The position numbers and the translations under genes were made by a program. The notes below the pieces were generated by a model. It was not told the origin of the DNA. It searched no databases and was given only the letters and a program-made list of their open reading frames with translations. Shown here piece after piece: positions 1 through 64,000 of a stretch of 64,000 bases of DNA. The stretch is from positions 96,001 through 160,000 of the forward strand of contig CAWANJ010000001.1 of assembly GCA_963783385.1 (NCBI GenBank), given 5' to 3'. Every line of letters starts with the position of its first letter. The first letter of the stretch is position 1. This DNA is from an uncultured Gemmatimonadales bacterium. Lineage in GTDB: Bacteria > Gemmatimonadota > Gemmatimonadetes > Palauibacterales > Palauibacteraceae.

Positions 1-1883
1 TGCCGGGCCGCGTAGCTCTCGTCCTTCGTGACGTTCCTCACCTCGACCTCCGCCCCCGCGCCCAGGACCTCGTCCAGGCCCTCGACCCGCAGGACGTCGC
101 CCTGCTCGATCCTGTCGTAATCGTCCGGGTTCTCGAAGGTGAGCGGGAGGACCCCGAAATTGACCAGGTTCTGCCAGTGGATGCGGGCGAACCCCCTGGC
201 CAGCACCATCCGCAGCCCCAGGTAGCGCGGCGCCAGCGCGGCATGCTCGCGGCTCGATCCCTGCCCGTAGTTGGAGCCGCCGACCACGGCATGCCCCCCC
301 TCGTCGCGGGTGTCCATGGCCTTCCGGTAGTAGTCCGGATCGACCACGTCGAAAGCGAACTTCGCGATCTCGGGAATGTTACTCCGGTAGGGCAGCACCT
401 CGGCCCCCGCCCGCAGGATCTCGTCGGTCGAGATGTTGTCGGCGGCCTTGAAGATCACCGGCACCTCGAGGACGTCGGGCAGCCCTTCCAGCTCGGGCAG
501 CGACACGATGTTCGGGCCCTTCCGCAGCGACACCTTCCTGGACGCCTCGGGGGGCGGCGGCGCCTGGAGCGACTCGGTGTTGAGAATGGGCTCCCGCGGA
601 TCCGACACCCGCGGATAGGCGAGACCGAGCTCCTCCTCGAGCGTGCGCGGATCCGTGATCACGCCCATGAGCGCCGAAGCGGCGGCCGTTTCCGGGCTCA
701 CCAGGAAGACCCTGTCGTCCTTGGTGCCCGAGCGATCCGGGAAGTTCCGGGGCACCGTCCGCAGGCTGCGCGTGTTCGTGGCCGGCGCCTGCCCCATGCC
801 GATGCAGCCGTTGCACCCGGCCTGGTGGATGCGGGCCCCGGCGTGGATCAGCGAGAGGAGATGTCCGTCCCGGTCCAGGTTCTCGAGGATCTGGCGGGAG
901 GTCGGGTTCACGTCGAACGACACGTCCAAGTGCACCTGCCGGCCCTTCACGATCTCGGCGGCCACGGCGAAGTCCCGGTAGCCGGGGTTGGCCGAGGAGC
1001 CGATGTAGGCCTGCGAGATCTCCCGGCCGGCCAGCTCGGACACCGGGACGACGTTACCCGGACTGGAGGGCTTCGCGATCAGCGGCACGAGCTCCGAGAG
1101 GTCGATCGCCTCGTCCACGTCGTAGCCGGCGTCTTCGTCGGCGACCAGCTCGGTCCAGTCCTCCTCCCGGCCCTGCGAGGCCAGGAAACGGCGCACCTCG
1201 TCGTCGGAGGGAAACACCGTGGTCGTGGCCCCGAGCTCCGTGCCCATGTTGGCGATGACGTGCCGGTCCATGGCGGACAGGGACGCGAGGCCGGGGCCGT
1301 AGTACTCGAGGATGCGGCCCACGCCGCCGTCCACGTCGTGCCGGCGCAGCATCTCGAGGATGACGTCCTTGGCGCTCACCCAGTCCGGGAGCTGGCCGGT
1401 CAGCCGAACGCCCCAGATCTCGGGCATCTTCACGTAGTACGGCTCGCCCGCGATGGCCATGGCCACGTCCAGGCCGCCGGAGCCGATGGCCAGCATGCCG
1501 ATGGCGCCGGCGGCCGGCGTGTGGCTGTCCGAGCCCACCATCGTCTTGCCGGGCACGCCGAAGCGCTCCTGGTGCACCGGGTGGCTCACGCCGTTTCCGG
1601 GGCGGCTGTACCACAGCCCGAACTTCCGGCAGGCGCTCTGCAGGAAGAGGTGGTCGTCGGGGTTCTTGAAGTCCTCCTGGATCAGGTTGTGGTCCACGTA
1701 CTGGGCGGAGACCTCGGTCCGGGCGCGCTCGAGGCCCATGGCCTCGAGCTCGAGCATGACCAGCGTGCCCGTGGCGTCCTGGGTGAGGGTCTGGTCGATC
1801 CGGAGGCCGATCTCCTCGCCGGGCGCCATCTTTCCCTCGAGGAGGTGCGACTCGATCAGCTTGTGCGCGACGTTCAGCCCCAC
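1..1883 (-). CDS. Aconitate hydratase (aconitase family), 3' end runs off the window
   Basis: Read manually, not in the ORF track. GTG at 1883 after a GGGGAG RBS gives MGLNVAHKLIESHLLEG...DQTLTQDATGT; motifs DSHTP, IGSSANPG, AGCNGCIGMG, PRNFPGRSG, NYGQGSSREHAA. No stop before base 1. Confidence 0.93.
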   Translation of the reverse strand, partial: MGLNVAHKLIESHLLEGKMAPGEEIGLRIDQTLTQDATGTLVMLELEAMGLERARTEVSAQYVDHNLIQEDFKNPDDHLFLQSACRKFGLWYSRPGNGVSHPVHQERFGVPGKTMVGSDSHTPAAGAIGMLAIGSGGLDVAMAIAGEPYYVKMPEIWGVRLTGQLPDWVSAKDVILEMLRRHDVDGGVGRILEYYGPGLASLSAMDRHVIANMGTELGATTTVFPSDDEVRRFLASQGREEDWTELVADEDAGYDVDEAIDLSELVPLIAKPSSPGNVVPVSELAGREISQAYIGSSANPGYRDFAVAAEIVKGRQVHLDVSFDVNPTSRQILENLDRDGHLLSLIHAGARIHQAGCNGCIGMGQAPATNTRSLRTVPRNFPDRSGTKDDRVFLVSPETAAASALMGVITDPRTLEEELGLAYPRVSDPREPILNTESLQAPPPPEASRKVSLRKGPNIVSLPELEGLPDVLEVPVIFKAADNISTDEILRAGAEVLPYRSNIPEIAKFAFDVVDPDYYRKAMDTRDEGGHAVVGGSNYGQGSSREHAALAPRYLGLRMVLARGFARIHWQNLVNFGVLPLTFENPDDYDRIEQGDVLRVEGLDEVLGAGAEVEVRNVTKDESYAAR

Positions 1884-2025
1884 GGCCGTCTCCCCGTCGA
1901 TGCCCTCGTTCCGGCTGCGGCCCGACGTCCGGTGCGGACGCAGGCCGCAGCGCTCCTGCCGGGGTCATCTCCGGCAAGGGCCATACCGACGGCGTGGACG
2001 GCGGACGGACCCGGTGGACCGTGGC

Positions 2026-4168
2026 TCAGCGCCGGCCGCCCGTGGCGGTCGTGTCGGACGCCGCCTGCTCCGGGCTCTCCACGGGGAGACGGTCGGGCGC
2101 CGACCAGTGACGCTGGCCGCGCACCCAGCGCTGGAACCAGCGCAGCTCCTCCACGATCCGGGTGCGCTGGTGGTGGGGCTCCCGGAAGCCGTGCGGCTCG
2201 CGCGGCATGCGCAGGAAGCGGTCGGGGACGCCGAAGTGACGCAAGGCGGCGTGGAAGTTCATGGATTGCATGGGAGTGTCCGTGCGGTCCCGGTCGCCGT
2301 GGAACAGAAGGGTGGGCGTCTTGACGTTCTCCATGTGCCAGTAGCTGGAGCGCTCCCGCCAGAAGGCGCCGTTGGACCACGGATCCCCGCCCAGGTACCA
2401 GCGCGCCACGTCGAAGTGGAAGCCCGGGCCGTACTCGGCCGGCCAGTCGGTGACCATGGCCCCCAGGCTGGCGGCCTTGAATCGGGTAGTGCGGGTCAGC
2501 GTCCACCCTCCCAGGATGCCTCCGTAGCTCCAGCCCTTGATGGCCAGGGAGTCGGGATGCGCCACCCCCTGGCGCACCATCGCATCCACGCCGCTCATCA
2601 GGTCCTCGTAATCCCCGCCCCCGATGTCGCGCATGTTGCCGCGCAGCCAGGCATCTCCATAGCCCGACGACCCCCGCACGTTGGGCTGGAGCACGACATA
2701 GCCGTGCGCGGCCAGCACCTGCGCGTCGGCGTCGAATCCGCGCGTAAAGCTCCCGGCGGGCCCTCCGTGCACCTCGAGCACGAGCGCTCCGGGCGCCTTC
2801 CAGCCGGACTCCTCCGGCGGCCTGTACAGGAGACCTTCGCACGTCCTGGCCGTCCGAGCTCTTCCAGCGGACCACACGGGGGCTGGCCAGGTCCTTCCCC
2901 TCGACCTCCACGTTGGAGCGGGTCAGACGCTGCGGCCGGAAGGGTCGGGTCGTGGCCACGTACACGTCCCCCGGCACCGCGGGCGTGCTGAGCTCGTAGG
3001 CCACCCGGCCGTGGTCACGCGACCAGGTCGGCGCCCCCACCACCCCCTCCAGCCGGCTCACCTGCCGGACCCGGCCCGAACGGGGGTCCAGGCGATACAG
3101 GTCGGCCGTCGTCCGGACCTGCGCGGAGAAGTCGATCGTCCCGTCGGGCGCCCAGGCGTAGTCCCCGATCGCGCCGGCGAAGTCCGGGGCGAGCTGCCGC
3201 ACCGAGTTCGTGGCCAGCTGCAGGGCGTACAGGTTGCCCTGATCCAGCCTCCAGGTGGCCGTATCGGGTGCCAGCCACGTGAGGGTGCCCCCGTCCGGAG
3301 ACCAGCCCGGATCCGACTCGGGAGCCTGGTTGTGCGTGATCCGCCGGATCTCGCCGTCCCCGGCGTCCACGAGGGCGATCTCCGTCCGGTACGCGTCGTT
3401 CCGATGGTCCTCGGTCCGGTAGGTGAACGCCACGTGCCGGCCGTCGGGGGCGACGGCCATCGCGTCGATGATGCGGTGTCCCGTGGTCAGGGGATGCTCG
3501 GTCGCGGAGTCCGGGTCCGCCTCGATCCGCCACAGGTTGGACCAGCGTCCGCGTCGCTGTCCGTTCGGACCCCCGTCGACGGAGACCGCGTCGTAACCGG
3601 CCCGGACCGAATCCCGGGCCGTACGGGTCAGGCTGTCATCGGCCACGAAGTAGATCACGCGGGAGTCCGGACCCCAGGCGTACCGCTGGATCGAGGTGGC
3701 GTGCTGGGTGAGCTGGCGAGCCTCGCCGCCATCCGTACGGATGAGGAAGAGCTGCCGCCCGCCTTCGTCGCCCTCGTCGTCGCCGGAGTCGTCCTGATCC
3801 GTGCTGCGCAGAAACGCGATCCAGCGGCCGTCCGGCGACCAGCGCGGATCTCCGTCGCCCTCCTGCGACATGAACGGTCGAGGGTCGGTGCCGTCGGCCC
3901 GCACCATCCACAGGTAGCTGTCCCGTTCGTTGTCGTTCCAGCTCAGCGTCCGTCGGGTGTACAGCACCCGGGTCCCGTCCGGCGAGATGCGGGGATCGGT
4001 GACGCGGACGAGGTCGATGGCGTCATCGATCGTGAACAGGTCGCCCTCGACCGCGGCCGTGCTCCGGTCCGCGGATTGCTGCGCCGCGACCGGAGAGACC
4101 ATGAGCAGGACTGCGAGGGCCAGGATGGGACCCGGCAGCGCCGGGGCCCGCAAGGTGGGTCGGATCAT
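2026..4168 (-). CDS. S9 family (prolyl oligopeptidase/acylaminoacyl) peptidase, secreted; +1 frameshift near 2839
   Basis: Signal peptide and WD40/PD40-like repeats (WSPDG) in ORF 1874..4492. Catalytic domain (VHGGP, GWSYGG, HGDRD, EPHGF) in ORF 2026..2877. Removing one base at ~2839 joins ...GQDV-EGLLYRP. Confidence 0.88.
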
Positions 4169-4428
4169 GGAGGCTCCGTGAGCATCGGGTGCCCGGTGCG
4201 TTCGGGCCCCGGCGTGGAGCCGGGGTGGCTGCAGGATAGGAATCGAGACGGGCCGCTCGCAACCGGCTCCCCGCAGCGTGCGGGGACGCCGTCCACGGCA
4301 CCGGACCGGGGAGCGGCACGACGGCCCGCAGCTTGCCGGGGCATCGGGAGACGACGTAACCTTTCGAGGTCCCGCGCCCGTCGCCCCCGCAGGTCGAGAC
4401 GCCGTAGGACGAACTTCAAGAGGAGCCC

Positions 4429-4968
4429 ATGACACCTGTATTCGAGGGACTGTCGCGGAAGGGAGCCGACTCTCCGTCCGCCCCGGAATCACGCCCCACC
4501 TCGGCCACGCCCAGCGTGATCGGGGGCGGGATGGAGCTCGAGGGCCAGCTCACGGCGCGGGGCGACCTGCGCATCGAAGGCCGAGTGAAAGGGTCCATCC
4601 GGACCCAGGGCGAGGTCGTCGTGGCCCGGGAAGGCGTCGTCGACGGGGACATCGAGGCGGCGGAAGTCCACGTCGGGGGCCGGGTGAGCGGCACCGTGAT
4701 CGCGACGGGAGCGGCTCGCTTCATGGAGGGCTGCCGGGTGGACGCGGAGATCCGCGCCCCGGTGGTTTCCATCGAGGAGGGAGGCACCGTCAACGGCCGC
4801 CTGGTGATGGAGACTCGCTCCTCGGGTGGGTCCTCGTCGGGATCCTCCGCGGGCGGTCCCGGCGGCGCTTCGTCGAAGTCGGGTTCGGGATCGGAGAAGT
4901 CATCGCCGGGCGGCGGCTCCTCCGAGAGCGGTGCGTCGGGCAAGTCCGGAGGCGGCAAGTCGAGCTGA
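4429..4968 (+). CDS. Bactofilin (polymer-forming cytoskeletal protein) with Gly/Ser-rich tail
   Basis: SVIGGGMELEGQL...LRIEGRVKGSI...V.GDIEA...IEEGGTVNGRLVM pattern; AGGAG RBS. Confidence 0.88.
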   Translation: MTPVFEGLSRKGADSPSAPESRPTSATPSVIGGGMELEGQLTARGDLRIEGRVKGSIRTQGEVVVAREGVVDGDIEAAEVHVGGRVSGTVIATGAARFMEGCRVDAEIRAPVVSIEEGGTVNGRLVMETRSSGGSSSGSSAGGPGGASSKSGSGSEKSSPGGGSSESGASGKSGGGKSS

Positions 4969-5105
4969 TCGGCGAGCGGGCTTCGGGGCCGGCCTCCCAG
5001 CCGCCACCCCACCCCTCCTCACACCCCCACCACGCACGGCGGCCGGACGGCGGACCCTCGAGGGTCCCGTCGCCCGGCCGCTCTGTCGTTGCCCCGCCTG
5101 CCCGT

Positions 5106-5146
5106 CCGGGCCCGCAGGATCCGACGGTCGGATCCGGCGGGCCCGG
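5106..5146. terminator. Long inverted repeat between convergent genes (probable terminator or RNA-stabilising hairpin)
   Basis: CCGGGCCCGC-A-GGATCCGAC-G-GTCGGATCC-G-GCGGGCCCGG. A second palindrome GGACCCTCGAGGGTCC lies at 5052-5067. No clear U-tract. Confidence 0.5.
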
Positions 5147-5164
5147 CTTCGGGGTCCCGGTGCC

Positions 5165-5800
5165 CTAGGGGAAGTGGACCTGGATTCCGCCCCACAGCGG
5201 CAGGGTCCAGGAGCTGCTCGTCCCCAGGGGCTGGAGATCGGGGCTCCCGTTCACACGCTGGAACAGGTCGTCGCCCTTGGTGAACGCGAGGTTGAGCTGC
5301 ACCCCGCCGAACAGGTCGACCTGGGGACTGACCGGAAAGAGCAGCCGGGCCCCGCCCGTCAGACTCAAGTAGGTGTGGGACGGCCCCGACCCCGAGAAAT
5401 CGAGGGTGGTGGCGCCCAGGCCCCCGTTGACGGTGAACTTCACGTTCCCCGACACGGGCGGAGCCAGGTTCGTCTGGAGCCCCACCGTATAGTGCCACAG
5501 GTTGAGGCTGCGGAAGTCCTGCGCGGCCGGGATCGAGCTCCCGTTCAGGGCCTCCAGGCCCCAGTCACCCCGGACCGCGAATCGCGGGCTGAACCAGTAG
5601 GCGCCCCCGAGGTTGGCCGCCAGGCCGATGTCCTCCAGCTTGCCGATCCCGCCGAACGGGACCGCCAGACCCAGCCGGCCGTCCACTTCGAAGCTGGGTT
5701 CGAAAGGGCTCTGCGCGCGGACCGGGGTGGCCCCCGCCGCCAGCAGGACGATCGCGCCGAAGGCGGCCGTCCATCCCCCCATCACACGAGCCTTCTTCAT
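5165..5800 (-). CDS. Outer-membrane beta-barrel domain protein
   Basis: GGAGGAGG RBS, ATG 5800, signal peptide ending VRA-Q, alternating beta-strand pattern, C-terminal GGIQVHFP. Confidence 0.75.
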   Translation of the reverse strand: MKKARVMGGWTAAFGAIVLLAAGATPVRAQSPFEPSFEVDGRLGLAVPFGGIGKLEDIGLAANLGGAYWFSPRFAVRGDWGLEALNGSSIPAAQDFRSLNLWHYTVGLQTNLAPPVSGNVKFTVNGGLGATTLDFSGSGPSHTYLSLTGGARLLFPVSPQVDLFGGVQLNLAFTKGDDLFQRVNGSPDLQPLGTSSSWTLPLWGGIQVHFP

Positions 5801-5939
5801 GCATCCTCCTCCAAGGTCATGTCTCGCTCTCGTCTCGAGCGCCGGTCGCGCAGCGAGCGGGGCGACGGATCCGTTCAATGGACGAACGGACCCGCCTCCG
5901 CGTCACGTGCCCGCGTCTCTCCTCGCCCACAAGATCCAC

Positions 5940-6569
5940 TCACGGCAAGTGCAGCGCCACGCCCGCCTGCACGGGGAACGACCAGGCACGGTCACCGATG
6001 GGCGACGTCTGGCCCAGGGCCGCGAAGTCCTCGGGACTGGTGAACATGAGGTACGCCCGCCCCTGGACGAACACGTCCAGAAGCGGCATGGGGCTGTAGC
6101 CCGCCCGCACGAAGCCGCTCGTGGTCAGATACGTCTTGGAGGCGGAGCTCTGGTCGAACTTCCAGGTGGTCGCCCCGACCCCGACACCGGCCGACACCCG
6201 CCACGGGATGATGATCGGCCTGAGGAGCTCGAGCTCGAGCCCGGCGCCGTAGTGCCACAGCTTCAGGTCGTCGTAGGACGTGAGCGTGTTCGGAACCGTA
6301 GCGCCGAGCAGCGTCTCGAGATCGGCGTCGGCCCGCAGCCGGAGCCGACTGGCCACCCGGTAAGAGACGCCGACACCTGCGGAGAAGCCCGGGTCCTCGA
6401 CGTTGGCCAGGTCCCCCCCGGGAATTCCGATCCCGGCCCGCCCCTCGACCGAGAGATTGCGGGCCACCCCGATGGCGGTGCCGACCTGGGCCCGCCCGGC
6501 GAGGGGCAGGGCGAGCAGCAGAGCGGCCGCCCCGAGCGCGGCGTGGAGCGTCGAACCACGACGAGACAT
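5940..6569 (-). CDS. Outer-membrane beta-barrel domain protein (paralogue of 5165..5800)
   Basis: AGGAGG RBS, signal peptide, shared motifs (V(D/E)GR.G...P.G, LWHY..GL, G.GATT..F, TYL...G), C-terminal AGVALHLP. Confidence 0.75.
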   Translation of the reverse strand: MSRRGSTLHAALGAAALLLALPLAGRAQVGTAIGVARNLSVEGRAGIGIPGGDLANVEDPGFSAGVGVSYRVASRLRLRADADLETLLGATVPNTLTSYDDLKLWHYGAGLELELLRPIIIPWRVSAGVGVGATTWKFDQSSASKTYLTTSGFVRAGYSPMPLLDVFVQGRAYLMFTSPEDFAALGQTSPIGDRAWSFPVQAGVALHLP

Positions 6570-6769
6570 TTTGTCCTCCTGGTCAATTCATGCAGAGTCG
6601 CTGGGAGTCATCCGCAGCGGTGCGCACCGTGCGGCTGGGAGAGGAACGTTGGCCCTCGGCGGAGCGCGTCGGGCATGTGGCCCCACCGCTGCAAGATGCG
6701 GTCCCGTCATCCGGGGGCCGCGGCCCGTGTCCGCGGCCCGGGCCCGGCACGTCGGCGACGGGCCCGGGA

Positions 6770-7318
6770 TCAGCGCAGGATCAGGGCACGCGCGACGAAG
6801 GGGACCAGGAAGAGCAGGTTGTGCAGCTCCGCCACCACCGAGGCGCCCAGGTGCTCGTTCACGAGCTCGAGGTCCAGGTCGAGGGAACCGAGCGGGAGCC
6901 AGCGCGGGATCTCGGCCAGGAAGCGCCGGTACGGCTCCCCGTACAGCTCCGCCAGCACGCCCTCCTCGTACCGCACGACCACGGCGTACACGGCCAGGAA
7001 CCAGGCCGCCGTCGGCACGACGAGCCACAGCAGACCCGAGGTGGCCACCAGCCCCGCCCCGATCAGCGTGTTGCCCCAGTAGATCGGGTTCCGGATCCGG
7101 CGGTACGGACCCGAACGGGTCAGCGTGGTGTCGATCCGCAGCCGGTAGTGCAGGTGCTGCTGGGCCCACACCCGCAGGAACACGCCGCACGCGAACAGGC
7201 CGAGCCCCAGTGACCAGCACAGGTACGGGCGGTCCACCCTGCCTGCCGTCGCGAACAGCGCGAACAGCAGCGGCGGAGCCACGAGCCAGCCTCGGAAGCG
7301 GTAGAAGAAGCGTTTCAC
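6770..7318 (-). CDS. Isoprenylcysteine carboxylmethyltransferase / phospholipid methyltransferase family membrane protein
   Basis: C-terminal part of ORF 6770..7945: L...GPYRRIRNPIYWG, EE..L...YGE.Y..F...IPRWLP. Start GTG 7318 inferred. Confidence 0.85.
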   Translation of the reverse strand: MKRFFYRFRGWLVAPPLLFALFATAGRVDRPYLCWSLGLGLFACGVFLRVWAQQHLHYRLRIDTTLTRSGPYRRIRNPIYWGNTLIGAGLVATSGLLWLVVPTAAWFLAVYAVVVRYEEGVLAELYGEPYRRFLAEIPRWLPLGSLDLDLELVNEHLGASVVAELHNLLFLVPFVARALILR

Positions 7319-7381
7319 CTTGGGTGCTCGCCGGAGATCTCTCGACGGAAGGGCGAGTGGACGACTAAGTTGCGCGCCAAG

Positions 7382-8257
7382 ATGGTCACCCCGGAGCCCG
7401 AACGACAGAGCCGCTTCCTGGACCGGCTGAGGCAGCCCGAGCCGCTCGTGGCCGCCGAGCTGCGTCCGCCGCCCGCCGATCTCTCCTCCGCCGACGGCAT
7501 GGAGAGCTGGATCGACCTGCACCACGCCCTGCGTCGTCTGGGGCAACGGGACACAGCGGTCTTCCTCACCGACGACGCGATCGGCGAGCGCGAGGAGGAG
7601 AACCTCCGCCACCTGGTCACGAATCTCGCGGGGGACGTTCCGAAGCAGCGCCTGGTGCCCTTCCTGACCTGCAAGCACCCGCTGTCGTACTGCCTGCGCT
7701 ACGCGGACCGGGCGGCCTCCCAGGGGATCGAGGCCCTGGTCGTCCTCGGCGGGGACGCGACGGCCGGTCCTCCGCGCTGCCTGCCGCACGCCTTCCTCCT
7801 GCGCCAGGAGATCCGGCGTCGCGTGCCGGGGCTCACGCTGGGAGGATGGACGAATCCCCATCGGGATCCGGCCGAGCAGGTGCGATTCCTCCTGGACGAG
7901 ACGTTCACGGGGGAGTTCTACCTGAGCCAGGTGGTGTCCCACCACAGCGCGCGCCGCGTGGAGGCCTTCGTCCGGGAGTCGCGCAGACGCGGCCTCGAGC
8001 TTCCGGGCGTGTTCGGGGTGTTCTACTACCGGAGCGCCAACCCCTCCACCCTCTCCGCCCTGTCACGGTTCTTCCCGGTGCCGGCCGAGGAGGTAACGCG
8101 GGAGTTCGAGCGCGGCGACACGGCCGAGGAAATCTGCGCGCGGTCGATCCGCGCCCTGCGCGCAGCCGGAGCCCGGCACGTATACGTCAGCAACCTGGGC
8201 CATCGCAGGGCGCCCGAGCGCCTGGACGGGATCCTGGAGGCACTGGCAGCGGACTGA
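7382..8257 (+). CDS. Methylenetetrahydrofolate reductase (MetF)-like FAD-linked oxidoreductase
   Basis: ELRPP, FLTD, PFLTCK, LVVLGGD, FYLSQ motifs resembling the MTHFR barrel. Start uncertain (7370 TTG or 7382 ATG). Confidence 0.65.
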   Translation: MVTPEPERQSRFLDRLRQPEPLVAAELRPPPADLSSADGMESWIDLHHALRRLGQRDTAVFLTDDAIGEREEENLRHLVTNLAGDVPKQRLVPFLTCKHPLSYCLRYADRAASQGIEALVVLGGDATAGPPRCLPHAFLLRQEIRRRVPGLTLGGWTNPHRDPAEQVRFLLDETFTGEFYLSQVVSHHSARRVEAFVRESRRRGLELPGVFGVFYYRSANPSTLSALSRFFPVPAEEVTREFERGDTAEEICARSIRALRAAGARHVYVSNLGHRRAPERLDGILEALAAD

Positions 8258-8304
8258 GGGGCCGTGTCCGGCCCCCTTCCCCTCTCCAGCGACCCTCGGC
8301 GCCG

Positions 8305-9009
8305 CTAGTCCCCGCCCGCGCCGTCCCCCGCCGAACCCACGATGCGGGCCGAGTCGATCGCGTCCAGCTTCGGGAAGGAGTCCTCCAGGTAGCGGTTGCC
8401 GTCGCGCTGGATGAGGCCCTGGTCGGGTCCCTGTCCGCGCGGGGCGCCCTCCCCGTATCCAGCGTACAGCGAGTCGACGGCCGTCATGCCCTCGACCACC
8501 TCTCCGAAGGGGGCGAAGCCCATGCCGTCCAGGCGGCTGTTGTCGGTGAGATTCACGAACACCTGGGTCGTCCGGGTGTCGGGCCCCGCGGCGGCGAACG
8601 CCAGCGTGCCACGGGTGTTGCTCTTGCGGACCGGGTCGTCGCGGATCGGCCGTCCGCGCCAGCCCGCCGAGGCCGCCGGGTCCCCCGAGATCCCGAACTG
8701 GGCCACGAAACCGGGCAGGACGCGGAAGAACCGGTTCCCATCGTAGTAGCCGGCCCGCACGAGCTCGTAGAAGCGGTCGGCGCCCCGCGGCGCCCAGGCC
8801 CGGTGGACCTCGACGGTGAAGTCGCCGGCGGTCGTCGCGAACCGCACCCGGAAGCTGTCCGGGGCCGCGGCGCGGTCGCTCGCCCCGGCGTCCGCCGAGC
8901 CCTCGCCGGCGGAGGCCTTTCCGCCAGCGCCCCGGCACCCCAGCAGCGTGAGGCCCACCAATCCGCCCAGGCTTCCGATCACCCGCCATCGTCGTGTAGC
9001 TCGCAGCAC
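8305..9009 (-). CDS. Cyclophilin-type peptidyl-prolyl isomerase, probable lipoprotein
   Basis: WAPRGADRF, YYDGNRFFRVLPGFVAQFG, GTLAFA, RTTQVFVNL.DN..LD..GFAPFGEV; lipobox LLGC; GGAGG RBS before GTG 9009. Confidence 0.9.
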   Translation of the reverse strand: MLRATRRWRVIGSLGGLVGLTLLGCRGAGGKASAGEGSADAGASDRAAAPDSFRVRFATTAGDFTVEVHRAWAPRGADRFYELVRAGYYDGNRFFRVLPGFVAQFGISGDPAASAGWRGRPIRDDPVRKSNTRGTLAFAAAGPDTRTTQVFVNLTDNSRLDGMGFAPFGEVVEGMTAVDSLYAGYGEGAPRGQGPDQGLIQRDGNRYLEDSFPKLDAIDSARIVGSAGDGAGGD

Positions 9010-9207
9010 GCTCGTGCCTCCATTCGTGGATCTGCCCGTTCGCTCACCCGGCCGTCGCCGGGCCTCCAAGCTGGAGGAGGCGAGCCCCGCCGTCCAGGGT
9101 CGGCGTGCCGGGGGGAGACCAACGTCGGGCGCCGGTCCGCTGTACTTTCGAGAGAGGAGGACCGGCGACGCATACGGAACGGGCTCGCGCACAGGAGGCG
9201 CCACCAC

Positions 9208-9825
9208 GTGGAGCACGCCGGCGACGGCAGTCGGCCCCGGTCCGGGGACGCGCTCGACGACGGGCGACTGGTGGCGCGGGTCCAGGAGGGCGACGGAGAC
9301 GCGTTCGACACGCTCGTGCGTCGCCACATGCGCCGCGCGTTCTCGATCGCCTTCCGGCTGCTCGAGAACCGGGCCGACGCGGAAGACCTCGTCCAGGAGG
9401 CCTTCCTGGCCGCCCTGGAGGGCATCGACGGCTTCGAGCCGGGACGCCCCTTCGGCCCGTGGCTGTTCCGGATCGTGGTGAACCGCGGCCTCAACGCCCG
9501 GAAGGCCCGCTCCCTCCGCCGGACGGAGGCCCTGCCGGTCGACGTGCTATCGCGGGCGCCGCCGCCCGACCGCCACGCCGAGCGCGCCGAGCTGCACGAC
9601 GCGCTGGCGGCGGCCCTGGCGCGGCTGGACGGACAGCGCGGGGCCATCGTGCGGCTCCACGAGCTCGAGGGCTTCACGAGCCCCGAGATCGCGGAGATGC
9701 TCGAGCTGGCCGAGGGCACCGTGCGCTGGCACCTGCACCGGGCGCGCGCGGAGCTCCGGGAGGTGCTGGGAGCCTTCGGGCGGGACGCGGCCGGCGAGAC
9801 GAACATTGAGGAGAGGAAGCCATGA
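9208..9825 (+). CDS. ECF-type RNA polymerase sigma-70 factor
   Basis: DAEDLVQEAF, F.PWLFRIVVN, EIAEMLELAEGTVRWHLHRAR; AGGAGG RBS before GTG 9208. Confidence 0.92.
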   Translation: MEHAGDGSRPRSGDALDDGRLVARVQEGDGDAFDTLVRRHMRRAFSIAFRLLENRADAEDLVQEAFLAALEGIDGFEPGRPFGPWLFRIVVNRGLNARKARSLRRTEALPVDVLSRAPPPDRHAERAELHDALAAALARLDGQRGAIVRLHELEGFTSPEIAEMLELAEGTVRWHLHRARAELREVLGAFGRDAAGETNIEERKP

Positions 9826-10268
9826 CCGAGGAGAGGGGGACCGGGACGGGGAGCGGAGCCGGCCGCGACACCGGCGATGACGAGCTCCGTGGCCACCTCC
9901 GGCAGAGTGTTCCGTTGCCACCCCTGGACGAGGTGGCCTGGAACGACCTCGCGCGCACCATAGGATCGCGAGCCGAGCCCTTCCTGCGGGCCCGGCGCCG
10001 TCCGCCCTGGTGGCGGCACGCCTCGCGCTGGGCCCGCGCCGGCATCCCGCTCGCGGCGGCGGCGGTCCTCGCCCTGGCACTGCTCCTGCCCCGGGCGGCG
10101 CCGCGCGCCGTCCGCCCCACCGCGGCGCGACTCGGCTCCGCCGCGGCCTCGGCGCCCGCCGGCGCCGGAGTGGCCGCGGGCGACGCTTCCGTGGATCCAC
10201 TGCTGGCCTTTCTCTCCACCGCCGATGACGGAGAGACGCTGCTGATGTCGGCCCTCGAGGAGGAGTAG
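9822..10268 (+). CDS. Putative membrane anti-sigma factor
   Basis: ATGA overlap with the ECF sigma stop; single hydrophobic segment (GIPLAAAAVLALALLL). Function inferred from position. Confidence 0.6.
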   Translation: MTEERGTGTGSGAGRDTGDDELRGHLRQSVPLPPLDEVAWNDLARTIGSRAEPFLRARRRPPWWRHASRWARAGIPLAAAAVLALALLLPRAAPRAVRPTAARLGSAAASAPAGAGVAAGDASVDPLLAFLSTADDGETLLMSALEEE

Positions 10269-10763
10269 ATGGAAGAGCGCGTCCCGGGCGGCGACCGTGC
10301 CGCCCCCGTGAGCGGCCGGGAGTCGCCGCGTCCGGACGGCCGCGGTCGACTGGTGGCCGGGCTGTTCCTGGCCCTCGCGGTCCTGGTGGGCCTCCTGGGA
10401 GGCATCGTCATCGACCGAGCGCTCCTGGCCCCGGACACGGCGGGTCCGGTTCCCTCAGGCGACACGGGGGTGGCGGCGGGGGCCCCGTCGGGCGGTCGGG
10501 TGCTGGCGTGGATGGCCGACAGCCTGGACCTGAGCCCCGAGCAGAGGGTGCGCATCGCGGCCGTGGTCCGCGACGAGCAGCGGCGGGCCCGCGAGCTCAC
10601 CGTGCGCGTCCGGCCCCGATACCAGCAGGTACTCCGGCGCACGCGGCTCCGGGTGCTCGCCATCCTGACCCCCGACCAGCGCATCCGGCTCCGGCACCTC
10701 CTGGCGGAGCGGCGGGCGGCTCGAGGCGACCGGGACTCCACGACCCGGCGTCGCCGGCCCTGA
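10269..10763 (+). CDS. Membrane-anchored Spy/CpxP-like (LTXXQ-type) helical protein
   Basis: TM helix followed by LDLSPEQ...ILTPDQ motifs; third gene of the ECF operon. Confidence 0.65.
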   Translation: MEERVPGGDRAAPVSGRESPRPDGRGRLVAGLFLALAVLVGLLGGIVIDRALLAPDTAGPVPSGDTGVAAGAPSGGRVLAWMADSLDLSPEQRVRIAAVVRDEQRRARELTVRVRPRYQQVLRRTRLRVLAILTPDQRIRLRHLLAERRAARGDRDSTTRRRRP

Positions 10764-10844
10764 CCGAAACGTGCCCGGGCGGAGCGGGTATCCCTCGCCC
10801 ACTCGTTCACGACAGGGACGATCCCCGGGCACGGAGGCGGCCAG

Positions 10845-11609
10845 ATGCCGGATGAGGGCCAGCGCGAGTCTTCCGACGTTGTGACCGTCGAGAGCCAGCC
10901 GATCTTCGACATCGTCGAAGACACACTGCTCGACCTGTGGAAGGCAGTGGACGACCTGGCGAGGATCCACGCCCCGCGCCTTCCCTACTACCGCGTCACC
11001 ATCTTCGGCTCCTCCCGGATGCGGGAGGGCGATGCCCTTTACGGCAGTGTCCAGGAGCTGGCGCGCGAACTCTCCCTCATGGGCTGCGACATCGTCACCG
11101 GGGGCGGGCCGGGCCTCATGGAGGCGGCCAACCGGGGCGCCGAGGAGGGCGACGTCGACAACCGGACGCGCTCCTTCGGCCTCAACATCGAGGTCCCGCA
11201 CGAGCAGGAAATCAACCCCTACGTGGAGAAGGCCTACGTGCACCGCACCTTCTTCACGCGGCTGCACCACTTCGTGCGCCTGTCCAGCGCCTTCGTGGTC
11301 GTGCCCGGCGGCATCGGCACGACGCTGGAGGCGCTCATGGTGTGGCAGCTCATGCAGGTGCGCCACATCACCGACCGACCGTTCATCATGCTGGGGACGA
11401 TGTGGCGGGAGCTGGTGGCCTGGGGACGACGGTTCATGCTGGACGGCGGGACCCGGCCGCTGGCGGGCCCGGACGACCTGGACCTGCCGCGGTGCGTGGG
11501 GAGCGTCGACGATGCCGTGGCCATCATCCGCCGCGACCTGGCCCGCGTGCGCGGTGAGGTCGACGCCGACGTGGACGGCGAGGAGGGTTCGAGTTCCGCG
11601 GGAGGTTGA
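10845..11609 (+). CDS. LOG family (nucleotide monophosphate nucleosidase-like) protein
   Basis: VTIFGSSR, IVTGGGPGLMEAAN.GA, FF.R, PGGIGTTLE. Confidence 0.9.
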   Translation: MPDEGQRESSDVVTVESQPIFDIVEDTLLDLWKAVDDLARIHAPRLPYYRVTIFGSSRMREGDALYGSVQELARELSLMGCDIVTGGGPGLMEAANRGAEEGDVDNRTRSFGLNIEVPHEQEINPYVEKAYVHRTFFTRLHHFVRLSSAFVVVPGGIGTTLEALMVWQLMQVRHITDRPFIMLGTMWRELVAWGRRFMLDGGTRPLAGPDDLDLPRCVGSVDDAVAIIRRDLARVRGEVDADVDGEEGSSSAGG

Positions 11610-11834
11610 AACCGCGCGCCCCCGGATTCGGTAGTAGGACACGAGGGCGATGAGGCGGAGGCAACCTTCTCTGCCCGGTGCACGTCCAACACTCGGATCG
11701 GGGCGGAGGAGTCCTCCCCGACATCCGATGGACGGCACACAGCATGGCGAGGTGGACTCGCCGGTGCGCGGCACCCTCCTGTGGCAAGGAACTCAACGCC
11801 ACTTCAACGTGGCCAAGTCCGCGCGCCGGTGGTC

Positions 11835-11864
11835 CCCTCACCCTCACCCTCACCCTCACCCTCT
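11835..11864. repeat. Hexamer microsatellite (CCCTCA)4 + CCCTCT, intergenic
   Basis: Directly visible; the minus strand reads AGAGGG(TGAGGG)4. Confidence 0.85.
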
Positions 11865-12015
11865 CTCTCCCCAGCATCGCCCACCCTGTCGGCCGTTCCC
11901 CGCACCCCCTCCCTCCCTCGCCATCGCGGCGCCCGGTATCCATCCTGCGAGTATCGGGGCGGCTTCGACCGCGTGACCGAAGACGGAGACGGGTCTCGAG
12001 GACGGCGGAAAGGCA

Positions 12016-13329
12016 ATGAGCGACCAGGACGGTGAGGGCAGCAGGGGCATCGGCTTCTTCGAAGCCGCCTCCATCGGCGTAGGCGGGATGGTCGGCGGCG
12101 GGATCTTCGCCGTCCTCGGCCTCGCCGTGGAGCTGGCCGGCGGCGGGACCCCGGTGGCGTTCGTGGTGGCGGGCCTGGTGGCGCTGGTCACGGCCTACTC
12201 CTACAGCCGGCTGGCGGTCACCTTCCCGAGCTCGGGCGGCACGGTTACCTACCTGAACCAGGCCTTCGGGACGGGCGCCGTCACCGGCTCCCTCAACGTG
12301 CTCCTGTGGCTCAGCTATATCGTAATGTTGTCGCTGTACGCGTTCGCGTTCGGCAGCTACGGCGCCACCTTCTTTCCCGAGGCGTCCCGGGGCCTGTGGA
12401 CCCACGTCCTGCTCAGCGCCGCCGTGGTGGGCATCGCCGGCCTCAACCTGCTGAGCGCCGGGGTGGTGGGCGACATCGAGGACTGGATCGTCGGCATCAA
12501 GCTGTTGATCCTCCTGTTCTTCGTCGCCGTGGGCCTGGGCGGCGTGCAGGGTGCCCGCCTGGCGCCGGCCGCCTGGAAGCCGCCGCTCCAGCTCGCCGCG
12601 GGCGGCATGATCATCTTCCTCGCCTACGAGGGCTTCGAGCTCATCGCCAACACGGCCGAGGACGCGCGTGACGCCGAGCACACGGTGCCCAGGGCCCTGT
12701 TCGCCTCGGTGGGCTTCGTGATCGTCCTCTACGTGCTGGTGGCGCTGGTCACGGTGGGGAACCTGCCGGTCCACCAGATCGTGCAGGCCAAGGACTACGC
12801 CCTCGCCGCGGCCGCCCGGCCCTTCCTGGGCCAGTTCGGCTTCACCCTGATCGCGGTGGCCGCCATGCTGTCCACCGCGTCGGCCATCAACGCCACGTTG
12901 TACGGATCGGCCCGTCTCAGCTACATCGTGGCCAAGGACGGCGAGCTACCGAAGGCCCTGGAGAAGAAGGTGTGGCAGCGGCCGGTCGAGGGGCTCCTGA
13001 TCACGGCCGCGGCCACCCTGGTGGTTGCCAACCTCCTCGACCTCTCCAGCATCTCCACCGTGGGGAGCGCCGGCTTCCTGCTCGTGTTCGCGGCCGTGAA
13101 CGCGGCCAACCTCAGGCTGGCCGACAGGACCGGAGCGCGTCGCTGGATCGCGTGGACGGGGCTGGCGGGCTGCCTGGCGGCCCTGGCAGCGCTGCTGTGG
13201 GAGACCCTGACCACCTCCCCCGCCCACCTGTGGATCCTGGCCGGCCTCGTGGTGCTGTCGGTGGCGATCGAGACGGGCTACCGGGCCGCCAGCGGCCGGA
13301 CCATTCACATCCAGCCCGGCGGCAGCTGA
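12016..13329 (+). CDS. APC family amino acid permease
   Basis: GVGGMVGGGIF, GG..TY, AYEGFELIAN.AED; about 12 TM segments. Confidence 0.92.
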   Translation: MSDQDGEGSRGIGFFEAASIGVGGMVGGGIFAVLGLAVELAGGGTPVAFVVAGLVALVTAYSYSRLAVTFPSSGGTVTYLNQAFGTGAVTGSLNVLLWLSYIVMLSLYAFAFGSYGATFFPEASRGLWTHVLLSAAVVGIAGLNLLSAGVVGDIEDWIVGIKLLILLFFVAVGLGGVQGARLAPAAWKPPLQLAAGGMIIFLAYEGFELIANTAEDARDAEHTVPRALFASVGFVIVLYVLVALVTVGNLPVHQIVQAKDYALAAAARPFLGQFGFTLIAVAAMLSTASAINATLYGSARLSYIVAKDGELPKALEKKVWQRPVEGLLITAAATLVVANLLDLSSISTVGSAGFLLVFAAVNAANLRLADRTGARRWIAWTGLAGCLAALAALLWETLTTSPAHLWILAGLVVLSVAIETGYRAASGRTIHIQPGGS

Positions 13330-13372
13330 GATCGCCCGCGGGGACCCGCTCGCCCCCGGTTCTCGAGGAGCG

Positions 13373-14494
13373 TCAGATGTAGCGGTCGACGGCCGGCAGC
13401 AGGGCACGCACCGATGCCGGAAGCGCGCCGGGAGCGCCGGGCGCCATCAGCTCGCGCACGCGGTAGGGAGCCGGCCCGGCCCCCGGAGCGCGCGGCGCCG
13501 CGATCCAGCGCATGCGGGGCATCGCCGGAGCGTTGGGAAGCGCGGGCGGCGCCAAGGTGCGCGCCCCGCCGTCCTGCACGCGGAACCAGCGCGCCGACCG
13601 CTCCCCGGGCGCCGGCCGCTCGGGCAGGTCGACGGTGACCGTCTGCCGCTTTCCCTTGCGAATCACGGTCACGGCGAGCGCTCCCTTGTCGGCGGAGTGG
13701 ACCGCCTCGACCACGGCGCCGGGATCCTCGACCGGCTTGCCCGCCACCGAGACAATGACGTCTCCGGCCTTCAGCCCCGCCTTCTGCGCCGCCGAGCCCT
13801 CGGTCACCTCGCTGATGAGCGCGCCGTGGCCGTCGCTCACCCCGAAGTAGTCGCCCAGCTGTTTGCCGAGGGGCTGCAGCATCACGCCCAGCCGGCCCTG
13901 GCCGCCGAAGGAGAACATGAAGCTCCGGCCGCCGCCCGGCGCGCTGAAGATCTCGCCGCGGAAGTTCCGTCGCATCTCCCGTCCGGCGCTGTCCATCCTG
14001 ACCCGCACGCTGTCCAGCGTCTCCCGCAAACGCTGCCGGGTGCTGTCATCGATGATCTTCCGCATCCGGATACGGATGTCGCGGTCGGGGCCACCGTACC
14101 AGCTCATCCCCGGCCGTTCGCCGATGCGCACCCGGGCCTCGTGGGACGAGCCGTTGCGCACGTACGCGAGCGTCACCTCTCGCCCGGGGGGCGTCTCGCC
14201 CACCATCCGGGTGAGGGCGGCGACGCTTTCCACCCGCTGTCCGTCGAAGGCGGTGATCACGTCGTCCTTCTGGAGGCTGGCGGCCTGGGCCGGCGAGCTG
14301 TCGGCCACCGATTCCACCCGGGCCCCGCGCACGGCGGGCAGGTGGAGACGGGCGGCCGACGCGCTGTCCACGTCCGCGACCTGGACGCCCAGGAAGCCGG
14401 CGTCCTGGGGGGCGGGGGCGGCGCGAACCGCCTTCGGGGCCAGGACGGCGGCCACGAGGGCGAGCGCGAGAGCGGTGTCCCTGGCGAGTCTCAT
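13373..14494 (-). CDS. Secreted tandem-PDZ domain protein without protease domain
   Basis: Signal peptide; PDZ1 (GFLGV...GARVESV..SSPA..A.L...DVI) and PDZ2 (GRLGV...GALISEV.EGSAAQKAGLKAGDVI); no trypsin catalytic motifs. Confidence 0.82.
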   Translation of the reverse strand: MRLARDTALALALVAAVLAPKAVRAAPAPQDAGFLGVQVADVDSASAARLHLPAVRGARVESVADSSPAQAASLQKDDVITAFDGQRVESVAALTRMVGETPPGREVTLAYVRNGSSHEARVRIGERPGMSWYGGPDRDIRIRMRKIIDDSTRQRLRETLDSVRVRMDSAGREMRRNFRGEIFSAPGGGRSFMFSFGGQGRLGVMLQPLGKQLGDYFGVSDGHGALISEVTEGSAAQKAGLKAGDVIVSVAGKPVEDPGAVVEAVHSADKGALAVTVIRKGKRQTVTVDLPERPAPGERSARWFRVQDGGARTLAPPALPNAPAMPRMRWIAAPRAPGAGPAPYRVRELMAPGAPGALPASVRALLPAVDRYI

Positions 14495-14660
14495 CGGCAT
14501 CCTCCGGGGTGAGCGCCCGCGCGACGCCGGACTGGGGGCGGTTCGCAGGCCGGGCTGTGCGCCCTGGTTCCGGACGTTCGACAGGTCCGGGGGGAGGAGG
14601 GTTGCCCGCGGATTTCGCGGGCCAAAGGAGCCGGGCGGCCCGGGCGTCGGCGACCCGTGG

Positions 14661-15608
14661 TCAGGCCGCCGGGGACCCCACGGCCGGAGCCCGGAGCGGG
14701 ATCTGCACGTCGAGGGCGGCGGCCAGGACGCCGAAGCTGGCGGGCCCGGTCCCGAACAGCTCTCCGTCGCCGTTCCAGGGCAGGTCCGTCTCCGCGTCCA
14801 CGTGCACCCGCCGGCCGCGGGTCCAGACGACCGCCGGGTCGTCGAGGTGGCGCCCGCGGAGGGCGCGCGTGATGACGCGAAGGAGTGCCGGAAGCGAGAC
14901 GGCGCGGAGCACCAGCACGTCCAGGATGCCGTCGTCGGTCCGTGCCCCCGGCGCCATCGGGATGCCACCCCCGAAGCGGGGCCCGTTGGCGACGAGGACC
15001 GCCAGCGCCTCGCCCGTGGCCATCCTCTCCCCGTCCACCGACACCTCGACCGGCCATGCGCGCCGGGCGGCGATCTCGTCGAGGGCCGCGCGCAGGTACA
15101 CCCACCGCCCCCAGGTCCGGCGCCGGCGCGGCGTGATCCGCGCCGCCATGCTTCCCGCGAAGCCTCCCATGGCGAAATTGGCCGCCCGAGGCCCGGCGAG
15201 GCCGGTCACCTCGACGAGGTCGAGCGGGCCCGCGGCGCCCTCCTCCAGCAGCGCGGCCGCGCTCTCCAGGTCCGGGGGCATCCCGAGCGCGCACGCCAGG
15301 TCGTTCCCCGTGCCGAGCGGCACGAGCGCCAGCCTGGGCGCCGGGCCGGTCCCGCGCCGCGCGGCGAGCCCGTTCACCGCCTCGTGGAGCGTGCCGTCAC
15401 CGCCGGCCACGACGAGCGTGCCGGCGCCCGCGTCCGCCGCCTCCCGAGCCAGCCCGGCCGCATCCCCGGGGCCGGAGGTCACGCGCACCTCGTCCACGCC
15501 GGCGCGCTCGAGTACCGCGGCCACGTCCGGCCGGCGCCGCGCGACCGGCGCGGCCGGGTTCAGGATCGCGATCCTGGGATGGGGGGCGGGGGACGGCCCG
15601 CGCCTCAC
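14661..15608 (-). CDS. Diacylglycerol/lipid kinase family protein (YegS/BmrU-like)
   Basis: ILNPAA, AGGDGTLHEAVNG, PLGTGNDLA, FGGG, NGDGE; GTG overlaps the upstream TGA. Confidence 0.9.
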   Translation of the reverse strand: MRRGPSPAPHPRIAILNPAAPVARRRPDVAAVLERAGVDEVRVTSGPGDAAGLAREAADAGAGTLVVAGGDGTLHEAVNGLAARRGTGPAPRLALVPLGTGNDLACALGMPPDLESAAALLEEGAAGPLDLVEVTGLAGPRAANFAMGGFAGSMAARITPRRRRTWGRWVYLRAALDEIAARRAWPVEVSVDGERMATGEALAVLVANGPRFGGGIPMAPGARTDDGILDVLVLRAVSLPALLRVITRALRGRHLDDPAVVWTRGRRVHVDAETDLPWNGDGELFGTGPASFGVLAAALDVQIPLRAPAVGSPAA

Positions 15609-18600
15609 TCGCCGACCTCCCGGACCTCGCCCGGCGCCAGGAAGACGAGGCGGCCCCGAACGGCGGAGCGCGGCAAGCCGTACGTGGCCGCGACCGCCTC
15701 GCGGTAGGCCTCGATCTGCGGACGATAGAACTCGGTCCGGGCGGCGAGCGCCGCCTCGTCCCCCGCGACCAGGTCGTCCGTCTTGAAGTCGAGGACCTCG
15801 GCGGCCACCACCGCGCCGGCGCCGGCACCCGGACCGCCCGAGGCCCCCGGCCCGGACCGCACGAGCACCAGGCGGTCGATGACGCCCGACATCACCTCGC
15901 CATCGACGCGGCAGGCGAAGGGGCGCTCGCGATGGAGCTCTAGCGTGCACCCCGGGTCGACCGCGGCCCTCGCCCGCGCTTCGGCCGACTTCCGGGACAG
16001 GGCGTCCCGCACCGGAGGCCGACGCATCCAGGCCGCGAAGCGCTCCGCGAGCCGCTCCAGCTCCGCCCCGGGGAGCTCGAACGCCTCGGCCACGACCAGG
16101 GCCCGGAGGGCCGCGTCCTCCGGGATCCCGTCCTCGATCCACCCGATCGCCTCGCACCAGCGGTGGACGATGGTTCCGGACCGGCGGGCCGCGGAAGTGT
16201 CCAGGCGGAGAAGGCGCTCGAGGTCGACTTCGCCCCCGCCCTCCAACTCGGAGGGGGAGCGGCGGGCCAGGACACGGGTCCGGGGCGCTCCGGCGTCCAC
16301 ACGCACCCGCGGCTCCGCGCCGATCTTGATCTCGAGGCTCTCCGACAGGCCCTCCAGGCCCCCGGCCCAGTCCGCATCGCCCAGCTCCAGCAGCGTCTCC
16401 CTCTCGTGGACCGGCCCTTCGGCGCGTCCCAGCGCGGCTCTCACCAGGCGCGCATAGGACTGGACGCTCCTGAGCCGCTCGCCCTCGTCCGCGGCGACGA
16501 GGAGGTGGAGGGCGTGCCGGGCCCGCGTCACGGCCACATACAGCCAGCTCAGCCGGTCCCGGAGGTGGCTGGCCTGCATCTGCCGGTATGCCTCCTCCGC
16601 CTCCGGGAACAACGGCCGGAGCTTCTTGCCGATATACGGAAACACCCGGACAATGCGGCCCGTGGCCGGATCCCGCTCCGGCATGACCACGTCCGTTCCG
16701 CGGCGGTGCAGCCCGAAATCGAGCTCGGGCAGGACGACCACGTCGAATTCCAGCCCCTTGGCCTGGTGGACGGTCATGACGCGCACCGCCGCGCTCCGAG
16801 GATCCTCGACCGTGTGGCTCTCCACGTAGCGAATGAAGTCCCCGGGGCGGAGGGTCGCGCGCTCGTCCCACCGGAAGCCCAGCTCCACCAGCTGCTCCAG
16901 GCGGCGGAGCTCGCTCTCGTCCACGAACGGTGCCAGCTCCCGCGTCCACGCGGAGAGCGCCTCGCCGTACCCCTGCCGGAGGAGCCTCCTTCTCACACGC
17001 GCGCCCAGACGCCGGGCCCCGGTCTCGTCCGTGAAGTCCGTGTAGCCCACCACGCCGCCCAGGGGGCCGGCGGCGACCTCGTAGCGGGCCAGCGTATCAC
17101 CCGGGTGGTCGGCGGCCCACAGCAGGGACAGGAGGGCGCTCACCGGCGCCGCGTCGTCCACGGTCGTCCCGCCCTCCTCGCTGGCCATCACGCCCCTGCG
17201 GCGCAGCTCGAGGATGAGCCGGGCGACGGTGTCGTTGCGGTTCACGAGGACACCGATCTGGGCGCCAGGCAAGCGCTCGTGGATTCCGGCCACCCGCTCC
17301 GCGGCGAAGGCCATCAGGCGGGGCCGGTCGGAGCCCGTCCCTCCATCGTCGGGACCGACCTCGACCGTGACGTGCCCCGGGGCGTCCCGGAGGGGATCGG
17401 CGGGCTCGTGCGGCTCGAACGTCGCCCCCCACGTGCGCGCCACCGAGGCTCCCTCGTCGAGCGCATCCAGCACGGGGTTGACCGCCACCTCCCCGAACAG
17501 TCGGTTCACGAACTCCAGCACGACGGGGCTCGAGCGCCAGCTCCTGGACAGGGTCCGCGACGGCAGATCGTACCGCCGCTCGACCCGGTCGACGAGCTCG
17601 GGGTCCGCATTGCGCCACCCGTAGATGGACTGCTTGGGATCGGCCACCACGACCAGCGACCCGCGCCGCTCGATGGCGTCGGCCAGCGGCTCGAGCGCGG
17701 CCCACTGGGTGATCGACGTGTCCTGGAACTCGTCGAGCAGGAGGTGCTCGGAGCGGCGGTCCATGCGATAGGAGAGGTCCGGGCGGGCGGCCAACGGGCC
17801 CGGCGAGCCCACCCGATAGGCCAGGTCCTGGAAGCGGTAGGCGCCCGTGCGGTCCTGGAGGTCGCTGAGGGCCGCGTCGTACAGGAGCGCGATCTGGCCC
17901 AGGGCGCGCGCCTGCGCGTCGTACTTGGGCCCGAGCTCGGCCCTGGCGAGCCGCCTGGCCTCCTCGAGCGCCGGCGACAGCTCCTCCGGAAACGGCTTCC
18001 TGTAGTAGGCCTCCTCCCCCGCCAGCCACTTCGCCCCGAGCCCGGTCGTCCACAGGGCCTCCCACGCCCCTTCCCGGATCGCCGCCGCGGCGGCCTCGAG
18101 GGCCGACGCCCAGCGCGAATCCGGATCCCCCCTCGCTGTGAGCGGTGCGCCGATGGCCGCCACCCGGTCCGCCAGCTCCTCGCGGGTCCGCTCCGGGTCG
18201 CCCACCGGCTCCCGGTCGGCGAAGGGCGACCACGGGTCGGGCGCGGACGGCTCGATCTCGCGCAGCACCTCCTGGAGCCCATCGACCTGCTCCACGAGAC
18301 GATCGTGGACACGCCGGTCGTGGTCGCCGCGCGCGATCATCCTGAGGAGCTCGAGGAGGGCCTCGTCGTCGTGGGCGTCGAGGAGGGCCTGCACGGCCCG
18401 GGACCGCGCCTCCTCCTGCTCGTCCGCCTCCGCGATCCGCCAGGAGAGCGGGAGGCCGAGCTCGGGCCCGAAGCAGCGGGCCAGGCGGACGAAGAACGCG
18501 TCGAGGGTCCCCACGTCCGCGTGGTGCAACGCCCCGACGACGCTCTCGAGCAGCGCCCGGGCGCGCTCACGGTCCAGGGCGGAGGTCCCCGAGCCGACGT

Positions 18601-18886
18601 CGGCGCCGGAGTCGGCGCCCGTCTCCGCGGAGAGCTGTGTCGCCAGCCGGAGGGCCTCGGCGTCGTCGACGGCGGCCCGGGCCAGCCGCAGGAGAACTCG
18701 GCCCAGGATCTCGCCGGCCGCCTTGCGCGTGAAGGTCGAGGCGAGGACGCGCTGCATCTCCACGCCGGCCTCCAGGAGGACCAGGATGCGGTTCGAGATC
18801 TGGAACGTCTTCCCGGTTCCGGCCGAGGCACGGATGAGCTCGTGGGGCCAGCGCCGCGTGCTCACCGGCACCTCCTCGCCGCTCAA
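15605..18886 (-). CDS. addA: AddA-like UvrD helicase with C-terminal PD-(D/E)XK nuclease
   Basis: ASAGTGKT, TFTRKAAGE, LDEFQDTS, DPKQSIYGWR, MTVHQAKGLEF, LYVAVTRAR, then GVIDRL...DFKTD...QIEAY. Confidence 0.88.
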   Translation of the reverse strand: MSGEEVPVSTRRWPHELIRASAGTGKTFQISNRILVLLEAGVEMQRVLASTFTRKAAGEILGRVLLRLARAAVDDAEALRLATQLSAETGADSGADVGSGTSALDRERARALLESVVGALHHADVGTLDAFFVRLARCFGPELGLPLSWRIAEADEQEEARSRAVQALLDAHDDEALLELLRMIARGDHDRRVHDRLVEQVDGLQEVLREIEPSAPDPWSPFADREPVGDPERTREELADRVAAIGAPLTARGDPDSRWASALEAAAAAIREGAWEALWTTGLGAKWLAGEEAYYRKPFPEELSPALEEARRLARAELGPKYDAQARALGQIALLYDAALSDLQDRTGAYRFQDLAYRVGSPGPLAARPDLSYRMDRRSEHLLLDEFQDTSITQWAALEPLADAIERRGSLVVVADPKQSIYGWRNADPELVDRVERRYDLPSRTLSRSWRSSPVVLEFVNRLFGEVAVNPVLDALDEGASVARTWGATFEPHEPADPLRDAPGHVTVEVGPDDGGTGSDRPRLMAFAAERVAGIHERLPGAQIGVLVNRNDTVARLILELRRRGVMASEEGGTTVDDAAPVSALLSLLWAADHPGDTLARYEVAAGPLGGVVGYTDFTDETGARRLGARVRRRLLRQGYGEALSAWTRELAPFVDESELRRLEQLVELGFRWDERATLRPGDFIRYVESHTVEDPRSAAVRVMTVHQAKGLEFDVVVLPELDFGLHRRGTDVVMPERDPATGRIVRVFPYIGKKLRPLFPEAEEAYRQMQASHLRDRLSWLYVAVTRARHALHLLVAADEGERLRSVQSYARLVRAALGRAEGPVHERETLLELGDADWAGGLEGLSESLEIKIGAEPRVRVDAGAPRTRVLARRSPSELEGGGEVDLERLLRLDTSAARRSGTIVHRWCEAIGWIEDGIPEDAALRALVVAEAFELPGAELERLAERFAAWMRRPPVRDALSRKSAEARARAAVDPGCTLELHRERPFACRVDGEVMSGVIDRLVLVRSGPGASGGPGAGAGAVVAAEVLDFKTDDLVAGDEAALAARTEFYRPQIEAYREAVAATYGLPRSAVRGRLVFLAPGEVREVGE

Positions 18887-21708
18887 GCGTCCTCCTCGTC
18901 GTCGGACCCGGGCTCCTCGTCCTCACCGGGCACGAGGCGGCCACGGCCCAGCAGCCCTCCAAAGGGGCTGTAGCGATCCACCGGCTCCTCCACTCGATAC
19001 TCGATCCGCCCGGAGCGCAGGAGGCGGATGCACGCACGCGCCGCCTCGTCCGCGTCGGCCAGGTCGTCGGCCGTCCACCCGGCCAGCGCGTCGGCGGTCT
19101 CCCGGCGCGAGAGGTTGACGTACCCGAGCCGCAGAATCGCGCCCCCTCCAGCCGGCTCCTCCGGAAGCGCTCCCGCCTCAGCCAGTCCCGGCAGCAGGTG
19201 GCGGTAGAGCGGCAGCTGCAGATCCCTCCAGGCCCCGTCACGGCGGCAATGCGCCTGCTCGGGCTTCCGGGCCCGGGCCGACGTCTTGTAGTCGAGCACG
19301 GCCCACTCCCCGGTGCGCGCATTGCGGTCGATCCGGTCGATCCGGCCGGTCAGCATCATCGGCTGGTCGTCGACCAGGAAAGGCACTCCGGCCTTCGGGG
19401 TGTCGAGCTCGACGGCCATCGTCTCCCAGCCCTCCCGAAGCCAGGCCACCTGCCACTCCGCGAAGCCCCGGAGCCGGTGCCGCAGCTGCTCGACCTGGAG
19501 CTGCACGGCCGGCAGGGCCGCCCCCCCGAACCTGTCGAAGACGGCGCCATCCAGGAACGCGTCCAGGGCGCGGCCGACCACCTCCGGATCCGTGGAGCGC
19601 GCGGCCTCGCTGGTCCCGAAGCGGCGCAGGACCCGGTGCGCGAGCTCCCCGAACAAGAGCGCGTCCATCTCCCGGGCGCGGTCGTCCACCTCCCGGAGCG
19701 CCAGGAGATGCCCGAGCGCATACTGGTACGGGCGCTCCAGCAGGAGCCGGAAGGCCGTCACCGGCAGGGTGGGCGGCATGGGCCGGACCTGGATCGCCGG
19801 CTCCGGCGGGAGCCGGAAGGAACTCCGCTCCGCGGCCGTCGCGCCCGGCCGAGGCAGGCGCGCCCGTCGTGCGGGCACGTCCTCGAACAGTCGCTCCACG
19901 CGCCGCGCCAGGCGGTCCCCCTCCGTGGCCAGGAGGAGACGGCTCGGCCGCAGGGGGTCTCCGTCAGCCGTCCTGCGGCCGGCCACCACGCGGACCTCCT
20001 CCCGCGAGGCCAGCATGGCGGACAGGAGGTAGACATCGCGCGCGTGGCGCCGGGCGTCGTCCATCAGGCCGAGCCGGGTCCGCAGCGCGTCCGGCAGGAA
20101 GAGGTCCGAGTGCACCGAGCCGGGCACGTGGGCCTCGTCCAGGCCCGTCAGGACCAGGACCGGTGCGTCGTCCAGGTGCAGCTCGAGCCAGCCGAGCAGC
20201 TCGACGGCCGAGCGGTCGGGCATCGGAGGTACGGCGTCGGCGCGCAGGTCGGCCAGCAAGACCCGGATCGCGGCCGCCGCGTCGCAGGATCCATCGAGAT
20301 CGGGATGGAGACTCCCCAACGCGGAGGCCGCGTCGCGGACAGCCTCGCAGGCCTCCACGAGCCGGCGATCCGCGGGCCGCGAGCGGTCCAGAGGACGTCC
20401 GCCATACACGCGCGCCAGGAGTGCCACGATCTCGGGCATCCACTCCGACACCGCCCGGCGGCCCCGGAGTCGGCCCAGACCGAGCTCACGGTCCAGGGCC
20501 TCGGCGACGTCGGCCAGTCCCTCCGCCCGCGCGCTCGCGCCCGCTCCGCGACCGCCGACGCGGGCGGGAAGCCGCTCCGCGAAGGCCCTGTCGGAGACCT
20601 CCAGCGCTCCGGGGAGCTCCAGCCGCGCCTCGACGTCGGGGTGTCGCAGGAGGGCGGCGAAGGCCGGGTAGCGGCGCTCCTCCACGTAGTCCGCCACCGC
20701 CTGCAGGAGCCGATACGGGTCCGTGCGCGGCAGCGGTGTGCCGGCCGCACTGCGGTGCGGCACCCCGTAGGCCCCGAGCCGCTGCTCGAGGTAGGGGACG
20801 AGCTCCGGGTCCGGCACCCCGATCGTGACCTGGTCGGGGGCGCGGGCGGCGCCCGGACCGGACAGCGCCCGCACGACCTCGTCGGCCTGCTCCGGCGGCC
20901 GGCCGGCCACGTGCAGCGCCTCGTCGGAGAGGTCGACGGTGCGGTCTTCCCAGGCGGCCGACTCGACGCAGCCCAGCGCGTCGAACGCGTCGGCCAGCGC
21001 CTCCGGAGCGTGGACGAGGGCGGTCACAGGGGTCTCCAGGCCCTCGAGCATGGCCCGCGTGACCTTCGGGAGCTCGACAACGCCCACCAGGAAGAGGTCC
21101 CGGTCCAGCTCGACCCGCTCCTCCCGGACGGCACGCCAACGCTCCTGCTCGCGGTCCGACGACCCGAGCGAGTCCAGGAGGCGTTCGTAGGCCCGTCCGG
21201 CGTCGGCGAGCACGCTCCACCGTCCACTGTCATCGAAGCCCGTTCCGTGCCGGAAGGCACGCGCCACGTCCTCGAAGCCGAGGCCTTCACCGGCAAGCTC
21301 CACGTAGAGCGCCTGGACGCGCCGCGCGAGCTCGGTCCAGCCCGGCAGGTCGTCAGCGTCGGGCGCTCGCGGAAACACCGCCTCGCGACGTTCCGAAGCC
21401 AGCTCCCGAAGGGCTCGGGTCCAGGCCGCGCGGCTCTCGGCCGAGCTCGCCGGATGCCGGACGGGCCGGTAGAGCCGCTCCGGCAGGTGCCCGACCGTCA
21501 CCGTGTCCGGAGGCGTCAGCACAAGCCCGCGGGCGTCGGCCTCCTGTATGAGACGCTCGACGAGACGGCGTCCAGCGCGCGCGGCCGGGAGCGCGACGAG
21601 CACGCGCCCGAGGTCGAGCGAGCCCGGTTCCGCGTAGCGCTCGGCCAGCACACGGCCCGCCACCGGCAGCGCCGGCTCGTGCCAGGGGAGGAACGTGGGC
21701 GGGATCAT
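18883..21708 (-). CDS. addB: AddB-like protein (inactive helicase region plus PD-(D/E)XK nuclease)
   Basis: C-terminal GRIDRIDRN...LDYKT...LQLPLY; its stop overlaps the addA start. Confidence 0.85.
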   Translation of the reverse strand: MIPPTFLPWHEPALPVAGRVLAERYAEPGSLDLGRVLVALPAARAGRRLVERLIQEADARGLVLTPPDTVTVGHLPERLYRPVRHPASSAESRAAWTRALRELASERREAVFPRAPDADDLPGWTELARRVQALYVELAGEGLGFEDVARAFRHGTGFDDSGRWSVLADAGRAYERLLDSLGSSDREQERWRAVREERVELDRDLFLVGVVELPKVTRAMLEGLETPVTALVHAPEALADAFDALGCVESAAWEDRTVDLSDEALHVAGRPPEQADEVVRALSGPGAARAPDQVTIGVPDPELVPYLEQRLGAYGVPHRSAAGTPLPRTDPYRLLQAVADYVEERRYPAFAALLRHPDVEARLELPGALEVSDRAFAERLPARVGGRGAGASARAEGLADVAEALDRELGLGRLRGRRAVSEWMPEIVALLARVYGGRPLDRSRPADRRLVEACEAVRDAASALGSLHPDLDGSCDAAAAIRVLLADLRADAVPPMPDRSAVELLGWLELHLDDAPVLVLTGLDEAHVPGSVHSDLFLPDALRTRLGLMDDARRHARDVYLLSAMLASREEVRVVAGRRTADGDPLRPSRLLLATEGDRLARRVERLFEDVPARRARLPRPGATAAERSSFRLPPEPAIQVRPMPPTLPVTAFRLLLERPYQYALGHLLALREVDDRAREMDALLFGELAHRVLRRFGTSEAARSTDPEVVGRALDAFLDGAVFDRFGGAALPAVQLQVEQLRHRLRGFAEWQVAWLREGWETMAVELDTPKAGVPFLVDDQPMMLTGRIDRIDRNARTGEWAVLDYKTSARARKPEQAHCRRDGAWRDLQLPLYRHLLPGLAEAGALPEEPAGGGAILRLGYVNLSRRETADALAGWTADDLADADEAARACIRLLRSGRIEYRVEEPVDRYSPFGGLLGRGRLVPGEDEEPGSDDEEDA

Positions 21709-21935
21709 GGTCCGGGAATGATGCTCGCGGCACGGGGACGGGTTCTGGGTCGGCGGCCGCGACGGGCGCGGTGGGCTCGACCGGGTCTGGCTCGCCCCCA
21801 TCCTACGGAACACATCGTGCGCCCGCACCCCGGTGATCCCGCACGGTGCTCGGTGTTGTTGCACGTTGACATACAATTATGGCTGACTTGTACCCTTCCG
21901 TGCGGGGGCCTTCGACGGACACGGAGAGGACGAGC

Positions 21936-23300
21936 ATGGCCTTCGAGAGCATCAACCCGGCTACCGGCGAGCGGCTGCAGCGCTTCGACCCGACGCGCCC
22001 CGCGGACGTGGAGGCGAGCCTGGAGCGCGCGGTGGAGGCGTACCGCGCCGGGCGCGAGGACGACTACGAGGCCCGCGCCGAGAAGCTCCTGCGCGCGGCC
22101 GAGATCCTCGAGCGGGGCGCCGAGGCGTTCGGGCGCATCATGACGCTGGAGATGGGCAAGCCGATCGCCCAGGCGGTCGCGGAGGCGAAGAAGTGCGGTC
22201 TGGCCTGCCGCCACTACGCCGAGCACGGGGCGGCCTACCTGGCCGACGAGCCGGTGGACACGGACGCCCCATCCAGCTTCCTCCGCTACGAGCCGCTCGG
22301 CCCCGTGCTCGCGATCATGCCATGGAACTTCCCGTTCTGGCAGGTCATCCGCTTCGCCGCTCCCGCGATCATGGCGGGCAACGTGGGGCTCCTCAAGCAC
22401 GCGCCCAACGTCCCGCAGTGCGCGGTGGCGCTCGAGGGCATCTTCCGCAGGGCCGGATTCCGGGAGGGGACGTTCCAGAACCTGTTCCTGGAAACGGACC
22501 GGGTGGCCGACCTCATGGGCGACTCGCGGGTCCGGGCGGTGACGCTCACGGGCAGCGTGGCGGCGGGGCGGGCGGTGGCCTCCGGGGCGGGCGCCCATCT
22601 CAAGAAGACGGTGCTGGAGCTGGGCGGGAGCGATCCCTTCATCGTCATGCCGAGCGCCGACCTCGACCGGGCACTCGAGGTGGCCGTGCGCGCCCGTCTC
22701 CAGAACAACGGAGAGTCCTGCATCGCGGCCAAGCGCTTCATCGTGGCGGAAGAGATCGCCGACGCCTTCCGGGACGGCCTCGTGGAGCGGTTCGGCGCTC
22801 TCACCCTGGGCGACCCTCTGGACGAGGGCACGGACGTGGGCCCCCTGGCCCGGGAGGACCTCCGGGATCACCTGGCCGACCAGGTCCGGCGCACGGTGGA
22901 CGCGGGAGCGGAGGTCCTCCTCGGCGGCGGGATCCCGGAGCGCACCGGGTGGTTCTACGAGCCCACGGTCCTGGACAGGATTCCGGAGGCCACCCCGGCG
23001 CGGGACGAGGAGCTGTTCGGGCCAGTGGCCAGCCTGTTCCGGGCGCGGGGCGCGGAGGAGGCGCTCCGACTGGCCAACGACACTACGTTCGGCCTCGGAG
23101 CCTCGGCGTGGACGAACGACGAAGGAGAGCGCAGGTTGTTCGTCGAGGGACTCGAGGCGGGCAACGTCGCCATCAACGGAATGGTGGCCTCCGACCCGCG
23201 CATGCCCTTCGGCGGCGTCAAGGACTCGGGCTACGGCCGCGAGCTCGGCCGCGAGGGCATCCGCGAGTTCGTCAACGTCAAGAGCGTGAAGGTCCACTAG
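21936..23300 (+). CDS. NAD(P)-dependent succinate-semialdehyde dehydrogenase (ALDH family)
   Basis: [62 protein letters not shown]. Confidence 0.9.
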
Positions 23301-23350
23301 AGGCACGGACGGCCGGGGGCGACCGGCCCGACACGAGGAGCGAGACAGCC

Positions 23351-23956
23351 ATGCAGCGATCCCCTGATCCCCGGGCTCTCACGCCCGCACCCCTCCGCGC
23401 AGCCCTCCCGGCCGCGGTCGCGGCGGCCCTCGTCGTCGCCGCGGCGTGCGGAGGAGGGAGCGGAAGCTCCGAGGGCGGCTCCGCCAGGGCCGCGGACTCG
23501 GCCTTCGGCGACTGCTCGGCGGCCTCGCACTACGACAGCACGGCCATGCAGCGGCAGGCGGATGGCCTGCAGATCCAGGACTTCGCGGCGGGCAGCGGGC
23601 CCGCGGCCGTCACGGGCGACACGGTGGAGGTCCACTACACGGGCTGCCTCACGGACGGTAAGAAGTTCGACAGCAGCTACGACCGGCAGGAACCGTTCGA
23701 GTTCGTCCTCGGCACGGGAAGCGTCATTCCGGGATGGGACGAGGGCATCCAGGGCATGCGCCCGGGAGCCAAGCGGCGGCTGGTGATCCCGCCCGACCTG
23801 GCCTACGGGCCCCGGGGCGCCGGCGCGGTCATCCCGCCCAACGCGACCCTCATCTTCGACGTCCAGCTGGTGTCCGTGAACGGCGCCACCGGACAGGCGG
23901 CGGACTCCGCCTCCGCTCCGGGCACGTCGAGCGGAGACACGGCGGCGGGCTCCTGA
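23351..23956 (+). CDS. FKBP-type peptidyl-prolyl isomerase, lipoprotein
   Basis: Lipobox AAAC; [41 protein letters not shown]. Confidence 0.93.
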
Positions 23957-24020
23957 GAGAGGCGCCGCTCCGTGGCGCCGCTCCGCGGGGCGTGCGCCTC
24001 GGATGGGGCGCCGCTCCCGT

Positions 24021-24416
24021 TCAGCGGATCATGACGTAGGACTGGGACACCGGGCTCAGGACCCGGAGTCGGATCTGGTCCCCGGGCCGGGGGAACAGCT
24101 CCTGTGAGACGTACTGCCCCGCGCCGCCCGTGATCAGGTTGGCGATGAGCCGGATGCCCCCGCTCCCGATGATCAGGGACTGGGGCACCACGTAGCTGGC
24201 GCTGTCCTGGACTGCCAGGACTCCCAGCGAGTGGGTCAGCGTCTCGTGGGCCACGTACACGTGTACGGCCGATACGCCCTGATTGTAGACCCACACGCTG
24301 ACCGGGTCCGGCGCCCCCCTGGACTGTTTGGACAGGGTGGCGCACGCCCCCGAGGCCAGCGCCAGCACCACGAGCCCGCCCAGCCACCGCCGGGCGCGGA
24401 CCGCCGAGGGCCTCAC
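24021..24416 (-). CDS. Hypothetical small lipoprotein
   Basis: Signal with lipobox-like ASGAC; GTG start overlaps the OsmC stop (GTGA); paralogue of 24933..25376. Confidence 0.7.
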   Translation of the reverse strand: MRPSAVRARRWLGGLVVLALASGACATLSKQSRGAPDPVSVWVYNQGVSAVHVYVAHETLTHSLGVLAVQDSASYVVPQSLIIGSGGIRLIANLITGGAGQYVSQELFPRPGDQIRLRVLSPVSQSYVMIR

Positions 24417-24895
24417 GACCCATCTCCGGGGCCGCTCGCTTCATCCTCGATGTCGGCCGTCCAGGACACGACCACCGCGCCGCGCAGGCTCTGCGCCGTC
24501 GGGCACCTGGACTGGTGCCGATCCAGCGCACGCTCGACCCGCTCCCGCGTCCCGGCCGGGATTCGCAAGCGGTAGTGGATGCGGATCTCCGTGAGCACGG
24601 GCACGCCGTCTCGCACCTCGTTCACGCCCTCGACCTCCGCGGTGATCGCGTCGGGATCGAGCCGGACCTCGCGCACCTCCAGTGCGCCGTTGAGGGTTCC
24701 CAGCATTCACCCGCCCGCGGTGGCGACCAGGAAGTCCACGGGGAGGGGGAGGTCCTCCGCGTCGATTCCGTAGTGCTCCTTGATCGGGCCGTGCACGCCC
24801 ATGTCGAATTCGTGCCCCGTCGCCAGCCGAGCGCGGCGATGCACTCCCCGCACCTTCCGGACGGTGCACCGCGACACGTAGAAGGGGTCGGTCAT
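24413..24895 (-). CDS. OsmC/Ohr-like protein, probable selenoprotein (in-frame UGA at 24707-24709)
   Basis: ORFs 24707..24901 and 24413..24706 are in frame: PVDFLVATAGG-UGA-MLGTL...EIRIHY...ALDRHQSRCPTAQSL. The UGA aligns with the first OsmC Cys and a hairpin follows it. Start 24895 or 24901. Confidence 0.82.
24664..24700 (-). promoter_or_regulatory. Putative bacterial SECIS element
   Basis: After UGA: upper stem GCGCAC/GUGCGC with loop UGGAG at +26..+30; lower stem CCUC/GAGG and GGA/UCC with bulges. Confidence 0.65.
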
Positions 24896-24932
24896 CCTCA
24901 TCTCCCGGTTGGAATCCTGGCCGGCCCGCCCG

Positions 24933-25376
24933 TCACCGGACGCTGATCACGGACTGGCTGAGCGCGTTGTTGATCGTCCATTCGATCCGGTCTCCGGCCG
25001 ACACGAACACCGGCTCCGAGATGTACCCCTGGACGGACCCGATCGGGTCGGCGATGAGCCGCACGCTCTGATCCGATGCGAGGATCGAGCGGGGGATCAC
25101 GTACGTGGCCGTGTCCATGCTGCTCAGCTGACCCAGGGACAGGTTCTGTCCGGCGCCCATCACGTAGACGTGCACGGTGTTCCAGTTGTAGTTGCGCACG
25201 AACAGGGTCACGGGCGCGTCCCGCATGGACGTGTCGCCGGCCGCGCCCTTCCCTCCCATGCTCGCGCACCCTGCCACGACCAGCCCCGTGAGGAGCAGCA
25301 GGCCGAAACGAAGGGAGAGCCTTCGGGCCAGGCGGCGGCTACGGGCGACCGACGAGGCGAAGCGTGAGGTACCCAT
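24933..25376 (-). CDS. Hypothetical small lipoprotein
   Basis: GGAGG RBS, lipobox VAGC, PVTLFVRN...VHVYV...VRLIAD...AGDRIEW, similar to 24021..24416. Confidence 0.72.
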   Translation of the reverse strand: MGTSRFASSVARSRRLARRLSLRFGLLLLTGLVVAGCASMGGKGAAGDTSMRDAPVTLFVRNYNWNTVHVYVMGAGQNLSLGQLSSMDTATYVIPRSILASDQSVRLIADPIGSVQGYISEPVFVSAGDRIEWTINNALSQSVISVR

Positions 25377-25427
25377 GGCTTCCTCCGGCTGGGTTGGGAG
25401 GCGGCGGTGCACCGACTCCCCAGCAGG

Positions 25428-26297
25428 TCAACTTCCGTGCCCGCCGGCGCGTCCGCGTTCGGCGGATTCCAGCAGATCGAGGACCGCGTCCGGGGCGTCG
25501 ACGTTGAGCCAGTGTCCCCCCTCGACCCTGTGCAGGTGGACCCGGCCGGTGACCGCCCCGGCGGCCTCGATGCGCTCGCACGCCTCTTCCGACAGGACCG
25601 GAGACCGTGTGGCCTTCACGAAGTGCAGGTCCATCCCGGGCGGCGGCTCCTCCACGACGGCCCACAGGTCCACGTCGAAGAAATCCGCGAGGAGGGCCTC
25701 CATCCCGTCCAGGTCGAGACGCCACCGCCATCCCTCCCCGGTACGCGCGAGATTGGTGGACATCCAGCGCGCGACCGGCTTCGGGAAGCCGTGCGCGCCC
25801 AGCGCCCTCTCGGCCTCCTCTCGCGAGCCGAACGGGCCGCTCTCGGTTCTGAGCGCCTCGAGCATGCGCACGGCGCCGCCCTCGGGCTCCCGGGCGGCCG
25901 GGGTCGAGTCGATGACCCACACCGTATCCAGTCCCTTCGCCCCCGATGCATACGCCAGGGCCACCTTGCCGCCGAAGGAATGACCCAGGATGCCCGACGG
26001 GGCCCGGCCGGTGGACCGGGCGAGCCGGGCCACGTCATCCGCGCACGCCTGAATGGTATGGGGGGGCGGGAACCCCGTCGAGTCCCCGTGCAGTCGGAGG
26101 TCGACGAGGACGGCTCCCCGGCCGCCATCGGCGTCCACCCAACGGCGGGCGACCGACCTCCAGTTCCGGCCCGCTCCGAAGATGCCGTGGAGGAAATAGG
26201 TCCACCGTTCGGTACCCGGGGCTCCTGCGGCCCGCGATCCGGAGGTCGCCTCCCCTCCGGCCTCCACGAGCTCGTGGGCGAGGACCGGACCGCTCAC
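25428..26297 (-). CDS. Alpha/beta hydrolase (YbfF/ABHD11-like esterase)
   Basis: FLHGIFG.G.NW, DLRLHGDS, GHSFGGKVA, GGHWLNVDAP. Confidence 0.88.
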   Translation of the reverse strand: MSGPVLAHELVEAGGEATSGSRAAGAPGTERWTYFLHGIFGAGRNWRSVARRWVDADGGRGAVLVDLRLHGDSTGFPPPHTIQACADDVARLARSTGRAPSGILGHSFGGKVALAYASGAKGLDTVWVIDSTPAAREPEGGAVRMLEALRTESGPFGSREEAERALGAHGFPKPVARWMSTNLARTGEGWRWRLDLDGMEALLADFFDVDLWAVVEEPPPGMDLHFVKATRSPVLSEEACERIEAAGAVTGRVHLHRVEGGHWLNVDAPDAVLDLLESAERGRAGGHGS

Positions 26298-27268
26298 GGC
26301 TGTGCCCGGCGGGCGAACGGCCCCATGATCGCCTCTATACGCCCGAGCGTCTCCGGCTCGAGCTCGATCCCGGCGGCCGCCACGTCCTCCCGGACCTGCT
26401 CGGGCCGGGTGGCTCCCACGATGGCCGAGGCCACGCCCTCCTGGTGCAGGATCCAGGCGAGGGCGACCTGGGCCACGCTCAGCCCGCGCGGTTCGGCGAC
26501 CTCCGCTCGTAGCCTATCGACCGCTTCGAGGACCTCGTCGGCCAGCACCGCCCTCATGAATCGGCGGTCGTCGTCATCCGCCCCGCGGCTCCCGGACGGG
26601 GCCGCTTCGCCGGGCCGGTACTTGCCCGTGAGCGCGCCGCCGGCCAGGGGACTCCACACCACCTGGCCGAGGCCCTCGCGTCGGCAGAGCGGCAGGACGG
26701 CCTCCTCGATCCGCCGGGCCAGGAGCGAGTACTGCGGCTGGTTGCTGACCAGGGGCCGCAGCCCGAGACGCCTCCCCGCGCGCAGGGCGTCGCCGATCTG
26801 GTCGGCGCTCCACTCGCTCACCCCCGCATGCAGGACCTTGCCCCGCGCGACGAGGTCGTCCAGGGCCCGGAGCGTCTCCTCGAGCGGGACGGAGGGATCG
26901 AACCGGTGGCACTGGTACAGGTCGATGTAGTCGAGCCCGAGGCGGCGGAGAGAGGCATCGCAGCTCTCCAGAATGTGCTTGCGTGACAGACCCCGGTCGT
27001 TGGGACCGTCCCCGGTGGGGAAGAACACCTTGGTCGCCACGACCACGCTGGGGCGGGGCACCTCCCGCAGCCAGCGGCCCAGCGTCTCCTCGGCTTCTCC
27101 CCCGGCGTACGCATCCGCCGTATCGAAGAAGTTCACGCCGGCCTCGTACGCCGCCCGCAGGCAGGCGTGCGCCCTGTCGTCCTCCACGCGGCGGCCGTAG
27201 GTGAGCCAGGACCCGAGGCCGATCGCGCTCACCCTGAGCCCCGATCGCCCCAGCGTACGGTACTCCAT
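26294..27268 (-). CDS. Aldo/keto reductase (Kv-beta-like)
   Basis: MEYRTLGRSGLRVS, FFDTADAY, ATKV, SLRRL.LDYIDLYQCH, NQPQYSLL, WSPLAGG.LTGKY. Confidence 0.93.
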   Translation of the reverse strand: MEYRTLGRSGLRVSAIGLGSWLTYGRRVEDDRAHACLRAAYEAGVNFFDTADAYAGGEAEETLGRWLREVPRPSVVVATKVFFPTGDGPNDRGLSRKHILESCDASLRRLGLDYIDLYQCHRFDPSVPLEETLRALDDLVARGKVLHAGVSEWSADQIGDALRAGRRLGLRPLVSNQPQYSLLARRIEEAVLPLCRREGLGQVVWSPLAGGALTGKYRPGEAAPSGSRGADDDDRRFMRAVLADEVLEAVDRLRAEVAEPRGLSVAQVALAWILHQEGVASAIVGATRPEQVREDVAAAGIELEPETLGRIEAIMGPFARRAQP

Positions 27269-27450
27269 GTGCGCCCTCCCTCGCATTTTTCGAAACCTGG
27301 TTCGGCCGCGGGAGTCTCGTGCCCCTGCACCATCCGTGCGCCCGCTTTCGGACGCCAGCCGGCGTCGCTATCGTGGGCGGCCATTCCCCTGGAGACGTCC
27401 CGGACAGCCGCCGGGCACACGGGGGAGCTCGGCTCGCGACCGGGAGAGCC

Positions 27451-29893
27451 ATGTCCAGGACCCTTCCCCGACTCGGCTCCGGCTTTCTGGCCGCCGCGGT
27501 CCTCGCCACGGCCCTGGGGTCACGCCCCCTGGCGGCCTCCTGGACCGCCCTCGGCGCACGTCCGGCGCGCGCCGGCGCGGCCGGGGCCGTTCAGGCCGAC
27601 ACGACCGCCCTCGTGTTCCGTGGCGACCGCGGCCAGACCGGCGTGCAGGTCCCGCGGCTGGACGCCTCCGTGCGGATCGACGGCTCGCTGGACGAGCCCG
27701 CCTGGAGTCGGGCCGCTCTCCTCACGGGTTTCACGCGCTACCTGCCGCAGGACGGCCTCCCCGCCGAGGACTCGACACAGGTCCGTCTGTGGTACTCGGC
27801 CGACGCGCTGTACGTGGGGATACGGGCGTTCGAGGTCCACGGTACCGTGGGCGCCAGCATGGCGGCCCGCGACAAGATCGGCAACGACGACCGCGTCCGG
27901 ATCCTGCTCGACACCTACGACGACGCGCGCCGCGCCTTCGCGTTCGGCGTCAACGCCTTCGGGGTGCAGGAGGACGGCGTGCGCATCGAAGGTCAGGGGA
28001 AGACAGCCGGCCTGTTCACGGCCGACCGCTCCGTCGATCCGGCCGACCTCACGCCCGACTTCGTATACCAGTCGCAGGGCCGGCTCACGGAGGGCGGCTA
28101 CGAGGTGGAGATGCGGATCCCCTTCGCCAGCCTGCGCTTCTCCTCGTCCCACGACCAGGTGTGGGGGTTCAACATCGTCCGCCGCGTTCCCCACTCCGGC
28201 CGTGAGCTCACGTGGGCGCCCGTGCACCAGGGCCAGACGTCCTTCCTGGCCCAGGAGGGCACGCTCCGGGGCCTCCGCGACCTGCGTCGCGGCGCGACCA
28301 TGGACATCAACCCCGTCGCCACGGCCCGCACGGAGGGCGCCCCGGGGGCCACGGGCTGGCACTACGACTCGCCCTCGCCGTCCTTCGGCCTCAACCTTCG
28401 CTACGGCGTCACCTCGGACCTGAACCTGAACGCGACGGTCAATCCCGACTTCTCCCAGGTGGAAGCCGACGCCGAGCAGCTGTCCTTCGATCCACGCCAG
28501 TCGCTCTACTACGCCGAGAAGCGCCCCTTCTTCCTGACGGGCAGCGAGCACTTCTCGGCGCCCAGCAACCTCATCTACACCCGGCGCATCGACAATCCGG
28601 ACGTGGCCGCCAAGCTCAGTGGCACGATCCGGGGCCTGAGCGCCGGTGTGCTGACCGCCCTCAACGCGCCCGAACCGGGGCAGACCGGCCGATCCCTGTT
28701 CGACATCCTCCGGCTGCAGGGGAACCTGGGCTCGGAGTCCACCGTCGGGCTCCTGTACACGAACCGCATCCACGACTCGGACTACAACCACGTCGTCGGT
28801 GCCGACACCCGACTGGTGCTGGGTGGCGCCTACGTGGTCTCGGCCCAGGGCGCCGCCTCCTTCAGCGGCGACAACGCCGGCTCCACCTGGGGCCCCCTGT
28901 GGAACCTCAGGGTGGAGCGCTCCGGACGCGTGTTCGGGGCCGCGGCGAGCTTCCAGGCCATCCATCCCGACTTCCGCACCGACGCGGGCTTCCTCAGCCG
29001 TACGGGAGTCGTGCACGCCGCATTCCAGCCGCGCGTGAGCCTGTTCGGCTCGCCGGAGTCGGCCCTGGCGAGCGTCACCAACAGCATTTCGCTGTACGGC
29101 GACTGGCTGTACGAGGACCTGTTCGGTGGCCGCGGACCCGGAGTCCCTCAAGATGCACTTCACCTCCAACGTGGCCTTTCGGAGCGGGTGGCAGGCGGGC
29201 GCGTCCGTGCTCTTCGAGCGGTTCTACTATCCGCCCTACCTGTACCGAGACTACGCCCTCCTGCGGCCCGGTCCCACGGGGGCCGACACGGTCCCGTTCA
29301 CCGGCACGCCGTCCCTGGCCAACCTCGACTTCGTCGTGCTGCTGGCGACCCCCAAGTGGGACCGGTTCGACGCCAACCTGACGCTGATCTTCGGGCGGGA
29401 CGAGAACTTCTACGAGTGGGCGCCCGCCAACGTGCTCATCGTGCAGGGGGCCCTGAACTGGAAGCCCACCGATCGCCTGCACTTCGAGGCTACCTACGCC
29501 CGCCAGCAGTACATGCGCCCCGACGACCACAGCAACGTGGGGATCCGCGACATCCCGCGCCTCAGGACGACCTACCAGATCACGCGCGCCATCTACGTGC
29601 GCCTCATCGGCCAGTACGACTCGAACTACCAGGATGCGTTGCGCGACGACACGCGCACCGGCTACCCGATCGCCATCCGTGACCCCTCCACCGGCACCTT
29701 CGTGCGGACCACCCGGATTCGGAGCGGCCAGCTGCACGGCGACGCCCTGTTCGCGGTGCAGCCCGGCCCCGGTACGGTGCTCTTCCTGGGCTACGGCGCC
29801 GACCTGCAGGAGCCGGCCCGGTTCGGGTTCGGCGGCCTGAGGCGCTCGGGCGACGCCTTCTTCGTGAAGCTGAGCTACCTGCTCAGGATGTGA
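27451..29893 (+). CDS. DUF5916 / CBM9-like domain outer-membrane protein; +1 frameshift near 29138
   Basis: Signal peptide, [28 protein letters not shown]. Continues in ORF 29126..29893 to the beta-signal-like end [11 protein letters not shown]. Confidence 0.8.
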
Positions 29894-29977
29894 GGCCGGC
29901 CCGGCGCGGCGCGCCGGGCGTGTGGGGAGAGTCCCCACGCATCCGTGGGGAGAAGTCCGCGACGGCGCTCCGGGGCA

Positions 29978-30016
29978 TGGCCAGGCCGCCCGACAGGATC
30001 GTATTCTGCATACCGT
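29978..30016 (+). promoter_or_regulatory. Putative promoter with GCATACCGT operator upstream of the CocE/NonD gene
   Basis: TGGCCA-N18-TATTCT followed directly by GCATACCGT, the same 9-mer as at 37904. Confidence 0.4.
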
Positions 30017-30051
30017 CCGCGATTCGGGCCTCCCACACGGAGCGTGTGGCC

Positions 30052-32029
30052 ATGCGATGCATCATCCGGAGGAGCCTCCTCGCCTCGGCGCTCCTGTGCG
30101 CCGCTTCCCTGGTTCCCGCGACCTCGCCGGCGGCCGCCCAGGTCCGGCTGCGGGGTGACGACCGCCTGCGCGCCGAACGCTGGAAGACGGAGCACGCGCT
30201 CGACTCGATCGCCGTGATCGATCGCAAGGTGATGGTGCCGATGCGAGACGGCGTGCGGCTGGCCACCGACGTCTACCGACCCAGGGATGCGCGGGGACCG
30301 GTCCCCACGATCTTCGTGCGCACGCCCTACAACTTCAACTACTGGGACATCCAGCTCGGGGCGCCGCGGGACATGACGCGGATCCTGGATGCCGTGAAGC
30401 GCGGCTACGCGTACGTGGAGCAGAACGAGCGCGGTCACTTCTTCTCGGAAGGCAACTACGACATCCTGGGCCCGCCGCGCACGGACGGCTACGACATGCT
30501 GTCGTGGATCGGCGAGCAGCCGTGGTCCAACGGCAACGTGGGCCTCCTGGGCTGCTCCTCCACCGCGGAGTGGCAGATGGGCGTGGCCGCCACCGGCAAT
30601 TCCCACCTGGCCGCCATGAACCCGCAGGGCTTCGGCGCGGGCGTGGGCCGCGTGGACGGGTGGTACGAACAGGGGAACTGGTACCGTGGCGGCGCCGTTC
30701 AGATGCTGTTCATCGCCTGGATCTACGGCGAGCAGAACCAGGTGCGGCCGATGTTCCCATCCGGCACCTCGCAGGCCGACCTCATCCGCGAGTCGAAGTC
30801 GTTCGACCTCGCCCAGCACCTTCCCCCGGTGGACTGGTCCAGGGCGCTCCGGCACCTGCCCGAGGAGGACATCATCAAAGCGGTGGATGGACCGCGCGGG
30901 ATCTTCGCCGACTCGATGCCGGTGGCCACGGGCGGGCGCATGATCCAGCGGACGCCCGACGACCCGGCCTGGTACCGAGGCGGGCTCTACAACGACAGCA
31001 TGCCCTTCGACGTGCCGGGGCTGTGGTTCATGTCCTGGTACGACGTGTCGATCGGCCCGAACCTGGCCATGTTCAACCACGCCCGCCGGGTGGCGAGCCC
31101 GAAGGTGCGCGACGAGCAATGGGCCATCATCGCCCCCACGCTGCACTGCTCCTACACGCGGGCCACGGAGAACACGATCGTCGGCCAGCGCAGCGTCGGC
31201 GATGCGCGCTTCGACTACAGCGACCTCACGTACGGCTTCTTCGACCGGTTCCTCAAGGGCCAGCAGTCCGGCACGGTGCTCGACACGACCCCGAAGGTCC
31301 GCTACTACCTGATGGGCCGGAACGAGTGGAAGTCCACCGACACGTGGCCGCCGGCGGGTTCCAAGCCCGTCACTCTCTACCTGTCCAGCGCCGGCCACGC
31401 GAACACCCTGTACGGTGACGGTGCGCTGGGCTCCGCCGCCCCCGGGGCCGATGCCCCGGACCGTTTCGTGTACGACCCCATGAACCCGGTGCCCTCCCAC
31501 GGCGGCAACGTGTGCTGCACGGGGAACGCGGTCGACGGAGGCGCCTTCGACCAGCGCGGCATGGAGGCTCGCAACGACATCCTGGTGTACTCGAGCGAGC
31601 CGCTGCGCCAGGGGATGGAGGTGAGCGGACCGGTGACCGTGACGCTGTACGTCTCCTCGGATGCGAAGGACACGGACGTTACGGCCAAGCTGATCGACGT
31701 CTACCCGGACGGCAGGGCCTACAACCTGGACGAGACGATCCAGCGCATGCGCTACCGGGACGGATACGGCAAGCAGGTGTGGATGGAAGCCGGGCAAGGT
31801 GTACGAGGTGAAGCTCGGCCCTCTCACGACGAGCAACTACTTCGAGGCCGGCCACCGCATACGGATCGAGGTGACCAGCAGCAACTTCCCGCGCTTCGAT
31901 CGCAACATGAACACGGGCGGCCACAACTACGACGAGGCGAAGGGAGTCACGGCCCACAACGTCGTGCACCACTCCAAGCGCTACCCGTCGAGCGTGACCC
32001 TCACGGTGGTGCCGGGGTCGCAGCCGTAG
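30052..32029 (+). CDS. CocE/NonD family hydrolase (S15-like), secreted; +1 frameshift near 31788
   Basis: [45 protein letters not shown]-terminus [19 protein letters not shown] lies in ORF 31799..32029. Confidence 0.88.
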
Positions 32030-32153
32030 CGCTCCGGGCGGGCGCCTCGAGGCGCTGGCGCGCCAATGGGGGCGCGGATAGCTTGGCCAGCCGCCGGTCC
32101 GAAGGCCGGCGGCTGCGCCGCGCTGGAGACGTCCCCAACCCCGTGCCCGAGCG

Positions 32154-32945
32154 ATGAGACAGCCCTCCCGCACCGTACTCCTGGCCGTGGTGGCCGTCCT
32201 GGCGCTGGCTCCTGCCGCGAGGGCCCAGGACAGCGCCCCGGCTCCATCGGACTCGGTCGCCGAGCTCACCGGACGGGTGTTCTCGGCCACGACGGGCGAT
32301 GTCGTGCGCGGCGCGCAGATCGTGGTGGAGGGGACGGGACTCGGAGCGCTCGCCGACAGCACGGGCCGCTTTCGGATCGCCGGCCTTCCGGCCGGAGACC
32401 ACACGATCCAGGTCCGTCGGATCGGGTTCGCCTCCGCCCGGGGGAGGATCCACCTCAAGGCCGGCGCCAGCGTCGACGCGACGTTCGTGCTCGAGGACAC
32501 GGTGGTCCAGGTCGAGGGCATCCGGGTCACCGTGAGGCGCGACCCGGCCTCGGCGTTCGGAGACAAGCTCGCGCGCGTCGGCTACTTCCGGCGCAAGGAG
32601 CGGGGGCTAGGCTACTTCATGGACCCGGCCCGCGTCGCGGAGCGCTTGCAGCAGTCCCGCGAGACCTCGGATCTGCTGCGCAACGTACCGGGCGTGTCGG
32701 TGAGCCGCTCGGTTCTGGGTCAGGCGACCGTGCGCCTGTCACGCGGCCAGTCCTCCTGCGACCCCGTGCTGTACGTGGACGGGAAGCAGTCGCCCGGTCT
32801 GCGGGTGGACGACCTTAACCGGGAAGACGTCCTCGCCCTGGAGGTGTACCGGGGTGCCTCCGAGACCCCGCTCTCCTACTCGATGCAGAAGAGCGGCTGC
32901 GGCGTGATTCTCATCTGGACCCGGGAGGGCGGCGGCCGGCCGTAG
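32154..32945 (+). CDS. Carboxypeptidase-regulatory-like domain plus TonB-receptor plug-like domain protein (no beta-barrel)
   Basis: Signal peptide; GRF.I.GLPAG.H.I.V.RIGF; DLLRNVPGV...C.P.LYVDG...ALEVYRG...CGVILIWTR. Confidence 0.78.
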
Positions 32946-33028
32946 CCTCGATGAGGGAGCGGGCCCGGGGGCTCGCGCAGCCCCGGACCCGCCGGCCCGT
33001 CCTCGATGTACCTCGCCTCGACTCCCGC

Positions 33029-34414
33029 TCAGGAACCGTCGACCGGCTGACAGCCCGGGTCGCTGGTAATGCCGCGAGCGTCGCACTCGTCGTCCGTGTA
33101 CGGATAGCGCGGGAACACCTTGTCGAACGACCGCGCGCGCGGGAGCTCGTCCGGGTTGTCGGCCGTGCGTCCGTACTGCCGGGCGTCCAGGTAGGTGAAG
33201 CCTCCCTTGTACATGAGCGAGTAGCGCTTCTCGTAGAGGATCTCCTTGAGCAGGTCTCCGCCGTAGGGGTCGGGGATCGGGTCGAGGCCCCCGTCCTGGG
33301 TCCGGACCTGGTTGATGTCCTGAATGGCCGTCGAGCTGTTGCCCAGGGCGTAGTCCGCCTCGGCGTTGATGAGGAGCAGTTCCACGTTCGTGATGAAGGG
33401 CACGGGATCGGAGAGGTTCACGTAGTTGTTGAACTCCTCCGTCACGGTGATGTTGTCCAGCGTGTAGGACGGGATCGACGTCAGGTTGCGCTGGGCTCGC
33501 AGGTCCCTGGAACCGTCGGACCGCAGTTGCGCATCTCTCCACAGCCGCGGGTGGGCGAACATGTTCGTGCCCCGCTGCTGGGCGAGCGTGTTGACGGCGT
33601 CACCCGACTGGGTGGTGTAGTCGAAGTAAAGCCCCATCTGGAAGTCGCCCGACGGGTCCATGAAGGTGGCCGGCAGGACCGCCTTCACGTCGCTCCAGCG
33701 CCCCATGTACTTGAGCACCCGAACCTTGATGGCCCGGTTCACCTGCAGGAAGGTGGACGGCGTGCTGAAGCCGGCGAAGCCCGGCGGCAGGTCGAAGGGG
33801 AAGGCGCTCCCGCCAGACTGGAGGTGCTGGGCCGCCTCGTCCAGCAGGTTCAGGACGAAGGTGTAGGCGTCCGCGCTGGCCACCAGCGGAGCCAGGTCAC
33901 CCGCCGGATCGCGGTCCACGTCGAGCGGCATGGCCAGCGGATCGTGCATGGTGATGGCTTCCCAGTACGCCTCCGCCATGAAGGTCTGCGCGAAGCCCTT
34001 GGTGGCCTCCTGCTCGGTCGATGACAGCGTGGTGGCCGCATCGGCCGCGTGCACCAGGGTGTAGCCGTTCCGGATCAAGGCGTACTGCGCGTCCCAGAAG
34101 TTGTGGTAGGTGGAGAGGAGCGGGCCCACCAGCCGCTGGGTGATCGTGCGAGGCTCCTCCGGACGCAGGTTGTACACCTCGCGCCCGAACACGCCCAGGT
34201 CCGAAATGAAGCCCCCGGCCCAGTTGCCGCGTTCGGAGCGCACCAGTCCAATGGCCGCGCCCGCGATGGCGGCCCGATCGGGCGTGCTGGTCAGGTTCTG
34301 AACGCTCGGATCGTTGAACGAGGGGGCGTCCAGGCTCTGGCACCCCGCCAGGCTGAGGGCGAGGAGCAGGATTCCGGTCAGGGCCGTGCGCCCGGCGTTG
34401 CTTGCGAACGACAT
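33029..34414 (-). CDS. RagB/SusD family outer-membrane lipoprotein
   Basis: Lipobox LAGC; ELLLINAEA, INQVR, ILYEKRYSL; directly downstream of a SusC gene. Confidence 0.88.
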   Translation of the reverse strand: MSFASNAGRTALTGILLLALSLAGCQSLDAPSFNDPSVQNLTSTPDRAAIAGAAIGLVRSERGNWAGGFISDLGVFGREVYNLRPEEPRTITQRLVGPLLSTYHNFWDAQYALIRNGYTLVHAADAATTLSSTEQEATKGFAQTFMAEAYWEAITMHDPLAMPLDVDRDPAGDLAPLVASADAYTFVLNLLDEAAQHLQSGGSAFPFDLPPGFAGFSTPSTFLQVNRAIKVRVLKYMGRWSDVKAVLPATFMDPSGDFQMGLYFDYTTQSGDAVNTLAQQRGTNMFAHPRLWRDAQLRSDGSRDLRAQRNLTSIPSYTLDNITVTEEFNNYVNLSDPVPFITNVELLLINAEADYALGNSSTAIQDINQVRTQDGGLDPIPDPYGGDLLKEILYEKRYSLMYKGGFTYLDARQYGRTADNPDELPRARSFDKVFPRYPYTDDECDARGITSDPGCQPVDGS

Positions 34415-34428
34415 GATCGCCCTCCTCC

Positions 34429-37419
34429 TCAGAAGCTAAGGTCCAGGGTGAGCCACACGCTGCGGCTCGGCGGGAACGGGGCCACGTCCTGCCCCGTGCT
34501 GATGGACTCGAGTCCCCAGTTCGAAACTTCGGGGTCCATCCCGCTGTAGCCGGTGAAACGCAGCAGGTCCCGTCCACTCAGGGTGACGCGGGCCGACCGC
34601 AGCTGGCCCCACAGCGAGCCGAGCAGCGCGGCAGGCACGTCCCAGGAGAGCGACAGTTCCCGGAGCTTCAGGAACGACGCGTCCTCGAGCCAGATGTCGG
34701 TGACCCGGCTCGGGTACAGCCGAAGCCGCATCTCGCCCAATGTCTCCCCGGGCTGGCAGGCCGACACGTTGCACGCGTTGGCGAAGTCCCAGCGGTTCTT
34801 GCTGAGGTCGAAAAGCCAGCCCGTCAGGTTCGCCACCCTGAATCCCTGCTCCCAGTCCAGAAGAGCGTGGAAGGTGATGTCCTTCCATCGCAGGTCGTTG
34901 GAGAAGCCCACCTGGAAGGAGGGACGCGAGCGACCGAGCCGCACGTTCTGGGCGATGCTGCCATCGGCGAGCGTGTCGTTGCCCACCCAGGCGGTCGGAT
35001 CGAAGCCCTGCTCGATCCGGAACGACCCCAGTCCGCCGAAGTTGTTGGGCGGCTGGAAGGGCGGCACGGTCAGCCTGGTGATCTTGGACCGATTCAGCGA
35101 GAAGGTCGTGCGGGTGGTCCAGTTCAGCGTCTTGCCCTTCACGGGCACGGCCGTGAGGTCGGCCTCGAAGCCCCTCTGCCGCATCTCGCCGCCGTTGAAG
35201 TACAGCACGCTGTAGCCGGTCGAGCCCGGCAGATTCCGGCGCACCAGGAGGTCCGAGATGTCCTGCTGGTAGACGGTCAGGGAGAGCTGGGCGCGCTCGT
35301 TCCGGAAGGTGACGTCCAGGCCGCCCTCGTACTCGGTCTGCTTCTCGGGCCGAAGGTCACTGGCCGCCGTGGATCCCGAGATGAGCAGCGTCTGCAGCCC
35401 GCTGTAGTTGGCGCCATTCAGCAGGCTGAACTTCTGCCCGTACTCGGGCTCGTTGCCCGACTGCCCGTACGCGGCCCGCACCTTGACCTCGGCGAGCGGG
35501 TCCGGAAGGCCCGTGATCCGGTACGAAGCCGAGGCCTTGGGATACCAGAAGATCTTGGTCGGGTCGGCGTCGCCGCTGCTCTGGTCGCCGCGGATCCCGG
35601 CGGTCAGGAGCAGCCGCTCCGAGATCAGGACCTCCTCCTGCCCGTAGAACCCGAAGTCCTCGGTTCGCTGCCGGTACTCGACCACGCTGGTGTTGGTGCC
35701 CTTGTCGACGTTGGACAGGCCATCGATGAGGTTGTTGGCGGTGTTGAGGATGTTGTCGGCGTCCCGCCGCTGGTACTCGGCGCCGGCCGAGGTCGTGGCC
35801 CGGACGTTCCCCAGGTAGAGCGTGTGGATGGCACTGAGGCCCGCGTTGGTGAACAGGCTGGTCCCGCCCGCGTTGGACGCGGTGCCCGGCTGGCCGAGCG
35901 TCTGCTCGTACTGCAGGTCTGGCGCCGAGTACAACTTGCCGGTGTGGCCGAACCAGTCGATGCCGCCGGTGAGCTTGATCTCGAGACTCTGCTTGTCACC
36001 GGTCAGCGGGGTGAGGTCGAACGAGCCCGAGCCGAGGAAGCGATTGATGAGCTCGTACTTGTCGACCAGGGTGGCGGTTTGTAGCGGGTTGCTCCTCGAG
36101 AAGGGATTCACCGGGAAGCTGCCGTCGGCGTTCTGCGAGAGGTCCACGAAGGACGGCGAGGACGGCATGGCCATCCAGTAGCTGATGCTGGCGTTGTCGT
36201 TGTTGGTGAGACCGCGCCGCGTCTTGCTGCGAATGTAGTTGGTGTTGACCGAGAGCTGCCCCAGGGTGCCGAACTTCTTCCCGAGGTTGAGGCGCGCGCT
36301 CTCCTTCTCGTAGCCCGTATTGATGATGATGCCGCCGTCGTACTTGCCCAGGCCCGACAGGTAGTACGACGTGTTGTCGAGACCTCCCGAGACGCTGACG
36401 TTCGTCTCGTAGCTCAGCGGCTTGTTTCCGGCCAGCTCCTGCTCGTGGTCGAAGAACGCCCCGGGCTTCCAGTAATCGGCCGCCCGCGGGCCGAACGCGT
36501 CGACCGCCGCCGCCTGCGAACCGAACTTTCGCAGGCCGATCTTGTTGGCGATCCACGGGACACCGGCCGACTGGGTCAGGTGCCAGCGCTGCGTCGCCCC
36601 GAACTGGCCGTGCTTGGTGGTGATGAGAACCACACCGTTGCTGGCCGCGGCGCCGTAGATCGCGGCGGCCGAGGGACCCTTGAGGATCTGGATGCTCTCG
36701 ATGTCGTCGGGGTTGAGGTCCGAGATCCGGTTGGACGAGTTGTCCTCGTGCTCCTGGGGCCCCCGGTCCGCGGCCCGGACCAGTCCCGCCTGTCCTGAGG
36801 GCAGCTGCGCGTTGCTGACGATGACGCCATCGACCACGTAGAGTGGCTGCGAGGTCCCGATGATCGAGCTTACGCCACGCAGCTCGATGCTCATGCCGCC
36901 GCCGGGAGCGCCGCTGTAGCTGCTCACCTTGGCCCCGGCGACCTTGCCGTGCAGCGCATCCTCCATGGTCGTCGCCGCCGGTGCTTCCTTGACGAGCTGG
37001 TCGGCGGTGAGCGTCGAGACCGCGTTGGCCAGGTTGCGCTTCTCGACTCCCGTGGCCCTCCCGCTCACCACGATCTCCTCCATGCCGAGGACGTCCTGCG
37101 TCAGGGTGACCTGTATGCTGGACTGTCCCGCGGGGACGGTCACCACCTTGCGTCGGTAGCCGATGAGCCGGAAAGCCAGCCGTGCGTCACCGGCCGGGAC
37201 GCGGACCCGGAAGGTCCCGTCCGACTCTCCGATCGTACCCAACTGGGTCCCGATCACGCTGATCTGCACCGAGCCGATCGGCTGCGCGGACGTGGCGTCC
37301 ACGACCTTCCCGGTGATGACCCGCGTCTGCTGTCCGGCGGCGCGCCCCGGCAGGACGGCCAGGGCCAGGGCCAGGACGAGGGTCGCGATGATGCGCGTGG
37401 GATCGAACGGTTCTCGCAT
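34429..37419 (-). CDS. SusC/RagA family TonB-linked outer-membrane transporter
   Basis: PLYVVDG, DLNPDDIESIQILKGPSAAAIYG..ASNGVVLITTK, EDASFLKLRELSL, YSGMDPEV, C-terminal DLSF. Confidence 0.93.
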   Translation of the reverse strand: MREPFDPTRIIATLVLALALAVLPGRAAGQQTRVITGKVVDATSAQPIGSVQISVIGTQLGTIGESDGTFRVRVPAGDARLAFRLIGYRRKVVTVPAGQSSIQVTLTQDVLGMEEIVVSGRATGVEKRNLANAVSTLTADQLVKEAPAATTMEDALHGKVAGAKVSSYSGAPGGGMSIELRGVSSIIGTSQPLYVVDGVIVSNAQLPSGQAGLVRAADRGPQEHEDNSSNRISDLNPDDIESIQILKGPSAAAIYGAAASNGVVLITTKHGQFGATQRWHLTQSAGVPWIANKIGLRKFGSQAAAVDAFGPRAADYWKPGAFFDHEQELAGNKPLSYETNVSVSGGLDNTSYYLSGLGKYDGGIIINTGYEKESARLNLGKKFGTLGQLSVNTNYIRSKTRRGLTNNDNASISYWMAMPSSPSFVDLSQNADGSFPVNPFSRSNPLQTATLVDKYELINRFLGSGSFDLTPLTGDKQSLEIKLTGGIDWFGHTGKLYSAPDLQYEQTLGQPGTASNAGGTSLFTNAGLSAIHTLYLGNVRATTSAGAEYQRRDADNILNTANNLIDGLSNVDKGTNTSVVEYRQRTEDFGFYGQEEVLISERLLLTAGIRGDQSSGDADPTKIFWYPKASASYRITGLPDPLAEVKVRAAYGQSGNEPEYGQKFSLLNGANYSGLQTLLISGSTAASDLRPEKQTEYEGGLDVTFRNERAQLSLTVYQQDISDLLVRRNLPGSTGYSVLYFNGGEMRQRGFEADLTAVPVKGKTLNWTTRTTFSLNRSKITRLTVPPFQPPNNFGGLGSFRIEQGFDPTAWVGNDTLADGSIAQNVRLGRSRPSFQVGFSNDLRWKDITFHALLDWEQGFRVANLTGWLFDLSKNRWDFANACNVSACQPGETLGEMRLRLYPSRVTDIWLEDASFLKLRELSLSWDVPAALLGSLWGQLRSARVTLSGRDLLRFTGYSGMDPEVSNWGLESISTGQDVAPFPPSRSVWLTLDLSF

Positions 37420-37449
37420 GCTGCGTCCTCCGCTCTCGGTGGTTCACCC

Positions 37450-37475
37450 GCTCGCCGAACCGGAGTTCGGCGAGC
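37450..37475. other. Perfect 11-bp hairpin in the susC 5' leader
   Basis: GCTCGCCGAAC-CGGA-GTTCGGCGAGC, 30 nt upstream of the susC ATG. Confidence 0.7.
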
Positions 37476-37702
37476 ACGCCTCACGGATCCTGCGGTACGG
37501 ACGCGCCGTCCCGGGGACGGGCGCGTGTGGACGGACTACGATCCAGAAGATCGAGGGCTGGAGAGTCAATGTGGGTCCGGTCGGACGACCGGGGCCGGGA
37601 GCGTGAGATAGAGGCCGGCGCCACCCACCTCGGGGCGGGGACCCGGCCGAAGGCGGCCGCGGACGGCCGCTCGGAAGCGCAAAGCAAGAGTGGGTTAGGG
37701 CG

Positions 37703-37739
37703 ATGCGTATACCGCATAGCGCGCATGGTATACCGCATA
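37703..37739. promoter_or_regulatory. Tandem operator-like repeat GTATACCGCATA x2 (21-bp period)
   Basis: Copies at 37707-37718 and 37728-37739; the first lies in the inverted repeat ATGCG-TATAC-CGCAT; GTATAC core resembles GntR/FadR-family sites. Confidence 0.65.
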
Positions 37740-37753
37740 TTCCTGACTGTCAA
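37725..37753 (-). promoter_or_regulatory. Sigma70-type promoter for susC/susD
   Basis: Minus strand TTGACA-N17-TACCAT. Confidence 0.7.
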
Positions 37754-37872
37754 CCCCGGATATCCGCCATTCGTCGAATCGGGCCGCCGGGATCGATCGT
37801 ACCGGACCGCATTCGACTGGAGGCCGCCCGCGCCCTCATGGGCCATGGACTTACGCCACGGTGGCGCCCCGC

Positions 37873-37925
37873 TTGACGCTCAATGCGGGGGAATCTACGT
37901 TTGGCATACCGTGTACGGTCGTCCA
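37873..37925 (+). promoter_or_regulatory. Sigma70-type promoter for the multicopper oxidase operon with downstream operator
   Basis: TTGACG-N17-TACGTT (37873-37901) followed by GCATACCGTGTACGG. Confidence 0.6.
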
Positions 37926-38009
37926 CTGGCGCCCGCACTTCGTGGTCGCGGGGACTTGTCGACCCGGCCCGGGTGCCCTAGGATCGGGCTTCGCCTCATG
38001 GGAGTCGGA

Positions 38010-38612
38010 ATGCCTGCACCGTCGACGTCATTGGAATGCGCGATCGCGCTGATCGTGCCGCTCATCGCGGCCGTCGGCCCGCTCCCCGGCACCCGGCGGG
38101 ATGTCGCGATGCACAGGGATGCGGCGGTCGTCGTGGCTCGATCCCCGGCTTCCCCCGTCTCGCGCGCGGCCTGCCTACTTCGTCCCCCCCTGTACCGCAT
38201 TCCGCTCAAGGCGGCGGGTTCGGTGACGGGCGCGGAGGGCGCAGCCGTCCTCCACCCGGCCTCCACGCTGTTCGGCGTCTCGGTGACAGCGGATGGTCAC
38301 GACCGGTTCATGGTGGAGGTCACCACGCGGGGCCTGCCGGCACCCGCCAGGCTCGGGGACTTCACGACATACGTGGCGTGGGCGGCTCGCGCCGACCTGA
38401 GCCGGATCGTCAAGCTCGGGGTTCTGGACTCGGAGGGACGTGCCTCCGGGGAGGTATCCTTCGAGAAGTTCCTGGTGTTCGTGACAGCCGAGCCCTCCGG
38501 GGACGTGACGCACAAGTCCGGCCCCATCCTGCTGCAGGGCCTGTCGCCGAGCGGCCAGATGAAGAACATGCTCACCGAGCCTCTCCTGAACGGCGGCATG
38601 CCGCCGTGCTGA
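38010..38612 (+). CDS. Hypothetical exported protein (RskA-C-like beta domain?)
   Basis: 3' part of ORF 37527..38612: hydrophobic N-terminus, GLPAP...TTYVAW, KFLVFVTAEP..D....SGPILL. Start uncertain. Confidence 0.6.
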   Translation: MPAPSTSLECAIALIVPLIAAVGPLPGTRRDVAMHRDAAVVVARSPASPVSRAACLLRPPLYRIPLKAAGSVTGAEGAAVLHPASTLFGVSVTADGHDRFMVEVTTRGLPAPARLGDFTTYVAWAARADLSRIVKLGVLDSEGRASGEVSFEKFLVFVTAEPSGDVTHKSGPILLQGLSPSGQMKNMLTEPLLNGGMPPC

Positions 38613-38637
38613 GCTGTTCCCGGTTCGCTTCATCGAC

Positions 38638-40371
38638 GTGACGTCGAGGAGTCCTTCCCTGCTCGAGTCCCCCCATCTCCGGCCGTGGCTTACCTTGGCC
38701 GCGGCGGCCGTGCTCGCCCTGCAGCCGGCCGCGCTCCGAGCTCAGCATGCCGCGCCGAAGGCACACGACGTGGCGGGCGACACGGCCGAGGTCATGGGCC
38801 GCATGCCCCCCATGCAGGCGGGCATGAACATGCGGCTGGGCCTGGCGAACGAGAGACCCTCCGTGCAGCCCTGGCTGCCGGGCGAGGGCGTCGACCCGTC
38901 GACGCTGCCCGAGGCCGAGCCCAACCACACGATCCGCATGTCGGACGGCGACACCCTGGATCTCACGGCCGGCCTCGTCCGGCGGACTCTCCGGGGCAAG
39001 ACCGTCATCATGTACGCTTTCAACAACCAGTATCCCGGACCGCTCATCCGGGTGAAGCGCGGCACGACCATCGTGGTGCGCTTCCACAACCACCTCGACC
39101 TGCCCTCGACCGTGCACTGGCACGGGCTCCGGATCGAGAACCGGTACGACGGCGTGCCGGGGGTTACTCAGAAGCCCGTACCGCCCGGCGGTGACTTCGT
39201 CTACCACGTGCACTTCCAGGATGCCGGGGTCTACTGGTACCACCCGCACGTCCGGGGCGACATCGAGATCAGCGCCGGCCTGTACGGGAACGAGATCGTC
39301 GACTCGCCGATCTACGGCTTCGACAATCCGGTCAACCGGGAGCAGCAGCTCATGCTCTCGGACCTGCTGTTCGACAAGCACGGGCTCTTCCCTTACGGCA
39401 AGACGATCGCCGACTTCGCCATCATGGGCCGGTTCGGGAATCTGTTCCTGGTGAACGGCGAGCCCGACTTCCACATGAAGATCCACGCGGGAGACGTGGT
39501 CCGGTACTACATCACGGATGTCTCCTCGAGCCGCTCCTACAACGTGGTGTTCGCCGGCGGCAAGACGAAGCTCGTCGGCGCCGACATGGGCGCGTTCGAG
39601 CACGAGGCGTGGGTCCCCTCCATCCCGATCGCCGTCGCGCAGCGTTACGTGGCCGAGGTGCGTTACGACTCGGCCGGTCGCTTCCCGATCCTCAACCGCG
39701 TGCAGGCCATCAACCACGTGAAGGGGACCTTCTTCCCCGAGGTGGACACGCTCGGGATGGTGGAGGTCTCGCCGCAGCCCGCCGACAGCGATTTCTCGAA
39801 GTCCTTCGGCACGCTGCACGACCGCGACTCGGTCCAGGCCGACATCGAGCGGTACCGGAAGTACTTCGACAAGCCCGTGGACAAGCGCCTGGAGCTCACG
39901 GTCAACATCCAGGGTCTGCCGGGCAGGGTGCAGACGCTGATGGCCTCGGACACGATGTACTATCCTCCCGTCGAGTGGAACGACGGGATGCCCAAGATGA
40001 ACTGGATCTCGACCGGTCACGAGGTCCGCTGGATCCTGCGGGATCCGGACACGGGCAAGGAGAACATGGACATCGGCTGGCACTTCAAGACCGGGTCGGT
40101 GGTGAAGATCCGGATCCACAACGATCCCCTGTCCATGCATCCGATGAACCACCCCATCCACTTCCACGGGCAGCGCTTCCTGGTGCTGTCGCGGGACGGG
40201 GTCCCGACCGAGAACCTCGTCTGGAAGGATACCGTGCTCGTCCCGGTGGGCAGCACGGTCGTCATCCTCATGGACGCATCCAACCCCGGCACCTGGTTCG
40301 CGCACTGCCACATCGCGGAGCACCTCGACACGGGCATGAAGATGACCTTCACCGTCGGGCCCTCGCCCTGA
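38638..40371 (+). CDS. Three-domain multicopper oxidase
   Basis: All copper motifs present: HWHG, WYHPH, HPIHFHG, HCHIAEH....M; N-terminal signal peptide. Confidence 0.93.
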   Translation: MTSRSPSLLESPHLRPWLTLAAAAVLALQPAALRAQHAAPKAHDVAGDTAEVMGRMPPMQAGMNMRLGLANERPSVQPWLPGEGVDPSTLPEAEPNHTIRMSDGDTLDLTAGLVRRTLRGKTVIMYAFNNQYPGPLIRVKRGTTIVVRFHNHLDLPSTVHWHGLRIENRYDGVPGVTQKPVPPGGDFVYHVHFQDAGVYWYHPHVRGDIEISAGLYGNEIVDSPIYGFDNPVNREQQLMLSDLLFDKHGLFPYGKTIADFAIMGRFGNLFLVNGEPDFHMKIHAGDVVRYYITDVSSSRSYNVVFAGGKTKLVGADMGAFEHEAWVPSIPIAVAQRYVAEVRYDSAGRFPILNRVQAINHVKGTFFPEVDTLGMVEVSPQPADSDFSKSFGTLHDRDSVQADIERYRKYFDKPVDKRLELTVNIQGLPGRVQTLMASDTMYYPPVEWNDGMPKMNWISTGHEVRWILRDPDTGKENMDIGWHFKTGSVVKIRIHNDPLSMHPMNHPIHFHGQRFLVLSRDGVPTENLVWKDTVLVPVGSTVVILMDASNPGTWFAHCHIAEHLDTGMKMTFTVGPSP

Positions 40372-40450
40372 ACCGGCGCGGCGTCCTGCAGGAGGCGCGG
40401 CCCACGACGGCCCGCGTCACTTCCTTCTCCCACGAACGAGAGGCGGAACG

Positions 40451-41839
40451 ATGAGAGGAGCGCTACGCAGCGCGGCGGCGGTTGTGGCCGCGGGCCTGTG
40501 GATCGGAGCCCCGATGATGCTCGGGGCCCAGGAGGCCCATCCGGACATGGGCTTCAAGAGCGAGGTCAAGACGGGGGGCAGCCCCAACATCCAGGTGCTG
40601 AGCCACCTCCCGGTGGGCGGCTACTTCGCCGCGGCGGACATCGAGATGGAGCAAGCCCCCGGACGTCCCTACGTATACGTGTCCATGATGGTCGGGACGC
40701 CGGACGGCCCGGGCACGGACGTCGTGGACGTGAGCGACCCGAGCCACGCCAAGGTGATCTACAAGTACCGGATCCCCAACCCCTCCCTGCACCAGGGCTC
40801 GGGCGGCATGGACGGGAAGTACTTCAAGCTGAACGACCACTACTATTACGTGCAGTCGTTCCAGTTTCAGCAGGGAACGCCCGACGCCGACCTCGGCGCC
40901 GTCGTCCTCGACGTAACCGGGCTCCCGGACGCCAAGAAGGTCAAGGTCGTAGCGGAAATCCGGAACCCGGACGAGCCGGGCGGCTTCCACAACATCTTCG
41001 CCTACAAGGCGTCCGATGGCCGTGACCTGCTGTTCACCACGGTCTCCGGCGATCACGCCAACATCTACGACCTGGCCAAGGTCGTGGCCGGGCACCCGGA
41101 CCAGGCGCTGGTCGGCAAGATCCCGGATCCGGTGGGGCAGGCCCAGCGCGCCTTCTATCACGACTTCTACGTGGCCTACGATCCGGCCACGCAGCAGGAC
41201 AAGTTCTACGGCGCCGGGGGGGGCGGTTACTTCGTATACGACGTGACCAAGCCCGAGAGCCCCAAGCTCCTCACCTCGATCCAGGGCGTGGCGGGCGTCA
41301 CCTGGGGTCACACGTTCACCCCCGATCCCAACGGGCGCTTCGCGGTCACCGAGACCGAGTACCAGTACGCGCCGCTCCGCCTGTTCGACCTGCAGCCGGG
41401 TCTCGAGGGCAAGACGTCGACGATCAACCACGCGATCAGCGCGTGGACGGCCGACTGGCGCGACCTCGCGCACAACCACGAGGTCCGCTGGCCGTACGTG
41501 TTCGTCTCCGGGTACGAGGACGGACTTCAGGTGTTCACGATGTACGATCCCTATCACCCCAAGACCGTCGGCTGGCACTACACCTGCGGCTGCAAGCACG
41601 CCGACGGGTACGGTGGTTGGCAGATCCTGCCCAAGCACGGCACCAGCGTGATGCAGGGTGCGTTCGGCGTGGACGTTCGCAATCGGGACGGCCTCATCGT
41701 GCTCAGCGACTCCAACAGCGGACTGTGGGTCTTCCGCATGGACGGATTCACCGGCTGGGATGGCAATGACTGGGGCATGCCTAACATCTCCAGCGTGCAG
41801 GACTGGGATCACGGTCCGGCGTACCAGGCCACACACTAG
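40451..41839 (+). CDS. Secreted LVIVD-repeat / choice-of-anchor-B-like beta-propeller protein
   Basis: Signal peptide; repeats VVDVSDP, VLDVTG, IYDLA, VYDVTKP, LFDL; blade histidines FHN, YHD, GHT, AHN. Confidence 0.7.
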   Translation: MRGALRSAAAVVAAGLWIGAPMMLGAQEAHPDMGFKSEVKTGGSPNIQVLSHLPVGGYFAAADIEMEQAPGRPYVYVSMMVGTPDGPGTDVVDVSDPSHAKVIYKYRIPNPSLHQGSGGMDGKYFKLNDHYYYVQSFQFQQGTPDADLGAVVLDVTGLPDAKKVKVVAEIRNPDEPGGFHNIFAYKASDGRDLLFTTVSGDHANIYDLAKVVAGHPDQALVGKIPDPVGQAQRAFYHDFYVAYDPATQQDKFYGAGGGGYFVYDVTKPESPKLLTSIQGVAGVTWGHTFTPDPNGRFAVTETEYQYAPLRLFDLQPGLEGKTSTINHAISAWTADWRDLAHNHEVRWPYVFVSGYEDGLQVFTMYDPYHPKTVGWHYTCGCKHADGYGGWQILPKHGTSVMQGAFGVDVRNRDGLIVLSDSNSGLWVFRMDGFTGWDGNDWGMPNISSVQDWDHGPAYQATH

Positions 41840-41892
41840 CGAGGAAGCGAGTCTCCGGACCGCCCGTCGGCCCGGAGGTCGCCCGGAGCGCC

Positions 41893-43002
41893 GTGTCCGA
41901 CCGCGCGGGTAGCCGCGGTCGGCCGGCACCCGGGAGCGCCGAACATCGCGGCCACGAGGCCGCCGCGCCCCGCACCGGGGCCGCGGCGGCCTCGTCGTAT
42001 CACCCCCTCCCCTTCCATCCGGCGCCCTGGCTCCCGGGCCCGCACGCGCAGACGCTGGCGGGCCGGCTGCTACGCCGGCCCGGGGCGCCCCCCTACCGCC
42101 GCGAGCGCCTGCAAACGCCGGACGGCGACTTCCTGGACCTCGATCGTCTCCACGACGCACCGGCTGCCTCCGACGTGCTGGTCCTGCACGGTCTCGAGGG
42201 CTCCTCGGCGTCGGGGTACGTGCGCGAAGCGGTCATGCGCCTGCGGGAGCGCGGCCTGCACGCTGCCGGCCTGAACTTTCGCTCGTGCAGCGGCGAGCCC
42301 AACCGAGCGCGCCGCTTCTACCATGCCGGCGACACACTCGACCTCGCCTTCGTCCTCGAGCGGCTCGTGGAGGCACGCCGTGGACGGCCCGTCGGACTCG
42401 TCGGCTTCTCCCTGGGCGGCAACGTGTTGCTCCGCTACCTGGAGGAGCGCCAGGCGTCGGCCGCGGAGCAGGTGTCCGCCGCGGTCGCCATCTCGGTGCC
42501 CTTCGACCTGGCCGTGGCCGCCGACAACATGGAGCGACTGCCGGGGAGCCTGTACGGCGCGTCCTTCCTGCGCTCCCTGAGACGCTCGGTCGAGGCCAAG
42601 GTGCGGCGGCGTGGTGTGGACCTTCCCCTGGAAGCCGTCCGCGCCGCCGGCACGCTCCGCGAGTTCGACTGTGCGCTCACCGCCCCGGTGCACGGCTTCG
42701 CGAGCGTGGAAGACTACTACGCCCGGTCCAGCTCGGGGCGAGCGCTGGACCGGGTGCGCGTGCCCACCCTGGTCGTGCACGCTCTCGACGACCCGTTCGT
42801 TCCCGCCTCCGCCCTGCCGGTCGCGGCCCTGTCCGGCAACGCATGGATCCATGCCGCCCTCCACGAGCACGGCGGCCACGTGGGCTTCGTGGAGGGACCG
42901 GCCCCGTGGGAGGCCCTCTTCTGGGCCGAGCGCGAGGCGGCCCGCTTCCTGGCCGCTCCCCCGGCGGCGCCGCCCGACGGTTGTTCGGGTCCCGAGCCGT
43001 AA
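41893..43002 (+). CDS. YheT-family alpha/beta hydrolase
   Basis: PHAQT, DGDFLDLD, LHGLEGSS.S.Y, NFRSCSGEPN, GFSLGGN, DDPF, HGGHVGF. Confidence 0.9.
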   Translation: MSDRAGSRGRPAPGSAEHRGHEAAAPRTGAAAASSYHPLPFHPAPWLPGPHAQTLAGRLLRRPGAPPYRRERLQTPDGDFLDLDRLHDAPAASDVLVLHGLEGSSASGYVREAVMRLRERGLHAAGLNFRSCSGEPNRARRFYHAGDTLDLAFVLERLVEARRGRPVGLVGFSLGGNVLLRYLEERQASAAEQVSAAVAISVPFDLAVAADNMERLPGSLYGASFLRSLRRSVEAKVRRRGVDLPLEAVRAAGTLREFDCALTAPVHGFASVEDYYARSSSGRALDRVRVPTLVVHALDDPFVPASALPVAALSGNAWIHAALHEHGGHVGFVEGPAPWEALFWAEREAARFLAAPPAAPPDGCSGPEP

Positions 43003-43073
43003 CTATCCTCAAGCCGATCGATTAGCGTCGCCAAACCCCCGGCTCGCGCCGGACATCCACCGGAGTCCACCAC

Positions 43074-43754
43074 GTGCCGACCCTGAGCCACCCGGAGCCG
43101 CTGCGCAACGAGGTCCGCAGGATCGTGCTGGAGAGGGTGCTGAGGGGGGAGCTGGCCCCGGGCGAGGACATCAACGAGACGGAGCTGGCCGAGCAGCTCG
43201 GCATCAGCCGCACGCCGCTCCGGGAGGCCCTCCTGGGCCTGGAGCACGAACGGCTGGTGGGCTCGAGCCAGGGACGCGGCTTCTACGTGTGGCCCCTGAG
43301 CGCCCGCGAGGCTCTCGACCTCTACGACGTCGTGGCCGGACTCGAGGGCTTCGGGCTCCGCAGCCTGGAGGAGGTCCCCGGGGGCCTGGTGGACGACCTG
43401 CGGCGCCTCAACGCCCGACTGGCCGACCTGGACGACGATCCGAGGCAGATGCAGGAGGTCGCGGAGCGCTGGCACGAGACCCTGCTGGCCGCCCTCGACG
43501 ACGTCCCCCTCGACGAGCTCCTCGACCTGGCCCGCAACCGCCTGCACCGCTACGTGCTGTTCGGGTTCGAGTTCGCGGTGGCGTACGGAACGGACGACCG
43601 GGACCTGGCCGTCCGCGAGCACCGCGCCATCGCCGACGCGCTAGAGCGCGGGGAGCTGGAGCGGGCGGCGTCGCTGCTCGAGACGCACCGCCGCCACGGC
43701 ATGGTGCTGCTCGAGCGCTGGCTGGAGGAGGCGAGCGAGACGCGCCCGAACTGA
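43074..43754 (+). CDS. GntR family transcriptional regulator (FCD/FadR-type)
   Basis: GELAPGE.INE.ELAEQLGISRTPLREAL..L..E.LV; C-terminal EH.AI.DAL..G. Confidence 0.92.
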   Translation: MPTLSHPEPLRNEVRRIVLERVLRGELAPGEDINETELAEQLGISRTPLREALLGLEHERLVGSSQGRGFYVWPLSAREALDLYDVVAGLEGFGLRSLEEVPGGLVDDLRRLNARLADLDDDPRQMQEVAERWHETLLAALDDVPLDELLDLARNRLHRYVLFGFEFAVAYGTDDRDLAVREHRAIADALERGELERAASLLETHRRHGMVLLERWLEEASETRPN

Positions 43755-43807
43755 GTCCCTCCGAGGCGACCTCTCGGCGTTCCGGCCGCGAGGCGACGAC
43801 CGGATGT

Positions 43808-43842
43808 GACGAAGGGCCGGGGTGATCCCCGGCCCTTTCGTC
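43808..43842. terminator. Probable bidirectional intrinsic terminator between gntR and susD-2
   Basis: AAGGGCCGGGG-TGAT-CCCCGGCCCTT stem with short T tails. Confidence 0.7.
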
Positions 43843-43913
43843 GTCACGAGCCCGGAGCTTGGGCTCCGGCCCGCTTCGTACCCTTCAGTGGCTCCGCTCC
43901 GGGAGCGCGCCCG

Positions 43914-45302
43914 CTACTGCCGGGCGTTCTGCTCGTCGAGCGGCACGGGATACGCCTTGTTCACGTAGCTCTCGTTCGCGCCCTGCGGCAGGTAGGCCGG
44001 ATTGTCCAGCAGGCCGTAGTGCCTGAGATCGATCCAGCGATGCCCTCCCTCGAACAGCAGCGAGAACTGCTTCTCGTACAGAAGCGCGTTCAGGGCCTGG
44101 TCGTGGCTCGTGAACGCGGGCAGCGGATCCAGTTTCCCGGACTTCGTCCGCACCTCGTTGAGGTCCGTCAGCGCCGCCCCGAGGTTGCCGAGCCCAATGT
44201 TGGCCTCGGCCCGCAGGAGGAGGAGCTCCTCGTTGCGGATGATGGGGACGGGCGACGTCAGGCTCGTATACAGGTTGAACCCGATATCCGACCCCGGACC
44301 GCTGAAGCTGCGGAAATTGATCGCGCGCGTCTTGCGAAGATAGCGGTCGTCCATCTGACCGTTGGACTGCATCTGCGCGCTGGCCGAATCGAACGGATTC
44401 GCCCGGATGTTCGGGTCGTCGCTGGGCTGGTACAGACCGTTGGTCTGGTCACCCGATCCGGTACCGTACACATCGTAGGCGCCCAGGTCGAAGGACGCGG
44501 TGCTGTCCACGAACGAATTGGACAGCGCGGTCAGCGCGCCGCTGAAGTCATCCGTGTACACGTCCACCCGCGCCTTGATGGCACGGTTGACGGTAGCGAA
44601 GGTGGCCGGCGTGTCGAAGCCGTCGAAGCCGGTGGTGAGCTGGAACGGGAAGTCCGCGCCGTCCCCGGCCGCCGTCTGGAGCTGCGAATTCGCATCGTCC
44701 AGCAGCGTCTTGATGTGCGCGTACACCGCGGCCTTGTTGACCGCCGGGGCCGGACCCGCGTTCACGTCCGTGCCCACGTCGACCGGGCAGCCCAGGCTGC
44801 CGTCGCAGTTGGTGTCGCGCGTCTCGACGATGACCAGGAAGTCGAGCGCCTGGATCGTCTTCACGAAGCCGATCGTGGCCGCCTTCTCGCCGGCCGACAG
44901 CTGGTCGGTGCCGACCGAGGCCACTCCGTCCAGCACGATGTTGGCCAGCCGGATGTTGGCGTACGGTGCGGCCCAAAGGCCCGCCCCGAAGCCGCCCGCG
45001 TTGAGCGGACCCTGGAGCAGCTCGTTGACGAACCGCGGATCGGCCACGTCGAGGACGTAGGACTCGCGGCCCAGAACGCCCATGGCGGATACCACGCCGA
45101 GCTCGCCGTCCTGGTAACCGCGGTGTCCGATCTCCATCCCCTGGATCGCGGCCGCGATCGAGGCCCGATCCGGTGAGGTCTGGAGGGCGCCCAGGTCCCC
45201 TCCGTTGTAGTTGGGTGTCTCCAGGTTCTTGCAGGCCGCCAGCCCCAGGAGCAGGGCCACGGCCATGACCTGGCTCGCGTGTCTACGCATCGAATGTCGC
45301 AT
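43914..45302 (-). CDS. RagB/SusD family outer-membrane lipoprotein (second copy)
   Basis: Lipobox LAAC; IIRNEELLLLRAEA, LLYEKQFSLLFEGGHRWIDLR. Alternative starts at 45332 and 45365. Confidence 0.88.
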   Translation of the reverse strand: MRHSMRRHASQVMAVALLLGLAACKNLETPNYNGGDLGALQTSPDRASIAAAIQGMEIGHRGYQDGELGVVSAMGVLGRESYVLDVADPRFVNELLQGPLNAGGFGAGLWAAPYANIRLANIVLDGVASVGTDQLSAGEKAATIGFVKTIQALDFLVIVETRDTNCDGSLGCPVDVGTDVNAGPAPAVNKAAVYAHIKTLLDDANSQLQTAAGDGADFPFQLTTGFDGFDTPATFATVNRAIKARVDVYTDDFSGALTALSNSFVDSTASFDLGAYDVYGTGSGDQTNGLYQPSDDPNIRANPFDSASAQMQSNGQMDDRYLRKTRAINFRSFSGPGSDIGFNLYTSLTSPVPIIRNEELLLLRAEANIGLGNLGAALTDLNEVRTKSGKLDPLPAFTSHDQALNALLYEKQFSLLFEGGHRWIDLRHYGLLDNPAYLPQGANESYVNKAYPVPLDEQNARQ

Positions 45303-45368
45303 CGTCGCTCTCCATCCCCCTGAAGTCGTCATCGCCCCTTCGGATCCGCGCGTGTCGGTCCGCATGGC

Positions 45369-48366
45369 TCAGAACCCCAGGTCCACGCCGAACCAGAAGC
45401 TCCGGCTCGGCGGGTAGGGGGCCACGTCGACGTTCCGACCGACCTGCTGGTTGCCGAAGTTGCTCACTTCGGGGTCGAGGCCCTTGTAGGGGGTGAAGGT
45501 GAACAGGTTGCGACCGCTCGCCGTGAACCGGACGCTCCGGAACGCCCCGCCGAACAGGCTGTGCACGGCGGCGTCCGGAAGCTGGTAGGAGAGCGACACC
45601 TCCCGAACCTTCAGGAACGAGCCCGACTGCGTGTATCCGCGGGCGTAGCCGCCCACGAAGCCGAGCAGGCGCTCGATGCCGTAGCAGTCGGGGAAGCACT
45701 CGGTCACCGGCCGCACGTTGCCGTCCGGCGTCGTGTAGTCCGGGCTGTTCCCGTACGCGTCGTACAGGAGCTGGGTCAGGTTGACGATGTCCTGCCCCTT
45801 GCGCCAGTCGAGCAGCCCGTACAGGCGCAGGCCCGCGTAGCGGAAGTCGTTGGAGAACGAAATCTCGAAGTCCGGGGTCGAGTTGCCCAGCGTCACCAGC
45901 TTCTGGGACCCGTCCGGGTTCGTGCCGGCCGTGCCGACGATCTGCGTGGCCGAGTGGCCCTGCTGAATGTAGAAGGCGCCCAGCGACGTTCCGAACCCGG
46001 CGTTCGACGGAATGAACGCGGGCACCGGCAGCGTCTGCACCCGGCTGCGGTTGAACTGGAAGTTGGTGCGTGACACCCAGCTGAAGTTGCCGGTCGCGAT
46101 GGGCGTGATGCCCAGCGAAGCCTCGCCGCCCCACGTGCGCAGCTCGCCGCCGTTGAAGAACTCGTTGGTGAAGCCCGTCGACGGCGCCACGCGCCGCTGC
46201 AGGATGAGGTCGCTGATCTTGTGGATGTAACCGGTCAGCGACAGCGTGGCGCGGCTGTCCAGGCCCGTGATGTCGGTCCCGAACTCGAACTCCGACTGGC
46301 GCTCGGGCTTGATGGCCGCGTCGCCCACGTTCCCGGGGAGCGCGAAGCCCTGGATCCCCTGAATGTTGCTGGTCACGCCCAGCGTGGTGAACTTCTGCTG
46401 CGCCTGCGGCTCGTTCCCCGTCTGTCCGAACGCGGCGCGCAGCTTGATCTCGTCGAACGGCCCGCCGAGGTTCGGGAACCGGAAGGACGCCGACGCCTTC
46501 GGATAGTAGTACAGGTGGGTGGGATCCCCGTTGGCGCCGCTCTGGTCGGCCCGGACCGCGCCGGTCAGCAGGAGCCGCTGGTTCATCCCCAGGAACTCCT
46601 CCTGGAGATAGAACCCGAAGTCCTTGACCTTGACCCGGTTCTGGAAGACCGCGATCTGTGTCCCCGCGTCGACCTTCCTCAGGCCGCCGTTCAGGTTCTG
46701 GGCCACGGTGCGGTCGATGTTCTGGTCGTTGCTCGAGTAGCTGGCTCCGGCCAATGTGGTGGCCGTGAAGGAGCCTGAGGACGGCGTGTACTTGTAGACG
46801 CCGTTGAGCTGGGCGGTCAGAGCCAGGTTGTTCGACTTGCTCAGCACCTCGGTGCCGGGCAGGCCGTCGGACGGCTCGAAGAAGACGCTCGGCGGAGAGA
46901 ACACGTCGTTCGTCTGGCCGAACCAGTCGGCCCCGCCGTTGAACACGAACTTGAGGTCGTTGTTGTCGTTGGCCACCGGATGGAACTCGGCGTTGGTCGA
47001 GCCCAGCAGGTGCCAGACGTTCTCGTCGTTCTGCAGCAGCGCCGCCGTCTGCAGCGGGTTGCTCAGGTTCCCCTGCGACACGTTCGGGATGAAGTTCCCC
47101 TGCGCGTCCTCCAGGGGCACGAAGCTCGGCGTGGCCGACAACACCATGTAGTAGCTGGTCTGGCTATTGTCGTTGTTGGTCAGGCCGCGGTTCGCCCACG
47201 TGCGGATGATGTTGCTGTTCAGCGTGATGTTGAACAGGTCGCCGAACTTCTGGGTCAGGTTCACCCGCCCCGACTCCTTCTCGAAGCCGGTGTTCTGGAC
47301 GATCCCCTTGTCCTTCCTGGCCAGGAGCGACCCGAAGTACTGCGTCTGGTCCGTGCCGCCGCTCGCCGAGCCGGAGCCCTGCCAGGACGGGTAGTGGTGC
47401 CCGGCCAGCTCCTTCTCGTGATCGAAGAACTTGCCGCCGTTGGCCGTATACACGGCCCCGAGCCCCGTCGCGTCCTGGGCATCCTGGGCGGAAGTGAAGC
47501 GGCGGGCGCCGATCGTGTTGGACAGCGAGTAGGTCCCGAGCTGGCCGCTCGAGCCGCACCCGCGGCTTGCCGGCCGAGCCATGCTTGGTGGTGATGATGA
47601 CCACGCCGTTGGACGCCTTGCCGCCGTAGATGGCCGCCGCGGCCGCACCCTTGAGGACCTCGATGCTGGCGATGTCCTCGGGGTTGAGGTCGGCCAGGCG
47701 GTTGACCGCGTTGTCCTGGCTGGAAGCGTTCTGGCCGCCCGACGCGGACGTGATCGCGTTGGCGTCCGAGGCGATGGCCGCGTCGCTCACGATCTGCCCG
47801 TCGATGACGAACAGCGGCGAGGCGGACGCGTTGATCGAGGAGATGCCGCGCAGCTGCACCTGCACGCCGCCGCCCGGGGCGCCGGAGTTGGAGGAGATCG
47901 TGGCTCCGGCCACCTTGCCGGCCAGCGCCTTGTCCACCGTCTCCTGCGGGACCTCGTTGAGCTGCTCGCTGTTGACCGTCGAGATCGCGTTGGCCGCGTT
48001 CTGCTGCGAGATCTGCGTGGCCTTACCGGTGACGACCAGCTCCTGCACCTGCAGGTAGTCGGTGAACAGCTTCAACGTGATCTGATTCGTTCCGGCCGGA
48101 ACCCTCACCTGGCGGCTCCGGTAGCCGATCCTGGAGATCTGCAGCGTGACCGGACCCGACGGCACGCCGTTGAGGACGAAGGTGCCGTTGTCCTCGCCGA
48201 GCACGCCGATCCGTGTGCCCATGACGATGACGTTCGGATTGGCCACCGGCTGCGCGCTGACGCTGTCGACGACCGTTCCACGGATGGTGCGTTCCTGGGC
48301 GTGCGCGGGTGTGACCGCGAACGCCGCGAGAACGAGTGTTACGAGCAAACCGAGCTTGTACCTCAC
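45369..48366 (-). CDS. SusC/RagA family TonB-linked transporter (second copy); +1 frameshift near 47550
   Basis: N-half in ORF 47164..48537 (DLNPEDIASIEVLKGAAAAAIYG.KASNGVVIITTK); barrel in ORF 45369..47648 (YKGLDPEV...DLGF); GGAGG RBS before GTG 48366. Confidence 0.88.
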
Positions 48367-48624
48367 GTGCCTCCCCCTGTCCGAGGTTAGGCGGAGCGGG
48401 AGCCCGAAGGGTCCACCAGCCCGGAGGGCCGGGACGGACGCGCGACGGGCAAGCGAACGGGACCGATGTCTATAGCGGAACCGCCCCGGCACCCGGCAAT
48501 TCGGGAGAGGCGGAGCGAGCCATACGTGCAGCCGCACCTCGGCCGAGGGGATCGGCGAGATGGGTCGCTACAGGCCGTGTCGCCGGGGCGACGCGGCGCG
48601 GAAGTGGACGGCACGAACATCAGC

Positions 48625-48661
48625 ATTGCGTGTATATTGTGTTTTACTGGAGGTGTGTCAA
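48625..48661 (-). promoter_or_regulatory. Putative promoter region for susC-2
   Basis: Minus strand TTGACA-N16-CAATAT inside a conspicuous AT-rich patch. Confidence 0.4.
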
Positions 48662-48723
48662 GACTTCGTAACGGACCGACTGGGACATTTCGTCCTAATC
48701 GGTCCTCGGCGCCGGGGACGCTG

Positions 48724-49212
48724 ATGCCGGGCGAATCGACTGCCATACCGAAGCCTACGGAAGAGGGTCGGGTCACGCTGCGCTGCGGCTTCTGCCGCAC
48801 CCTGAACCAGGTGGAGCTCGCCCGTGCCGACCAACGGCCCCGCTGCGCGGACTGTTCCCGGCCCATGCTCCTGGACCGGCCCGTCCGCCTGGAGGGAGAG
48901 GACTTCACCCGGACCGTCGAGGAAGCCGGCGCTCCGGTCCTGGTCGACTTCTACGCCGACTGGTGCGGTCCGTGCAAGATGATGGCTCCGGTGCTGGACG
49001 ATCTCGCCAGCCGTCACGCCGGCTCCCTGCTGGTCGCCAAGCTGGATACGGATCGCTGGCCCGACGTGGCGGGCCGCTTCGGGATCCGCGGCATCCCCAC
49101 CCTGATCCTGTTCGACGGAGGGCGCGAGGTCGCGCGGGAGACCGGCGCCGTGCCCCGCGAGCGCCTCGAGGCCCTGCTGGCCGCTCACACGCGGATCGTG
49201 CCCTCGAGGTAG
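48724..49212 (+). CDS. trxC: Thioredoxin 2 with N-terminal zinc finger
   Basis: CGFC...CADC zinc knuckles; VDFYADWCGPCK; IRGIPTL. Confidence 0.9.
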   Translation: MPGESTAIPKPTEEGRVTLRCGFCRTLNQVELARADQRPRCADCSRPMLLDRPVRLEGEDFTRTVEEAGAPVLVDFYADWCGPCKMMAPVLDDLASRHAGSLLVAKLDTDRWPDVAGRFGIRGIPTLILFDGGREVARETGAVPRERLEALLAAHTRIVPSR

Positions 49213-49976
49213 AGCACGGCCCGGCCGGCCAGGCGGACCCGGTCCGCGACCACCTCGCACAGCACCTCGCCCCCCCGACGCGACAGCTGCCTGGCCCTCA
49301 GGCGGTTCCTGCCCAGCCGATCGGCCCACACGGGCGCCAGCTCGCAGTGGGCCGAGCCCGTGACCGGATCCTCGGGCACGCCGAGCGCCGGTGCAAAGAA
49401 GCGGGACACGAAGTCGATCCCGGGCTCCTCGCTTTCCGCCGTGACGGCCACGCCGCGCCGATCCAGCCGGGCCAGCCCCGCCATGTCGGGCTCCAGGGCC
49501 CGAACGGCTTCTTCCGAGGGCAGGATCGCCACGTAGTCGCTGGCGGCCAGGACTTCGAGGGGCGTGGTCCCGAGCGCCGCGGCCAGTCCCGCGGGTGCCT
49601 CGCACGGCTCCGGCGGCAGCGCCGGGAAGTCCATGACCAGCCGCTCGCCCTCCCGGTGGACCTCCAGCTCGCCGCTGCGGGTCCGGAAGCGTACACCGTG
49701 CAGCGACGGCTCCATGTAGCGCAGGAGCACGTGCGCCGTGGCCAGGGTCGCGTGTCCGCACAGGTCGACCTCGTCCACGGGGGTGAACCACCGGAGGTGG
49801 TACGCGTCCCCGGGGGACTCGGGGACGAAGAAGGCGGTCTCCGACAGGTTGTTCTCGGCGGCGATCGATCGCAGGAGGTCGTCGGCGGGCCACTCCACGA
49901 GCGGACACACCGCGGCCGGATTGCCCGCGAACAGCCGCTCGGCGAACGCGTCGACCTGGAACATCCGGATGTCCAC
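49185..49976 (-). CDS. PhzF family phenazine biosynthesis-like isomerase
   Basis: QVDAFA...FAGNPAAV, NLSETAF, EVDLCGHATLA, EDPVTGSAH. Confidence 0.93.
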   Translation of the reverse strand: MDIRMFQVDAFAERLFAGNPAAVCPLVEWPADDLLRSIAAENNLSETAFFVPESPGDAYHLRWFTPVDEVDLCGHATLATAHVLLRYMEPSLHGVRFRTRSGELEVHREGERLVMDFPALPPEPCEAPAGLAAALGTTPLEVLAASDYVAILPSEEAVRALEPDMAGLARLDRRGVAVTAESEEPGIDFVSRFFAPALGVPEDPVTGSAHCELAPVWADRLGRNRLRARQLSRRGGEVLCEVVADRVRLAGRAVLYLEGTIRV

Positions 49977-50216
49977 GTGCTCCTCTCCTCCGGTGGTGTG
50001 CGCATCGTCCCGGTGACCGGCGCCCGCGGCGCCGGGAGGCTAAGGTACCGCTACGACCGGCCGAATCAACCGGGGCGTCGCGGCGGCCGCCTCTCCTGAA
50101 ACTCCCGGCGGCGCCCAGCCGTAGAGAGGATCGAGGCGGGCGTGCGTCCGCCTCAGGCGCGCATTGTCGCGCCGCGGCGCCCGACCACCGACATCCACCA
50201 GCCCGAGGAAGGGACC

Positions 50217-50540
50217 ATGGCGGAGACTCTCGCCGTATTCATTCCGATCGTGTTCATCCTCTCCGTCGCGGGCGTGCTCATCCTGCGGCCGCTCACCAAG
50301 CGCCTCGGCACCCTGCTCGAGGCCTACGCCCAGGACCGGGTCGCCTCCCGTACCGAGGACCGCCAGCTCGATTCGATGCGGGACCGATTCGAGAGCCTGG
50401 ACCGACGACTGGACGTGCTGGAAGAGCGCATGGGCTTCACCGAGGAGCTGGTCGGTCGCCGGCCGGCCGAGCGGGTCCAGCCCCCCGAGGAAGGGGCGCG
50501 ATCGTCGACGACGGCCGCACGCCTGGCCGGGCACGGCTGA
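50217..50540 (+). CDS. Hypothetical small membrane protein with coiled coil
   Basis: RBS, one TM helix, LDRRLDVLEERMGFTEELV. Confidence 0.7.
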   Translation: MAETLAVFIPIVFILSVAGVLILRPLTKRLGTLLEAYAQDRVASRTEDRQLDSMRDRFESLDRRLDVLEERMGFTEELVGRRPAERVQPPEEGARSSTTAARLAGHG

Positions 50541-50593
50541 GCCGCCCCGCCGCCCGACCCCCGGGCCGCGGCCCCGCCGCCGGGACGCCCCCC

Positions 50594-51835
50594 TCAGCGC
50601 ACCAGCGCCAGCCACGCCACGCCCCACCCCAGGGTGAGCAGCGTGACGGGGATCCCCGCCCGGGCGTACTCCCAGTAGCCGAGCTGCACACCGCGCGCCT
50701 CGGCTCGCTCGGCCACGATGAGGTTGGCGACGGAGCCGATGAGGAGGAAATTGCCCGCGAAGGTCGAGCTCATGGCCACGACCTCCCACACGAACCGCGG
50801 GTCGGGGAGCTGGGGAACCACGGTTCGCCACACGAGGACCGCGGGCACGTTGCTGACGAGGTTGGAGAGCACCAGCATCGCGCCGCTCACCACGCCGGCC
50901 TCGCGCAGCCCTCCTCCCGCGCCCAGGACCCCGCGGGCCCCGCGCGTCACCACCTCGAGGATGCCGGTCGCCTCGAGCCCGCCGGTCACCACGAACAGGC
51001 CGGCGAAGAAGACGAGGAGGGACCATTCCACCCGGGCCAGCGTCGGGCCCGGCGACTCTCCGGCGACGACCAGGGAGAGCGCACCAGCGGCCAGGGCCAC
51101 GAGCGGCAGGGACAGGCCCGCCACCCAGGCCACGACCGCCGCCCCGAAGAGTCCCAGGCACCACCCGGCGCGGCGCGGATCGGAAAGGCCCGGCTCCTCG
51201 TCCGCGGCACCCTCCCCGTCCGCGGGCGCCGCCGCGCCCAGTCGGTCCCTGTGCAGCCACCACAGGACGGCGGCCGTGAGGACCAGGCCCCCGAGCACGA
51301 CCGGCGCCATGCGGAGCGCGAACGCGCCGTAACCGATGCCGCTCGCGATCCCGATCAGCATGTTCTGGGGATTCCCGGTGAAGGTCAGGGCGGAGCCCAC
51401 GTTGGAGCCCATGGCGAGACCCAGGAGATAGGGGACCGGCGGCTGCTCCAGGCGCCGCGCCGCCGTGAGCACCACGGGCGTGAACACGAGGCAGACGGTG
51501 TCGTTCACGAACAGGGAGGAGAAGATCCCCGACACGAACACCACCGCCACGAGGAGGCGGCCCGGCGTGCCCGCCCCGGCGGCCGCCCGCCGTGCCGCCC
51601 ACTCGAAGAACCCGGCCCGCTCGAGCTGCGCCACCAGCAGCATGAGACCGAAGAGGAACACCAGGACGTCCAGGTCCACGGCCCGGTAGGCCCCTTCGAG
51701 TCCGAGGCCGCCGACCACGACCATGGCCACGGCGCCGAGCAGGGCGGCGGCCGGTCGGCTCACTCGGATCGAGTGCAGGCGCTGCGTCGCGATCAGGACG
51801 TAGGTCACTGCGAACACGATGATGGCGGGTGCCAG
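50594..51835 (-). CDS. ArsB/CitMHS/SLC13-type (YbiR-like) anion transporter
   Basis: FVNDTVC..FTP, GSNVGSALTFTGNPQNM, SNLVSNVPAV, SSTFAGN...IGSVANLIV. Start probably CTG 51835 (first canonical start is GTG 51817). Confidence 0.88.
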   Translation of the reverse strand: MAPAIIVFAVTYVLIATQRLHSIRVSRPAAALLGAVAMVVVGGLGLEGAYRAVDLDVLVFLFGLMLLVAQLERAGFFEWAARRAAAGAGTPGRLLVAVVFVSGIFSSLFVNDTVCLVFTPVVLTAARRLEQPPVPYLLGLAMGSNVGSALTFTGNPQNMLIGIASGIGYGAFALRMAPVVLGGLVLTAAVLWWLHRDRLGAAAPADGEGAADEEPGLSDPRRAGWCLGLFGAAVVAWVAGLSLPLVALAAGALSLVVAGESPGPTLARVEWSLLVFFAGLFVVTGGLEATGILEVVTRGARGVLGAGGGLREAGVVSGAMLVLSNLVSNVPAVLVWRTVVPQLPDPRFVWEVVAMSSTFAGNFLLIGSVANLIVAERAEARGVQLGYWEYARAGIPVTLLTLGWGVAWLALVR

Positions 51836-51992
51836 GGCGACCTCCGGGCCGTTCGGGACGTGCTGCCGGCCCGCGCAGAGGAGCCGCCGCGTAGGGGCGC
51901 CACCCCTCCTCGCGACGGGGCCGCGAGACCGCTACGGTACCGGCCCGACGCATCCCACGGCAATCGAGGTCCGTACGAGGAGGCGACCGCGC

Positions 51993-52463
51993 ATGGCCCG
52001 ACGACACTGGCTCGTGAAGACCGATCCGGACACCTACGCCATCGACGACCTGGCGCGCGACGGCACCACGGAGTGGTGGGGTGTGCGCAACTACCTGGCC
52101 CGAAATTACATGCGAGACGAAATGAGCCCGGGGGACTCCGTGCTCCTCTACCACTCGAGCACGCCGGTGCTGGGCGTGTACGGCGTCGCCAGGGTGGCCG
52201 GCCCCGCCCATCCGGACTCGAAGCAGTTCGAGGAGGACCACCCGTACGCGGACCCCGATTCGGACCCCGAGGACCCGACCTGGTGGTGCGTGGACCTGGA
52301 GCACGTCGAGACGTTCGACCCGCCCGTCACCCGCGATGCCATGAAGGAGGAGCCTGCCCTCTCCGACATGAAGGTCCTGCAGCGCGGCGTGCGGCACTCG
52401 ATCCTGCCCGTGACCCCGGCGGCGTTCGAAGCGGTGCTGCGCATGGCCCGGCGCGCGGAGTGA
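51993..52463 (+). CDS. EVE domain-containing protein
   Basis: HWLVKTDP..Y.IDDL, W.GVRNYLARNYMR, GD..L.YHS, W.CVD. Confidence 0.92.
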   Translation: MARRHWLVKTDPDTYAIDDLARDGTTEWWGVRNYLARNYMRDEMSPGDSVLLYHSSTPVLGVYGVARVAGPAHPDSKQFEEDHPYADPDSDPEDPTWWCVDLEHVETFDPPVTRDAMKEEPALSDMKVLQRGVRHSILPVTPAAFEAVLRMARRAE

Positions 52464-52572
52464 GGCTCCGGGCCGATCCGCCGGGGTTTACACTCCTGCG
52501 GCTCCCACCTATGGTGTGGACGCCGAAGATGGAAGACCGATCCGGTCGTCTCCCTCCGCCCAGGAGGACGTC

Positions 52573-53115
52573 ATGTGGCTCCTGATCCTGATCGCCGTCA
52601 TCGTCGTGGGCGGCATCGTGATGTACAACGGTCTGGTACGGCTGCGCGTGCAGGCCGACAACGCGTGGGCCGACATCGACGTGCAGCTCAAGCGGCGGCA
52701 CGACCTCATCCCCAACCTCGTGGAGACGGTCAAGGGCTATGCGGGTCACGAGAAGGAGACGCTCGAGGGCGTGATCGAGGCGCGGAACAAGGCGATGGGC
52801 GCCCAGGGCCCCGCCGCGAAGGGGCAGGCCGAGGGCCAGCTCACCAACGCCCTCAAGTCGTTGTTCGCCCTCTCGGAGTCGTATCCACAGCTGCGGGCAG
52901 TGGAGAGCTTCACGCAGCTCCAGAACACCCTGAACCAGATCGAGGACGCGGTCCAGAACGCGCGCCGGTACTACAACGCGGTCGTGCGGGACTTCAACAC
53001 CAAGATCTCCCAGTTCCCCTCGAACCTCGTGGCCAACGTGTTCGGCTTCCATGCCAAGGAGTTCTTCTCGCTCGGGGACGAGTCCGAGCGCGAGGTCCCC
53101 AAGGTCGACTTCTGA
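52573..53115 (+). CDS. lemA: LemA family protein
   Basis: YNGLV, AWADIDVQLKRRHDLIPNLVETVKGYA.HE, YPQL, ARRYYN. Confidence 0.95.
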   Translation: MWLLILIAVIVVGGIVMYNGLVRLRVQADNAWADIDVQLKRRHDLIPNLVETVKGYAGHEKETLEGVIEARNKAMGAQGPAAKGQAEGQLTNALKSLFALSESYPQLRAVESFTQLQNTLNQIEDAVQNARRYYNAVVRDFNTKISQFPSNLVANVFGFHAKEFFSLGDESEREVPKVDF

Positions 53116-53122
53116 GGCCATA

Positions 53123-55006
53123 GTGGACGCGACGCCCGGGACCGCTGGCGAGCGGCCCGTCCGCCGTGCGAGCGAGCGGCCCCGGAGCCGCCTCCTCCCG
53201 CGGTGGACGGCACTGGGAGCCGTCGCGGCCTGCCTGGCCGCCACCCCGGCCGCATTGGCGGCCGGCGCCGTCTCCCCGGGCCCGGTGGCGCGGACCGCCT
53301 CCCGGGCTCCCGCCGCGCCGTCCGTGGCGGCGGAAGCCGCGGCCCGGTCCTGGCACATCCGGGACTTCCACTCGGAGATCCGGGTGTTCCGCACGGGCCG
53401 AATGGAAGTCGACGAGACGCTCCGCATCCAGTTCGAAGGCTCCTTCCATGGCATCTACCGGGACTTTCCGGTCCGCTACAACGGTCCGGGAGGCTTCGAC
53501 TACCGGTTGTTCACGAGCGTGGCGGGGGTCGAGGACGGCCAGGGCCACGACCTCAAGTACGAGACGTCGAAGCACGGTGGGGACCTTCGCATCAAGATCT
53601 ACATTCCCGGAGCGGAGGACGCGACGCGCACGGTGACGATCCACTATCGGATCGAGAACGGATTGCGCTTCTTCGACGACTACGACGAGCTGTACTGGAA
53701 CGTGACCGGCGCTCAATGGCCCGTCCCGATCAATGCCGCATCCACCACGATCCACCTTCCGGTCGAGGTGACGGGCGTACGTGCCAAGGCGTACACGGGG
53801 GCCTTCGGCTCGAAGGCGCAGAATGCCGACGTGCAGGTGTCGGGCTCCATCGTCCGCATCACCTCCACGCGCCCGCTGGACATGCACGAGGGGCTGACAG
53901 CGGACGTCGCCTGGGAGGCCGGTGTCATCCACAGGCCCACCTTCCTCACGAAGGTCGGCTGGTTCCTGAGAAGCAACTGGCCCCTGGGTCTGCCGTTCCT
54001 GGTGTTCCCGGCCATGTTCGGCATCTGGTGGAAGCGGGGCCGCGACCCGCGGCTGCGCCCGATCGCGGCCCGGTACGAGCCGCCCGATGGCCTGACGCCG
54101 GGCGAGGAAGGGGTCCTGGTCGACGACTCGCCGGATATGCGGGACATCACCGCCACCCTCGTCGACCTGGCCGTTCGCGGCTTCGTCACCATCGAGGAGC
54201 ACGACAAGAAGAAGTACCTCGGCCTCATCGGGACCGAGAGGGACTACGCCTTCGACCTGGCGCGCCCCAAGGAGGCGTGGCAGGGGCTCGCGGCCCACGA
54301 GGAAGCCCTGCTGAACGGCATCTTCGACGACGGCACGACGGAGCACGTCGATCTGAAGGACCTCGAGGACAGCTTCTACCGGAAGCTCTCCGGCATCAAG
54401 GATGACCTGTTCGATGCGCTCATGAACCGGGGCTACTACGGCCGCCGGCCGGACCGGGTGCGGGGGATGTGGCTGGGCGTGGCCTTCGTGGGTACGGTCC
54501 TCTGCCTCATCGGCGGCCTCAAGCTGGCCAACCACTTCGCCTTCTCCGCCCTCGCCGTGGGCATCGGCGTGGCCCTGTCGGGGCTCACCGTTGCGGTCAT
54601 CGGCTGGTTCATGCCGGCCAAGACGGCGGCCGGGACGCGGGCGCTGGAGGCCGTGCTCGGGTTCGAGGAGTTCCTGAAGCGCGTCGAGGAGCCTCGCTTC
54701 CAGAAGCTCATCAAGGGTCCGAAGGACTTCGAGCGCTTCCTGCCGCACGCCATGGCGCTCGGGGTCGAGAAGTCGTGGGCCAAGGCCTTCGAGGGCATCT
54801 ACAAAGAGCCCCCCTCCTGGTACAGGGGCACGAGCCCGACCGGCTTCAACACCGGGCTGTTCGTGGCCAGCCTCGGCAACATGTCCGCGCGCACGAGCTC
54901 CGTGATGACCTCACAGCCCCGCAGCAGCTCGGGGAGCTCGGGCTTCGGCGGAGGCGGCGGCTTCTCGGGCGGGGGCTTCGGCGGAGGCGGAGGCGGAGCG
55001 TTCTGA
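53123..55006 (+). CDS. DUF2207 membrane protein
   Basis: DELYWNVTG, ATLVDLAVRG, FERFLPHAMALGV, Gly-rich tail GGGFSGGGFGGGGGGAF; typical LemA partner. Confidence 0.9.
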   Translation: MDATPGTAGERPVRRASERPRSRLLPRWTALGAVAACLAATPAALAAGAVSPGPVARTASRAPAAPSVAAEAAARSWHIRDFHSEIRVFRTGRMEVDETLRIQFEGSFHGIYRDFPVRYNGPGGFDYRLFTSVAGVEDGQGHDLKYETSKHGGDLRIKIYIPGAEDATRTVTIHYRIENGLRFFDDYDELYWNVTGAQWPVPINAASTTIHLPVEVTGVRAKAYTGAFGSKAQNADVQVSGSIVRITSTRPLDMHEGLTADVAWEAGVIHRPTFLTKVGWFLRSNWPLGLPFLVFPAMFGIWWKRGRDPRLRPIAARYEPPDGLTPGEEGVLVDDSPDMRDITATLVDLAVRGFVTIEEHDKKKYLGLIGTERDYAFDLARPKEAWQGLAAHEEALLNGIFDDGTTEHVDLKDLEDSFYRKLSGIKDDLFDALMNRGYYGRRPDRVRGMWLGVAFVGTVLCLIGGLKLANHFAFSALAVGIGVALSGLTVAVIGWFMPAKTAAGTRALEAVLGFEEFLKRVEEPRFQKLIKGPKDFERFLPHAMALGVEKSWAKAFEGIYKEPPSWYRGTSPTGFNTGLFVASLGNMSARTSSVMTSQPRSSSGSSGFGGGGGFSGGGFGGGGGGAF

Positions 55007-55036
55007 TCGAACCGTGAGCACCCGCAGGAGACACGC

Positions 55037-55516
55037 ATGACCGTGGAAATAGGCGACCGCGCGCCCGGATTCGCGCTTCCCTCCGCGCCGGGGCACGAAG
55101 TCGATGTCGGAAGGCTGTTCGGGAGCGAGACGGTCGTGCTCCTCTTCTTTCCTCTCGCGTTCAGCTCCACCTGCACGACCGAGCTGTGCACCTTCAGGGA
55201 CCGGTGGGACGAGTTCTCGGAGCTGGACGCGCGCGTGTTCGCGATTTCGGTGGACAGCCCGTTCGTGACGGACCTGTTCCGGCGCGAGGAGAACATCCCC
55301 TTCCCCGTCCTGTCGGACTTCAACCGCGATGTCGCCGAGCGCTACGGCGTGCTGTACGACGAGCTCCTCGGGCTCGAGGGGGTCGGCAAGCGCTCGGTGT
55401 TCGTGATCGGGCCGGATGGCCGCGTCGAGTATCGCTGGGTCTCCGAGGACCCCGGCGTCGAGCCCGACTACGACGCGGTGCGCGAAGCGGTGCGCGCCGC
55501 GGTGCGCACCGCCTGA
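55037..55516 (+). CDS. Peroxiredoxin / redoxin (AhpC-TSA family)
   Basis: GDRAP.F.L, FFPLAFSSTCTTELC, ISVDSPF, LSDFN, KRSVFVI. Confidence 0.9.
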   Translation: MTVEIGDRAPGFALPSAPGHEVDVGRLFGSETVVLLFFPLAFSSTCTTELCTFRDRWDEFSELDARVFAISVDSPFVTDLFRREENIPFPVLSDFNRDVAERYGVLYDELLGLEGVGKRSVFVIGPDGRVEYRWVSEDPGVEPDYDAVREAVRAAVRTA

Positions 55517-55597
55517 GCCGGGCGCGGCCGAGCCCGACCGACCCCTTGCCCGCCCCCGGACACCCGCTGTCGTTCCGTCGCCCTCCGGAGAGGATCC

Positions 55598-57193
55598 GTG
55601 GAGCTCGATCAGATCGTCCAGGCCCTCCAGGACCCCGCCGCCTTCCCGCATCCGGCCGGTGACCTGGAGCTACACCACACCCACATCTCGGTCGTGGTCC
55701 TGGCGGGAGACTTCGCCTACAAGGTGAAGAAGCCGGTGGACCTGGGCTTCCTGGATTTCACGACGCTGGAGAGGCGCCGCTACTTCTGCTCGGAAGAAGT
55801 GCGGCTCAACCAGCGACTGGCGCCCGATGTCTACCTGGACGTGGTGCCCCTCACGCTCCGGGATGGCGGCCTGCGCGTGGGCGGTGAGGGCGACCCGGTC
55901 GAATACGCGGTCAGGATGCGCCGGCTGGCGCCCGACGCCACGGCCCTGGCCCGACTGGAACGGGGCGACCTCGCCCCGGGCGAGGTCGAGTACCTGGCGG
56001 TCCGCATCGCCCGCTTCCACGGCGAGGCGCCCGGCAGCGAGGGGATCGCGCACTTCGGACGCTTCGAGGTGGTGGCGGGCAACGCCCGCGAGAACTTCGG
56101 TCAGTCCAGGAGCCACGTGGCCCACACCGTCGAGGCCGGGGTGTTCGAGCGGGCCCGTGCCCTGACCGAGGCCGAGCTGGAACGACGACGGGAGCTCATC
56201 GAGGACCGCGCCGGGCGTGGGGTCCCTCGGGACACCCACGGGGACCTCCACCTGGACCACGTCTACTTCCTGCCGGACCGGCCGCCACCCGGCGACGTCG
56301 CCATCGTCGACTGCATCGAGTTCAACGAGCGCTTCCGGTTCGCCGACCCGGTCTCCGACATGGCCTTCCTGGCCATGGATCTGGCCTTCCGCGACCGCCG
56401 CGACCTGGCGGCGCGGTTCACGGATGCCTACCTGGCGGCCGCCGCCGATCCCGAGGGCCGGGCCCTCGTGCCGCTGTACCGCTCCTACCGCTCCGCGGTC
56501 CGGGCCAAGGTGGAGGGCATCGCCTCGCTGGACGAGGAGGTGCCCGAGGCCGCCCGCAGGCGAGCCGCGGAGCGGGCGCGTGCCTACTGGCTCCTCACGC
56601 TCGGCCAGCTCGAGACCCCGGCGAGGCGACCCGGCCTCGTGCTGGTGGCCGGTCTGCCCGCCACGGGCAAGTCCACGCTGGCGGCCGGACTGGCCGGGCG
56701 CGCCAGCTTCGAGGTCCTGGCCAGCGACCGGGTCCGGAAGGAGCTGGCCGGCCTCCCGCCCGATCGTGGTGCCGCCGCGGCCCCCGACGAGGGCCTGTAC
56801 GCGCCCGAGTGGACCGAGCGCACTTACGCGGCGCTCCTGGACCGGGCCTCCGCCACCCTCCGACGTGGGGGCCGCGCCCTGGTGGACGCCTCCTTCCACC
56901 GCGAGGAGCGGCGCCGCCAGTTCGTGGCGCTGGCCCGCTCGCTGGCGGTTCCGGTGCGCATGCTCGTGTGCCGGACCGACCCCGGGAGCGTCCGGAGGAG
57001 GCTGGAGAGTCGAGCCGGGGGACCCTCGGACGCGGACTGGGGCGTCTACAGGACCATGGCCGCCCGCTGGGAGGAGCCCGGCCCCGACACGGCCCGGCAC
57101 GTGGGCAGCATCGACACGACGGTGGAGCCCGGGGACAGTCTCCGTGCGGCCCTGGCCGAGCTCGCGGCGGTCGGCCTCGTCCCCGGGGCATGA
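55598..57193 (+). CDS. Bifunctional aminoglycoside-phosphotransferase-like / AAA_33 kinase protein (Rv2004c-like)
   Basis: THIS.V.L.G..AYK.KKPV..GFLDF, HGDLHL, DCIEFN, Walker A GLPATGKST. Confidence 0.88.
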   Translation: MELDQIVQALQDPAAFPHPAGDLELHHTHISVVVLAGDFAYKVKKPVDLGFLDFTTLERRRYFCSEEVRLNQRLAPDVYLDVVPLTLRDGGLRVGGEGDPVEYAVRMRRLAPDATALARLERGDLAPGEVEYLAVRIARFHGEAPGSEGIAHFGRFEVVAGNARENFGQSRSHVAHTVEAGVFERARALTEAELERRRELIEDRAGRGVPRDTHGDLHLDHVYFLPDRPPPGDVAIVDCIEFNERFRFADPVSDMAFLAMDLAFRDRRDLAARFTDAYLAAAADPEGRALVPLYRSYRSAVRAKVEGIASLDEEVPEAARRRAAERARAYWLLTLGQLETPARRPGLVLVAGLPATGKSTLAAGLAGRASFEVLASDRVRKELAGLPPDRGAAAAPDEGLYAPEWTERTYAALLDRASATLRRGGRALVDASFHREERRRQFVALARSLAVPVRMLVCRTDPGSVRRRLESRAGGPSDADWGVYRTMAARWEEPGPDTARHVGSIDTTVEPGDSLRAALAELAAVGLVPGA

Positions 57194-57301
57194 CCGGTTC
57201 GAACCCTTGCCAATCAAACCCCTTCTGCCCACTCTTCGGGGTTAGCCGGCCGCGCGCGGCGCGGCCGGGGAGTGCAGCCATGCACCCCGGAGCGCAAGCT
57301 C

Positions 57302-58858
57302 ATGGACGGCCTCGCCTCCCTCTCCGAACTGTACGAGGCGACCCGCGAAATCGGACTGAGCGACGACCTCGACGGTCTCATCGACAGCATTCTCGAGCGC
57401 GCGCAGGAGCTGGTCGGCTTCGAGCACTGCGCCCTGATGCTTCGCGATCCCGAGACCGACGAGCTCGCCGTGGTGCGCGCTCGCGGCTACGGCTCGCGCC
57501 GGGAGGAGGTCCTGGGTCTCAGACTGCGGTCGGGCGATGGCATCTCCGGCCGCTGTGCCAGGGACCGTCAGGCCATCCGGGTCGGCGACGTGCGGGAGGA
57601 TCCCACCTACGTGGTCGGGCTCGACAGCGCACGCTCCAACCTCGCCGTCCCGCTCGTCCTCGGGAAGGACGTGGTGGGCGTGCTCAACGTGGAGTCGGAT
57701 CGACTCGACGCCTTCACGAGGACGCACGAGGAGCTCCTCACGGTGCTCGGCGCGCAGGCCGCCCTGGCCATCTCGGCCGCGCGGGATCGCGACCGGCTCC
57801 GCGACCGCATTCGCCAGCTGGACGCCCTCTACCGGATCAGCCGGGTCTCCAACCAGCAGAGTGACCTTGACGAGACCCTGCGTGCCATCCTCGAGATCGC
57901 GTGTGAGCTGTCCCCCGACAGCGACTGCCACATGGCCTTCCTGCTCGTCGACCCCGAGACCGGGCACCTCCGGGTGCGGGCCGCGCGCGGCTACGGTCCG
58001 GGGCTCGAGGACCTCCGCATCCCCCTGGGTCAAGGCGTGACGGGACGGTGCGCCGCCACGGGTCGGGCGCTCATCGTCGGGGACGTCAGCCGGGAGACCT
58101 CGTACATCACCGGGGTGCCGGGGGGGAGGAGCGAGATCGCCGTACCGCTGGTCGTCGACGGCGAGGTGACGGGGGTGCTCGACGCCGAGTCCCGGCAGCC
58201 ACAGGCGTTCGGGCCGGAAAGCGAACGCACGCTGACCGTGATCGCCCAGCAGGCCGCGGCCGTGATCCAGACCGTGCAGCTCCACGAGGAAGCCCGCCGC
58301 CTGGCCGTGACCGATCCGCTCACCGGCCTCCACAATCGCCGCTTCTTCCTGGATCGTCTCATCGAGCACCTGCAGCGCGCCGAGCGCTACGGCGAGAAGC
58401 TGGCGCTCCTCCTGCTCGACTTCGATTACCTGAAGGAAGTCAACGACTTCCATGGACATCAGGTGGGGGACCGTGCCCTGCGCGCCGTGGGGAGGCTCCT
58501 GGAGTCCTGCCTCCGGGAGAGCGACGAGGTGGCCCGCATCGGCGGCGACGAATTCGCGGCGGTGCTGCTGCAGGCGGACGGAGCACTGATCGAGACGGTC
58601 CACGACCGCATGCGCGCCGCCATCGACGGGCTCGAGCTCCAGGACGACGACGGTCAGCCACTCCAGATCTCGCTGTCGGCCGGCGTCGCTTTCTTCCCGG
58701 ACGATGCCGACGGCCCCGATCTGCTCCTGCAGCGCGCCGACGAAGCGCTGTACCGTGCCAAGCGACGCGGCCGGAACCAGATCGCCGTATACGATCCTAC
58801 CCGAGTGCTCCCCCCGGCGGGAGATGCCGGCCGGGCCGCCCGGCTGCGAGCGGAGTGA
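57302..58858 (+). CDS. Diguanylate cyclase with two GAF domains
   Basis: Two similar GAF repeats; TDPLTGLHNRR, ND.HGH.VGD, RESD I-site, RIGGDEF. Start uncertain (57272, 57280 or 57302). Confidence 0.92.
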   Translation: MDGLASLSELYEATREIGLSDDLDGLIDSILERAQELVGFEHCALMLRDPETDELAVVRARGYGSRREEVLGLRLRSGDGISGRCARDRQAIRVGDVREDPTYVVGLDSARSNLAVPLVLGKDVVGVLNVESDRLDAFTRTHEELLTVLGAQAALAISAARDRDRLRDRIRQLDALYRISRVSNQQSDLDETLRAILEIACELSPDSDCHMAFLLVDPETGHLRVRAARGYGPGLEDLRIPLGQGVTGRCAATGRALIVGDVSRETSYITGVPGGRSEIAVPLVVDGEVTGVLDAESRQPQAFGPESERTLTVIAQQAAAVIQTVQLHEEARRLAVTDPLTGLHNRRFFLDRLIEHLQRAERYGEKLALLLLDFDYLKEVNDFHGHQVGDRALRAVGRLLESCLRESDEVARIGGDEFAAVLLQADGALIETVHDRMRAAIDGLELQDDDGQPLQISLSAGVAFFPDDADGPDLLLQRADEALYRAKRRGRNQIAVYDPTRVLPPAGDAGRAARLRAE

Positions 58859-58952
58859 CGCCCGCACGTCCTCGACCGGACCGGAACTTGCTAGAACGAG
58901 GCCGAGGCGAGGCGCATCGACCATCGCGGGCCGCATCGATCCGGGAGGACCC

Positions 58953-59282
58953 ATGGCGACACAGCTGGCACAGAAGGAATGCGTGCCCTGCAAGGGGGGC
59001 GTGCCTCCCCTCGAGGGCCAGGAGCTCGCCGAGCTGCTCGAGGAGCTCGGCGGTGGCTGGGACGTCATCGAAGGGCATCACCTCGAGAAGGAGTTCGAGT
59101 TCGAGGACTTCGCCGGAGCCCTCGATCTGGTCAACCGCATCGGTGCCCTGGCGGAGGAGCAGGGGCATCACCCCGACCTCTTCCTGAGCTGGGGCCTGGT
59201 GAGGGTGCAGATCTGGACGCACAAGATCGACGGCCTCACCGAGAGCGACTTCATCCTCGCCGCCAAGATCGAAGAGCTGTAG
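58953..59282 (+). CDS. Pterin-4-alpha-carbinolamine dehydratase
   Basis: CVPC.GG, AEEQGHHPDL, THKIDGLTESDFILAAK; GGAGG RBS. Confidence 0.93.
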   Translation: MATQLAQKECVPCKGGVPPLEGQELAELLEELGGGWDVIEGHHLEKEFEFEDFAGALDLVNRIGALAEEQGHHPDLFLSWGLVRVQIWTHKIDGLTESDFILAAKIEEL

Positions 59283-59301
59283 TCGGTCCGACGAGGGTCC
59301 G

Positions 59302-60432
59302 CTGGCACCTCTTCGCATAGCCTTCCTGGACTCCTGGCACGCCGACCCCGCGCGCGGTAGCGGCTCGGCGGTGGCCATCGGCGGCCTGGGGCGTGCGCTG
59401 GAAGCCCTGGGCCACGAGGTGGTCGTGCACGCCCCGGGGCGCCGCACGGGCCGGACCCTGTCACGGCTTCGCTTCAACCTCGCGCTGAAACGTTTCCGGG
59501 GCCACGACTTCGACCTGGTCGTCGGCTTCGACCTGGACGGTTGCTGGCTGCCCGCGCTGCGGGGGCCCACCCGGGTGACGTCGCTCAAGGGCGTCATGGC
59601 GGACGAGATGCGGTTCGAGCGCGGCCCGACCCGTCTGCAGTTCCGCCTCCTTTCCCGGCTCGAAGGGCGCAATGCTCGCGCCGCGGACGTGGTACTCGTC
59701 ACGAGCCGCTACAGCCGTGAGGTGGCCATCGCAGCGTACCGCCTCGACCCGGACAGGGTGAAGGTCGTCCCGGAGGGCATCGAGCTGGGCCTGTGGCCGG
59801 ATCCCGCCTCCGGGGGCGAGAGCTCGAAGCGGCGCGGGGAGGAGCCCGCCCGCCGCGCGATCGACAGGCGACGTCCGGTGGTCCTCAACGTGGCGCGCCA
59901 CTACCGGCGCAAGGACACCGGCACCCTCCTGCGCGCCATGGTCGGGGTGGTGGACGCCCTCCCGAACGCCGAGCTCCGCATCGTCGGGGCGGGGCCCGAG
60001 CTCCGGGCGCATCGAACGCTGGCCCGCGACCTCGGCCTCACGGATTCGGTCCGGTTCCTGGGCGAGATGGCGGACCGCGACGCCGTGCGGCGCGAGTACG
60101 CGGCCGCCGACGTGTTCGCGCTCCCGAGCCTCCAGGAGGGGTTCGGCATCGTGTTCCTCGAGGCGATGGCCTCCCGCCTGCCGGTCGTAGCGGCCCGGGC
60201 GGGCGCGGCACCCGAGGTGGTTCCCGACGGGGAAGCGGGCCTGCTGGTCCCACCGGGGGATCCCCGGGCCCTCGCCGAGGCCGTCACACGGCTCCTCGGG
60301 GATCCCGAGCTACGGGCGCGGATGGGCGCGGCAGGCCGGCGCCGCGCCGAGACCTTCGACTGGGCGCGAGTGGCGGCCCGATTCCTGGACGCGACGCGGC
60401 TCGTGCGGGAGAGCGCCGCTCCGCGCCCCTGA
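59302..60432 (+). CDS. Glycosyltransferase family 4 protein
   Basis: LRIAFLDSW N-terminal strand, RRKD, PSLQEGFGIVFLEAMA. Start probably CTG 59302. Confidence 0.9.
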   Translation: MAPLRIAFLDSWHADPARGSGSAVAIGGLGRALEALGHEVVVHAPGRRTGRTLSRLRFNLALKRFRGHDFDLVVGFDLDGCWLPALRGPTRVTSLKGVMADEMRFERGPTRLQFRLLSRLEGRNARAADVVLVTSRYSREVAIAAYRLDPDRVKVVPEGIELGLWPDPASGGESSKRRGEEPARRAIDRRRPVVLNVARHYRRKDTGTLLRAMVGVVDALPNAELRIVGAGPELRAHRTLARDLGLTDSVRFLGEMADRDAVRREYAAADVFALPSLQEGFGIVFLEAMASRLPVVAARAGAAPEVVPDGEAGLLVPPGDPRALAEAVTRLLGDPELRARMGAAGRRRAETFDWARVAARFLDATRLVRESAAPRP

Positions 60433-60563
60433 GCGGCAGCCCCGCGACCCGTGGGCTTGTGAGCGGGGTCCGTGGTTCCGAGTTTTCGTGCACGGCGGAC
60501 ACGTTTCGTGAAGGGCACTCTCTCGATCCGCCGATCCAGCCCCCGCACGCGAAAGATACGCCG

Positions 60564-62489
60564 ATGGGCCAGGACGTCAGCGAGGTCACGGGCGGAGGCG
60601 AGGGCCTTCGCCGCTTCACCCGCCACCTGCTGCGCGACATGGAGGCCCTCGAGACCCTGCTGGAGAGCGACCTCATGGAGCGCGGGCTCAGCCGCATCGG
60701 CGTCGAGCAAGAGGCCTTCCTGGTCGATCGCCACTGGCGTCCCGCGCCGGTGTCCGATGCCGTGCTCGCGGCGGTGGATGATCCACGCGTCGTTCCCGAG
60801 CTCGCTCGCTTCAACATCGAGTTCAACGCCGAGCCACTCCCGTTCGAGGGGGACTGCCTGCGCCGTCTGCACGAGCGGATGCGGGTGCTGCTCGGGGAGA
60901 TCCACCGGGCCGCCCACGAGGCGGGCGCCGAGGTGCTGCTCACCGGCATCCTGCCGACCATCAAGCGCTCCGACTTGACGCTGGAGGCGATGACGCCCCG
61001 GGAGCGCTATCGGCTCCTGAACGAGACGCTCACCCGGCTGCAGAAAGGTGCGTTCGAGTTCTACATCCGGGGTCCGGATGAGCTGCAGCTCCGGCACGAC
61101 TCGATGATGGTGGAGGCGGCCAACACGAGCTTCCAGGTCCACTTCCAGGTCGACCCGGAGAGCTTCGCGCGGCTGTACAACGTGGCCCAGGCCGTGGCGG
61201 GTCCCGTGCTGGCCGTATCCGCCAACTCGCCGCTCCTGTTCGGGAAGCGGCTGTGGCGGGAGACCCGCATCGCCCTGTTCCAGCAATCAGTGGACACCCG
61301 CAAGGGCAAGCCCGACCTGCGCGAGATCCCGCCCCGGGTGACGTTCGGGAGCCGCTGGGTGGAGCGTTCGGTCCTCGAGATCTTCCGAGAGGACATCTCG
61401 CGCTTCAAGTCCCTGTTCGGCACCGAGGTGGAGGAGGACCCGTTCGAGGCCATCGAGGCCGGCCGGGCTCCGGCGCTCGAGGCCCTCACCCTTCACAACG
61501 GAACGGTGTACCGCTGGAACCGGCCCTGCTACGGCCTATCGGGCAACGGGCGGGCCCACCTTCGGATCGAGAACCGCATCCTGCCCTCCGGACCCACCCT
61601 CGTAGACGAGATCGCCAACGCGGCCCTGTGGTTCGGGCTGCTCAGAAGCGTGCCGGAGGAGTACGGGGACATCAGCCGGGTCATGGACTTCCACGACGCA
61701 CGGGGCAACTTCATCGCGGCCGCCAAGTTGGGCATCGGAGCCAACCTGTCCTGGCCGGGTGGCGGCGCGGGTGCGGACGCGCTCATGCGAGACCGACTGC
61801 TCCCGATGGCCCGGGATGGGCTCCGGGAAGCGGGCATCGACGACGCGGACGTGGAGCGGTACCTGGGTGCGGTGCGGCAGCGGGTCGAACGCAAGCGCAC
61901 GGGAGCTTCCTGGCTCCTGGAGTCGCTCGGTGGGATGGGCCGACAGGGCACGCCCGAGGAGCGGCTGCGGGCCCTGACCGGAGCGATCGCCGCGCGGCAG
62001 CGGTCCGACACGCCGGTGGCCGAATGGGAGATGGCGACGCTGGACGAGGGAGGGGGCTGGAAGCCGGGCTTCCAGCGACTCGAGGACTTCATGACCACCG
62101 ACCTGCTCACGGTGAACGAGCACGAAGCGGTAGAGCTGGTGGCCAACCTGATGGTGTGGCACAAGATACGATACGTGCCCGTCGAGGATGACGATCACCG
62201 CCTCGTGGGGCTCGTCACGGACCGCACGCTGCTACGCTTCCTGACCGGGGACGGCTACCGGCGAGCCGAGGGCTCGGTCGCGGTGTCGGACGTCATGCAC
62301 GAGGAGCTGATCACGGCCTCGCCCGACACGCCAACCCTGGAAGCGGTCTCCACCATGAGGAGGCACGGCGTGGCCTGCCTCCCGGTCGTGCACGACGGGC
62401 GGCTGGTCGGCCTGGTGACGGAGCGCGACTTCCTCGGCGTGGCGGGACAGCTCCTGGAGAGCGGTCTCGAGGACGGAGGCGATTCCTGA
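60564..62489 (+). CDS. Glutamate--cysteine ligase-like (GCS2) protein with C-terminal CBS pair
   Basis: IGVEQE.FLVD, ELARFNIEFN, NTSFQVHFQV, HNGTVYRWNRPCY, HLRIENR; CBS motifs at the C-terminus. Confidence 0.88.
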   Translation: MGQDVSEVTGGGEGLRRFTRHLLRDMEALETLLESDLMERGLSRIGVEQEAFLVDRHWRPAPVSDAVLAAVDDPRVVPELARFNIEFNAEPLPFEGDCLRRLHERMRVLLGEIHRAAHEAGAEVLLTGILPTIKRSDLTLEAMTPRERYRLLNETLTRLQKGAFEFYIRGPDELQLRHDSMMVEAANTSFQVHFQVDPESFARLYNVAQAVAGPVLAVSANSPLLFGKRLWRETRIALFQQSVDTRKGKPDLREIPPRVTFGSRWVERSVLEIFREDISRFKSLFGTEVEEDPFEAIEAGRAPALEALTLHNGTVYRWNRPCYGLSGNGRAHLRIENRILPSGPTLVDEIANAALWFGLLRSVPEEYGDISRVMDFHDARGNFIAAAKLGIGANLSWPGGGAGADALMRDRLLPMARDGLREAGIDDADVERYLGAVRQRVERKRTGASWLLESLGGMGRQGTPEERLRALTGAIAARQRSDTPVAEWEMATLDEGGGWKPGFQRLEDFMTTDLLTVNEHEAVELVANLMVWHKIRYVPVEDDDHRLVGLVTDRTLLRFLTGDGYRRAEGSVAVSDVMHEELITASPDTPTLEAVSTMRRHGVACLPVVHDGRLVGLVTERDFLGVAGQLLESGLEDGGDS

Positions 62490-62549
62490 CCGGGTCGTCG
62501 GCGGGACGGCTGGCGCGGCGGCAAGCCGCGCGAGAAGGGAGCCCCGGCC

Positions 62550-63806
62550 TCAGAAGCCGCGTAGCTCGATCGCCTCCTGCACCCGGGACACGGCCAGCTC
62601 GTAGGCCGCCAACCGGTAGTCGACCCCCTCCTCCCGGGCCCGGCCCCTCACCTCCCGCCAGGCCCGCCCCAGGATCCGCTCCAGGTCACCGTTGACGCGC
62701 TCGACGTCCCAGCGCATGCGCTCACGGTTCTGCACCCACTCCAGGTAGGAGACGATCACCCCACCGGCGTTGGCCAGGATGTCCGGGATCACGGGAACGC
62801 CACGCTCCACGAGGATGGCGTGCGCCTCGCAGGTCGACGGAAGGTTGGCGGCCTCGACCACGAGCCGGGCCCGGACATCCCCGGCGTTCCCTCCGTGGAG
62901 CACGCTCTCGATGGCGGCCGGGATGAGGACATCGACATCCAGGGTGAGGAGATCTTCGTTCGAGACAGGCTCCCCGGGCACTCCGGCCTCGGCGATCGGC
63001 AGCTCGCCGTCCCGGGCACGAGCCTCGAACAGGGCATCGATGTCCAGCCCTCGCTCTCGGTAGAGGCCGCCGTGGACGTCGCTGACCGCCACGACGCGCG
63101 CTCCGAGCCCCGCGAGGAAGCGGGCGGCGTGGCTGCCGACGTTTCCGAAGCCCTGGATCGCCACCGCGGCGCTCCCCAGCTCCAGTCCCTCCTCCTCGCA
63201 GGCCCATGCCGTGACCATCGACACGCCCCGCCCCGTGGCCTCGGTGCGGCCGAGGGAGCCCCCGAGCTGGATCGGCTTCCCGGTGACCACGCCGGGCTCG
63301 TAGCCGTGCCGGACCGCGTAGGCATCGAAGATCCACGCCATCTGGCGGGAGCCCGTCCCCACGTCCGGCGCCGGGATGTCGCGGTTCGGGCCGATGACCT
63401 CGTCCATCCTCTCGGTGAAGCGCTTCGTCAGGGTCTCGAGCTCGGAGGCCGTGAGCTCGTGCGGGTCGCAGTCGATGCCACCCTTGGCCCCCCCGAACGG
63501 AATGTCCGCGACGGCCGTCTTCCAGGTCATCACGGCCGCGAGGGCCCGGAAGTGGTCCATGTCGACGGAGGGATGGAACCGGAGGCCGCCCTTGAAGGGC
63601 CCGCGAGCGTTGTCGTGCTGGACCCGGTAGCCCGCGTAGACCCGGAGCTCGCCGCCCTCGCGCACCAGGGGCAACTCGACCATCACCTCGCGATAGGGAC
63701 CGCGCAGGAGCTGGCGCATGGACGGCGTGAGCTCGAGTCGATCCAGGGCCGCATCGAGGAAGGTGTCGCTGCACTCGAGCGGCGAATGCGGGCCGGAGTC
63801 AGGCAT
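62550..63806 (-). CDS. gdhA: Glu/Leu/Phe/Val dehydrogenase (glutamate dehydrogenase)
   Basis: GYRVQH..ARGP.KGGLRF, GGAKGG, DIPAPD, GR.EATGRG, QGFGNVG, DILANAGGV.VSYLEW.QN. Confidence 0.93.
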   Translation of the reverse strand: MPDSGPHSPLECSDTFLDAALDRLELTPSMRQLLRGPYREVMVELPLVREGGELRVYAGYRVQHDNARGPFKGGLRFHPSVDMDHFRALAAVMTWKTAVADIPFGGAKGGIDCDPHELTASELETLTKRFTERMDEVIGPNRDIPAPDVGTGSRQMAWIFDAYAVRHGYEPGVVTGKPIQLGGSLGRTEATGRGVSMVTAWACEEEGLELGSAAVAIQGFGNVGSHAARFLAGLGARVVAVSDVHGGLYRERGLDIDALFEARARDGELPIAEAGVPGEPVSNEDLLTLDVDVLIPAAIESVLHGGNAGDVRARLVVEAANLPSTCEAHAILVERGVPVIPDILANAGGVIVSYLEWVQNRERMRWDVERVNGDLERILGRAWREVRGRAREEGVDYRLAAYELAVSRVQEAIELRGF

Positions 63807-64000
63807 GGAGAGGTCCTCTTCGAAGGGAGCGTGGCATCCGGCGCGGCCGGCTCACCCGGCCGCGTTCGTTCGGGACGGTTCGTCGGCGTCGGAGAATCCC
63901 GGTCAGGATCTGTCGCCGGAGGGGCTGCCGCCCGATCGGCGGCCCTTCCAAAGGGCGGCCAGCAATCCCCCCGCGGCCGCGAGCGCCGCCGCCCAGCCGA

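Follow-up and report, generated by a model that had tools for sequence, protein, structure and literature searches.

The locus described here lies on the minus strand of a 64,000-nucleotide stretch of Gemmatimonadota DNA (the window). The ORF listing contains two short open reading frames at this position, which share the same frame and abut with no gap between them. The upstream frame (24707-24901) has 64 codons and is terminated by the TGA at 24707-24709, and the downstream frame (24413-24706) has 97 codons and starts with an ATG. The minus-strand letters across the junction read GCG GGC GGG TGA ATG CTG GGA ACC, as given in the first-pass annotation, which had proposed that the two frames are halves of one OsmC-like protein of about 160 residues, with the internal UGA specifying selenocysteine (Sec). 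Translation of 24413-24901 with TGA read as U gives a product of 162 residues that includes the motifs GG-U-MLGT and HQSRCPTAQSL and ends at a second TGA (24413-24415). Residue numbers in this account are counted from the ATG at 24901. The second ATG (24895) is the likelier start, because it is preceded, at a distance of 6 nt, by the sequence GGGAG and coincides with the first residue of the homologues; the predicted product would then have 160 residues.

The predicted selenoprotein gene has a small gene on either side (24021-24416 and 24933-25412, both on the minus strand); the two are paralogues whose products, of 131 and 159 aa, have lipoprotein-like N-termini and are approximately 37% identical to each other (tblastn on the relative L053). 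In the downstream one of the pair, the GTG start overlaps the TGA stop of the gene under study (GTGA). This arrangement recurs solely in close relatives, at about 10 of 189 loci. The individual genes that flank it in the window were found again in only 3-18 of the 189 other loci, all of them from close relatives, and this query revealed no conserved partner gene or operon. Part of the region 23900-25500 of the window is contained in 20 sequencing runs; two of these are metatranscriptomes, in which the share covered is small (0.20 and 0.08).

The read-through product matches the Pfam OsmC family (PF02566) with an E value of 3.5e-13 and a score of 50.2 bits, where the cut-off is 27.5. This match extends across the TGA, from residue 51 to residue 147, and aligns positions 5-99 of the 100 in the profile, which bears out the joining of the two frames into a single OsmC-like sequence. 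An AlphaFold2 model made with 34 aligned sequences has a pLDDT of 94.2 and a pTM of 0.85. When this fold was compared with the PDB using Foldseek, 63 matches were obtained at E <= 0.001, with structures of the OsmC, Ohr and YhfA types on top (probability 1.00); the matches include 1ml8, 2onf_A (TM 0.76 by query and 0.87 by target) and both Ohr and OsmC chains. A family profile search of structures returned OsmC from Thermus thermophilus (1ukk) as its sole match (E 3.3e-4).

The peroxidatic Cys of OsmC and Ohr enzymes has catalytic Arg and Glu partners. In the alignment with 1ukk, the TGA column (residue 65, 24707-24709) coincides with the first, peroxidatic, active-site Cys, and the second, resolving, Cys is matched by the CPT motif. 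The Cys of this motif is Cys133, which is encoded by a TGC codon at 24503-24505 and is invariant in the alignment of longer homologues. Predicted Sec65 and Cys133 are therefore placed on both Cys columns of 1ukk, in agreement with the two-Cys layout of OsmC and Ohr peroxidases (one Cys in the long helix, the other in a CP motif) that the first-pass annotation had cited. Residues R22 and D56 are also invariant, and D56 lies, in the sequence alignment, on the P-E-E-L stretch of 1ukk. The scores against the established subfamily models are below cut-off, both for OsmC (TIGR03562, 15.9 against 85.8) and for Ohr (TIGR03561, 13.8 against 88.85).

The best 120 database hits comprise 28 full-length sequences (152-174 aa), one partial sequence (123 aa) and 91 second halves (89-102 aa). 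At the column of the putative Sec residue, the 29 longer homologues have Cys in 26 cases, Trp in two and Gly in one. At the DNA level this codon is TGA in 187 of 190 loci and TGC in the remaining three, so that both kinds of homologue anticipated for a Sec position, those with Cys and those with UGA, are represented. The 190 loci consist of 30 from a 401-genome sample of the phylum, 80 from species-representative genomes and 80 from metagenomes. The codon is TGA at all 110 loci that make up the first two sets; the metagenome loci, which were found with a Cys-form query, have TGA in 77 cases and TGC in three. The phylum-sample and species-representative sets overlap in origin, and 146 distinct 54-nt stretches 3' of the TGA are represented. 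Most of the record titles of these loci refer to Gemmatimonadota, and a few refer to Acidobacteriota, Eisenbacteria, Gammaproteobacteria or simply an "uncultured bacterium". A relative that is 97% identical (L053) likewise has TGA at this column, and both halves of the gene are conserved and open.

Bacterial SECIS elements are stem-loops located just 3' of the UGA, at a distance that falls within a consensus window, and carry a G near the start of a small apical loop. A hairpin of this type is found at 24671-24687 (minus strand), where a 6-bp stem (GCGCAC/GUGCGC) encloses the loop UGGAG, whose second nucleotide is G. The stem begins 19 nt after the UGA and the loop 26 nt past its A, so the element is located as originally described. 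Among the 146 distinct sequences, standard pairs are present in 99.8% of the 876 cells of the upper stem, and when the 3' partners were slid along as a control, pairing fell to 6-65% (maximum 65.4%). Changes on both sides of a pair were counted in 61 cells, compared with 16.4 +/- 2.9 in shuffles, and none of 500 shuffles gave a value as high. Compensatory changes are observed at three of the six pairs, namely 23-39 (GC 117, GU 16, CG 13), 26-36 (CG 138, UA 7, GU 1) and 27-35 (AU 91, GC 40, GU 14, unpaired 1; n = 146 for each). Exchanges between Ala and Val, in both directions, on one arm are offset by synonymous changes on the opposite arm, and a change of Gly to Ala (GGC to GCC) on one arm is accompanied by CGC to CGG on the other. 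The loop conforms to UGGAR in 137 of the 146 sequences, and the Leu codon within it is CTG in 142, whereas CTG accounts for just 67 and 41 of the 146 at two Leu codons close by.

Some of the stem pairing is a consequence of the protein sequence and of codon bias, because both arms fall within conserved codons and the gene is rich in G+C. The significance of the hairpin depends on how it is assessed: the comparison across loci supports it, but the 73 nt after the UGA, when folded alone, do not stand out from shuffled sequences (z = -0.94; 37 of 200 shuffles fold as well or better). The bulged lower stem that had also been proposed is borne out in part. The minimum free energy fold suggests a possible extended element at 24667-24695 (minus strand), comprising a lower stem of 4 bp and a bulge of 4 nt. 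This lower helix is weakly supported, with 73.5% of its cells paired; for example, pair 18-40 is CG in 71, GC in 22 and unpaired in 50 of the 146 sequences. A scan of 24350-24950 against Rfam at E <= 1 matched no family. The TGC forms provide a control that is small (n = 3): all three use CTC at the loop Leu codon, and one of them (L133) breaks two of the stem pairs while another (L135) retains all six. Two TGA forms from Gemmatimonadaceae and Longimicrobiales records (L087:2690-2743 and L093:2690-2743) have the loop UCGCC rather than UGGAG, and in one of them a stem pair is replaced by a C-U mismatch. It may be that these two loci use a variant SECIS.

The genome from which the window derives (3.54 Mb in nine contigs, 92% complete) encodes the components required for Sec incorporation, and the presence of selA, selB, selC and selD, which had been suggested as a check, was observed in full once one base of selB had been corrected. 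The tRNA-Sec was detected with 76 bits and is called by ARAGORN as SeC with the anticodon tca, and selA was detected with 534.8 bits. The selD gene (362.7 bits) is located outside the window on contig 9 (735480-736403; L018). The full-length selD match contains one in-frame TGA, and SelD is probably also a selenoprotein, judging from this codon. The selB gene, also outside the window on contig 9 (approximately 419445-421299; L010:1225-3391), is matched in two frames (252.9 and 65.4 bits), whereas in relatives a single uninterrupted match is found in 26 of the 28 that have a match. The break is caused by one extra base at L010:2164/2165, which is absent from approximately 99.7% identical contigs in four runs, one from each of four studies, and its removal leaves the selB frame open for 721 codons. 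The frame break is thus probably an assembly error. As one of these runs (X1) possibly represents the source sample, no more than three of the four that correct selB are independent.

The distribution of the gene across the phylum is consistent with dependence on this machinery. At E <= 1e-10 the gene was found in 113 genomes of the 401-genome Gemmatimonadota sample, with an in-frame TGA in all 150 of the matches listed, and selA was found in 320 (317 above the curated cut-off). All 113 carriers of the gene possess selA, and the gene was found in none of the 81 genomes without selA; since related genomes are not independent, these figures serve as a consistency check and not as a statistic. 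The totals for the sample include two unpublished genomes (G057 and G157) that are selA-positive and in which the gene was not found, and the 113 carriers are independent of both. As selA is present in 320 of the 401 sampled genomes, Sec use seems to be the rule in the Gemmatimonadota.

The Cys or TGA column in homologues, the co-varying hairpin and the Sec machinery all support the original claim that the UGA encodes Sec. We consider it very likely, with a probability of about 0.94, that 24413-24901 (minus strand) is one gene, which would encode a Sec-containing protein of the thiol peroxidase type with the OsmC/Ohr fold in Gemmatimonadota, with Sec predicted at the UGA on the basis of comparative sequence analysis. 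It is highly unlikely that decoding of the UGA is instead selenium-free, with a near-cognate or suppressor tRNA, or a changed genetic code, supplying Trp, Cys or Gly and the hairpin serving as a read-through stimulator only. Such a reading might draw on the three database homologues that have Trp or Gly at the Sec column (P0002, P0008 and P0009), but these nest among the TGA forms in the phylogenetic tree, and the cluster of P0008 contains first halves of 62 aa. On these grounds, the Trp and Gly residues most likely represent TGA codons translated by the gene caller under table 25 or 4, a predicted artefact that would conceal further selenoproteins. Moreover, the gene's own stop codon is also TGA, the occurrence of Cys in homologues is the signature of a Sec position, and the gene tracks selA.

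A further alternative is that the two frames are expressed as separate polypeptides of 64 and 97 residues through stop-start coupling at TGA-ATG, and that these assemble into one fold. This is the only other explanation that needs serious consideration, as ATG follows the TGA in most loci and gene callers start the second half there, although it too is highly unlikely. The Met residue is conserved to the same degree in the Cys forms (C-M-L-G-T), and is therefore a residue of the protein and not a start signal. In addition, the TGA is followed by CTG or CTA in some forms (e.g. L033, L035, L038, L058, L060 and L211), and by CTG, CTC or CTA in 11 of the 12 loci of a second paralogue that is described below. 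Stop-start coupling also fits poorly with the co-variation of the hairpin, with the presence of selA in all 113 of the sampled genomes in which the gene was found and with the location of the break exactly at the catalytic Cys column. The least probable explanation, a pseudogene or a sequencing error that converted TGC or TGT to TGA, derives some credence from the fact that the assembly contains at least one single-base error, in selB, but is excluded by the conservation of TGA at the same column in genomes and metagenomes, including the 97% identical relative, and by the open and conserved state of both halves.

If the UGA is decoded as Sec, SelB carrying Sec-tRNA(Sec) would bind the stem-loop at 24671-24687, and the ribosome would then insert Sec at codon 65 rather than terminate. 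By analogy with OsmC and Ohr, we infer a peroxidase cycle in which the selenolate of Sec65 would attack the hydroperoxide to form a selenenic acid, which Cys133 would resolve to a selenenylsulfide. The enzyme would presumably be recycled by a dithiol reductant, for example a lipoylated protein or thioredoxin, as in the case of OsmC and Ohr. Among the 189 other loci there is no conserved neighbour that points to a reductant partner.

Other genomes of the phylum encode a second OsmC-like paralogue (L213-L224), which is 34-45% identical to the first and has TGA at the same column, within the motif GG-U-L-T-G-T. Most representatives of this paralogue have a similar hairpin, and in many genomes of the phylum it is co-resident with the first; in the window's own genome it was not found at E <= 1e-10. 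Its representatives score 19-29 bits against the NCBIfam model NF041052 or do not match it, and are thus under the cut-off of that model. In a tree of 194 rows, rooted on this Sec-bearing paralogue, the 27 Cys forms nest in four groups among the Sec forms. The AU test was run on a subset of 71 rows, composed of every fourth Sec row (38 of 152), the 27 Cys forms and six of the 12 paralogue sequences, with the three Trp or Gly rows excluded. A single Cys clade, a group that was defined after the first tree had been seen, was not rejected on this subset (p-AU 0.064), and repeated replacement of Sec by Cys is therefore not established.

These data lead us to suggest, tentatively and at somewhat less than even odds, that the proteins constitute a distinct OsmC subfamily, with the signature FGVHGPI ... 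GG-U-[ML]-L-G-T ... CPT, in which Sec would be both ancestral and prevailing (Sec and Cys forms occur at 187:3 among the loci) and which would comprise two Sec-bearing paralogous lineages, given a root on the paralogue. A subfamily of this nature would reverse the usual pattern, in which widespread Cys families give rise to Sec forms only as rare offshoots (PMC1088965). It would also mark the Gemmatimonadota as a phylum whose lineages mostly keep the Sec machinery, as judged by the selA count given above.

The expectation that standard pipelines would split or miss this gene is confirmed by public gene calls, in which it is divided into the second halves that dominate the best 120 database hits and, in a related cluster, the 62-aa first halves. 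Some of the second halves are named "OsmC family protein [Gemmatimonadota bacterium]", and the first halves are annotated as "hypothetical protein". Most public records therefore present the gene in halves, or give merely the second half, which would be catalytically dead, in a phylum that is common in soil, sediment and sponges. As a consequence of this division, both the selenoproteome and the peroxide defences of the Gemmatimonadota are likely to be under-counted. A family dominated by Sec forms, in which the SECIS is simple and co-varies strongly, would be well suited to a comparison of Sec with Cys in a peroxidase of the Ohr/OsmC type, and might also serve as a model for bacterial SECIS elements outside the Proteobacteria and Firmicutes.

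The first-pass annotation was correct in stating that OsmC-like selenoproteins had been reported before. Zhang, Fomenko and Gladyshev predicted such a family in 2005 from Sargasso Sea sequences, and their report describes three sequences that are assigned to COG1765, possess a UxxT motif and are outnumbered by their Cys forms (PMC1088965). The family is also listed in reviews (PMC9312934 and PMC13188914), where the accessions MBR72571.1 and MCS5647933.1 are given; AACY01145085 is a further accession of the published family. In the literature on OsmC selenoproteins or selenocysteine and on Gemmatimonad selenoproteins, neither the present clade nor the selenoproteins of Gemmatimonadota are described in titles, in the beginnings of abstracts or in the passages retrieved, and figures or supplements may contain such sequences. 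The kind of protein has been known since 2005 and the clade is a common Gemmatimonadota branch outside NF041052; the find is solid but unsurprising, and it opens no long-standing question.

According to the 2005 description, the Sargasso Sea family resembles the proteins described here in having the OsmC fold (PF02566), an in-frame UGA, a SECIS of the bacterial type with a G in its small apical loop and Cys homologues. It is set apart, by that published description, by its UxxT motif, whereas the present proteins have U-x-x-G-T (U-M-L-G-T), in which the Thr is located at +4 instead of +3. A further difference from the family as described in 2005 is that Sec forms predominate among the present loci (187 compared with three). 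The NCBIfam model NF041052 ("OsmC-related (seleno)protein") is the best NCBIfam match to the window's protein and aligns over nearly its full length, yet the score of 24.6 bits is well under the cut-off of 95, which places the clade outside the model that the NCBI pipeline uses to name OsmC selenoproteins. The likeness to conventional OsmC and Ohr proteins, such as OsmC of Thermus thermophilus (1ukk) and Ohr of Chromobacterium violaceum (6ebg), resides in the common fold and in the occupancy of both active-site columns. In contrast to these enzymes, the present clade has predicted Sec in place of the first Cys, scores far under the cut-offs of TIGR03562 and TIGR03561, has Asp56 (P-V-D) at the position of the second Glu in the P-E-E-L stretch of 1ukk and possesses a conserved N-terminal FGVHGPI stretch.
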